From positions 1 to 40,000 of the forward strand of contig JAPLSM010000037.1 in assembly GCA_026398635.1 (NCBI GenBank): a stretch of 40,000 nucleotides of DNA. The letters run 5' to 3'. A program made the position numbers and the translations under genes. Positions 1 through 40,000 of the stretch are shown piece after piece (position 1 is the stretch's first letter; the number at the start of each line of letters is the position of its first letter). Under the pieces are notes generated by a model. The model had not been told where the DNA came from and did not search any database. It worked only from the letters and a program-made list of their open reading frames with translations. Source of the DNA: Spirochaetota bacterium (lineage in GTDB: Bacteria > Spirochaetota > Spirochaetia > SZUA-6 > Fen-1364).

Positions 1-94
1 CATCTGCTACCGATCCATCATCAACGCCACCGCGCGGAACCTGAAGATCGTCGACTCCGCCGACGTCTTCCTCGAGGACCCGGCCGAAGCATGA
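1..94 (+). CDS. 3' end of an unidentified protein-coding gene (5' part lies outside the window)
   Basis: Reading codons from nt 2 gives ...ICYRSIINATARNLKIVDSADVFLEDPAEA, then TGA at 92-94. 27 of 30 codons end in G/C, matching the high-GC coding style of most of the window. 30 aa is too short for a family call. Confidence 0.5.
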   Translation, partial: ICYRSIINATARNLKIVDSADVFLEDPAEA

Positions 95-258
95 CCAAGG
101 GCCACACCACGGCTGTCACGTGCACGCCGCCCTTCCTGGCAGCTCAGTGCACCTCAACTGGCAAGGAGAGCGTAAGCCAACCTGGCGGACTTTGGTAACC
201 GAAGCGGGCAGGCAACAGAATGAGTCGCTGAAGCCCTACATCCTTCATATTCGCCACT

Positions 259-1293
259 TTAGTCGCTCTTTTTCTTTTTTCCATCCTCATTGGAGGTTTC
301 CTGGGGCCTATGCAATAATCGCAAGGCGGCTGCGCCTACAAAAAAGGGGAACCAGATCGTCATGGTCCGGAAGACCAGGGTGATCAAAATCGCCTCTGTA
401 ATTGGAACCTTCAGTGTGTTCAATGCCGCAGGCATGATCCCATCTACAATCCCTACACCCGAGGGGGTGGGGGAGGCATAAAAGAACAGGTAACTGATGC
501 TGAAGCCCCCCACCAGAGTGCCGATGGTAAATGGTGTATTCAGTGCCAGGAACGTAGATGCCAGCACGCACAGGAGCAGCGCTTTGTTATTCAGGGTGAA
601 CAGGAACGGCCAGATCAGATTCTTGTGACTCCCCCGGATCGTTGCGATTCCCTCAGCCACTTCGTGGGAAAAATGGTATGCATTTTCGATCTTTAATACA
701 TCCCGATGAAGGAACGGTTTCAGGATACGGTTGACCAGCCGTGCTAACCAGGCCAGCACATTCCCCAGCTTCTCCGGAGCCTTGTAGCCCAGAACCAGCA
801 TGGCGCCATCTGCCAGTGCGATCACCAGCAGGAAACTGGCCGCGACCAACTCTCCTGCATTCAGATTGTTCCGCCGGATGAGTACAATAAACCCGAGCAG
901 GAGAATGCAAAAAAGGGCAGCATATTCATATACGAGATATAACACCCCGACCACCATCACACGCGCGGTGGAGATTTTGCGCCTCCTGGCAGCATCCAAA
1001 AAGACCGCGATACCACCCACGCCCGCGCTGGGTGCGATTAGATTGATAAAATTCGCCGCCGTCGTCAACAGGAATAACTGCCAGCGCTTCTCTTTCAACC
1101 CGACCAGGCGGTACAATGCGCCGAATGTTGAGGCATTATTGAACAAACAGATAATTTCGAACAGAAAAGCAACCAGAAGAAAGATGGGATTGCTTTTTTT
1201 AAGAACTTCCAGAATTTGTTCTAGTTCAGAAAAGCTGAATATGATAAAAGCTGCTGCCAGCAGTACGACAATGATGATGATAATTTTTTTCAT
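259..1293 (-). CDS. Polytopic membrane protein, UPF0104 / MprF-flippase-like (lysylphosphatidylglycerol synthase TM region) family
   Basis: 344-aa ORF with multiple hydrophobic helices (MKKIIIIIVVLLAAAFIIF..., ...APSAGVGGIAVFLDAARRRK..., ...PTPSGVGIVDGIMPAAL...) and a Lys-rich C-terminal tail. Family assigned from recollection of the domain, not a search. About 50% GC, unlike most of the window. Confidence 0.75.
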   Translation of the reverse strand: MKKIIIIIVVLLAAAFIIFSFSELEQILEVLKKSNPIFLLVAFLFEIICLFNNASTFGALYRLVGLKEKRWQLFLLTTAANFINLIAPSAGVGGIAVFLDAARRRKISTARVMVVGVLYLVYEYAALFCILLLGFIVLIRRNNLNAGELVAASFLLVIALADGAMLVLGYKAPEKLGNVLAWLARLVNRILKPFLHRDVLKIENAYHFSHEVAEGIATIRGSHKNLIWPFLFTLNNKALLLCVLASTFLALNTPFTIGTLVGGFSISYLFFYASPTPSGVGIVDGIMPAALNTLKVPITEAILITLVFRTMTIWFPFFVGAAALRLLHRPQETSNEDGKKKKSD

Positions 1294-1367
1294 TGTGGGA
1301 TTATACAGAAGATTTCGACGGTGATGTGCATCAAAAATACGCCCTATCCCCTTGTCCTCGCATCACA

Positions 1368-2099
1368 TTACTTGCCTTCTTTCGCCAGCCGGATTGCATC
1401 GGGTATGGCGTTTGCAATGAAAAAATACAGCAGCATCAATGCAAAGGCTGCAACGATTATATCATACACGCTGAAGGCGAGTTGCCCAAATACTCCAACT
1501 GTCAGCGACATGCTGTGTACCCCTCCAAAATACATGCCGGTATTTAATAGAATGGCGATCACGCGGAACTCGGTCGGACCCATCTTGTTGGATGATATTT
1601 TGAACTCCCCCATGACACACGTGCGCACGTACGCAAGCACGGAGAGCAGCAGGTAGCCGATCAAGGCCAGACAAGCGATGCTGAAGCTGACGTACGGTGT
1701 CAAGCCCAGTCCCAGGAAGATCATCAGCTCGTTGAAGGCATCTGTCGTGTGGTCGATAAAAAAACCAAAGATCGGGCGTTCGATATGCCGGTGACGCGCG
1801 ATGGTACCGTCCAGACTGTCTCCGAACCAGTTGATCACGAACCCCAGCGATGCAAACCACAAGAAGTTCCTGTTGATCATGCTCAAGGCATAACTGATCA
1901 TGATCACCAAAGCACCCAATATACCGATGACAGTGCAGACATCCGGGCTTACCCACGTCGGCAGGTTGGTTGTAAGCCATTTCAGCGCCGGCCTCTCCAA
2001 CGGGCCGAGCAGGCTGTCATTCACCCTTTTGTGCTTTGCAAAATCGTTCACGGGTTTTCTCCTTGGATGTTCAGCTTGGAACCCTGTCACCCTATTCAA
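1368..2099 (-). CDS. CDP-alcohol phosphatidyltransferase family protein
   Basis: 243-aa membrane ORF carrying the family signature DG-x2-AR...G-x3-D-x3-D as DSLDGTIARHRHIERPIFGFFIDHTTD. Its start abuts the stop of the upstream acyltransferase gene (2099/2100). Confidence 0.85.
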   Translation of the reverse strand: MNRVTGFQAEHPRRKPVNDFAKHKRVNDSLLGPLERPALKWLTTNLPTWVSPDVCTVIGILGALVIMISYALSMINRNFLWFASLGFVINWFGDSLDGTIARHRHIERPIFGFFIDHTTDAFNELMIFLGLGLTPYVSFSIACLALIGYLLLSVLAYVRTCVMGEFKISSNKMGPTEFRVIAILLNTGMYFGGVHSMSLTVGVFGQLAFSVYDIIVAAFALMLLYFFIANAIPDAIRLAKEGK

Positions 2100-3026
2100 T
2101 CATTGCATCCCGGTTTTGTTTGGGACCAGGTCCAATGCCTGCGGCCAGACTGGCAAAGAGATTGACCATTGTTGCGGAGCCTGTCGGATGAATCTCTCTG
2201 CTATGCCTAACACCTTTTCGGCGTTTTGGATCTCTTCTGTTGCCCGATCTCTATGGGGATCCATCTCGATCAAGTCGGATGTCAGCATATGATACTTACC
2301 ATCCGGTTGCAGGTTCGTAACGATGATCATCACCGGGACCTTGGCTTTGACCGCCAGGGAAATATGATGCATGGGGAGCGCAGCGGGCCGGCCAAAAAAA
2401 CGTGGATATACCTTCGGTGCCGGGATGGGACGGTCGATGCCGGTCATCACGACCCCTCCCTGCTGGAGATGCCTGAGCGCCTGGCGTAATGCAGCGAAGG
2501 AAGCCGGAACCAGGTTCATCCCGATTTTTTTCCGTACCTCATATTCCAGGCGCCGCCCACCCCGCGGATTGGGGATGGTAAGCACCAGGGGCCTAAACCC
2601 CTGCTGGATGAACCACTGCAGGGCAAGATCAAAATTGCTCAGGTGCAGCCCGACGAGCATCAGACCGCGCTTGTCAAATTCAGGCCGCCGGATCAATGCC
2701 TGGGAGGTAGGATCCAGAACGATCAGGTGTCCGGTTGCCTTGGGGTTTTGCATGTAGTGATACAGATCGAAGATGGAGCGGGTTGAATTACGAAGTGTCT
2801 CAAGCACAGCCTGGTCCAAAGCCCCCTTTTTCAGGGTTTCTCCACGGACGACCCACTGGTTGGCGCGCACCGCCTGGATCATTTTGGAATCCTGCCGATT
2901 GGCGATCCGTGCCGCTACAAGGTCGGTGAAGGCGTGCCCAAGGCGTAGCGGGAGTCCCCTCCCCAGGGCGGAGACCAGGCTGAGTACGAATCGACTGTCA
3001 TTCAAACGTTGGAGGTTAATGGTCAT
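2100..3026 (-). CDS. Lysophospholipid / lipid A-type acyltransferase (LpxL/HtrB, LABLAT-like family)
   Basis: 308-aa ORF with an H-x4-D acyltransferase motif (LVGLHLSNFDL) and overall resemblance to lauroyl/myristoyl acyltransferases. First gene of a three-gene minus-strand operon. Confidence 0.75.
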   Translation of the reverse strand: MTINLQRLNDSRFVLSLVSALGRGLPLRLGHAFTDLVAARIANRQDSKMIQAVRANQWVVRGETLKKGALDQAVLETLRNSTRSIFDLYHYMQNPKATGHLIVLDPTSQALIRRPEFDKRGLMLVGLHLSNFDLALQWFIQQGFRPLVLTIPNPRGGRRLEYEVRKKIGMNLVPASFAALRQALRHLQQGGVVMTGIDRPIPAPKVYPRFFGRPAALPMHHISLAVKAKVPVMIIVTNLQPDGKYHMLTSDLIEMDPHRDRATEEIQNAEKVLGIAERFIRQAPQQWSISLPVWPQALDLVPNKTGMQ

Positions 3027-3074
3027 GGGATGAACGTCCCTATTCGGGTAGCTTTTCTTCTCGCGGACACATTG

Positions 3075-3103
3075 ATTATATTTAAGTATTAATCTATGCG
3101 CAA
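3075..3103 (-). promoter_or_regulatory. Putative sigma70-type promoter of the lipid cassette
   Basis: On the minus strand: TTGCGC (3103-3098), 17-nt spacer, TATAAT (3080-3075), about 50 nt upstream of the ATG at 3026. It lies in an AT-rich stretch just after the T-tract that follows 5S rRNA. Confidence 0.45.
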
Positions 3104-3145
3104 CTGTGTGCGCACTGCGTTATCAACCGAAGGAAAATAGAAAAA

Positions 3146-3260
3146 GCCTGGCAACGACCTGCTCTCCCACCCACGAGGGGCAGTACCATCGGCGCGGCAG
3201 GGCTTAACTTCCGCGTTCGGGATGGGAACGGGTGGGACCCCTGCGCCATGGTCACCAGGC
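3146..3260 (-). rRNA. rrf: 5S ribosomal RNA, apparently intact (115 nt)
   Basis: The reverse complement reads GCCTGGTGACCATGGCGCAGGGGTCCCACCCGTTCCCATCCCGAACGCGGAAGTTAAGCCCTGCCGCGCCGATGGTACTGCCCCTCGTGGGTGGGAGAGCAGGTCGTTGCCAGGC. It has the canonical 5S blocks (CCGAAC..GAAGTTAAGC, GATGGTACTG, GGGAGAG.AGGTCG..GCCAGGC), a paired terminal helix GCCTGG/CCAGGC, and a following TTTTTCTATTTTCC. Confidence 0.93.
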
Positions 3261-3467
3261 ATTCAAATACACATCAGAGAAGGGAAGAAGAAGCTCGCGT
3301 CTGCCGCACATCGCTGTCGCGACCGACTCTGGCGATATCTCCCGCTCTCGCAACTTGCTGTCGCGAGTTGGGTTTGCAGCTGGCCGCTCTCGCACATCGC
3401 TTCTCGATGTGCTGTCGCGGCGGCCCACTGCTGCAGTCAGCATTCTTTGAAGGATAACGAAAAATAT
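3261..3467 (-). repeat. 23S-5S type spacer containing short direct repeats and hairpins
   Basis: In RNA sense GCGACAGC occurs three times. TGCGAGAGCGG occurs twice, each time downstream of a GCGACAGCA. A 7-bp hairpin CACATCG-agaag-CGATGTG is also present. Confidence 0.5.
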
Positions 3468-3563
3468 GGTCAAGCCTCACGGTGGATTAGTACTGGTCGG
3501 CTACACGCGTTGCCGCGCTTACACCTCCAGCCTATCAACCTGGTTTTCTCCCAGGTACCTTTC
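3468..3563 (-). rRNA. Orphan 3'-terminal fragment of 23S rRNA (about 96 nt, 4.5S-like); the rest of 23S is absent
   Basis: The reverse complement is GAAAGGTACCTGGGAGAAAACCAGGTTGATAGGCTGGAGGTGTAAGCGCGGCAACGCGTGTAGCCGACCAGTACTAATCCACCGTGAGGCTTGACC. It aligns with the last ~100 nt of bacterial 23S (E. coli, recalled from memory: ...GTTGATAGGCCGGGTGTGTAAGCGCAGCGATGCGTTGAGCTAACCGGTACTAATGAACCGTGAGGCTTAACCTT). Immediately upstream, in transcript sense, is the 3' end of tRNA-Arg rather than 23S sequence. Confidence 0.8.
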
Positions 3564-3637
3564 CGCGTCCAGCCGGACTCGAACCGGCGGCCCACAGCTT
3601 AGAAGGCTGTTGCTCTATCCAGCTGAGCTATGGACGC
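3564..3637 (-). tRNA. tRNA-Arg (anticodon UCU), 74 nt, CCA not encoded
   Basis: Reverse complement: GCGTCCA TA GCTC AGCTGGATA GAGC A ACAGC CTTCTAA GCTGT GGGCC GCCGG TTCGAGT CCGGC TGGACGC G. This is a full cloverleaf with a 7-bp acceptor stem and a GTTCGAGT T-loop; the anticodon loop CT-TCT-AA gives TCT. Confidence 0.9.
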
Positions 3638-3641
3638 ACGG

Positions 3642-3714
3642 TCGGGATGAGAGGATTCGAACCTCCGCTCTCCTGCTCCCAAAGCAGGCGCCTTAGCCGC
3701 TAGGCTACATCCCG
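3642..3714 (-). tRNA. tRNA-Pro (anticodon UGG), 73 nt
   Basis: Reverse complement: CGGGATG TA GCCT AGCGGCTA AGGC G CCTGC TTTGGGA GCAGG AGAGC GGAGG TTCGAAT CCTCT CATCCCG A. The acceptor CGGGATG/CATCCCG pairs and the anticodon loop TT-TGG-GA gives TGG. It lies 4 nt upstream of tRNA-Arg. Confidence 0.9.
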
Positions 3715-3859
3715 AAGGGCGGCAGCCATCTGCGCAGCAGATGGCATGAGCCCCGAATTCCCCATCCGCAACATGCGGAGCACATTGTGGAAGGGTGGCC
3801 ACTCCGTAGCCTATGCGCGCGGAGCGAGCGGGTCAAGGTTGCGAGGCTGTTGCGGGTGG

Positions 3860-4342
3860 CTACTCCCCGGTCACGGCCTTGAGGAACTTCGCACGGTCGG
3901 CGCCTTCCTTCAGGATCACGAGCAGGGTGTCGTCGCCGCCCACCGTGCCGAGCGCCTCGGAGACCTTCAGCTGGTCGATGGCGTAGGCGATACCGGGCGC
4001 GTACCCCATCTTCGTCTTCACCACGGCGAGGTTGCCCGAGAACTGGATGGCGATGATCTCCCGGCGCAGGTCGTCCAGGATGAATGGGTCCTGGGTGGAC
4101 TCTTTCGGCGCATCGACGGTGTAGACGTACTCGCCGCTCCTGTCCGGCACGCGGGCGACGCTGAGGAACTTGAGGTCCCGGGACAGGGTAGCCTGGGTCA
4201 CCGTGACCCCCTCCTTCCCGAGCCGCTTCAGCAGTGCCTCCTGGCTGTGGATCTTCTCGCTGTGCAGGATCTGCTGGATCAGGCGACGCCTGGATTCCTG
4301 GCTCTTCAGGGTGGTGCCCTCCTTCGTGCCTTCGCTGAGCAT
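3860..4342 (-). CDS. argR: Arginine repressor ArgR
   Basis: 160-aa ORF. The N-terminal winged-helix region (RRRLIQQILHSEKIHSQEALLKRLGKEGVTVTQATLSRDLKFL) and C-terminal oligomerisation/arginine-binding region (GTVGGDDTLLVILKEG) are typical of ArgR/AhrC. Confidence 0.9.
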   Translation of the reverse strand: MLSEGTKEGTTLKSQESRRRLIQQILHSEKIHSQEALLKRLGKEGVTVTQATLSRDLKFLSVARVPDRSGEYVYTVDAPKESTQDPFILDDLRREIIAIQFSGNLAVVKTKMGYAPGIAYAIDQLKVSEALGTVGGDDTLLVILKEGADRAKFLKAVTGE

Positions 4343-4370
4343 AATTATAGCGGAGTTCTATAAAGATGCA
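4341..4370 (-). promoter_or_regulatory. AT-rich palindromic tract at the argR start codon; possible ARG-box-like autoregulatory operator
   Basis: The plus strand reads ATAATTATAGCGGAGTTCTATAAAGATGCA, a stretch of roughly 70% A+T in a 70% GC genome. It contains the perfect palindrome ATAATTAT and TGCAT/ATAGAA half-site-like words. No species-specific ARG-box consensus is available to me. Confidence 0.3.
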
Positions 4371-4453
4371 CAGGCGGGGCACCAACCGTCAAGCGCGGGG
4401 AACGGGCAAGGCGCAAAACCCGAGGCTGCGTGCTTGCCCGCCTCTGTCATGCG

Positions 4454-4879
4454 CTACCCGTACACCAGCTTCCCGCCGAGATACCCGAGCGTCATCACGA
4501 GGCCGAAGCAGATCACATAAAGCACGATCGACAGCACGAAGCCCAGCCGGCCCTTACGGGACACGAACAGCGCTACGAACAGCAGCACGAACAGCGCGGC
4601 GGCCAGTCCGATCTTCCAGCCGATCTCGGGCATCCACGCGCCGCCCATGCGGTGCTGCCAGTCCATGTACCCGAGCAGCGCGGTGGGAAGAACGCCCACC
4701 AGCGCGAGCACCGCGGCGTGCCATCCGGAGAGCCTCAGCTTCTCACGGCCGAAGATGACGGCGATGAGGGTGAAGACCAGCGCGCCAATGGTCAGGCCCA
4801 CGGGGATGTGCGTGATCGGAGGGTGGATGGGGTGCGTGTACCCGATGCCCTCCAGGAAATCATAAACCGACTGGAACAT
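4454..4879 (-). CDS. Small integral membrane protein (DUF2231-like)
   Basis: The ORF 4454..4921 is most plausibly initiated at the internal Met (MFQSVYDFLEGIGYTHPIHPPITHIPVGL...). There are four hydrophobic helices, and the HP(P)xxHxP opening is typical of the DUF2231 family as I recall it. Confidence 0.6.
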   Translation of the reverse strand: MFQSVYDFLEGIGYTHPIHPPITHIPVGLTIGALVFTLIAVIFGREKLRLSGWHAAVLALVGVLPTALLGYMDWQHRMGGAWMPEIGWKIGLAAALFVLLFVALFVSRKGRLGFVLSIVLYVICFGLVMTLGYLGGKLVYG

Positions 4880-4977
4880 GGATCCGTCCTCCTCGTGCCC
4901 CCGGTATAGAGCAGCAGGCACGGAAAAGCAAGGCCGGATTGCGGGCGTGCGAACGCAGGGATAGACTGGCCCCGGCC

Positions 4978-6714
4978 ATGGACAATCGAGACATCGCAGC
5001 AGTATTGAGAGAGATCGCGGTCTTCAACGACCTCTCCGGTGGGAACACGTTCAAGTCCCGGGCATTCGAGGCAGTCGCCCGGACCGTGGAGAAGCTGCCG
5101 GAAAGCCTCGCGGATCTTGTTGCGCAGGACCGTCTCTCCGAGGTGAAGGGTGTCGGCAAGGGCACCGAGCAGGTCATCCGCGAGCTCCTCGCCACGGGCG
5201 CCTCGTCCGAACTCGCGAAGCTTAAAGCAAGCTTCCCACCGGGCATCACCGACCTGCTGTCTCTTTCGGGCATGGGTCCGAAACGGGTGAAGGCCGTGTA
5301 CGAACGGCTCGGGGTGTCCACGATCAAAGCGCTCGAGTCGGCCTGCCGGGAGGGCCGGGTCGCGGAGCTCGACGGGTTCGGCGACAAGACCCAGGCGAAA
5401 ATCCTCAAGGCGATCGAGTACGTGAAGACAACGGTCGGCCAGCGCCTCTACAGCGAGGCGCTCGCGATCGGCGGTGAGCTCTCCCGCCTCTGCGGAGACT
5501 CCGGCCTCTTCGCCCGGGTGGATTTCGCCGGCAGCCTGAGGCGCGGCAAGCACGTGTTCAAGGACATCGATCTCCTGCTTGTGCCTGCACGGGACAATAC
5601 CGGCGCAGAGGTGCAGGCGTTCCTCGCCTCGCTCGCGGACCCCGATGGCCTCATCGGCGCGGGACCCACAAAGGTCTCGATCCGTCGCACGGGGCTGCAG
5701 GTGGACTTCCGGGTGGTGCCGCCCGGCTCGTGGCCGGCAGCCCTGCAGCACTTTACCGGCTCGAAGGAGCACAACACTGCCCTGCGGTCGCGCGCGAAGA
5801 CCCTCGGGCTCAAGATGAACGAGTACGGAGTGTACGACGCTTCCGGCGCGGCGCTCCCGCTGGACGACGAGGCGTCGGTGTACCGGTCCGTCGGGCTCGA
5901 CTGGATCCCGCCCGAGATCCGGGAAGCTGACGGCGAGATCGAGGCAGCCGCAGCAGGCGCGCTTCCCGTTCTGGTGGAGCCGGGTGATTTCCGGGGCATG
6001 GTCCACGTGCATTCCACATGGTCCGACGGGACCTGCAGCGTGAAGGAGCTGGCGCGCGGGTGCATCGCGCGCGGCCTCGAGTGGATGTGTCTCAGCGACC
6101 ATTCCCGGTCGGCCGGCTATGCCGGCGGCCTGTCCGATGAACGCCTGCGCGAGCAGGCCTCGGAGGTCGCGGCCCTCAACCGGAAGATCGCGCCCTTCAG
6201 GATCTTCCACGGCATCGAGAGCGACATCCTCGGCGACGGCAGTCTCGATTACCCCGACGAGGTGCTCGCCGGGCTGGACTTCGTGATCGGCTCCGTTCAC
6301 GCGAAGCTCGGCATGGGACGCGACGAAGCCACCGCCCGTCTCGTCGCCGCGATCGCGCATCCCCGGCTCACCATGCTCGGCCACCCTGGCGGCGGGCTGC
6401 TGCTGTCGCGGGAGGGCTACCCGTGGGACGAGCAGAAGGTGCTGGCCGCCCTGGCAGACCGCGGGGTGGTGCTGGAGCACAACTGCAACCCGCACCGGCT
6501 GGACCCAGGGTGGCAGGTCCTGAAGCGCGCCCGCGAGAAGGGTGTCCTGGTCTCCGTCAACCCTGATGCGCACGACCTCGAGGGCTTCGACGACGTGCGC
6601 TTCGGCGTCATCATGGCGCGCAAGGCCTGGCTCGGCAGGCGGGACGTGCTCAACACCAGGACGGTAGAGGAGATCGATGCGTACTTCGCGCAGCGACGGG
6701 GCCGCGGGCGCTGA
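4978..6714 (+). CDS. polX: Family X DNA polymerase with C-terminal PHP phosphoesterase domain (PolX)
   Basis: N-terminal Pol-beta-like HhH repeats (GVGKGTEQVI, GMGPKRVKAVY, GFGDKTQAKI), a nucleotidyltransferase core (GSLRRGKHVFKDIDLLLV) and PHP His/Asp motifs (VHVHSTWSDG, LSDHS, GIESDI, GSVHA). Start chosen at MDNRDIAAVL (ORF opens at 4939). TTGCGG-17-TAGACT ends 10 nt upstream. Confidence 0.9.
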   Translation: MDNRDIAAVLREIAVFNDLSGGNTFKSRAFEAVARTVEKLPESLADLVAQDRLSEVKGVGKGTEQVIRELLATGASSELAKLKASFPPGITDLLSLSGMGPKRVKAVYERLGVSTIKALESACREGRVAELDGFGDKTQAKILKAIEYVKTTVGQRLYSEALAIGGELSRLCGDSGLFARVDFAGSLRRGKHVFKDIDLLLVPARDNTGAEVQAFLASLADPDGLIGAGPTKVSIRRTGLQVDFRVVPPGSWPAALQHFTGSKEHNTALRSRAKTLGLKMNEYGVYDASGAALPLDDEASVYRSVGLDWIPPEIREADGEIEAAAAGALPVLVEPGDFRGMVHVHSTWSDGTCSVKELARGCIARGLEWMCLSDHSRSAGYAGGLSDERLREQASEVAALNRKIAPFRIFHGIESDILGDGSLDYPDEVLAGLDFVIGSVHAKLGMGRDEATARLVAAIAHPRLTMLGHPGGGLLLSREGYPWDEQKVLAALADRGVVLEHNCNPHRLDPGWQVLKRAREKGVLVSVNPDAHDLEGFDDVRFGVIMARKAWLGRRDVLNTRTVEEIDAYFAQRRGRGR

Positions 6715-7351
6715 GGGCCGGGCAGCCCTCGGGCGCCGGGCACGCCGGATCGCCGACGTGCTCGCGAAGGAGTACCCCGATGCCGGGTGCGCCCTCGACC
6801 ACCGGGGGCCATTCGAACTGCTCGTCGCCACGATCCTCGCCGCCCAATGCACCGACGAGCGGGTGAACCAGGTCACGCCCGCGCTGTTCGCGCGGTTCCC
6901 CGACGCCACCTCCCTGGCGGCGGCCGACCCCGCGGAACTGGAGTCGCTCGTTCGGTCCACCGGGTTCTTCCGGGCCAAGGCGCGGAGCCTCCGGGGAGCC
7001 GCGGAGACTCTGGCCAGTCGGTTCGCGGACGGCTTCCCCTCCCGCATGGATGACCTCCTCACCCTGCCCGGCGTGGGCCGCAAAACCGCCAACGTGGTGC
7101 TGGGCACCTGCTTCGGGCAGCCGGCGATCATCGTGGACACCCACGTGCGCCGCGTGTCGCAGCGTCTCGGTCTCGCGTCCACGGATGACCCCGACGAGAT
7201 CGAGCGGCAACTGCAGGACCTGCTGCCCGCAGACGGCTGGACCGATTTCTCTCACCGGCTCACGTTCCATGGCCGGCGGCGGTGCCACGCGCGGAAACCC
7301 GACTGCGGTCAGTGTGTCGTCGCCGGGCTGTGCCCGTCCCACGTCGTGTGA
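6677..7351 (+). CDS. nth: Endonuclease III (DNA glycosylase / AP lyase)
   Basis: HhH-GPD motif LLTLPGVGRKTANVVL and the C-terminal 4Fe-4S loop C-x6-C-x2-C-x5-C (CHARKPDCGQCVVAGLC). Overlaps the polX 3' end by 38 nt; the exact start is uncertain. Confidence 0.9.
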   Translation: MRTSRSDGAAGAEGRAALGRRARRIADVLAKEYPDAGCALDHRGPFELLVATILAAQCTDERVNQVTPALFARFPDATSLAAADPAELESLVRSTGFFRAKARSLRGAAETLASRFADGFPSRMDDLLTLPGVGRKTANVVLGTCFGQPAIIVDTHVRRVSQRLGLASTDDPDEIERQLQDLLPADGWTDFSHRLTFHGRRRCHARKPDCGQCVVAGLCPSHVV

Positions 7352-7406
7352 AGTTGCTCTCACGACCTGTAAATTGCTATCTTTGCCGTAAGGAGGGCAC
7401 CTGCCC

Positions 7407-7955
7407 ATGAAGAAGCTCATCATGGCACTCGTAATGAGTGCATTCCTGTTTACCGGATTCGCCGCGAGCGCGCAGACCCAGGCGCTCGTGCTGCCCGTCG
7501 GCAAGGAGAACCCGACGGTCGATGGAGTCTCGGTCGCTTCCGAGTACCCCGTGGGCACCGAGATCAATGGCATGAAGCTGTGGCTCGCGCGGACCGCTGA
7601 CGCCGTGTACGCGGCCTTCTCCGCGCCGACCACGGGTTGGGTGGCCATGGGCTTCGGGTCACCGAGGATGGACGGCGCGCTCATGTTCATCGGGTTCGTC
7701 AGCTCCGACGGCAAGGCCCAGCTGAAGATCCAGAAGGGCGCTGGACACTCCCACGGCGACGTGCAATCCGACGCGTTGATCCAGTTCGCCATGAAGGAGG
7801 AGGGCGGCGTGACCACCCTCGAGGTCGCAGTGAAGTCGGCGAGCGTCATCGGTAAGGCTGCTGCGGAACTGCCCATGATCATGGCATACGGAGGTGCGGA
7901 TAACTTCGCCAGCCTCCACCGGGCCCATGGATCAGTTCCAGTCAAGTTGCAGTAG
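7407..7955 (+). CDS. Secreted DOMON / CBM9-like domain protein
   Basis: Signal peptide MKKLIMALVMSAFLFTGFAASAQT and Shine-Dalgarno AAGGAGG at about 7390-7396. The P-x-VDG...EY opening and beta-rich pattern resemble DOMON-superfamily ligand/heme-binding domains. Function unknown. Confidence 0.55.
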   Translation: MKKLIMALVMSAFLFTGFAASAQTQALVLPVGKENPTVDGVSVASEYPVGTEINGMKLWLARTADAVYAAFSAPTTGWVAMGFGSPRMDGALMFIGFVSSDGKAQLKIQKGAGHSHGDVQSDALIQFAMKEEGGVTTLEVAVKSASVIGKAAAELPMIMAYGGADNFASLHRAHGSVPVKLQ

Positions 7956-7977
7956 TCGACCCTCAGAGTCCGGTCTA

Positions 7978-8017
7978 CGGGCGGCGGCTTGCGTGCAGGC
8001 CACCGCCCGTCTCCATT
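7978..8017 (+). terminator. Possible hairpin terminator after the DOMON-like gene
   Basis: CGGGCGGCGG (7978-7987) pairs with CCACCGCCCG (8000-8009) with one mismatch and is followed by TCTCCATT. The U-tract is weak. Confidence 0.3.
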
Positions 8018-8078
8018 GAAGCCATGCGGCGGTTCGTGCCCTTCACCCAGCAGGTGAACCCGGCAAGGAAGTGACGCG

Positions 8079-8390
8079 ATGGGATTGATCCATATTGCGC
8101 CTGGCGGCGAAACGTTTCCCACGAATCCGGCCCGTTCGATCCTGAATACCCTGCTGGCGGGCGGTTTCCCAATCGACACCGTGTGCGGTGGCAGGGCGCA
8201 GTGCGGACGGTGCCTGATCAGGGTCCGCTCCGGGCAGCGGTTCCTGAGCCCCCGCACATCCGCCGAGGAGGCGCGGCTGGCAGCTCTCGGCGTCGACCAC
8301 TCCGAGCCTGAATCTCGCCTCGCCTGCCAGTCCCACGCAAGGGGCGATGTGGAAATCGAAGTCGTCAACCTCCGCGGACGGAAAGCTTGA
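8079..8390 (+). CDS. 2Fe-2S ferredoxin-like protein
   Basis: 103-aa ORF with the Cys cluster VCGGRAQCGRC...LACQS and a beta-grasp-like N-terminus. AAGGAAG lies upstream of the ATG. Confidence 0.7.
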   Translation: MGLIHIAPGGETFPTNPARSILNTLLAGGFPIDTVCGGRAQCGRCLIRVRSGQRFLSPRTSAEEARLAALGVDHSEPESRLACQSHARGDVEIEVVNLRGRKA

Positions 8391-8422
8391 ACCGTACCCG
8401 GGTAGTGGTATACTGGGGTTGG

Positions 8423-10270
8423 ATGAAGCGTTTCGCGGCCTTCAGCTTGCTCCTCTTTCTCGCGCTCGCCCTGCTCTCCTGCGGGGGTGACGGGCTCACG
8501 CTTTTCCCGCGCTCCGCGGCGAGCGATTTGTCCATCGTCGGGCCCGAGGATGGGTCGGTGCTCACCAGCGCCCAGCCGCTGGCGCTCCAGATCGGGACCG
8601 CGGATCCCGCCGGGCATCCGGACCTCGAGGTGCAGGTGACCCTGCTCTCGGCGACCGGCGACAGCGTGTGGGAGCAGCGGTTCACCAGCCCCGCCCTGAA
8701 CGAGGACCTCGGCCTGCAGCTTCCGGACCTTCCCGTCGGGCAGTACCGGATCGAGGTCGTCGTCTTCCAGGACGGAACGCAGGTCGAGCGGCACACCGCC
8801 ACGATCTTTGCAGTCCGCGAACGGCCTCGTATCGCGGGCATCGCCTCGTTCCCGCCGCTCATCACCGCCTCCTCGCCAGTGCTGCTCAGCGCCGAGATCA
8901 CTGCCGACGCCGGCTCCGATCCTTGGCTGCGCTGGACGTGGCGCGGGAAGACCATCGCACAGGGCAGCTCGTCATCCGGCACGGCGGCTGTTCTGTGGAA
9001 AGCGCCGGCCGACGACGGGGTCTACACGGTCACCCTCGAGCTCTTCCCCGTAGCGCCGCCCGCGGGCCCCGGCTTTTCCTTCCGCTCGTCGATCGTCATG
9101 TCAACCGACATCTACGTCTCCGCCGCTGGCGCGACCGCACGGGACGAGCTGGGGCCCGCCTCGTCCTACCTCAGCCTCTTCCACCTGCAGGCCGACCTCG
9201 CGGATGCCGCCGCAGCGGCGAGGAACCTGGAGCGCGCCGCGATCCCGATCGGTTCACCGCGCATCGTGCCCGTCGGCGACGGCTTCGGGTACCACCTCGA
9301 GGGAGGCGCCGGCTTCCGCGTGCCGTGGCCGGTGCTGCCCGTCGAGGACGGGAATCTCGCCCCCTTCACGCTGAGCGCGGGCATCCGGCCCGAGCAGCTG
9401 ACCGGTGCCGACCGCATCGTCACGGCCACGGCGGGAACCCTCGCCTTCACGCTGGGACTCGGCACGGACGGCTCCCCCGAGCTGGCCATCGCCGCACCGA
9501 ACTCGCCCCGGCTCTCGATCCCTTCGGGCGCACCGAGCCTCGCACCGGGACGACGCTATCTCGTGTCGGTGTCGGTCATGCCCCGGCAGGACGGCATCTC
9601 GGTGCGGTGGTTCGTCGACGGCCGGCAGGTTTCCGAAACCACCGCCAGCCTGCTGCTCCCCCAGACGGGCGCGGAGGGATCGGCGGTCGTCGGCGGAGAG
9701 TCCGGGTTCGCGGCCGTCATCGACGAGCTCGGCGTGTATTACCGGGACGATGCCGGACGGCCGGCGACCGACCCGACGCTCTTCCGCGCAGCCATGCGGA
9801 AGCTGCACGGCGACCGCCTGCTCCTCGCGGACGGCTTCGACGGCATGTTCCTCCCAACAGGGTTCATCGGGTCGGGAAAGACAGCGCTGGGCTCCGGCAA
9901 CCTCACGCTGTCGCCCGAGGCGGCAATCGAGCTGCCGCCGATCCGGTTCCCGGCCGAAGGCTTCTCCCTCGAACTCGCGCTGGGCGGCGACTCGGAGCGT
10001 ACGGCGGACGTGTGGCTCTCCTGGGCGGGGACCGACGCGCCGTTCGTCACCGAGCGGCTGACCGCCGAGTCCGGCACGCTGCGCCTGCAGTTTTCACTTG
10101 AACTCGAAAGCGTGACCGCCCGGACCGCCGAGGGCGTGCGCAGCTGGTCCATCCCGAAAGCGCCGGCCGAGAAGGCGGGCATCGTCCTGCGCGCCGCCTG
10201 TCCCCGGGGGGCCCGCTCCCCGCTCGTGATCGCCGAGATCGTGGCGCTGACGACGGGCGAAAAGGATTAG
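8423..10270 (+). CDS. Large lipoprotein of unknown function (possible Ig-like plus LamG/concanavalin-like jelly-roll domains)
   Basis: Lipoprotein signal MKRFAAFSLLLFLALALLSC-GGDG (lipobox LLSC). Start moved to the ATG at 8423 within ORF 8387..10270. GC3-rich throughout; no catalytic motifs recognised. Confidence 0.65.
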   Translation: MKRFAAFSLLLFLALALLSCGGDGLTLFPRSAASDLSIVGPEDGSVLTSAQPLALQIGTADPAGHPDLEVQVTLLSATGDSVWEQRFTSPALNEDLGLQLPDLPVGQYRIEVVVFQDGTQVERHTATIFAVRERPRIAGIASFPPLITASSPVLLSAEITADAGSDPWLRWTWRGKTIAQGSSSSGTAAVLWKAPADDGVYTVTLELFPVAPPAGPGFSFRSSIVMSTDIYVSAAGATARDELGPASSYLSLFHLQADLADAAAAARNLERAAIPIGSPRIVPVGDGFGYHLEGGAGFRVPWPVLPVEDGNLAPFTLSAGIRPEQLTGADRIVTATAGTLAFTLGLGTDGSPELAIAAPNSPRLSIPSGAPSLAPGRRYLVSVSVMPRQDGISVRWFVDGRQVSETTASLLLPQTGAEGSAVVGGESGFAAVIDELGVYYRDDAGRPATDPTLFRAAMRKLHGDRLLLADGFDGMFLPTGFIGSGKTALGSGNLTLSPEAAIELPPIRFPAEGFSLELALGGDSERTADVWLSWAGTDAPFVTERLTAESGTLRLQFSLELESVTARTAEGVRSWSIPKAPAEKAGIVLRAACPRGARSPLVIAEIVALTTGEKD

Positions 10271-10291
10271 GCACCGCTCCGGGAGCGCGTG

Positions 10292-11167
10292 CTATCTGAT
10301 CATCCGCTTCAGCAGCGGGTCCCGTTTCCGCCAATCGTGATCGACCTTCACCCGCAGGTCCAGGACGACCTCGTAGGGGAAGATGACCCGCAGCTCCTGC
10401 TCGGCCTCCCGGACGATCGCGTGGATCTTCTCGCCCGCGCGGCCGACAACGATCCCCTACTGCGATTCGCGCTCCACCAGGATGAACCCGCGCACATCCA
10501 GCCGGTCCCCGTCCTCGCTCATCTCCAGATCCTCGAGCCTCACGTAGATTGCGTGGGGCAGCTCCGCGCGCGTGTGCGCAATCGCCTTCTCCCGGATGAT
10601 CTCGGCGATCCTGAACGGAGGATCCTGGTCGGTGTAGAACTCTTCAGGGTAGAGCTGGTCTCCTTCCGGGGACATAGCCAGAAGGGCCGAGGCGAGACCC
10701 TCCACGCCTTCACCCTCGAGCGCCGACACCTCGTGTACGGGCACTCCAGGAAGCGCTTCAGCGACAGATGAACGTATTTCCTTCCAAAAAGGACCCTTCC
10801 GATCGCTTTTGTTGATCGCGATGATGCACGGTCTTGCCGAAGAACGAAGCTTTTCTAGTAAAGCGCGCTCCTCATCACCGAACGCACGCGTCCCATCGAC
10901 GAGGTAGAGGACGATGTCCGAATCTCTCAGCGTCACGGAGACCAGATCGGTGAGGTAGCGGTTGAACTTCTTCTCCGAAAGGTGGAAGCCGGGCGTGTCC
11001 ATGAACACGAGCTGGCCAACGGGCCGGTTGAGGATGCCCCGAACCCGGTTGCGGGTGGTCTGGGGCACGGGCGAGACGATCGAGACCTTGGCGCCGCACA
11101 GCCGGTTCATCAGCGTCGACTTACCGGCCGATGGCCTGCCGACGATCCCGACGAGCGCGCACTTCAC
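10292..11167 (-). pseudogene. era: GTPase Era, full-length homology but interrupted by one in-frame TAG (codon 237, nt 10457-10459)
   Basis: The GTG start at 11167 overlaps the mtnP stop (GTGA). G1 GRPSAGKST, G2-region QTT, G3 DTPG and G4 NKSD are present. Reading continues ...FILVERESQ-TAG-GIVVGRAGEKIHAIVREAEQELRVIFPYEVVLDLRVKVDHDWRKRDPLLKRMIR-TAG. The stop sits where the KH-domain motif ExxSQKGI(V/I)IG has Lys. Confidence 0.8.
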
Positions 11168-12033
11168 GCCGGACCCGCCCAGTACCTGCCGTAGAGGAGG
11201 TTCAGCCGCTGCTTCGTCTCCGGGGGTATGAGAGAGGGATCGGTGACGATCGCCAAGGCAGCGGCGTGCCGGCATGTGCAGTCCGCTCGGTCCGCGAGCG
11301 CCCCGACGAGGCCGGGCAGCGCGCGCTTGATGTCCTGGACGTTCTGCCGCATGGTCGCGAGGACCATCTCCAGGGTGACGCCCCCCCCCTCCCCGCGCCA
11401 GCAGTCCCAATCCGTCACCATCGCCACGGTTGCGTAGCACATCTCGGCCTCCCGGGCGAGCTTCGCCTCGGGGAGGGCCGTCATACCGATGAGGTGCGCA
11501 CCCCAGGATCGGTGGAGCAGGGACTCCGCCCGGCTGGAGAACGCGGGGCCTTCCATGCACACGAGGGTCGCCCGATCGCGGAAGGCGTGGCCGGCCCGGG
11601 AGAGTTCGACGGCGATCCGTTCGCGCATGCCGGGGCAAAACGGCTCGGCGAAGCTCACGTGGCCGACCACACCGTCGCCGAAGAAGGAGCTCGGCCGCCC
11701 GGTGGTGCGGTCGATGAGCTGGTCGGGCAGCACGAACGACCCAGGAGCGCACTCCTCGCTGAGCGATCCCACGGCGCTGACCGATATGACCTGCACGACC
11801 CCGAGGGACTTCAGCGCCCAGATGTTGGCGCGCGACGGCACCTCCGAGGGCAGGAACCGGTGTCCCCGCCCGTGCCGGGGAAGGAAAGCGACTCTCTCGC
11901 CGCCGATCTCCGCGATGCTGATGCGGTCGGACGGCCTGCCGAACGGCGTTGCGATTTCTACGTGATCGAGGAACTTCACACCGTCGATCTCATACAGACC
12001 GCTGCCCCCGATGACCGCGATGCGCGTCGTCAT
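11164..12033 (-). CDS. mtnP: S-methyl-5'-thioadenosine phosphorylase
   Basis: MTTRIAVIGGSGLY..., FLPRHGRGH, ...VSAVGSL..., ...MEGPAFSSRAES..., ...IGMTALPEAKLAREAEMCYATVAMVTDWD are hallmark PNP/MTAP blocks. Start placed at the internal Met of ORF 11164..12084. Confidence 0.88.
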   Translation of the reverse strand: MTTRIAVIGGSGLYEIDGVKFLDHVEIATPFGRPSDRISIAEIGGERVAFLPRHGRGHRFLPSEVPSRANIWALKSLGVVQVISVSAVGSLSEECAPGSFVLPDQLIDRTTGRPSSFFGDGVVGHVSFAEPFCPGMRERIAVELSRAGHAFRDRATLVCMEGPAFSSRAESLLHRSWGAHLIGMTALPEAKLAREAEMCYATVAMVTDWDCWRGEGGGVTLEMVLATMRQNVQDIKRALPGLVGALADRADCTCRHAAALAIVTDPSLIPPETKQRLNLLYGRYWAGPA

Positions 12034-12040
12034 GCCCGCG

Positions 12041-12069
12041 ATTGTCCACGAATCTGCACACTCGGGCAA
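12041..12069 (-). promoter_or_regulatory. Putative promoter of the mtnP-era operon, leaderless geometry
   Basis: Minus strand: TTGCCC (12069-12064), 17 nt, GACAAT (12046-12041), 7 nt, then ATG (12033). Confidence 0.4.
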
Positions 12070-12164
12070 GCGGCGATCACGCATCGCCGGCGGTGGACTA
12101 TACAGGCGATTCCCTCATCTGCGATTTCCGGACCTGAATTCCATGCACGTCGACACGATTCGCA

Positions 12165-12192
12165 TTGACAACGGTCGGCCCTCATGTATAAT
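12165..12192 (+). promoter_or_regulatory. Near-consensus sigma70 promoter
   Basis: TTGACA (12165-12170), 16-nt spacer, TATAAT (12187-12192), with TG immediately 5' of the -10 element. Confidence 0.6.
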
Positions 12193-12198
12193 GACCCA

Positions 12199-12293
12199 CG
12201 CATGGGAGCCTTCCGCCCCACAACCTCCAGTACCAAATGGAGGACGGAAGTTTGACGGGTGGCCGGGGCAGCGATGCCCCGGCCTTATTTTTT
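12199..12293 (+). ncRNA. Candidate small RNA of about 95 nt (alternatively a leaderless 17-codon micro-ORF), family unknown
   Basis: Bounded by the promoter above and the terminator below. It has nested perfect stems CTTCCG (12210-15)/CGGAAG (12245-50) and CCTCCA (12224-29)/TGGAGG (12238-43). ATG at 12202 opens MGAFRPTTSSTKWRTEV-TGA. I could not match it to SRP, 6S, tmRNA or any riboswitch I know. Confidence 0.45.
12261..12293 (+). terminator. Rho-independent terminator
   Basis: GGCCGGGGC (12261-69), loop AGCGAT, GCCCCGGCC (12276-84), then TTATTTTTT (12285-93). Confidence 0.8.
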
Positions 12294-12389
12294 CCGCGTT
12301 GCATCGGACCGCCGGCACCTCGATCTCCGTGCGGTGCCTCATGCCACCGGCTGTCGCCATTGCCAACCCATGCAACTCGTGCGCGTTCG

Positions 12390-12418
12390 TTGCCAAGCAC
12401 CGTGAAATTCCGTATTGT
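12390..12418 (+). promoter_or_regulatory. Putative clpP promoter
   Basis: TTGCCA (12390-95), 17 nt, TATTGT (12413-18). The ATG at 12428 lies 9 nt downstream and has no obvious Shine-Dalgarno. Confidence 0.4.
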
Positions 12419-12427
12419 TGTTGAGTT

Positions 12428-13018
12428 ATGAATATGCAGGACAAGCCGAACGTGGCGGAAGTGGCGTCGCGCATCGACGAAGGGGCGATGTTCCAGCGCA
12501 TGCTGAAGAGCCGGACCATCCTCCTCTCGGGCGAGATCGACAAGGCGCTCGCCGAGAAGGTCGTGCGCCAGCTCATCCTCCTCGAGGAGGAGAGTAGCGA
12601 TCCCATCCGGGTGTTCATCGACTCGCCCGGCGGCGACGCCGACGCCGGCTATGCCCTGTTCGACATGCTGCGCTTCGTCAAGCCGCCCGTCACCCTGATC
12701 GGCATGGGCCTCGTGGCGAGCGCCGCTGCCATCATCCTCCTCGCCGCGCCGCGCGAACGGCGGGTCGGCTTGCCCAACTCGCACTACCTCATCCACCAGC
12801 CGATGAGCGGCACCCGCGGCGTGGCCACGGAGGTCGAGATCCACGCCCGCGAGCTGGAGAAACTGCGCCAGAAGATCAATCGGCTCATCGCGGACGAGAC
12901 CGGACAGCCCCTCGACAAGGTCGCGCACGACACCGACCGGGACTACTGGATGACCGCGGACGAGGCCGTGGCGTACGGTCTGCTCTCGCGCACGCTCAAG
13001 TCCCGAAGCGAGCTGTAG
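12428..13018 (+). CDS. clpP: ATP-dependent Clp protease proteolytic subunit
   Basis: 196 aa. The Ser-His-Asp triad context is conserved (GLVASAAAIIL, LPNSHYLIHQP, HDTDRDYWMTADEA), as is the IDSPGG block. Confidence 0.9.
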   Translation: MNMQDKPNVAEVASRIDEGAMFQRMLKSRTILLSGEIDKALAEKVVRQLILLEEESSDPIRVFIDSPGGDADAGYALFDMLRFVKPPVTLIGMGLVASAAAIILLAAPRERRVGLPNSHYLIHQPMSGTRGVATEVEIHARELEKLRQKINRLIADETGQPLDKVAHDTDRDYWMTADEAVAYGLLSRTLKSRSEL

Positions 13019-13020
13019 AC

Positions 13021-14019
13021 GTGGAGCGGGGGGACCTGGCGGGGCTCTCCTCGCAGACCCTGCGCGCGCTCGAGCTGCCCGCGCTGCCCCCCGGGGCGCA
13101 CTTTTTCTCCGGCAAGGTGCGCGACGTCGTGGAGCTCGGTGGTGGCGAGCTCGCCATCACCACCACGGACCGCATCTCGGCGTTCGACCGGGTTCTCGCC
13201 ACGGTACCGTGCAAGGGCGAGGTCCTCAACACCCTCACGCTGTTCTGGTTCGACCATACCGCCGACATCGTGCCCAACCACCTGCTCGAGCGGGTCTCGG
13301 CGCGCACCGTGCGTGCAGCCCGGTGCGAGGTCGTGCCCGTCGAGGTCGTGGTCCGGGGATACCTCACCGGCTCCGCGCTCCGCGATTACCAGGAGGTCCG
13401 CCCGGTCTCGGGCATCCGCCTGCCGCCGGGCATGCAGCCGAACCAGCGTTTCGACGAGCCGCTGCTCACCCCGTCCACGAAGGAGGACGGCGGACGGCAC
13501 GACCGGCCCGTGTCCCGCGCGGAGCTGCTCGCGGGAGGGCTCGTGCCGCGCGGCCTGTGGGAGGAGATCGAGCGGACGGCGCTCGCCCTCTTCCACCGCG
13601 GCAGCGAGGTCGCGGCGGCACACGGGCTCATCCTCGTCGACACGAAGTACGAGTTCGGCTTGCGGCGCGGCGTGCTGACCCTCGTGGACGAGGTGCACAC
13701 CCCCGACTCCAGCCGGTACTGGTACGCGGACACCTACGCGCCGCTCTTCGCATCCGGCGGGCGGCAGCGCGAGCTGGACAAGGAGTACCTGCGGCAGTGG
13801 CTGCTCGCCCGGGGGTTCCGGGGCGACGGCGAGTCGCCGGGCATCCCCGACGAGGTGCTCGTCGAGGTCGCCTGGCGCTACGTCACCGCGTGGCAGACCA
13901 TCACGGGGTGCACCTTCACTCCCGGATCGCTCGACGCGGCCGGCGAATTGGCGCTCGTCCTCGACCTCGTCCGCCGCGCAGCAGGCGCATCCCGCGCCTC
14001 CGGCGCCTCTGGCGCCTAG
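13021..14019 (+). CDS. purC: Phosphoribosylaminoimidazole-succinocarboxamide (SAICAR) synthase, long form
   Basis: GKVRDV..., TTDRISAFD, ...VVVRGYLTGS..., ...LTPSTK..., ...LILVDTKYEFG..., ...DEVHTPDSSRYW are conserved PurC blocks. GTG start lies 2 nt after the clpP stop. Confidence 0.88.
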   Translation: MERGDLAGLSSQTLRALELPALPPGAHFFSGKVRDVVELGGGELAITTTDRISAFDRVLATVPCKGEVLNTLTLFWFDHTADIVPNHLLERVSARTVRAARCEVVPVEVVVRGYLTGSALRDYQEVRPVSGIRLPPGMQPNQRFDEPLLTPSTKEDGGRHDRPVSRAELLAGGLVPRGLWEEIERTALALFHRGSEVAAAHGLILVDTKYEFGLRRGVLTLVDEVHTPDSSRYWYADTYAPLFASGGRQRELDKEYLRQWLLARGFRGDGESPGIPDEVLVEVAWRYVTAWQTITGCTFTPGSLDAAGELALVLDLVRRAAGASRASGASGA

Positions 14020-14031
14020 GGGGCCACCGGC

Positions 14032-15069
14032 GTGAAACGCACCCTGTTCCTCCCATTCCTCCTCCTCTGCATCACCGCCTGCTCGTCCGGCATCACGGTT
14101 CTCTGCTGGAACGTCGAAAACCTCTTCGACGACGTGGACGACGGCACGGAGTTCCCTGACTACGATCCCGGCCGGGGCCGGTGGGACACCGAGAGCTTCC
14201 GCCTGAGGGTCGACACCGTGGCCGAGGTGATCCGCAAGGCCGTGCCCGGCGGCCCCGACGTGCTCGTGCTGCAGGAGGTCGAGAACGGGAACGCGCTTCG
14301 GGCTCTCACTGGGAACGCGCTGAAGGACCTCGGGTACGCCTGGACCGCGATCGTGGCGAAGCCGGACCTCCCCGCGAACATCGCCGTGGCGAGCCGTGTA
14401 CCGATCGCCCGGGTGCACACCATCGGCATCTCCGCGTACGGTGACAACGAGGTGCGCGACCTCCTTGAGGTCGAGATCGAGCAGGACGGCCGGCTGCTCC
14501 ACGTCTTCAACAACCACTGGAAAGCCAAATCGGGCGGCGCGCGTGAGACGGAGGCCTGGCGGATCGAGGCAGCGTGCAAGCTCGGACGGCGCCTCCGGGA
14601 GATCCTCGCCGCCGATCCGTCCGCAGACATCCTCGCGGCCGGGGACTTCAACGAGAACGTGGACGAGTGGCGGCAGGCGGGCCGGGGCTACCAGGTCGCC
14701 CTCGTGCCCGCCGACGACGACCCGCCGGCCGGCTTCCTCGGCTGCAGCATCCTCCTCGCGGACGACCCTGCGGAAGCGGGCATCCATGACAGCACCCTCG
14801 CGCTTTTCGAGCCATGGTTCGAAATCGCCGAGGCCGAGCGCGGATCGTACTACTACCAGCGGGAGTGGCAGACCGTCGACCACGTGCTGCTGTCCCCCGG
14901 CCTCTTCGACGACCGGGGGTACCGCTACCGGACGGGCAGCTTCCGGGTCGTGCGCCTGCCCTTCCTGCTGAACCCCGACGGCACCCCGAAGCGCTGGACC
15001 CGGCTCTCGGGCCAGCGCGGGTACTCGGACCACCTGCCCCTGCTGATCACCCTGGACCCCGTGCCGTAG
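14032..15069 (+). CDS. Endonuclease/exonuclease/phosphatase (EEP) family lipoprotein
   Basis: Lipobox MKRTLFLPFLLLCITAC-SSG. EEP motifs: WNVENLF, DVLVLQEVEN, NNHWKAK, AAGDFN, DHVLLS, SDHLPL. Confidence 0.8.
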   Translation: MKRTLFLPFLLLCITACSSGITVLCWNVENLFDDVDDGTEFPDYDPGRGRWDTESFRLRVDTVAEVIRKAVPGGPDVLVLQEVENGNALRALTGNALKDLGYAWTAIVAKPDLPANIAVASRVPIARVHTIGISAYGDNEVRDLLEVEIEQDGRLLHVFNNHWKAKSGGARETEAWRIEAACKLGRRLREILAADPSADILAAGDFNENVDEWRQAGRGYQVALVPADDDPPAGFLGCSILLADDPAEAGIHDSTLALFEPWFEIAEAERGSYYYQREWQTVDHVLLSPGLFDDRGYRYRTGSFRVVRLPFLLNPDGTPKRWTRLSGQRGYSDHLPLLITLDPVP

Positions 15070-15168
15070 CGCGGGGCCGCCGGCCCCGCTGGGGCTCTCG
15101 CCCTTGCACGGTACTCCGTGCGGAGGCTGCCGCCCTTGCAACATCGGCCTGTGGCTGATGTCGCTGAC

Positions 15169-15197
15169 TTGCATCGCCTGCCCGGCTCGTCTATACC
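15169..15197 (+). promoter_or_regulatory. Putative argJ promoter, leaderless geometry
   Basis: TTGCAT (15169-74), 17 nt, TATACC (15192-97), 7 nt, then ATG (15205). Upstream there are two CGCCCTTGCA repeats and the palindrome GCACGG-tact-CCGTGC. Confidence 0.4.
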
Positions 15198-15204
15198 CAA
15201 GCCC

Positions 15205-16485
15205 ATGGAAGCGTTCACCAGCACGGAGAAATACCTCGCCGCACTCGAGGCGCGGGCGGCGCTGCCCACGGGATTCCGCGTGTCCACCGTGTCGCTCACC
15301 TTCAGGCCCGTCGAGCGCGACGTAGCGCAGCCGCTCGCGATGAACCTCTCGCTGATCCTGCTCGATCGCGAGACACCCGAGTTCGCCGCGGTGTACACCG
15401 CGAACCGGTTCCCGGGCGTGCCCGTGCTGCTTGGGCGCGAGCGCCTCGCGCGGGACGGAATCCGGGGCGTGCTCGTCAACAACCGGATCGCGAACGTCTG
15501 CGCACCATCGGGCCGGGGCGACGCCGAGCGCCTGCTGGCCGCGCTCGGCCGCGAAACCGGCTCGCCCGCCGACGCGTTCCTCCCCGCCTCGACGGGGATC
15601 ATCGGCTGGCGCCTTCCGGTGGCGGAGATGGAGGCTGCGCTGCCCGGCCTCGTCCGCGGCGCGCGGGGGGGCTCGTTCGCGCCGGTGGCGCACGCCATCA
15701 TGACCACCGACCGGTTCCCGAAGCTGCGCAGCCGGACCGTCGGCTTTGGGCGCATCGTCGGGATTGCCAAGGGCGCGGGCATGATCGAACCGCGCCTGGG
15801 AACCATGCTCTGCTTCCTCTGCACGGACGTCGGCGTGGGGCGCGAAGAGCTGCGTACCGCGCTCGCCTGGGCAGCGGACCGAACACTGAACCGCATCTCA
15901 ATAGACGGCGACCAGAGCACGAGCGACATGGCAATGCTGCTCTCCTCGCGGGCGAAGGGACCCGCGGATCCCGAGGCCTTCCGCGAGGCACTCCGCCAGG
16001 TGCTCGCCGAGCTGGCGGAGGACATCGTCAGGAACGGCGAGGGCACGTCGCACGTCATCCGGGTGACGGTGTCGGGCGCACCCGACGACGAGGCGGCGGC
16101 CGGCGCGGGAAAGGCCGTCGTGAACTCGCCGCTCGTGAAAACCGCGGTGTGCGGGAACGACCCCAACGTGGGGCGCCTCGCCAGCGCGATCGGCGACTGG
16201 GCCGGCGGCGCCGCGCCGTGGTTCGACGCGGCGTCCGTCACGGTCCGCCTGGGCGGCGTGGAGGTCCTGGCGGGGGGCGCCTTCCGGCTCGACACGGCGA
16301 AGGAGGAGCGCCTTTCCGCGTACCTGCGCGGCGCCGCCTTCGATCCCGCCGCGCGCGGGTTCCCGGCGCACGACCGGTGCGTGGACATCGAGGTGTCTCT
16401 GAACGGGGGGCCGGGGACGGCGGTGGTGCTCGGGTCGGATCTCAGCGCGGAGTACGTGCGCGAGAACGCGGATTACCGGTCATAG
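15205..16485 (+). CDS. argJ: Bifunctional ornithine acetyltransferase / N-acetylglutamate synthase
   Basis: ArgJ blocks TTDRFPK, the KGAGMIEPRLGTMLCFL autoproteolysis site (Thr nucleophile in G-TML), DGDQSTSD, GEGTSH and NSPLVKTA...G.DPNVGR. Start placed at MEAFTSTEKY within ORF 15118..16485. Confidence 0.9.
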   Translation: MEAFTSTEKYLAALEARAALPTGFRVSTVSLTFRPVERDVAQPLAMNLSLILLDRETPEFAAVYTANRFPGVPVLLGRERLARDGIRGVLVNNRIANVCAPSGRGDAERLLAALGRETGSPADAFLPASTGIIGWRLPVAEMEAALPGLVRGARGGSFAPVAHAIMTTDRFPKLRSRTVGFGRIVGIAKGAGMIEPRLGTMLCFLCTDVGVGREELRTALAWAADRTLNRISIDGDQSTSDMAMLLSSRAKGPADPEAFREALRQVLAELAEDIVRNGEGTSHVIRVTVSGAPDDEAAAGAGKAVVNSPLVKTAVCGNDPNVGRLASAIGDWAGGAAPWFDAASVTVRLGGVEVLAGGAFRLDTAKEERLSAYLRGAAFDPAARGFPAHDRCVDIEVSLNGGPGTAVVLGSDLSAEYVRENADYRS

Positions 16486-16538
16486 CCATGGATGGCTGAG
16501 GTCGGCCGTGCGCATGGGCTGCCGCCCTAGGAACGGCG
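16484..16538. repeat. Intergenic palindromic repeat, short member of the family (copy A)
   Basis: AGCCATGGATGGCT-GAGGTCGGCCGTGCGCATGGGCT-GCCGCCCTAGGAACGGCG lies between the convergent argJ and infA stops. It shares the CATGGATG hairpin module, the GGTCGGCC..GCGCATGG block and the GCCGCCCTAGG(G/A)ACGGCG block with other copies. Confidence 0.7.
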
Positions 16539-16757
16539 CTACTTCTCCCGGTAGATGATCCGACCCCGGGTGAGGTCGTACGGCGAGAGGGCGACCTTGA
16601 CCTTGTCGCCGGGGACGATGCGGATGTAGTGCTTGCGCATCTTGCCCGAGAGGTGCGCGAGGATGAGGTGCCCGTTCTCGAGCTCGACGCGGAACATGGT
16701 GTTGGGGAGGGACTCCTTCACCTTTCCATCGACTTCGATCGCTTCTTCCTTTGCCAA
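16539..16757 (-). CDS. infA: Translation initiation factor IF-1
   Basis: 72 aa from a TTG start: (M)[78 protein letters not shown] Shine-Dalgarno lies about 7 nt upstream. Confidence 0.93.
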
Positions 16758-16781
16758 ACGCGCTCCCCCTTTGTGCCATCC

Positions 16782-16810
16782 ACTGTAACGGCGCCGGTGG
16801 GCACTGTCAA
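16782..16810 (-). promoter_or_regulatory. Putative infA promoter
   Basis: Minus strand: TTGACA (16810-16805), 17 nt, TACAGT (16787-16782). Confidence 0.5.
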
Positions 16811-16837
16811 TCCGCGCTGCCCCGGCCATGCCCGAAC

Positions 16838-16866
16838 TTGACAAGCCGGTAACTTTGTGCTCTTAT
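16838..16866 (+). promoter_or_regulatory. Putative promoter of the dksA-like gene
   Basis: TTGACA (16838-43), 17 nt, TCTTAT (16861-66). The -10 element is weak. Confidence 0.3.
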
Positions 16867-16883
16867 TGGCGACCCTGAAGGAT

Positions 16884-17246
16884 ATGGATATGGAAGAAGC
16901 CTTCCTGCGGAAGATGCGGAACCTCCTCCTCACCCAGAAGAAAGAAATCCTGAGGAACCTCGCCTCCGAGAGCGAGGACTTCCGCACGATCATCGAAGAC
17001 ATGGACCCCAAGGACCTCGCCGACGTCGCGGCCGACGACATCGACCGCAAGACGCTCGAGGCTCTCGGTTCGGTGGAACTGCGGCGGCTGCAGCTCATCG
17101 AGAGCGCGATGTCCCGGGTCGAGAACAAGAAGTACGGCCTCTGCGCGAAGTGCGGGAAGAAGATCCCGCGCGAGCGCCTCGAGGCGATCCCCTACGCGCT
17201 CATGTGCATCAACTGCAAGGCCTCCGAGGAGCGCCGCAACCGCTGA
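16884..17246 (+). CDS. DksA/TraR family C4-type zinc-finger protein
   Basis: A coiled-coil region followed by CAKCGKKIPRERLEAIPYALMCINC. Start set at MDMEEAFLRKM within ORF 16857..17246. Confidence 0.8.
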   Translation: MDMEEAFLRKMRNLLLTQKKEILRNLASESEDFRTIIEDMDPKDLADVAADDIDRKTLEALGSVELRRLQLIESAMSRVENKKYGLCAKCGKKIPRERLEAIPYALMCINCKASEERRNR

Positions 17247-17301
17247 TCCGCTTCCCCTCCCGGTCCCCGCATGGTATGCTGGCCGGGGAGGATACCGAGC
17301 C

Positions 17302-17712
17302 ATGGTCGGAACCGTTTCGTCCGCACCCCAGCCCGCTGCTTCTCCGATCACCGCGCGCATCCGGGAGCACGCCGCCGTCTCCCGGCCGCAGGCCGCCGAA
17401 CAGCCCGCACGCGCTGCCGCGCAGGCGCGCAGCACCCCGCAGGCCCGAACCACGCCGCAGAAGACTCCCGACACGCGCGCCGAGAACGGCGTGCCCGCTT
17501 GGAAGCGGCGGATCGTCGACTCGCTCGCCGAGCAGCTCGACCGACGGGGTGCATCGCGCGGATCCCGGGTCCGCGAACAGCTCACCGCGGATAACATCGA
17601 CGAACGCATCATGAGCATGTCCCGGCAGCTGCGTGCCCGCGCGCAGGAGCGCACGGGCTACGGCCGGCCGGACGCGACGCACACCGGTATGGTGGTGAAC
17701 CGGGCGGTGTGA
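17302..17712 (+). CDS. Hypothetical protein (Ala/Pro/Arg/Gln-rich, no recognisable domain)
   Basis: 136-aa ORF with GC3-rich codons, lying downstream of the dksA-like gene. The coding call rests only on codon bias and position. Confidence 0.4.
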   Translation: MVGTVSSAPQPAASPITARIREHAAVSRPQAAEQPARAAAQARSTPQARTTPQKTPDTRAENGVPAWKRRIVDSLAEQLDRRGASRGSRVREQLTADNIDERIMSMSRQLRARAQERTGYGRPDATHTGMVVNRAV

Positions 17713-17815
17713 ACGCCGCGGCGCCCTAGACCACGGGCTCCCGTCACGCTCCACGTGACTGCCGCCCCCGGGATGGTCGGAGGTCGGCGCCGCCATGGAT
17801 GGCTCAGGCGCCGAC
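17713..17815. repeat. Intergenic palindromic repeat, long member (copy D)
   Basis: GCCCTAGACCACGGGCTCCCGTCACGCTCCACGTGACTGCCGCCCCCGGGATGGTCGG aligns with copy B. It is followed by a 9-bp hairpin GTCGGCGCC (17783-91)/GGCGCCGAC (17807-15), whose loop carries GCCATGGATGGC. Confidence 0.7.
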
Positions 17816-18492
17816 TACCGCGCCTCGCGCATGAACGGGTTCGTCTTCTTCTCGCGCTCGATCGTGGTGAAGGGCCCGTGGCCGGGGAACACGCGGGTCT
17901 CGGGGGGCAGCACCATGAGCCGGCGCTGGAGGCTGGCTCGCAGCTTCTTGTCGTCGCCCCCCGGGAGATCGGTTCGTCCCACGCCGTCGAAGAAGAGCGT
18001 GTCGCCCGAAAAGAGGACGCCCTCCTTCGACGACCACAGGCAGACACTGCCTGCGGTGTGCCCGGGAGTCTCGATCACCTCGAGATCCATGCCGAGCACC
18101 CGCCCGCCGTCCACCAGCACCGTATCCGCCTTCGGCAGCGGAGGGAACTCGTCGCCGAAGATCGCCGAGTCGATCAGGTCGAGGCTCTCGAGGCTCGTGC
18201 GATGGGCGTCCGCCGCCTTCGAGCCGAGGAACTTTCGGTCCGCGGCGTGGATGGCCACCGCGAGCGGGTAGCCGCGCGCGGCGTAGGACGCCTTCAGGAG
18301 GCCCACGGCGGCCACGTGGTCGAGATGCCCGTGCGTGAGCACGATGCCGACCGGGACCATGTTCAGCACGTCGACGCGCGCGGCAACGCCCTCGGGGTCC
18401 CCGCCCGGATCGATGATCACGCACTCCTTCTTCGCGCTGGAGTAGATATAGCAGTTGGTCTTCAGGGCTCCGACCACGACACGTTCGACCAT
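17815..18492 (-). CDS. MBL-fold metallo-hydrolase (glyoxalase II-like)
   Basis: 225 aa from MVERVVVGALKTNCYIY. Motifs THGHLDH, ETPGHTAGS, GD.LF and PGHG are present. ORF 17815..18846 carries an unlikely N-terminal extension. Confidence 0.85.
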   Translation of the reverse strand: MVERVVVGALKTNCYIYSSAKKECVIIDPGGDPEGVAARVDVLNMVPVGIVLTHGHLDHVAAVGLLKASYAARGYPLAVAIHAADRKFLGSKAADAHRTSLESLDLIDSAIFGDEFPPLPKADTVLVDGGRVLGMDLEVIETPGHTAGSVCLWSSKEGVLFSGDTLFFDGVGRTDLPGGDDKKLRASLQRRLMVLPPETRVFPGHGPFTTIEREKKTNPFMREAR

Positions 18493-18607
18493 GGCACCTC
18501 GAAGCCTACAGGGACTCCGGCCTGTTGTGCAAGATGAAGCCGCGGCCGGGCCCTCCTCATTGCCTTTCCCCCGGCGAACGTGCACACTGAACCCCGCCGT
18601 GGCGTGG

Positions 18608-19786
18608 ATGCTCGCGCCGGTCGCCGGCGTTGCCCTGCTCTTCTTCCTCGTGCTCCCCGGCGTGGGCGCCTTCCTCGCGCGAGCCCGGTGGCGCACGTTC
18701 CGCAGCGCGCTCAGCGCCGTCTCCCGCTGGCCAACCGCGGACGCGCGGCACGAGCCGCCTTCGTCCGGTGCGGGCGAGCCGGACGGGTTCGTCGGGTTCC
18801 ACCGGTTCTTCGGCTCGCTCGAGGCCCTGCAGGGCGACGACCGCATCTGGCTGTCGGGCGCCGCCGGGTCCGTGGCCGTCGACCTGCGAGGCGTCAGCGT
18901 CTACCTCCTGCCGGCTGCGACGGGTACCGGGCGCGCCCGGGCGGACGAGGAGCTGTCGAGCGTCCCCTGGAATCGCATCTTCGCGCTCAGCGAGGGCACC
19001 ACGCTGCTCGTCGGCGGCGCGCTGTACCGCGAGGAGGGACGGTCGATCTTCAAGGCCCGGGACGGCACTCCCCCGCTCGCGCTCATCTACGACTGCCCGC
19101 GGTCTGCGATCATGCGCCGTGCCATCCGCGGCGGGCGGCACGTGAACGAGTACTGGAACCCGTTCACGCTCCCGTCACTCGTCACCGGCTCGTTCATCCT
19201 GGCCGTCCTCGCCTGGATCCTCATGGGCAGGCCCGACGCGCGCTTCGCCGCTGTCACGGCGCTCGCCGCGGCCGTCAGCCCGCTCACCCCGTTCCTGCCC
19301 CCGGCCTTCCCCCTGTACTTCCTGTACCGGCTGTCCTGGCGACACGGGCGGCGCCTGCGGGCCGAGCGCGACCTCGCGAACCTGCCGCTGCGCTGGTTCC
19401 CGACCATGGCGGGCGGCACGGACCAGTTTGTTACGCTGCTGCCTGACCTGGAGCCGTACGCCATGCTGCGCGGAACGCTCGTCGACAGCCGTACGCTCGA
19501 CGCCGGCGGTCTGCGTGTGCGGCTGCCCGAAGGATCCATCCTCGCCTCCGAGGGCGAAGTGTGGGCGTTCGGGACCTGGCGCGAGGATCGAGGGGAGGTG
19601 TCGCTCGCCGAGCCCGACGATCCGCTCGCCGAGCTGGCCGTCGTGGCGGGGGACCCGCGCGTGCGGGCGGCACGGTGCAGCTCGGGCGCGCGCCGCTACC
19701 TGGCGGCGTCAGCAGCCCTGATCGGCCTCACGGTCGCGGTCAACCTGTTCCTGGTGCTGTACCTCGCCGCCCGGCTCGTCGGCTGA
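18608..19786 (+). CDS. Hypothetical integral membrane protein
   Basis: Start assumed at MLAPVAGVALLFFLVLPGVGAFL. There are hydrophobic helices at the N-terminus, in the middle (LPSLVTGSFILAVLAWILM, AAVTALAAAVSPLTPFLPPAFPLYFLY) and at the C-terminus (AALIGLTVAVNLFLVLYLAARLV). No family recognised. Confidence 0.5.
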   Translation: MLAPVAGVALLFFLVLPGVGAFLARARWRTFRSALSAVSRWPTADARHEPPSSGAGEPDGFVGFHRFFGSLEALQGDDRIWLSGAAGSVAVDLRGVSVYLLPAATGTGRARADEELSSVPWNRIFALSEGTTLLVGGALYREEGRSIFKARDGTPPLALIYDCPRSAIMRRAIRGGRHVNEYWNPFTLPSLVTGSFILAVLAWILMGRPDARFAAVTALAAAVSPLTPFLPPAFPLYFLYRLSWRHGRRLRAERDLANLPLRWFPTMAGGTDQFVTLLPDLEPYAMLRGTLVDSRTLDAGGLRVRLPEGSILASEGEVWAFGTWREDRGEVSLAEPDDPLAELAVVAGDPRVRAARCSSGARRYLAASAALIGLTVAVNLFLVLYLAARLVG

Positions 19787-20326
19787 GCGGCGCACCGCGG
19801 CGAGGAAGTGGATGCGGGACCCCGCGAACCGCCGGGAGTAGATCGAGGTGCAGGCCTCCCAGGGCGCGGCGAGGTCGGCGAGTCGAAATCCACCGTGCGC
19901 CAGCACCAGCACCTTCGCCTGCACGTAGTAGTCGAAGTAGTCCGTGGCGAACCAGAGCCGGCCGCCGGGCCTGAGGCCGTCGTGCAGCCAGCGCAGGTTG
20001 TCCATGGCGAAGAACCGCCGCTTGCGGTGCCGGCTCTTGGGCCAGGGATCGGGGAAGTACAGGTGGAAGGCGTCGACCGTGCCGGCCTCGATGTCCCGGA
20101 TGAAGCCCTCGGCGCTCTCGTGGACGATCACGACGTTGCCGAGGCCGTGGCGCTCGGCCTTCTCCCGCGCCTTGCGGCATCGCTTGTCCTTGATCTCCAG
20201 GCCGACGAGCAGCGTGTCGAGCCGGTGCGCCGCGTACTCGGCGATGAAATGCCCGTTGCCGCAGCCGATCTCGACCTCGACGCCCCCCGAATGCGGGTAA
20301 TCGCGGACGATCTCGCCGAGGGTCAC
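19709..20326 (-). CDS. trmB: tRNA (guanine46-N7)-methyltransferase
   Basis: The GTG start overlaps the upstream stop (GTGA). SAM motif VEVEIGCGNGHF and the FPDPWPKSRHRKRR signature are present. Only the last 205 codons of ORF 19709..21511 are used. Confidence 0.85.
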   Translation of the reverse strand: MTLGEIVRDYPHSGGVEVEIGCGNGHFIAEYAAHRLDTLLVGLEIKDKRCRKAREKAERHGLGNVVIVHESAEGFIRDIEAGTVDAFHLYFPDPWPKSRHRKRRFFAMDNLRWLHDGLRPGGRLWFATDYFDYYVQAKVLVLAHGGFRLADLAAPWEACTSIYSRRFAGSRIHFLAAVRRSADEPGGEVQHQEQVDRDREADQGC

Positions 20327-22047
20327 CGGGCCGGTTTCTCTTCCTTGCGCTTGGCCACCTCGACGTTCACCTGCCGGCCCTTGAGCTCCACGCCCGAGAG
20401 GCGCTGCACCGCCTCGGCAGCGCGCGCCGAGGCCACCTCGACAAACGAGTACTTCTCGAACACGCGCACCGCGCCGATCTCGGCGGCGGAGAGGCCGAGC
20501 CGTTCCTGGAAGAGCGCGGTGAGGTCGCGCGCGAACACGCGGCGGTTGCGTCCGGCGCTCACGAAGAGCTGGGTGAAGCCCCCCGCGGGCTCGCGCGAAG
20601 TCGGGCGGCCCGCCGGCCGCTCGCCGCGAGCTTCCCGCCGGGCGCCGCCTTCGCCCCGCCCCTCGCGCCGGCCGCCTCCCTCGCCCCGGAGCCCGCCCCC
20701 GGACCGTTCGCGCCCCGGCTGGGGGGCCACGGCCGGTTGCTGCAGCGCGGGACGGGCGGCGAAGCGGGGCAGCTGGGCTTTCAGCAGGAACGCGGCGAGC
20801 TGGGTGCGGCGCAGCAGCGGGACGCGCCCCCGCACGAGACCCGTGAGGCGGGAGAGCTCGGCGGGATTCTCCTCCGCCATGCGGTCGAGGATACGGTCGA
20901 GGGCGCCGCGGATTACCTCCGCGTCGCCGGGCAGGTCGAGCTTCGTCATGGTCACCCCGATTGCTTCTTCGAGTTTCGCGAGATCCCGGGCCTGGTTCGC
21001 TCCGACGAGGGCGACGAGCCGGCCGGACCCCGGCGCCGCGCGCCGCGCTTCCCGCGGCTGCGGCAGGTCGAGCCACACCACGAGCCCGGCGTCCCCCGCA
21101 TCCAGGTCGTCGGGCACGGGCAGGGGCACGAGCAGCGCGTCCAGCGTGCCCGCCGCGAGTCCGGCGATCGCGCGGCGCCGGGCAGGCGCCCCCGTGCCGG
21201 GCGGCAGGCTCTCGGCGCGCAGGAACAGGTCGCGGAGGCGGCGCGCCGACTTCTCGCCGCCCGTGCGGCCTCCGTGCAGCACGAGCGCGGGCGTCGACGG
21301 AAGGGAGAGCAGCAGCCTGACGAGGGCTTCCTCCCGGTCCGCGCCCTCCAGCGTGATCGCCTCGCACGGAGGCGCGCCCGCGGCCGGGACGGCCTGGTCC
21401 GCCTGGTCGGCAGCGGGGACGATCTCCGGGTGGTGCGCCAGGGCCAGCAGCTCCTCCTGGCCAGCGAGCGGCGGCCGGCCGAGCAGTACAGTCTGCCGGC
21501 GCGCGGGGCATTTCTCAAGCACGAACTGCACGTCGCGCACGAAGCTCTCCCGCGCCTCGCCCTCGGGCAGCGAGACGACGAGCGTCTCCAGCGTCTCCAG
21601 GCGCAGGCTGCCCCGGCGCAGGTGGTCGATGATACGGCCGGGCGTGCCGACCACCACCGCAGCGCCGGCTCCCAGGCGCCGCTGCTCGCGACGGGCGTCG
21701 TCCGAATCGCCCACGGCGGAGAATGACGGAGCGCGGCCGAGCACCTTGGCAAACCGCGCCCACTCCCGGGTCGCCTGGACGACCTCGTCGGAATCGGCGG
21801 CGAGGAGGGCGGCGACAGGCGATGCAGCTTCGCCGAAGGGTGCAGTGGAGCGGGCTCGGTAGCCGATAATCAGGGTGTAGACCGCAGCCGCGATCCTGCC
21901 CGATCCCGGCGCCGTTTCGGCGGCGGCATCCCTGCCCCGAAAAACGAGCGGGATCAGCCGCTGCTGGAAGGGCGTGAGGGAACGGAAGCCGACCCTGCGG
22001 AACTGGTCGAGGATCGCTGCGGGTGCTGGTTCGGGACTGACGTGCAT
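20323..22047 (-). CDS. DEAD-box RNA helicase homologue with degenerate ATPase motifs and a DbpA-type C-terminal RNA-binding domain
   Basis: Q-motif-like GFRSLTPFQQRLIP and GTPGRIIDHL are retained. Motif I reads APGSGRI (not GSGKT), DEAD is replaced by SLPE, and SAT by GRP. An RGG-rich linker precedes the DbpA-like tail FTQLFVSAGRNRRVFARDLTALF...VRVFEKYSFVEV...LKGRQVNVEVAK. Confidence 0.7.
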   Translation of the reverse strand: MHVSPEPAPAAILDQFRRVGFRSLTPFQQRLIPLVFRGRDAAAETAPGSGRIAAAVYTLIIGYRARSTAPFGEAASPVAALLAADSDEVVQATREWARFAKVLGRAPSFSAVGDSDDARREQRRLGAGAAVVVGTPGRIIDHLRRGSLRLETLETLVVSLPEGEARESFVRDVQFVLEKCPARRQTVLLGRPPLAGQEELLALAHHPEIVPAADQADQAVPAAGAPPCEAITLEGADREEALVRLLLSLPSTPALVLHGGRTGGEKSARRLRDLFLRAESLPPGTGAPARRRAIAGLAAGTLDALLVPLPVPDDLDAGDAGLVVWLDLPQPREARRAAPGSGRLVALVGANQARDLAKLEEAIGVTMTKLDLPGDAEVIRGALDRILDRMAEENPAELSRLTGLVRGRVPLLRRTQLAAFLLKAQLPRFAARPALQQPAVAPQPGRERSGGGLRGEGGGRREGRGEGGARREARGERPAGRPTSREPAGGFTQLFVSAGRNRRVFARDLTALFQERLGLSAAEIGAVRVFEKYSFVEVASARAAEAVQRLSGVELKGRQVNVEVAKRKEEKPAR

Positions 22048-22101
22048 ATGTTATCAATGAGGATACAGGCACTCATGGGCGCTGTCAAGGAAGGGGACCC
22101 C

Positions 22102-23337
22102 ATGGAACGTGAACGACGTCCCGCGAGGATGTACGCGGGCAGCTGGCCGCTCATCATGTGCCTCCTCGTGTGCGCGGCCGCCGCGTCGGCCGGGGAGCTG
22201 CGCTACGCCTACGAGAAGGGCGAGCAGTACCGCATGGTGACCCGGGTGAACGAGCGCGTGCTGATAAACGGGACGCATTCGCACCAGGCCGACATCCTCA
22301 ACCGTATTGCGGTCAAAGTCACCGACGTCCGCGACGGATCGGGTCTGCACGACGCGGTCTTCCAGACCTCGGAGCGCGCGTACGGCTCGAGCGGTACCTA
22401 CGAGTGGTCGGAGGACTACGACTCCGTGTTCTGGCGCGACGCGCGGGGCGCCTTCGACATCGAGGACCGCTATTTCATGCCCGTGGTGAGAAATGTGCCG
22501 CTGTTCCCGCAAAAGACGGTCTCCCCCGGTGAAACCTGGTCGGCCGCGGGATGGGAGGTGCACGACTTCCGGGCGAGCTTCGGCCTCCAGGATCCCTTCT
22601 CGTTCCCGATCACCGTGGCCTACACGTACCTCCGGGACGAGGTTCGGAACGGCATCGACTGCGCGGTGATCGGGATCAGCTACACCGTGTTCCAGAAGCT
22701 CACCACCGTCCCCCGCACGACCCGCACGTACCCCGTGCGCCTCGCCGGCACCTCCGCGCAGACGCTCTGGTGGGACAAGGGGGCGGGGCGCGAGCTCGCT
22801 TACACGGAGACCTTCGATTTCCTCTTCACCCTGGCCACCGGCGACGAGGTCGAGTATGTGGGCGAGGCTTCCGGGGAGCTGATCGAGGCGAAGCCGCTCG
22901 ACCGGGCCGCCACCACGGCCGAGATAAAAAGCGAGCTCGAGCGTCAGAAGGTCGAGGGTGCCTCGGTGCGCTCGGATGACCTCGGCGTGACGATCACCCT
23001 CGAGAACGTGAACTTCCAGGCGAACTCGGACACGCTCCTGCCCACGGAGCAGGAAAAGCTGCGCCGCATCGCCTCGATCCTTCGTAACTACCCGGACCGC
23101 GACATCCTGGTCACCGGCCACACTGCGGGCGTGTCCGGATACACCGCCCAGCAGCACCAGGAACTCTCCGAGCTGCGGGCGAAGGCCGTGGGCGATTTCC
23201 TGCTCTCCCTCGGCGCGCGCAGCGCGGGCCAGATCACGACCCGGGGCATGGGCGCGGGGTTTCCGATAGGCGACAACGCGACCGAGGAGGGCCGCCGGCG
23301 CAACCGCCGGGTGCAGATCACGATCCTGGAGAACTAG
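22102..23337 (+). CDS. OmpA-family protein (unknown N-terminal domain plus OmpA-like peptidoglycan-binding C-terminus)
   Basis: Signal-like WPLIMCLLVCAAAASA. C-terminal OmpA_C blocks: NVNFQANSDTLLP, LRNYPDRDILVTGHT, LSELRAKAV, GMGAGFPI, NRRV.I. The start (22102 versus nearby ATGs) is uncertain. Confidence 0.8.
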   Translation: MERERRPARMYAGSWPLIMCLLVCAAAASAGELRYAYEKGEQYRMVTRVNERVLINGTHSHQADILNRIAVKVTDVRDGSGLHDAVFQTSERAYGSSGTYEWSEDYDSVFWRDARGAFDIEDRYFMPVVRNVPLFPQKTVSPGETWSAAGWEVHDFRASFGLQDPFSFPITVAYTYLRDEVRNGIDCAVIGISYTVFQKLTTVPRTTRTYPVRLAGTSAQTLWWDKGAGRELAYTETFDFLFTLATGDEVEYVGEASGELIEAKPLDRAATTAEIKSELERQKVEGASVRSDDLGVTITLENVNFQANSDTLLPTEQEKLRRIASILRNYPDRDILVTGHTAGVSGYTAQQHQELSELRAKAVGDFLLSLGARSAGQITTRGMGAGFPIGDNATEEGRRRNRRVQITILEN

Positions 23338-24211
23338 CGGGCGCGCAGTCCCAGAAGGCCTTCACCAGGGGCGTGGAAAGACGCCGTCGGTGGGCGCACA
23401 GCCCCACGATGTAGGGCTCGAGAACCGGCTCGACGTCGAGCACCCGGGCCTCCCCCTTCTCGGCGAACCGGTCCAGCACCAGGCGGGGCACGATGCCGAC
23501 GCCGCAGCCCAGCCGCACCATGGAGACCACGGCCTCGTGGCCGGACACTTCGGCGTAGACGCTCGGCCTGATCCCCCGTCCGCGGAACCACGCGTCGGCA
23601 CGCCTGCGCGAGAGGCCCGCAGCGGAGAGGATCATCGGAACCCGGGCCCAGGGGATCGGCGACCGGGCTGTCAGTTCGGCTGCCTCGCAGGCGATCGTCG
23701 GAGCGGCGAACAGCAGGGGGGAGACCGCTATCGTCCGGAAGGCGAGACCCCGGGCGAGCGTGGCGGGCCGGGCGGCCACGGCCACATCCGCGAGACCGCT
23801 CTGTACCCGCTCCAGCGCACGAGCCGGGTCGCCAGTCTCGACGCGCAGGTGGATGCCCGGGTGCTGCCGGCGGAACGTTCCGATCAATCCGGCGAGCACG
23901 GTGTACGAGGCGGCCACGGAGCAGTACACCGACAGCTCGCCCCGAAGGGTCTCGCGCGAGTCGGCGAGCGACGCGCGGAAGCTCTCCCAACCGTCGAGCA
24001 GCTCCCGGGCGTAGCGCCGCAAGGCACGGCCCGCGGGGGTCGGCTCCACGGCCCGGGTGTCGCGCACGAATAAACGCTCCCCCACTTCCTCCTCCAGCCG
24101 GCGGATGGCCCGGCTGAGGGCAGAAGGACTGAGGTTCACCTCCCGGCCTGCCCGGCCGAAATGGAGGTTCGACGAGACGGAGAGGAAAGCCCGGAGATCA
24201 TGCTGATCCAT
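23318..24211 (-). CDS. LysR-family transcriptional regulator, divergent from ilvC (IlvY-like arrangement)
   Basis: MDQHDLRAFLSVSSNLHFGRAGREVNLSPSALSRAIRRLEEEVGERLFVR is a LysR HTH, followed by a substrate-binding domain. 297 aa from the ATG at 24211. Confidence 0.85.
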   Translation of the reverse strand: MDQHDLRAFLSVSSNLHFGRAGREVNLSPSALSRAIRRLEEEVGERLFVRDTRAVEPTPAGRALRRYARELLDGWESFRASLADSRETLRGELSVYCSVAASYTVLAGLIGTFRRQHPGIHLRVETGDPARALERVQSGLADVAVAARPATLARGLAFRTIAVSPLLFAAPTIACEAAELTARSPIPWARVPMILSAAGLSRRRADAWFRGRGIRPSVYAEVSGHEAVVSMVRLGCGVGIVPRLVLDRFAEKGEARVLDVEPVLEPYIVGLCAHRRRLSTPLVKAFWDCAPASSPGS

Positions 24212-24221
24212 TGAGACTCCC

Positions 24222-24238
24222 GTTGCGTTTTCCGCAAC
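24222..24238. promoter_or_regulatory. LysR-type (T-N11-A-like) inverted repeat in the divergent control region
   Basis: GTTGCG-ttttc-CGCAAC is a perfect 6-bp inverted repeat 11 nt upstream of the regulator ATG and about 175 nt upstream of ilvC. Confidence 0.5.
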
Positions 24239-24411
24239 AGTATATGGCGAAAATATCACTTTCATCAACGCCGGAAACGGTGCATACTCGGCGCACGGGA
24301 TGCGACCCCCGTGCCGGGCGCCAATCGCGGGGCGCCATCCGCGGGGCTCCTGCCCGCGGGCCCGCACGGTCCGGCCGGAGCCCGGGCGCACCTGCAGCGA
24401 AGGAGTGTCAC

Positions 24412-25467
24412 ATGGCTACAATCGATTTTGGCGGCGTGGTGGAAGAGGTGGTCACCCGGGACGAGTTCCCGCTCGAGAAGGCCCGGCAGGTTCTGAAGAA
24501 CGAGACCATCGCGGTGATCGGCTATGGGGTGCAGGGCCCGGCACAGTCGCAGAACATGCGCGACAATGGATTTCCGGTCATCATCGGGCAGGCCCCGGAG
24601 TTCAAGCGGGAGTGGGACAAGGCGATCAAGGACGGCTGGGTGCCCGGGAAGACTCTGTTCCCCATCGAGGAGGCGGCTCGCAAGGCCACGGTCATCCAGT
24701 ACCTCGTGTCCGACGCAGCCCAGAAGGCGGTCTGGCCCGCGCTGAAGGCGTGTCTGAAGGAGGGCGACGCCCTCTACTTCTCCCACGGGTTCTCCATCGT
24801 CTACAAGGACCAGACCGGGGTCGTGCCCCCGAAGAACGTAGACGTCATCCTCGTGGCGCCCAAGGGTTCGGGCGCGAGCGTGCGCTCGAACTTCCTCGCG
24901 AAAAGCGGCATCAACGCCAGCTACGCCGTATTCCAGGATCACACGGGCCGGGCGCGCGAGCGCACCCTGGCGCTCGGCATCGCCATCGGATCGGGGTACC
25001 TCTTCCCGACCACCTTCGAGCAGGAGGTCTACAGCGACCTCACGGGCGAGCGCGGCATCCTGATGGGCGCACTGGCCGGCGTGATGGAGGCGCAGTACGA
25101 CGTGCTGCGGTCCCACGGCCACACCCCCAGCGAGGCGTTCAACGAGACCGTGGAGGAACTGACCCAGAGCCTCATCCGGCTCGTGGCCGACAAGGGCATG
25201 GACTGGATGTACGCGAACACCAGCACCACGGCCCAGCGCGGGGCCCTGGACTGGAAGCCCCGGTTCAAGGCCGCGACCCTGCCGGTGTTCAAGGACCTGT
25301 ACGAAAAGGTGAAGTCCGGACACGAGACCGAGATCGTGCTGCGCGTGAACAGCGCGAGCGACTACCGTGAAAAACTGGAAGCGGAGCTCAAGGTCATCCG
25401 CGAGTCCGAGATGTGGCGGGCCGGGGCAGCCGTGCGCTCGCTGCGGCCCGAGAACTGGAAAAAGTAA
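24412..25467 (+). CDS. ilvC: Ketol-acid reductoisomerase
   Basis: MATIDFGG..., [21 protein letters not shown] (Rossmann), ...SHGFSI..., ...VAPKGSG..., ...[17 protein letters not shown]... AAGGAG Shine-Dalgarno at 24400-24405. 351 aa. Confidence 0.92.
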
Positions 25468-25478
25468 CGGAGGCGTCC

Positions 25479-27308
25479 ATGAAGGTCCCGCTGCGCAGCG
25501 CAGTCACCCTCGAGGGCCGGCGCATGGCCGGTGCCCGCAGCCTCTGGCGGGCCAACGGCATGCGCGAAGAGCACCGGGGCCGGCCCGTGATCGCGGTGGC
25601 CAACTCGTTCACCCAGCTCGTGCCGGGCCACGTGCACCTGCACGACGTCGGCCAGCGGGTGAAGGCCGCGATCGAGGCCTCGGGGTGCTTCGCCGCGGAG
25701 TTCGACACCATCGCGATCGACGACGGAATCGCCATGGGCCACGACGGCATGCTCTACTCGCTGCCGTCGCGCGAGCTCATCGCGGACAGCGTCGAGTACA
25801 TGGCCAACGCCCACCGGGTGGACGCGCTGGTCTGCATATCGAACTGCGACAAGATCACCCCCGGCATGCTGATGGCCGCCATGCGCCTGAACATCCCCGC
25901 GATCTTCGTCTCGGGCGGGCCCATGGAGGCCGGAGTGCGGGACGGCCGGCGCTACGACCTCGTGGACGCGATGGTAGCCGGCGCGGACGACTCGGTGAGC
26001 GACACGGAGGCGGCGGCCATCGAGGAGGCGGCATGTCCCACGTGCGGGTGCTGCTCGGGCATGTTCACCGCCAACTCCATGAACTGCCTCACCGAGGCGC
26101 TCGGCATGGCCCTGCCGGGCAATGGCACGGTGGTCGCCACGCACGCGAACCGGCTCGCCCTCTTCGACGCCGCGGCCCGCCGGATCGTCGAGATGGCCGA
26201 CCGGTGGTACGGGAACGGCGACGCCTCGGTGCTCCCGCGCTCGATCGCCTCGAGGTCCGCCTTCATGAACGCCATGGCCCTCGACATCGCCATGGGCGGC
26301 TCGACCAACACTGTGCTGCACCTGCTGGCTATCGCGCGCGAGGCGCGCGTCGACTTCACCATGGCCGATATCGACGGTCTGTCGCGCCGCATCCCCTGCC
26401 TCTGCAAGGTGGCGCCCTCGTCGTCATACCACGTCGAAGACGTGAACCGGGCGGGCGGGATCCACGGCATCCTCGGGGAGCTCGCCCGGGCCGGCTTGCT
26501 CGACACCACGGTGAAGCGCGCGGACGGCCTCACCCTGAAGCAGGCGCTCGCGGCCTGGGATATCCGCTCGCCGTCGGCCACCGAGGCTGCCCGCGAGCTG
26601 CACCGCAGCGCCCCCGGGGGGAAGCGGTCGCTCGTGATGGGCTCTCAGTCCGCCTCGTGGCCTTCGCTGGACACGGACCGAGCGAGGGGATGCATCCGGG
26701 ACGTCGCGCACGCCTACCAGGCCGACGGCGGCCTCGCCGTGCTCAAGGGCAATCTCGCGGAGCGCGGGTGCATCGTGAAGACCGCGGGGGTGGATCCCTC
26801 GATGCACCGGTTCCGTGGCCCGGCCCGGGTGTTCTTCTCGCAGGAGGCTGCCTCCGACGGGATCCTCGGCGGCACGGTGAAGGCCGGCGACGTGGTGGTC
26901 ATCCGCTACGAGGGTCCGCGCGGCGGGCCCGGCATGCAGGAGATGCTCTACCCGACCTCGTACCTCAAGGCCCGGCACCTCGGCGCCGCGTGCGCCCTGG
27001 TCACCGACGGGCGGTTCTCGGGCGGCACTTCCGGCCTGTCGATCGGACACGTGTCGCCGGAAGCTGCCGGGGGCGGCGCCATCGCGCTCGTGAAGGACGG
27101 CGATGCCATCGCCATCGACATCCCCGCGCGCACCATCAGCCTCGAGGTGCCGGTCGAAGAGCTGAACCGGCGTCGCCGCGAGGAGGAGGCACTGGGCACG
27201 GAGGCCTTCACGCCGCGCGGACGCAAGCGCGAGGTGTCCGAGGCGCTGAAGATCTACGCGCTGCTCGCCTCGTCGGCTGACACGGGCGCGGTGCGGCGGC
27301 TGCCCTAG
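25479..27308 (+). CDS. ilvD: Dihydroxy-acid dehydratase
   Basis: [113 protein letters not shown]. 609 aa, with a GGAGG Shine-Dalgarno. Confidence 0.93.
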
Positions 27309-27410
27309 ACATGGATGTCGTAGCCGCGCCGTAGCCATGGGCTCTCGCCACGCTGCGCGTGGCTGCCGCCCTAGGGACGGCGATCAGGCGCGGCGTAGCG
27401 CGGTCGCCAC
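27309..27410. repeat. Intergenic palindromic repeat, long member (copy B)
   Basis: GACATGGATGTC hairpin module, then the terminal inverted repeat GCCGCGCC (27323-30)/GGCGCGGC (27387-94). That repeat encloses GTAGCCATGGGCTCTC, the hairpin GCCACGC-tgc-GCGTGGC, and GCCGCCCTAGGGACGGCG. The element fills the whole gap between the convergent ilvD and crp-like stops. Confidence 0.75.
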
Positions 27411-28121
27411 TCATACCCCCGGACCGGCCGCGGTCCCCCATCCCTTCCAGAACCCCTTGCGGAGCCTGAGCCGGACGCCCTCCCACTCGAGGGTACCCTC
27501 GTCGCGCAGCTTGAGCAGCATCCGGGAGAGCGTCTCGGGCAGCGCATCTATCGCAGCCGCCACGTCGCGCTTGGAGAGGTCCACCGCGTACTCCTCTCGC
27601 TCGCCCCAGTGGTCCCGCAGGAACGAGAAGAACCGGGCTTCCACATCGAGGGCTGCGAGACGGTAGACCCGGTCGGCGAGGTAGCGCTGCTTGGCGAGCA
27701 GGTTGCCGATGAACTCCCTGCGGAAGCCGGGCTGCTCCAGCAGGCAGTGGAACTGCCGAGTCGGCAGAAGGAAGACCTCGGAGGGTACGAGGGCGACAGC
27801 GCTCACGGGGTAATCGTCGCGCTCGAAGAGCACCGCTTCGGCAAACAGTTCGCCCGGCTTCATCAGCCTGATCACCACCTCCCGGCCGTCTTCGGAGGTC
27901 CTGAAGAGCTGGATCGTGCCCTGGGCGAGGAGGTACATGGCGCTTCCCTCGTCTCCTTCGTGGAAAAGCGTCTCGCGCCTCCCCAGCACCTTGGGAATGC
28001 AGATCCTGGCGAGCTGGAGCTTGCTCGCGCTCGAAAGCGGACTGAAGGAGGCGGACTCATCGATGATCCGGTACGCGTCCACGGTTCCCCCAATGTAGCG
28101 GTAGAACCGGGCCGTGCCCAC
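27411..28121 (-). CDS. Crp/Fnr-family transcriptional regulator
   Basis: cNMP-binding-like beta-barrel (LFHEGDEGSAMYLLAQGTIQLFRTSEDGREVVIRLMKPGELFAE) and a C-terminal HTH (SKRDVAAAIDALPETLSRMLLKLRDEG). No N-terminal Cys cluster. The start may be an internal GTG. Confidence 0.85.
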   Translation of the reverse strand: MGTARFYRYIGGTVDAYRIIDESASFSPLSSASKLQLARICIPKVLGRRETLFHEGDEGSAMYLLAQGTIQLFRTSEDGREVVIRLMKPGELFAEAVLFERDDYPVSAVALVPSEVFLLPTRQFHCLLEQPGFRREFIGNLLAKQRYLADRVYRLAALDVEARFFSFLRDHWGEREEYAVDLSKRDVAAAIDALPETLSRMLLKLRDEGTLEWEGVRLRLRKGFWKGWGTAAGPGV

Positions 28122-28221
28122 TCCTCCCTGCAGACTCCGATGCGGAGGGGTTCATCGACACTTTCGGCGCCAAGGGCACCTTCGTGGCCGCAGAGAACCC
28201 GCGGTTCCGCCCGCGGCGGTC

Positions 28222-28235
28222 TTGACGCAGGTCAA
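28222..28235. promoter_or_regulatory. Crp/Fnr-type palindromic box
   Basis: TTGAC-gcag-GTCAA is a perfect 5+5 palindrome with a 4-nt spacer (compare the FNR consensus TTGAT-N4-ATCAA). Its centre is 41.5 nt upstream of the A of the ATG at 28270. TACCTT (28258-63) is in a -10 position. Confidence 0.6.
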
Positions 28236-28269
28236 GGCGGCTGTGTGCACGATTCGCTACCTTTGTGCC

Positions 28270-29151
28270 ATGAGCACGCGGAAGATCATCGAGATCGACG
28301 ACGACAAGTGCACGGGCTGCGGCCTGTGCATCCCCAACTGCCCGGAGGGTGCCCTCCAGATCATCGACGGTAAGGTGCGGCTCGTCAGCGACCTGTTCTG
28401 CGACGGGCTCGGCGCCTGTATCGGGTACTGCCCCGAAGCGGCTATCCGCGTGGTCGAGCGCGAGGCCGAGCCGTACGACGAGCGGAAGGTGATGACGAAC
28501 ATCGCCCGGCAGGGCGCCAACACCGTCCAAGCCCACCTCGAGCACCTGCGGGAGCACGGCGAAGAGGAGCTTCTCGGACAGGCGCTCGGCTGGATGGCGG
28601 ACAACGGCGTGCCGGTGCCCGAGGGATTCGGGAAGGAGAAGGCGATGGAACATGACGACCACGGACACCAGGGCTGCCCGGGCGCCCGGGCCATGGCACT
28701 GAAACCCGAGACCGGTACCGCCGCAGGGAAGGCCCCCGCGGCATCCGGCGCTGTGTCGGCGCGCCCCTCGGAGCTCGCGAACTGGCCGGTGCAGCTGCAC
28801 CTGCTGTCGCCCATGGCGCCCCAGTTCAGGGGCCGGGACCTACTCCTCGCAGCCGACTGCACCGCCTTCGCCATGGGCTCGTTCCACGAACGCTTCTTGT
28901 CGGGGAAGGTGCTCGCGATCGCATGCCCCAAGCTGGACGAGGGCGCCGACGTCTACCGGGAGAAGCTCACGGCCCTGGTCGACCACGCGCAGATCAACAC
29001 TCTGACCGTGGTCATCATGGAAGTGCCCTGCTGCCGCGGCCTCGTGGCCTTGGCCCAGGAGGCGGTCGCCCGGGCAAAGCGCAAGGTGCCGGTGAAGTCC
29101 GTGGTCATCGGCATCAAGGACGGGGCGATCCTCTCCGAGCAGTGGGTGTAG
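28270..29151 (+). CDS. 4Fe-4S dicluster ferredoxin-domain protein with a conserved Cys-containing C-terminal domain
   Basis: CTGCGLCIPNCPEGAL and CDGLGACIGYCPEAAI are two ferredoxin-type clusters. The C-terminal half has ADCTAFA...IACPKLD...MEVPCCRGL. Start at MSTRKIIEIDDDKC within ORF 28114..29151. Confidence 0.75.
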   Translation: MSTRKIIEIDDDKCTGCGLCIPNCPEGALQIIDGKVRLVSDLFCDGLGACIGYCPEAAIRVVEREAEPYDERKVMTNIARQGANTVQAHLEHLREHGEEELLGQALGWMADNGVPVPEGFGKEKAMEHDDHGHQGCPGARAMALKPETGTAAGKAPAASGAVSARPSELANWPVQLHLLSPMAPQFRGRDLLLAADCTAFAMGSFHERFLSGKVLAIACPKLDEGADVYREKLTALVDHAQINTLTVVIMEVPCCRGLVALAQEAVARAKRKVPVKSVVIGIKDGAILSEQWV

Positions 29152-29192
29152 GCGGCGCTCCCGTGACCCCTTGGCTCACTGCCGCGCCAAGA

Positions 29193-29258
29193 GGCAACCG
29201 CACCGCCCCTAGGGCGGGCAACTGTACCGCCCCTAGGGCGGGCAACCGTACCGCCCCT
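29193..29258. repeat. Tandem direct repeat, 24-nt unit x 2.75
   Basis: GGCAACCGCACCGCCCCTAGGGCG / GGCAACTGTACCGCCCCTAGGGCG / GGCAACCGTACCGCCCCT. Each unit holds the hairpin CCGCCC-cta-GGGCGG. The array lies between convergent stops at 29151 and 29258. Confidence 0.85.
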
Positions 29259-30031
29259 CACTTCACCGCCACCGCCACCAGGTCGCCCGTGCCCGGTTCC
29301 CCGAAGGCCGCCCGGGCGAAGCTGCCGAAGCACTCGACAGCCTCGAAACCGGCCCGGGCGAGCGACCGCTCGAGCGTGGCTCGCTCGATGCCCCGAAGCG
29401 GCGTGGTCTTCGCGCCGCACGACCACGAGCCGCCAGCATTCCGCAGCGTGATGATCGTGAACGCCAGCCGGTCCGCGCCGAGGAAGTCGGTGATCCGCAG
29501 GAAGAGCGTCTCGCCGCCTGGTTCGCCTCGAGCCGTGATCGGCATGAAGCGAACACGCTCCGCGAGGACCCGGTCGTAGTTGCGGTCCTGGACCACGAGC
29601 ACGCCCCCGGCACGCAGCATCCGGGCCATGTCCGTCAGCGCCGCATCCAGAGCCCGGTCGTCCGCCAGGTGAGGCAGAGAGTTGCCAAGACAGGTGACCG
29701 CGTCGAAAGCGCCGATCTCGCCGGGGAAAGCGGCCGCGAAACCTCCAAAGGCCGCGACCGACCATGCCACGTTCACCCCCGCCGCGTGCGCGTGCTCCCT
29801 CGCCAGGTCGATCATCGCCGGGCTGATGTCCGCCGCAGCCGCGCGCAGGCCCCAGCGGGCGAACGCGACGGCGTGCATGCCCGTTCCGCACGCCGCGTCG
29901 AGCACGCTCGCCGCCCCATGGTCCGCAAACACCTTCCGGAAGAACGGCTCCTCGCGCCGAAGGCGTTCCTCCCATGAAATTAGCAGATCGTATTCGTCGC
30001 CGAGTGCGTCGTAGAACTCCCTGGCGTCCAC
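29258..30031 (-). CDS. Class I SAM-dependent methyltransferase
   Basis: SAM motif I VLDAACGTGMHAVAFA, post-I ADISPAMI, and motif II/III FDAVTCLGNSLPHL...LRAGGVLVV. The GTG start lies 2 nt after the GNAT stop. 257 aa (last part of ORF 29258..30598). Confidence 0.8.
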   Translation of the reverse strand: MDAREFYDALGDEYDLLISWEERLRREEPFFRKVFADHGAASVLDAACGTGMHAVAFARWGLRAAAADISPAMIDLAREHAHAAGVNVAWSVAAFGGFAAAFPGEIGAFDAVTCLGNSLPHLADDRALDAALTDMARMLRAGGVLVVQDRNYDRVLAERVRFMPITARGEPGGETLFLRITDFLGADRLAFTIITLRNAGGSWSCGAKTTPLRGIERATLERSLARAGFEAVECFGSFARAAFGEPGTGDLVAVAVK

Positions 30032-30033
30032 CG

Positions 30034-30576
30034 TCAGGTCCCCTCCCCGGCGGCACGCTGCCCTGCCCGCCACTCGTCCTCGAGCATACTCATCAGCAAG
30101 CTGGTCAGGTACCGGTCCCCCAGCCTCCGGTAGTCGCGCAGCCGCCCCTCGTGCCGGAACCCGAGCCCCTCGTAGCACGCGATGGCGGGCGCGTTGAAGT
30201 CGAACACGAACAGGTCGACCCGGTGCAGGTGCATCTCGTCGAAGGCGACCGCGAGCAGCCGGCGCACCATGGCCGCGCCGGTGCCCCGGCCCCTGAGGCC
30301 CGGCCGCACGAGTACCCGGGAGAGGGTGGCCGAGCCGTGCGTCCGCTCGATCGCGTTGAGCTCCACGTGGCCGACCACCTCGCCCGCGTCCACGGCCCGG
30401 TAGATTCTGCGGGCAGGCTCTGCCCCCTCCGCGGCCGCGAGGTACCGCTCGAGCTGCTGCCGGTCGAGCGGGAAGCGGAAGATCGGGCCCGCCCACTGGA
30501 TCAGCTCCTCCGCGGAGCCGATCCAGCCGATGAGCCGGTCGAAGTCCCCGCGCTCGAACGCCTCGAGCTCGACCAT
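30034..30576 (-). CDS. GNAT-family N-acetyltransferase
   Basis: 180 aa from MVELEAFERGDF. Acetyl-CoA motif A is RVLVRPGLRGRGTGAAMVRRLL; ...AIACYEGLGFRHEG follows. AGGAGG Shine-Dalgarno lies upstream. Confidence 0.8.
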   Translation of the reverse strand: MVELEAFERGDFDRLIGWIGSAEELIQWAGPIFRFPLDRQQLERYLAAAEGAEPARRIYRAVDAGEVVGHVELNAIERTHGSATLSRVLVRPGLRGRGTGAAMVRRLLAVAFDEMHLHRVDLFVFDFNAPAIACYEGLGFRHEGRLRDYRRLGDRYLTSLLMSMLEDEWRAGQRAAGEGT

Positions 30577-30615
30577 CCGTTGCCTCCTTCGCCTGCACAG
30601 TATATCCTGCGCCGC

Positions 30616-31749
30616 GTGAGCAGTCTCGTCTGGATCGAGCTCGACGCCCGGGCGCCCGGGCACAACCTCGCGGAGCTGCGCCGCGGCGCCGGCGCCGGGG
30701 CGCTCGCCTGCGCGGTCGTCAAGGCCAACGCCTACGGCCACGGCCTGGCGGAGATCGCGCGCCTGGTCCCGTCGGCGGATTGGTTCGGCGTCAATTCGTT
30801 CGAGGAGGGACTCGCGCTGCGGGCACTCGGCGAGACCCGGCCCGTGATCGTGCTCGGCCACGTGCCGGTGGCGCGCCTTCGCGACGCGGTGGACGCGGAC
30901 CTGAGCCTGACCGTGTTCAACCGCGAAACCGTCGAAGCGCTCGCCCGGCTCGCAGTGCTCCCGCGTCCCGCCCGGCTGCATGTCAAGGTCGAAACCGGCA
31001 CCGGGCGGCAGGGCGTGCTCGCCGCCGACCTCGAGGGATTCATCCGCCTGGTGCGCGCCACCCCGAACGCGGCCCTCGAAGGCCTGTCGACCCACTTCGC
31101 GAACATCGAGGACACGACGGACCATTCCTACGCCGATGCCCAGCTCGCCCGGTTCAGCGAAGCCCTGGAGACGGTGGACCGGCTGGGCGGCCGGCCGCCC
31201 ATCGTCCACACCGCCTGCACCGCCGCGGCCATCCTCTTCCCGAAGACCCACTTCACGATGCTGCGCACCGGCATCGGCCTGTACGGCCTCTGGCCCTCTC
31301 GCGAGACCCGGATCTCGGTACGCGAGCGCGGGGGACCCGTGCCCGACCTGCGCCCGGTGCTGTCCTGGAAAACCCGGCTCGTGCAGGTGAAGGAGCTGCC
31401 CGAGGCGAGCTACGTGGGCTACGGGTGCTCCTACCGCACCACCCGGCGGACCCGGGTCGGCGTGCTGCCGGTCGGCTACGCGGACGGGTACGACCGGGCG
31501 CTGGGCAACCGGGCGCACGTGCTCGTACGCGGCCGGCGCTCGCCGGTGATCGGCCGCATCTGCATGAACCTCTGCATGGTGGACGTCACCGACGTACCCG
31601 AGTCACGCCTCGACGACGAAGTGGTGCTGCTCGGCGCGGACGGCGACGAGCGCATCAGCGCCGAGACCCTTGCCGAGTGGGCGGGCACGATCAACTACGA
31701 GGTCGTCAGCCGCATCAGCCCGTTCCTGCCCCGGATCGTGCGTGGCTGA
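30616..31749 (+). CDS. alr: Alanine racemase
   Basis: PLP-Lys motif AVVKANAYGHG, plus ...HVKVETGTGRQG..., STHFANIED, ...RTGIGLYGL..., ...YGCSY...VGVLPVGYADGY..., ...GRICMNLCMVDV... GTG start at 30616. The 591-aa ORF 29974..31749 is mostly an antisense read-through of the GNAT gene. Confidence 0.88.
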   Translation: MSSLVWIELDARAPGHNLAELRRGAGAGALACAVVKANAYGHGLAEIARLVPSADWFGVNSFEEGLALRALGETRPVIVLGHVPVARLRDAVDADLSLTVFNRETVEALARLAVLPRPARLHVKVETGTGRQGVLAADLEGFIRLVRATPNAALEGLSTHFANIEDTTDHSYADAQLARFSEALETVDRLGGRPPIVHTACTAAAILFPKTHFTMLRTGIGLYGLWPSRETRISVRERGGPVPDLRPVLSWKTRLVQVKELPEASYVGYGCSYRTTRRTRVGVLPVGYADGYDRALGNRAHVLVRGRRSPVIGRICMNLCMVDVTDVPESRLDDEVVLLGADGDERISAETLAEWAGTINYEVVSRISPFLPRIVRG

Positions 31750-31796
31750 CCCCGGCGGCGGCCAGCTGCCGCGCCTTCCGTCCATCCATGAACTCT

Positions 31797-31832
31797 GGTC
31801 GGCCTGTCGCGCATCCATGCGCTCGGCCGACC
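31797..31832. repeat. Nested hairpin related to the repeat family (copy E)
   Basis: GGTCGGCC (31797-804)/GGCCGACC (31825-32) enclose GCGCATCCATGCGC (31809-22). That is the reverse-complement CATGGATG core with GCG/CGC flanks. A second CATCCATG lies at about 31783. Confidence 0.6.
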
Positions 31833-31931
31833 CTCGGCGTCCTTGCCGTGGCGCGGCTTGGACATCCTTGTCCGGGCGAATCCCTCCAGCCCGGGCCCGG
31901 TCCTGTCGACAATCCAATCAGGAGGCCCGAC

Positions 31932-32207
31932 ATGACGGACCTGAGCACGCTCCTCGCCCCGAAAGCCGGCGCAACCCTCGCCTGCCCCTTCGCCACGGGC
32001 TGCCATTTCCCCCGGCTCGCCGATCCGACGGCCTCCGACCGGGTGCTCCAGCAGGTTTACTGCGGCGCCGAGTGGAGCCAGTGCTCGGTCTTCTCCCTCC
32101 TGGTGCACGGTCACGATGTGTCCACCTGCCTGTGGCCCGACGGGGAGGTGAAGGCTGTCGAGGAACCGGTGACGGAGGGTAGAAGCCCCTTCAGCCGCCC
32201 CGGTTGA
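31932..32207 (+). CDS. Small Cys/His-rich hypothetical protein (91 aa)
   Basis: AGGAGG 7 nt upstream of the ATG; GC3-rich codons. Sequence: MTDLSTLLAPKAGATLACPFATGCHFPRL...VYCGAEWSQCSVFSLLVHGHDVSTCLWPDG... Read from the tail of ORF 30780..32207. Confidence 0.55.
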   Translation: MTDLSTLLAPKAGATLACPFATGCHFPRLADPTASDRVLQQVYCGAEWSQCSVFSLLVHGHDVSTCLWPDGEVKAVEEPVTEGRSPFSRPG

Positions 32208-32418
32208 AGATCGGGCCGTAGAGCCGCCGGGCGCACGCCTCGCAGATACCGTGGCTCACGAGCGTATCATCGCTCGACGGGCCGGATCGCGGTCGGCCGG
32301 GACGGTCGCGCAGGTTGATCACCTGCTTGCATTCCGCGCAGATGGTGACGAACTCCCTCGGCGAAGCTTCGGGTGGCGCTGCGCCGGGCGGGGTGCCGCG
32401 GCCTGCCACTTTCTCCAT
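32191..32418 (-). CDS. Small zinc-ribbon-like protein (75 aa)
   Basis: ICAECKQV...(20 aa)...SHGICEACARRLY gives two CxxC pairs. GGGGAGGGGAG Shine-Dalgarno. Its own promoter is at 32490-32518. Confidence 0.55.
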   Translation of the reverse strand: MEKVAGRGTPPGAAPPEASPREFVTICAECKQVINLRDRPGRPRSGPSSDDTLVSHGICEACARRLYGPIFNRGG

Positions 32419-32489
32419 CGCTCCCCTCCCCGGGCATGGACGCCCAAGGGCGGCCGCGGACCTCCGGCAGGCCGCCCCCGTTGTCGCGC

Positions 32490-32518
32490 AGTATGCGGCC
32501 CGCCGGCCGCCGCGTCAA
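32490..32518 (-). promoter_or_regulatory. Putative promoter of the 75-aa zinc-ribbon gene
   Basis: Minus strand: TTGACG (32518-13), 17 nt, CATACT (32495-90). Confidence 0.45.
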
Positions 32519-32527
32519 CAGTTTTTT

Positions 32528-32638
32528 TCACCACCCCTGCTGCCAGGTGTACCCGCAGCGGGCGCAGGTGTACCAGGCTATCGAGAGGCCCTGACCCTGA
32601 ACGGTGACCCGGGCGGCACCGCACTTCGGGCACTTCAC
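32528..32638 (-). CDS. Unlisted mini-ORF: 36-aa zinc ribbon (up to 54 aa if started at the GTG at 32692)
   Basis: The reverse-complement frame reads (V/M)KCPKCGAARVTVQGQGLSIAWYTCARCGYTWQQGW-TGA, followed by AAAAAAA. The pattern is CPKC-x18-CARC. It is below the length cutoff of the supplied ORF track, so there is no independent support. Confidence 0.35.
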   Translation of the reverse strand: MKCPKCGAARVTVQGQGLSIAWYTCARCGYTWQQGW

Positions 32639-32684
32639 CCCGACGAACCGGGGCGTTCCCCGCGATCCGCCGCAGCACCCCACC

Positions 32685-34052
32685 TCAGGCACCCTCCCGG
32701 CCGGGCTCGGCCGCCTGCCGGAAGACGCTCAGGATCTCCGCCGTGAGCTCGGCCACGCCCCTGCGCCGGTTGGCCTGGTAGGATTCCTTGAACTTTGCAA
32801 CCGGTATCGGCTCCCCGATTTCGATCCGGGCGGAGCGGCGGAACGGGGTCCCCCGGCCCGAGATGTTGCCGCCCTTCAGCCGGTTCACCAGGTCCCAGAG
32901 GGTCGTGACCGTCTCCACGTACCGGTCGATGCCGCTGTCGGGCGAGAGGTAGTCGAGCCGGACGTATTCCATCACGTCCGCGAGCTCCATGTGCCTCAGG
33001 CGCAGCCACGACTCGGCAGCCACCCGATCCGCCAGCGCCCGGTCCAGCGGCGCGAGGGCGTCGATCGACGCGATGTCCTCCCGGTGGATCCAGGAGAGGC
33101 CCGCGTGCCGGACGGCAAGCACCCGCTGCATCCAGTCTCCCCGCGGAGTCACGCGGAAGAAGCGCTCCGCCTCGCCGAGCGCCGCCTCGACCACGGCATC
33201 CACGCGGCGCTGCAGCGCCTCCACGCTGTCGTCGCCTCGTTGGCGGAAGGAGACCCCGTGGAACCGGGCGTAATGTGCCTCGGCGCGGTCGAGCAGGTGG
33301 CGCACTGCGCGCATCACCCGGACATAGGGTTTCACATCCGGCGCGGACGGCAGCGGCGGCAGGCCGCATTCCCGCTCGATCCTCGTGAGCAACCGGTCGA
33401 GGCCCTTCCAGTCGGACTCGCGGTAGTGGTAACTGAAGCAGACAGGGAGGACGAACACCTCTTCGGCCCTGCCCTGCCGGCGCAGATCCTCCGCGCACCA
33501 GAACGCGAGCTGCGCCGTGCCGGGCTCGAGGGCGGCAACCTTCTCGTTGTGGTAGGTCACCTGCCCCTCGGGTGCCACCGCGAGCGGGTGAGGGGCTTCC
33601 GTCAGGCAGCGCCTGATGGCTGTCAGGCTCTGTGCATCGAGCTGTCCGGGAAAGACCGACAGGGCGCCGAGCCGGGGGAAAAACCAGGCGAGCCACCGCC
33701 CGGCCCACTCGGGCACGTCCCTGCCGTACAGGAAGTAGCCCTTGGGCGCCCATGCGAGCCGCACCCCGAGGCGGGCGGCCTCCTTCGGGGTGATGCCGCA
33801 CATGAGCCGGAACACGAGCGGGCCGTCGTCGGTCGACGGATGCCGGAAGGCGATGATGAACCGGGCCCGGCCTTCCTGCAGGCCCCGGTACAGCTCCACG
33901 AGGTGCCTGCCGCCGGTGGTCTCCACGCTTCGGATCCCGAGCATCCTGACCTGCAGCCACGAGCCCCAGCGGCCGATGGTGAGCACCCAGGGCCGCCGGG
34001 CGGGCGGCAGGAAGTGCAGCGGGGGCCGCGGGCCGTCGGGGATCGGGAGCAT
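32685..34052 (-). CDS. PlsC-family (glycerolipid) acyltransferase domain protein, long form
   Basis: H-x4-D motif FRHPSTDD and the AVAPEGQ (PEG) block in the N-terminal half; the roughly 200-aa C-terminal extension has no recognised motifs. 455 aa. Confidence 0.65.
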   Translation of the reverse strand: MLPIPDGPRPPLHFLPPARRPWVLTIGRWGSWLQVRMLGIRSVETTGGRHLVELYRGLQEGRARFIIAFRHPSTDDGPLVFRLMCGITPKEAARLGVRLAWAPKGYFLYGRDVPEWAGRWLAWFFPRLGALSVFPGQLDAQSLTAIRRCLTEAPHPLAVAPEGQVTYHNEKVAALEPGTAQLAFWCAEDLRRQGRAEEVFVLPVCFSYHYRESDWKGLDRLLTRIERECGLPPLPSAPDVKPYVRVMRAVRHLLDRAEAHYARFHGVSFRQRGDDSVEALQRRVDAVVEAALGEAERFFRVTPRGDWMQRVLAVRHAGLSWIHREDIASIDALAPLDRALADRVAAESWLRLRHMELADVMEYVRLDYLSPDSGIDRYVETVTTLWDLVNRLKGGNISGRGTPFRRSARIEIGEPIPVAKFKESYQANRRRGVAELTAEILSVFRQAAEPGREGA

Positions 34053-34058
34053 GGGGTG

Positions 34059-34087
34059 ACTGTAGCACGTCGGCCCGTGCGGCTGAA
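34059..34087 (-). promoter_or_regulatory. Putative promoter, leaderless geometry
   Basis: Minus strand: TTCAGC (34087-82), 17 nt, TACAGT (34064-59), 6 nt, then ATG (34052). Confidence 0.35.
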
Positions 34088-34093
34088 AGGGCG

Positions 34094-34128
34094 GGAAAAG
34101 GAAAAGGCCGCACCCTGGGGGTGCGGCC
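34094..34128 (-). terminator. Rho-independent terminator of the ABC-transporter operon
   Basis: Minus strand: GGCCGCACCC-cca-GGGTGCGGCC (34128-34106), followed by TTTTCCTTTTCC (34105-34094). Confidence 0.8.
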
Positions 34129-34142
34129 CCAAATCAACGTTC

Positions 34143-34229
34143 AGACATCCGTGTCTATGCCGCGCCTAATCGCCGTCCCAAGGGCGGCAGCCACGCGCAC
34201 CGTAGCGAGATCCCATGGCTACGGCGCGG
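34143..34229. repeat. Intergenic palindromic repeat, long member in inverted orientation (copy C)
   Basis: The reverse complement CCGCGCCGTAGCCATGGGATCTCGCTACGGTGCGCGTGGCTGCCGCCCTTGGGACGGCGATTAGGCGCGG matches copy B at about 65 of 70 positions. It also has an AGACA-cgga-TGTCT module. It overlaps the last 11 nt of the substrate-binding-protein gene, including its TAG. Confidence 0.8.
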
Positions 34230-35517
34230 AATCCTTGAAGAGCTTCGCGGCCTGGACGTCCAGGTCGGCGAGTATGGCAGAGATGTCCTTGCCGTCGAGG
34301 ATCGCGTTGTAGGCGGAGAGCATCTTGTCGCGCACGAGGTCGTAGCCCGCGTACGGCGGCTCCGAGCGCAGGTCTGAGGAGTTCAGGAGGTTCCACCCCG
34401 CAGTATAGATCTTGTTCTTTGCGAGATAATCTGCGAGGAGCGGCTCGGCGGATTTGCGGACCGGGAAGTAGGCCGAGATCTCGGCCCACCGGGCTTGCTG
34501 CTTCGGCTCGGAGAACCACTTGATGAACAGCCACGCGGCGAGCTGCTTTTCGGGGGTCGTCTTCGGCACGCTGACGCTGGCGCCGTAGAGGTCGATCGCC
34601 GGCTTGTTCGAGGCGCTCGCCTGGGGCACCGCGGCAACGCTCCACACGAACGGAGCCTTGCTCGCCTTCACGACAGTGTCGTAGTAGTTGATGCCGGACG
34701 TGGAGCTGATCGAGAACATCGCCTGGCTGTTGCCGAACTCGTTCTGGTAGTCGTACTGCTTGGCGTTCTTCTTCGCGTACCCGGCGTCGTAGAGGCGCTT
34801 CATCATCGTCATGACGGCCTTCATCTGCGGGGTGTTGAACTGGTAGCCCTTGCCGTCGCTTCGGCCGATGTCTCCGCCGTACGAGATGACGAAGGCGAAG
34901 AGGTGCGAGGCGTCGTAAGGATCGAGCGAGTACCCGTAGGTGCCCTTGGCCGGGTCCGTCGCCTTCTTGCAGAGCACCTCAAAATTATACCAAGTCGCCG
35001 GCGGAACCTTCACGCCGAACTTGTTCATCCACGTGATGTTGTAGTACAGCACCTCGATCGACCGGTTGGGCGGGAAGCCAAGCCGCTGGCCGCCGAACTG
35101 TTTGTTCACGTCCTGGCTGATGAAGCCGGGTACGAAGTCGGCGTAGTCCTTGCCCAGCCCCCACTTGGCGTCCATGACGTAGGGTTCGAGGTCGGTCAGC
35201 GCCCCGCTGACCTGGTAGCCGGCGGACTGGTTCTGGTAGGCCACAACCAGGTCGGGCGGCTTGTTCGCTGCGATGGCCGCGACCATCTTGTTGTAGATGT
35301 CGTTGTAACCGCCCGCGTACTCGCCCTGGACCGTGATCTTCCAGGCGTTCGACGCGTTGAACTCGGCGATGAGCGCCTTCATCGCCGTGTCCTTGCTCGT
35401 CGCGTGCTGGTACCAGTAGGTGATCGTCGCCCCGGTGGGGTCGACGCCGGCGAGCGACTGTCCGAACAGCGAGAGGCCGACAGCCAGCAGCGCTAGAACC
35501 ATGAGAACTCGCTTCAT
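34219..35517 (-). CDS. ABC transporter extracellular solute-binding protein (carbohydrate type)
   Basis: Signal MKRVLMVLALLAVGLSLFGQS and AGGAGG Shine-Dalgarno. 432 aa with family-1 sugar-SBP character; last gene of a permease-permease-SBP operon. Confidence 0.85.
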   Translation of the reverse strand: MKRVLMVLALLAVGLSLFGQSLAGVDPTGATITYWYQHATSKDTAMKALIAEFNASNAWKITVQGEYAGGYNDIYNKMVAAIAANKPPDLVVAYQNQSAGYQVSGALTDLEPYVMDAKWGLGKDYADFVPGFISQDVNKQFGGQRLGFPPNRSIEVLYYNITWMNKFGVKVPPATWYNFEVLCKKATDPAKGTYGYSLDPYDASHLFAFVISYGGDIGRSDGKGYQFNTPQMKAVMTMMKRLYDAGYAKKNAKQYDYQNEFGNSQAMFSISSTSGINYYDTVVKASKAPFVWSVAAVPQASASNKPAIDLYGASVSVPKTTPEKQLAAWLFIKWFSEPKQQARWAEISAYFPVRKSAEPLLADYLAKNKIYTAGWNLLNSSDLRSEPPYAGYDLVRDKMLSAYNAILDGKDISAILADLDVQAAKLFKDSAP

Positions 35518-35585
35518 AGGACCTCCTTCCCGATGTATCCGTTGGTTGCCGGGCTCACGGCCTGGCCTGGGTATTCTACCACACC

Positions 35586-36452
35586 TCACCCCTTGATGCC
35601 ACTCCTGGAAATCGCCTCGGTGAACTGCCGCTGGGCGAGCAGGTACAGCAGCACCACCGGGGCTACGGCGATCACCGCGCCCGCCATCCGCAGGTGCCAC
35701 TCGGGACCAGCCTCGCTGATGAACATCGTCAGGCCGACCGTGAGGGGCCGCCACTTCTCGGTCCGGGTGGCCACCAGCGGCCACTGCAGCGCGTTCCACG
35801 AACCGATGAATGCGAGGAAGATCACCGTGACCACCGGCGCTCGGGAGAGCGGCATCGCGATGGCCAGGAACGCCCGCGGGTGGCCCGCCCCGTCGATGCG
35901 CGCGCTCTCGATCAGCTCGTCGGGCAGCTGCGCGAAGAACTGACGCAGCAGGAAGATGTAGAACGCGCTCGCCATGAACGGCACCGTGAGGCCCGCCAGC
36001 CGGTCGTACCAGCCCAGCTTCGTGACGAGGATGAAGTTCGGCACGAGGTACACGCTCTCGGGGATGATCAGGGTGCTTAGCAGCAGCGCGAACACGAGGT
36101 TGCGGCCCGCGAAACGCATCTTGGCGAACGCGTACGCCGCGAGGGTCGAGGTGCTGAGCACGCCGGCCACGGTGACCGCGGCGGTGATCATGCTGTTACG
36201 AAAGTAGCGGCTGAAGCTCGCCCGCACCCACGCGTCCACGTAGTTGTTCCACTGGGGCACGGTCGGCCAGAACTCGGCGTGGAACGGCAGGGGGTTGACC
36301 CGGGTGAGGGTCTCGACCAGGGTCTTCAGTGACGTGCTCACCATGAAGATAAAGGGCATGAGGGCCACGAGGGCGCCGGCGGCGAGCAGGACGGCCGTGG
36401 CCGCACTGGCCATCGTCCTGCGGCGGGGAAACGCGTGTGGACTAATCGCCAT
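35586..36452 (-). CDS. Carbohydrate ABC transporter permease (MalG-like)
   Basis: Six TM helices and the EAA loop ESARIDGAGHPRAFLAIAMPLSRAP. Confidence 0.85.
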   Translation of the reverse strand: MAISPHAFPRRRTMASAATAVLLAAGALVALMPFIFMVSTSLKTLVETLTRVNPLPFHAEFWPTVPQWNNYVDAWVRASFSRYFRNSMITAAVTVAGVLSTSTLAAYAFAKMRFAGRNLVFALLLSTLIIPESVYLVPNFILVTKLGWYDRLAGLTVPFMASAFYIFLLRQFFAQLPDELIESARIDGAGHPRAFLAIAMPLSRAPVVTVIFLAFIGSWNALQWPLVATRTEKWRPLTVGLTMFISEAGPEWHLRMAGAVIAVAPVVLLYLLAQRQFTEAISRSGIKG

Positions 36453-37740
36453 ACGTCACCCGCCGCTCAGCCAGGCGCTGCTGCAGGATCGTGAGGCCGA
36501 TCACGATCGCGAACAGCAGCAGCGAGATGGTCGACGCGTAGCTCATGCGCGCCTTGCGGAAGAACGTGAAGAAGATGAGGACGCTGATCGGATCCGCGGT
36601 GCCCTGCGCGGCGGCGTTCCGCAGCACGTAGATGTGCGTGAAAGCCTTGAACGTGCCGATGATACCCAGCAGGCTGAGGAAGTAGGTCGAGGGCGACAGG
36701 AGCGGCAGGGTGATCGAGAAGAAGCTGCGCACCTTCCCCGCGCCGTCCACCTCCGCAGCCTCGTAGAGCTGCCGGGGGATGGAGGACAGCCCGTTCATGT
36801 AGATGAGCGCGTAGTAGCCGATGAACACCCACCAGCTGTAGATGGTGATCGCCGACAGCGCGAGGCTCGGACCCTGCGCCCACTTCAGCCAGTACGCGCC
36901 CACCGTGCCGGCCGCCCCCGCCGGCAGTGCCGAGGCCCCGAACAGGAGGGGCACGAGACCCTCGGCCTCCTGCAGCCAATGCAGCGGTTTCGCGCCGAAC
37001 AGCTTCAGGACCTGGTTGGCGAAGGCGTCGGGCCGCAGGGAGAAGAGTTGCTCGAAGACCGCTGCCGAGGCGACGGTCGGAGCCACGTAGGGCATCAGGT
37101 AGATCACCCGGAATGCCTGGGTGCCGCGCATCTTGCGGTGCAGGAAGACGGCCAGCACCATGCCCGCGGCCAGCTGCACCGGAACGGTGCCGATCGAGTA
37201 CCAGATCGTGACGCGCAGGGAATCGAAGACCTCGAAGTCGCCCTGCGCGGCCAGATACGGCAGCGAAACGGCGAGGCCGACGCCGCCGGCCGCGAGCAGG
37301 ACCAGGCCGGCGATCAGGGCTGCAGGTCCGTAGCGCCTGCGCCGGCCGATGAGCCACGAGGCGAGCACCATGCCGGTGATCGACGCAGCAACGGCGACGA
37401 GGTACAGGACGTTTTTGCCGAACAGCTCCGCGTAGTTCTCCAGCCCGACGAATCTGCCCTCGGGCTTGCCGCGGTACTTGAACAGGCTGACGTAGGTCGT
37501 GAACAGGGCGGGAAACAGGCCGAAAAGACCGATCAGGGCGACGGCCGGGCCGATGAACAGCCATGCCGTGGCGTTCTCGGCCGCGCGGCGCCGCAGGGAA
37601 CGCCGGGCGGGCCGTCGGCCTGCTGTAGGAGAACGCGACCGTGCTGGTTTCACCGGCACCCCCTCATCCCCAGGACGCCAGCGGCGCTCCGTGCCCCGAT
37701 AGTCTCTCCCATCGTAGGGGCAGCGTCTTCGCGCCGTCAA
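36442..37740 (-). CDS. Carbohydrate ABC transporter permease (MalF-like)
   Basis: TM-rich, with the EAA loop EAAEVDGAGKVRSFFSITLPLLSPS. The Arg-rich N-terminal roughly 60 aa make the true start uncertain. Confidence 0.8.
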   Translation of the reverse strand: MTARRRCPYDGRDYRGTERRWRPGDEGVPVKPARSRSPTAGRRPARRSLRRRAAENATAWLFIGPAVALIGLFGLFPALFTTYVSLFKYRGKPEGRFVGLENYAELFGKNVLYLVAVAASITGMVLASWLIGRRRRYGPAALIAGLVLLAAGGVGLAVSLPYLAAQGDFEVFDSLRVTIWYSIGTVPVQLAAGMVLAVFLHRKMRGTQAFRVIYLMPYVAPTVASAAVFEQLFSLRPDAFANQVLKLFGAKPLHWLQEAEGLVPLLFGASALPAGAAGTVGAYWLKWAQGPSLALSAITIYSWWVFIGYYALIYMNGLSSIPRQLYEAAEVDGAGKVRSFFSITLPLLSPSTYFLSLLGIIGTFKAFTHIYVLRNAAAQGTADPISVLIFFTFFRKARMSYASTISLLLFAIVIGLTILQQRLAERRVTYGD

Positions 37741-37794
37741 GCCAGCGATCCCGACAGCCTCCGCACGGGGTACCGTGCCAGGGCCAGAGGGCCG

Positions 37795-38499
37795 TCAAAC
37801 GCCGGCTATCCCCTCGCACCCCTCGCGTAGACGCGCAATCTTCGCCGTGCTCTTCGCGATGCCCTCCTCGAGCCAGCGACGCCCCTTCTCCGCGGTGCCC
37901 CGGGTCGGGTAGCCCCACACCCCGGTCGGCGTCAACCGCTTCATGCCGAAGACGGTGATGTCCTCGCGCAGCCAGGGCGGCACGAAGTCCGCCGCCCGCT
38001 CCCGGTGCACACGCTCGGGCGCGAGATGCAGCATGATCGAGGTTTCGACCTCGCAGGCGTGGAGGTTCTGCCCGACGTCGGAGAGGCCGGCGTAGAAGTC
38101 CACCCAGAAGATCCGGGGGCTGCGGCCGTCCATGTTCCATTCCCGGGCTGCGGGGTTGAGGATGAAGTTGCCGCCGTGGAACGTGACGAAGGCGAGGTAG
38201 CGTACGCCCCAGAGGCCGACCGATTCGGCGATGTCCCAGGCGATGCTACGGATCGTGTCGGGCTTCAGGCACACGACGCCGGCGAATCCCCGGTGCTCGA
38301 TGCAGACCGAGTACGGGAGGGCCGGCAGGCTGAGCGCACCGAGGCGCTCCGCCACCACGGGCGCAGCCCGCGCGGCGATCAGGTAGTCCGTGTCGATGGG
38401 CAGGTGCGCGGAGTGCTGCTCTACGGATCCCACCCCGACGACCGCGAGGTCGGGCTTCGCCGCCTCGATCTCGGGTGCGGTGCTGGCGGTGTCCAACAT
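37795..38499 (-). CDS. Creatininase-family amidohydrolase
   Basis: GSVEQHSAHLPIDTD and ...HGGN...ACEVETS are metal-ligand blocks of the creatininase fold. Start set at MLDTAST within ORF 37795..38535. Confidence 0.75.
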   Translation of the reverse strand: MLDTASTAPEIEAAKPDLAVVGVGSVEQHSAHLPIDTDYLIAARAAPVVAERLGALSLPALPYSVCIEHRGFAGVVCLKPDTIRSIAWDIAESVGLWGVRYLAFVTFHGGNFILNPAAREWNMDGRSPRIFWVDFYAGLSDVGQNLHACEVETSIMLHLAPERVHRERAADFVPPWLREDITVFGMKRLTPTGVWGYPTRGTAEKGRRWLEEGIAKSTAKIARLREGCEGIAGV

Positions 38500-38573
38500 G
38501 ACGGCATGGTAGCCGGGCCGCAGCCCGATGGGCAAGCCGTCGACAGGCGCCGGCGGGCAGCGTTTCGGGGGCT

Positions 38574-39458
38574 TCAGCGCCCCGGGCTCGGCCGGCGCCG
38601 GTCGCCGGTCTTCTGCCGCCGGGTCCGGGGCGCCCCGGCTTCCAGGCGCTCCATCTGGGACTGCAGCCGGCGGCCCTGTTCGCTGAACGTCGACAGCAGG
38701 CGCGTCACCTCCCGACGGTCCCGGCCGGGCCGCCGGCCGGGCCGCTCCTCCAGGAGTTTATACGAGAACGTGCCGAACTCGTAGTCGGGCACCTCTACGG
38801 CCTTCCCAGTGAGCAGGTACAGCATCCCGCTCGCGAACTGCTTCTGGACCAGGGGGCCCACGCCCTCGGCGACGTATCGGCGCACGGAGTGGTAGACGTG
38901 GACGCTGGGGAACACGCGGAACCTGCCGACCTTCCCGGCCCGGCTGATGTAGTCGAAGTCCTCCGAGACGCGCCGGGATTCCGTGAAGCCGCCGATGCGT
39001 TCGTGCAGCCGTCGCGTCACGAGGATGCACACGCCGAGGCCCTGCGGCTGCAGCACCTCCATAAGCTTGTAGTACGTGTTGCTGAACTGGTAGATGGTCC
39101 TATAGATCGCCTTGGACCCGTCGACCGGCCGGATCCAGGGGATGCAGATGTCGACGAACTCCTCGTCGAAACGGTGCAGGATGCGAGCGAGGAACCCCTC
39201 GGGCAGCACGACATCCGCGTCGAGGAACATGAGGTATTCCCCACGCGCAGTCGCGGCGCCCCGGTTGCGTCCCACCGCCGGGGTGCCCCCCGAAACCACC
39301 CGGGCGCCGTGGCTCCGGGCGACGGCTCGTGTTCGGTCTCGGGATCGGTTGTCCGCCACGATCACCTCGCGGTCGGTGAAGTCCTGGCTCTCGATGCTCG
39401 CCAGGAGCCGGGGGAGGAAATCCTCCTCGTTGAATGTCGGCACGATGATACTCAGCAT
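38574..39458 (-). CDS. Family 2 glycosyltransferase
   Basis: MLSIIVPTFNEEDFLPRLLASI..., ...VADNRSRDRT..., ...FLDADV (DxD). It has a basic C-terminal tail. Start at the internal Met of ORF 38574..39581. Confidence 0.85.
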   Translation of the reverse strand: MLSIIVPTFNEEDFLPRLLASIESQDFTDREVIVADNRSRDRTRAVARSHGARVVSGGTPAVGRNRGAATARGEYLMFLDADVVLPEGFLARILHRFDEEFVDICIPWIRPVDGSKAIYRTIYQFSNTYYKLMEVLQPQGLGVCILVTRRLHERIGGFTESRRVSEDFDYISRAGKVGRFRVFPSVHVYHSVRRYVAEGVGPLVQKQFASGMLYLLTGKAVEVPDYEFGTFSYKLLEERPGRRPGRDRREVTRLLSTFSEQGRRLQSQMERLEAGAPRTRRQKTGDRRRPSPGR

Positions 39459-39537
39459 GGCGGCTCCGCGGCGCCCGCGGTCGGCGTATGGACAAACGCG
39501 GTGCCGTCCGCTACATTGCGGCCGCAACGCCGTCGTT

Positions 39538-39553
39538 CCGCCCCTAGGGCGGG
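39538..39553. repeat. Single copy of the CCGCCC-cta-GGGCGG palindrome (copy F)
   Basis: CCGCCCCTAGGGCGGG is identical to the core of the 29193-29258 tandem units. CCAAGAGG lies nearby, as in the 29.1 kb locus. Confidence 0.7.
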
Positions 39554-39608
39554 CCACGGCACCGCCGGGCGCCGTACCCAAGAGGTAAGGGAGAGGTCTG
39601 CAAAACCT

Positions 39609-40000
39609 TTATGCATCGGTTCGATTCCGATCGGCGCCTTTCCGTTCCGCCCGTCTGATGCGCCACGCCACGATGCTCAGGATTCCGAAGAGCACCATGC
39701 TCATCTGACCGATGCGCAGGATGATCGTGTAGATCAGGCTGCGTGCCGAGCCGATGCCCAGCACGTTGAAGATCGCGAGGTGAGTGCCCTCCATGCCGCC
39801 GAGGTTGCCCGGCAGCAGCCCTACGAGCGCCTGGATGAACACGGTCGCAAAGATGACGAACGACCGCGCGAGCCGGTCGCCGGCCGCCCAGGAAGGGTCG
39901 AGCACACCGAGAATGAAGAAGGTCTGCAGCACCTCGACCACCGACACCGTCACACCCGTCAGCATGGCGAGGTAGAACACGCGCCGGTGCGCGATGATGT
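39609..40000 (-). CDS. UPF0104 / MprF-flippase-like membrane protein, C-terminal part (gene continues beyond the window)
   Basis: ...LLPGNLGGMEGTHLAIFNVLGIGSARSLIYTIILRIGQ... resembles the PxGxGxxE/D region of the 259..1293 protein. The frame stays open to nt 40000. High GC, unlike its paralogue at the left end. Confidence 0.7.
   Translation of the reverse strand, partial: IIAHRRVFYLAMLTGVTVSVVEVLQTFFILGVLDPSWAAGDRLARSFVIFATVFIQALVGLLPGNLGGMEGTHLAIFNVLGIGSARSLIYTIILRIGQMSMVLFGILSIVAWRIRRAERKGADRNRTDA

Follow-up and report, generated by a model that had tools for sequence, protein, structure and literature searches.

Organisation of the locus

The window, that is the whole stretch of 40,000 nucleotides analysed here, belongs to a spirochaete metagenome-assembled genome and carries on its minus strand two tRNA genes that are followed directly by the 3′ end of a 23S rRNA gene, a spacer, a full-length 5S rRNA gene and a low-GC gene cassette. 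In reading order, the features are as follows:

3860..4342, minus strand: argR (160 aa; Pfam Arg_repressor and Arg_repressor_C), the terminal gene of a block that is syntenic with relatives
3642..3714, minus strand: tRNA-Pro(UGG) (ARAGORN and Rfam, 70.8 bits), with the same sequence in the related loci L001 and L002
3564..3637, minus strand: tRNA-Arg(UCU) (ARAGORN and Rfam, 70.5 bits), CCA not encoded
3564..3597, minus strand: 3′ third of tRNA-Arg, in which three substitutions are specific to the window (alignment with L001-L004)
3467..3563, minus strand: 23S rRNA 3′ tail, comprising H99-H101 and the 3′ strand of H1 (LSU model; alignments with E. coli and L132)
3260..3466, minus strand: 23S-5S spacer (ITS2), about 207 nt (alignment to L132; repeat families)
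3146..3259, minus strand: 5S rRNA gene, full length (Rfam, 91.3 bits, model positions 1-120 of 120)
3125..3145, minus strand: T-rich run TTTTTCTATTTTCC after helix I of the 5S, read off the sequence and a probable operon terminator
259..3119, minus strand: low-GC lipid cassette of three genes, leader included (Pfam; nucleotide identity; GC)

A previous sequence-only reading of this DNA had given the order as tRNA-Pro(UGG), 4 nt, tRNA-Arg(UCU), a 23S piece, a 207-nt spacer, 5S and a T-tract, and ARAGORN, Rfam and the LSU model bear this out throughout. The 4-nt gap between the tRNAs reads CCGT, and 0-2 nt separate the end of tRNA-Arg from the start of the 23S fragment. The 23S body is absent between the two, and tRNA-Arg, tRNA-Pro and argR lie upstream of the fragment instead. 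In agreement with the earlier statement that about 2.8 kb of 23S body is missing with a tRNA in its place, searches with Rfam and the LSU model revealed no further LSU or SSU sequence within the 40-kb window. The join is present in the deposited contig, because ArgR (MCX7028796.1) and the acyltransferase of the cassette (MCX7028795.1) have consecutive NCBI accessions on one contig of 44,193 nt. Two further Rfam matches over tRNA-Arg, to 'Plastid-ycf2' and YrlA, were discarded as spurious, being sub-threshold tRNA look-alikes.

The 23S fragment is the intact 3′ tail of the gene

Positions 3560..3481 match positions 2886-2973 of the 2987 in the LSU model (42.8 bits, E = 7e-11), and it is solely the shortness of the piece that keeps this score under the gathering score of 50. 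In an alignment with E. coli rrlH, the fragment corresponds to approximately nt 2808-2904, i.e. H99-H101 and the 3′ strand of H1, so that both the model and the alignment confirm the initial identification of a segment of about 96 nt as the extreme 3′ end of 23S. Plasmid-borne rrn operons recovered by BLAST match the window in two pieces, the 23S end and the 5S. The predicted fold of the fragment contains the expected H99-H101 helices. Moreover, the fragment matches each of the 33 columns with a conservation of at least 95% across 81 distinct bacterial 23S tails, although 20 of these were preset by the search pattern used to gather the tails, and the independent test therefore consists of 13 columns only. 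No signs of decay were found in the helices or conserved columns of the fragment.

The suggestion that the fragment starts where chloroplast 4.5S rRNA starts was essentially right, as it begins at the H98/H99 border; chloroplast 4.5S is the 3′ tail of 23S after the loss of H98 (PMC5694952). The junction is thus neat on both sides, lying within 2 nt of the tRNA discriminator and exactly at the border at which the plastid molecule starts. A random breakpoint does not predict such a junction. Two mundane factors may have contributed to it, namely selection for a whole tRNA and a length of about 98 nt, which equals k-1 for an assembly graph at k=99.

The closest rRNA relative found is an ordinary operon

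A protein-style search with the spurious antisense ORF that covers the 5S, ITS2 and 23S tail led to L132, an ENA contig of 3,521 nt. It carries a complete 23S (bacterial LSU model positions 1-2925, 2725 bits) in which H98 is present, followed by a 5S scoring 99 bits. The window fragment is identical to the L132 23S end at 98 of 106 positions (92%), which in L132 form a contiguous 3′ end, and the two 5S sequences agree at 113 of 119 positions (95%). Homology to L132 starts at AAGGTACC (3561), 2-3 nt past the tRNA discriminator and directly after the H98 hairpin of L132. It extends about 25 nt into the spacer and is then lost until the 5S. As the 23S of L132 is complete and contiguous, the closest relative found for this rRNA tail is an ordinary, unsplit 23S-5S operon. 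A normal, complete 23S would then be expected in the lineage, and by extension from L132 the host's own copy is likely to be complete.

The 23S of L132 is flanked by a leader and a trailer that pair perfectly over a long processing stem, of which the window has the trailer strand only: by alignment and the leader/trailer complementarity of L132, the first 25 nt or so of the window spacer resemble the 3′ strand of that stem. The 23S end, ITS2, 5S and terminator of the window are colinear with the tail of the L132 operon, including this start of the trailer. The middle of the spacer holds three copies of a hairpin-forming repeat of about 25 nt (repeat families D4 and D9). Downstream, the 5S is recognisable and full length without an adjoining full 23S, merely about 97 nt of 23S lying upstream of it. 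A simple terminator scan did not pick up the T-run TTTTTCTATTTTCC and found no terminator-like site between tRNA-Arg and the 5S.

The sequence-only reading had proposed a 4.5S-like split rRNA. On this view the 3′ processing of tRNA-Arg would determine where a free H99-H101 RNA begins, and this RNA would join the 50S subunit in trans, the main 23S lacking that domain. Several features are as this proposal would have them. The fragment starts at the H98/H99 border, as chloroplast 4.5S does (PMC5694952), and abuts the tRNA end; its conserved positions and helices are all intact, the start of the processing-stem trailer is kept and the 5S downstream is apparently constrained. However, the undecayed state of the fragment and of the 5S is equally compatible with a young relic. 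A split rRNA would moreover predict a conserved arrangement, a 23S body without H99-H101 and stability of the locus, and the comparisons made point against it. The 23S body is absent from the 40 kb and the closest 23S found runs contiguously through H98-H101; further comparisons are given below.

tRNA-Arg marks a breakpoint in related genomes

Four related loci were compared: L001, a JGI contig of 964 nt, and L002, L003 and L004, whose argR genes are 90%, 79% and 77% identical to that of the window, respectively. The upstream order argR-DUF2231-PolX-Nth (endonuclease III), and further genes beyond it, are common to the window and L002-L004, and argR-tRNA-Pro-tRNA-Arg is retained in all four. 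None of the four has 23S or 5S sequence after tRNA-Arg, and the genes downstream of it are different in each of L002, L003 and L004. In a four-way alignment, similarity ends with the final base of tRNA-Arg.

The comparison with L001 is the closest, with 98.2% identity over 852 nt (15 mismatches) spanning argR and both tRNAs. Past tRNA-Arg, L001 continues for 112 nt that match nowhere in the window, and the ancestral downstream sequence of L001-L004 was likewise not found elsewhere in the window. The presence of the rRNA piece at tRNA-Arg is therefore specific to the strain.

A closer inspection of the tRNA itself showed that its 5′ two-thirds are the same as in the relatives, whereas the window has C/G/C at 3590, 3585 and 3575 against T/T/A in all of L001-L004. 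Two of these three changes form a compensatory pair in the T-stem. All three fall within the last 34 nt of tRNA-Arg, and hence 3 of the 15 mismatches to L001 are found there (Fisher p = 0.019). Ancestry thus switches inside the tRNA gene, and the 3′ third of tRNA-Arg is probably a tract of recombination at which the match with the ancestral locus breaks off. Judged from the alignments, such a switch is a signature of recombination or integration and not of a long-standing operon. In L004, the first gene after the same tRNA-Arg encodes a tyrosine integrase (Phage_integrase). In this lineage tRNA-Arg is a recombination hot spot, being both a synteny breakpoint and, as the integrase of L004 attests, a target of integrase-bearing islands.

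These observations bear on a further explanation, in which a tRNA-Pro-tRNA-Arg-23S-5S operon was ancestral to this site and lost 23S nt 1-2807 by deletion in situ. The order tRNA, 23S tail, ITS2, 5S and terminator is indeed colinear with an operon, and a terminator is absent between tRNA and 5S, both of which speak for such a deletion. Nevertheless, rRNA follows tRNA-Arg in 0 of 4 relatives, including the strain that is 98% identical, and L132 has 267 nt of 23S leader without a tRNA. The 5S is moreover tied to a cassette of foreign composition, and the same linkage also occurs elsewhere (see below). We consider deletion in situ improbable.

The 5S is linked to a low-GC lipid cassette

The cassette downstream of the 5S comprises three genes, all identified by Pfam:

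2100-3026, minus strand: acyltransferase
1368-2099, minus strand: CDP-alcohol phosphatidyltransferase
259-1293, minus strand: LPG_synthase_TM-type protein

It is a module found in many metagenomes with varying neighbours. At the nucleotide level it is 94% identical to L005, 93% to L133, 85% to L134 and 83% to L006-L010. The more distant homologues (L006-L010, L011, L134 and the P0130 contig) have no 5S upstream of the cassette.

Between 3267 and 1375, over the 5S and on through the cassette, the window and L133 are 93% identical. Ahead of the L133 5S, just 34 nt match the middle of the window spacer; beyond them lies unrelated sequence, with neither a 23S piece nor a tRNA. The L133 5S scores 75 bits and has three extra broken base pairs, together with changes in conserved loops and substitutions in the conserved GGAAGUUAAGC region. 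With L132 as reference, it has nine lineage-specific changes against one in the window 5S, which is intact; one A.C mismatch is common to the 5S of both. A window-specific G46 is present in the 5S of the window. The T-run TTTTTCTATTTTCC is kept in L133. Since the L133 5S stands without a 23S and has both broken pairs and nine changes, the cassette-linked 5S is a true orphan, and in one lineage it is decaying. The linkage of 5S and cassette is thus found independently of the tRNA junction and, on the alignment of the two, the window is a younger state of the same 5S-cassette locus.

The composition of the cassette is foreign to its surroundings (52% GC, compared with 68-69% in the flanks). Most of the window is 65-75% GC. 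The tRNA side has 68%, and window positions 1-93 hold the last part of a plus-strand gene whose GC3 is about 90%, so the low-GC segment is enclosed by high-GC DNA at either end. An acquired insert accounts for this pattern better than one end-to-end chimera would. No identity was found for the left flank, 1-258.

With these data the prospects of a functional split rRNA can be judged. The arrangement is conserved neither in the 98%-identical strain nor in the syntenic relatives, the 5S-cassette locus of L133 is entirely without the piece, and in L132 the 23S is complete, with a 3′ end and a 5S of its own. Furthermore, an essential rRNA domain would be unexpected on a strain-variable insert of foreign composition. 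The proposal does not survive these comparisons well, and we regard it as very improbable. The same low standing is given to the related idea that the tRNA-Pro/tRNA-Arg transcript also yields a free H99-H101 RNA, its 5′ end cut by tRNA 3′ processing, which would be used by the ribosome in trans or serve another role, e.g. in binding those large-subunit proteins that touch this domain.

Could the junction be an assembly artefact?

An acyltransferase 99.4% identical to that of the window, MCX6035787.1 (NTV38_12555), lies on a contig of 2,997 nt binned as Chloroflexi, apparently from the same project. For this reason the true host and the donor of the segment are not fully certain.

An ordinary 23S-ITS2-5S operon upstream of the cassette could also have given rise to the observed join if a repeat overhang of about 98 nt had been misjoined to a contig end at tRNA-Arg. 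The source is a short-read-type metagenome bin, and both sides of the junction, the strain-conserved tRNA end and the conserved 23S end, are natural branch points in an assembly graph. From its coordinates the tail (3563..3466) measures 98 nt, which would equal k-1 for k=99, and because of this length an artefact is still to be reckoned with. Elsewhere, almost every assembled contig that bears the cassette has a length close to 3 kb, as though repeats flanked it, and the Chloroflexi bin places a near-identical copy in another phylum. However, De Bruijn assemblers produce blunt joins only where reads span the junction, and the 3′ third of tRNA-Arg is unlike that of the near-identical strain, which puts the change of origin inside the tRNA and not at its end. 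The return to high-GC DNA beyond the cassette means that a chimera of two organisms needs two false joins. In addition, L133 is a real orphan 5S beside the same cassette in a related lineage. A misassembly, another of the initial alternatives, is unlikely, though it deserves more weight than either a deletion in situ or a split rRNA.

Occurrence in other genomes and in the literature

A near-exact pattern of the fragment gave no matches in 185,579 species genomes, a set that does not include the source MAG; no representative among them has this tail. Metagenomes scanned for a 42-nt pattern of the 5S and for a 35-nt pattern of the 23S end and ITS2 gave 0 matches each, as did scans of viral contigs. 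A pattern of a tRNA T-arm followed by H101 returned at least 119 matches, but all those listed were ordinary 23S genes with a chance GTTCRANNC and none overlapped a tRNA, so this result is uninformative on the frequency of tRNA-23S-tail fusions. We know of no bacterial 4.5S-like rRNA.

In the literature searched for partial-23S-plus-5S remnants, only a Francisella orphan 5S fragment and cases at contig ends were found. In Francisella, an 'orphan 5S rRNA fragment' occurs besides three full operons (PMC3479022), and unlinked rRNA genes are found in bacteria generally (bioRxiv 10.1101/705046). A Helicobacter pylori paper was rejected as a precedent, its truncations being engineered.

Discussion

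The locus may be compared with three known systems. The first is the chloroplast 4.5S of land-plant plastid rrn operons, which derives from the same region of 23S (after H98, H99-H101), is about equal in length to the window piece and likewise lies just 5′ of the 5S (PMC5694952). However, the plastid 23S body lies directly upstream in the same operon, with a spacer of about 115 nt, whereas the window has no 23S body. Moreover, the plastid 23S body is without that domain and the arrangement is conserved in the lineage, while that of the window is specific to a strain whose nearest rRNA relative has a complete 23S.

The second comprises orphan 5S genes and operon remnants. As in these, a 5S or part of one stands apart from a full 23S as a leftover whose presence varies among relatives, and L133 represents the decaying stage. 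The window differs in that a precise, intact H99-H101 piece and the full ITS2 are still attached, and in that these are fused to a tRNA 3′ end and so are probably on the tRNA transcript.

The third is that of genomic islands which tyrosine integrases insert at tRNA genes. Like these, the window insert starts within the 3′ portion of a tRNA, where a slightly divergent copy has taken the place of the original, and it is of foreign composition; an integrase lies at the same tRNA in the relative L004. In contrast to such islands, the insert is small and begins with rRNA sequence instead of an att arm. It has no integrase, its three genes being lipid enzymes (in the 3.5 kb available), and no second copy of the tRNA 3′ end that could be an att site or direct repeat was found, at up to 3 mismatches in the window, or in the loci compared.

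Taken together, these data make it probable that the 23S piece is a passenger, a relic of the tail of an rRNA operon, and not a working split rRNA. It is read as a passenger because it is absent in the 98%-identical strain and in the syntenic relatives, because the closest 23S is complete and because L133 has the same 5S and cassette without the piece. A decayed rRNA operon brought in with the low-GC cassette had been put forward among the initial alternatives, and it is this reading that is now best supported, by the foreign composition, the L133 linkage and the relatedness of the tail to L132.

The relic could have come about as follows. The linkage of 5S and cassette would predate the tRNA junction and go back to an ordinary 23S-5S operon formerly located 5′ of the cassette. 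A segment of about 3.3 kb, consisting of approximately 97 nt of 23S tail, ITS2, 5S, terminator and the lipid cassette, would then have been placed directly after tRNA-Arg(UCU). Its arrival was presumably recent, by horizontal transfer or by recombination within the genome, and may have involved one crossover within the 3′ third of tRNA-Arg. The rRNA tail would thus have been carried with the cassette into a recombination hot spot.

Because a terminator is absent between tRNA-Arg and the 5S, there is probably read-through from the tRNA promoter. In that case, tRNA 3′ processing would be expected to cut at the 5′ end of the fragment, and the extra 5S could mature from the read-through transcript. 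The 23S tail of about 97 nt would be released as a by-product, without the 5′ end of a 23S as a partner for pairing.

On the best reading, the locus is a further example of a known thing, an orphan 5S or rRNA-operon relic, and if this is true it is mainly a point of annotation and quality control. A 23S tail and 5S beside a tRNA in a MAG would then be taken to point to an operon relic in DNA that is mobile or has been rearranged, or else to a problem of the assembly, and not to rRNA fragmentation. Broad significance would follow only if the functional reading, to which we give a low probability, were true; the locus would then be the bacterial counterpart of chloroplast 4.5S rRNA, punctuated by a tRNA. 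Under the relic reading, three stages of one locus can be seen: a complete 23S-5S operon in L132, a fresh relic in the window and a decaying orphan 5S in L133. The evolutionary interest of this series is modest, but it shows a possible route by which an orphan 5S may gain a tRNA promoter.

Spacer and flanking sequences of the 5S rRNA

The spacer between the 23S tail and the 5S rRNA (ITS2) contains a repeated unit of about 25 nt, which reads CGCGACAGC...GCGAGAGCGG in the window.

Window 3292-3401, minus strand: hairpin-forming ~25-nt unit in ITS2 (23S-5S spacer), 3 copies, repeat families D4 and D9

There are three copies in the window, a single one in L133 (a related contig sharing the 5S-cassette linkage) and none in L132 (a related contig with complete 23S and 5S genes). 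Given this distribution, the window spacer has grown from ~120 to 207 nt through local duplication. In L132, two segments at 3262-3290 and 205-240, in the trailer and leader around the complete 23S, are complementary over >25 nt, with GAAGAGCGA..GAAAATATGGTCAAGC pairing with GCTTGACCATATTTTCGTTCGCTCTTC, and make up a textbook example of an RNase III processing stem. The leader is 267 nt long and lacks both tRNA and 16S, so 16S and 23S-5S may be unlinked in this lineage.

Window 3808-3836, minus strand: TTGACC and TAGGCT with 17 nt between them, ~94 nt upstream of tRNA-Pro

This motif is unchanged in the 98%-identical strain L001. As a candidate promoter, it would serve the tRNA pair and, via read-through, the 5S. 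A consensus scan made no promoter call at window 3808-3836.

tRNA-Arg and neighbouring genes in relatives

Window 3563-3637 (plus) and 3581-3694 (minus): sub-threshold Rfam matches over tRNA genes, Plastid-ycf2 5'UTR and YrlA
L004 10871-12266: tyrosine integrase gene (Phage_integrase, E 1.7e-16)

In the relative L004, the integrase gene begins ~100 nt past tRNA-Arg(UCU), the same tRNA as in the window, and this adjacency marks tRNA-Arg(UCU) as an island integration site in this lineage. An att repeat was sought at this locus and none was found within the available 10 kb. The matches to Plastid-ycf2 5'UTR (33 bits) and YrlA (25 bits) were rejected as separate elements: they overlie tRNA genes, recur on tRNA-Arg of L003 and L004, and are tRNA look-alikes. 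In L002, a relative with 90% argR identity, the PolX gene (7645-9481) is represented by a single 238-aa call covering a PHP-domain piece, and no gene is called in the ~1.1 kb after it; the window PolX is 591 aa. The shortened call may reflect either a pseudogene or a long-read frameshift.

Lipid cassette

The acyltransferase, CDP-alcohol phosphatidyltransferase and LPG_synthase_TM genes form a conserved module (window 259-3119; contigs L005, L006-L011, L133 and L134). Its GC is slightly to strongly below that of its surroundings, and its neighbours vary from contig to contig. An acyltransferase with 99.4% identity to that of the window (MCX6035787.1, NTV38_12555) lies on a contig of 2,997 nt that was assigned to a Chloroflexi MAG and bears a neighbouring locus-tag prefix. 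This points to a transfer that happened very recently, to mis-binning, or to two assemblies of the same population. Inositol-1-phosphate synthase is found near the trio in L006-L007, which suggests an inositol-phospholipid pathway moving between genomes.
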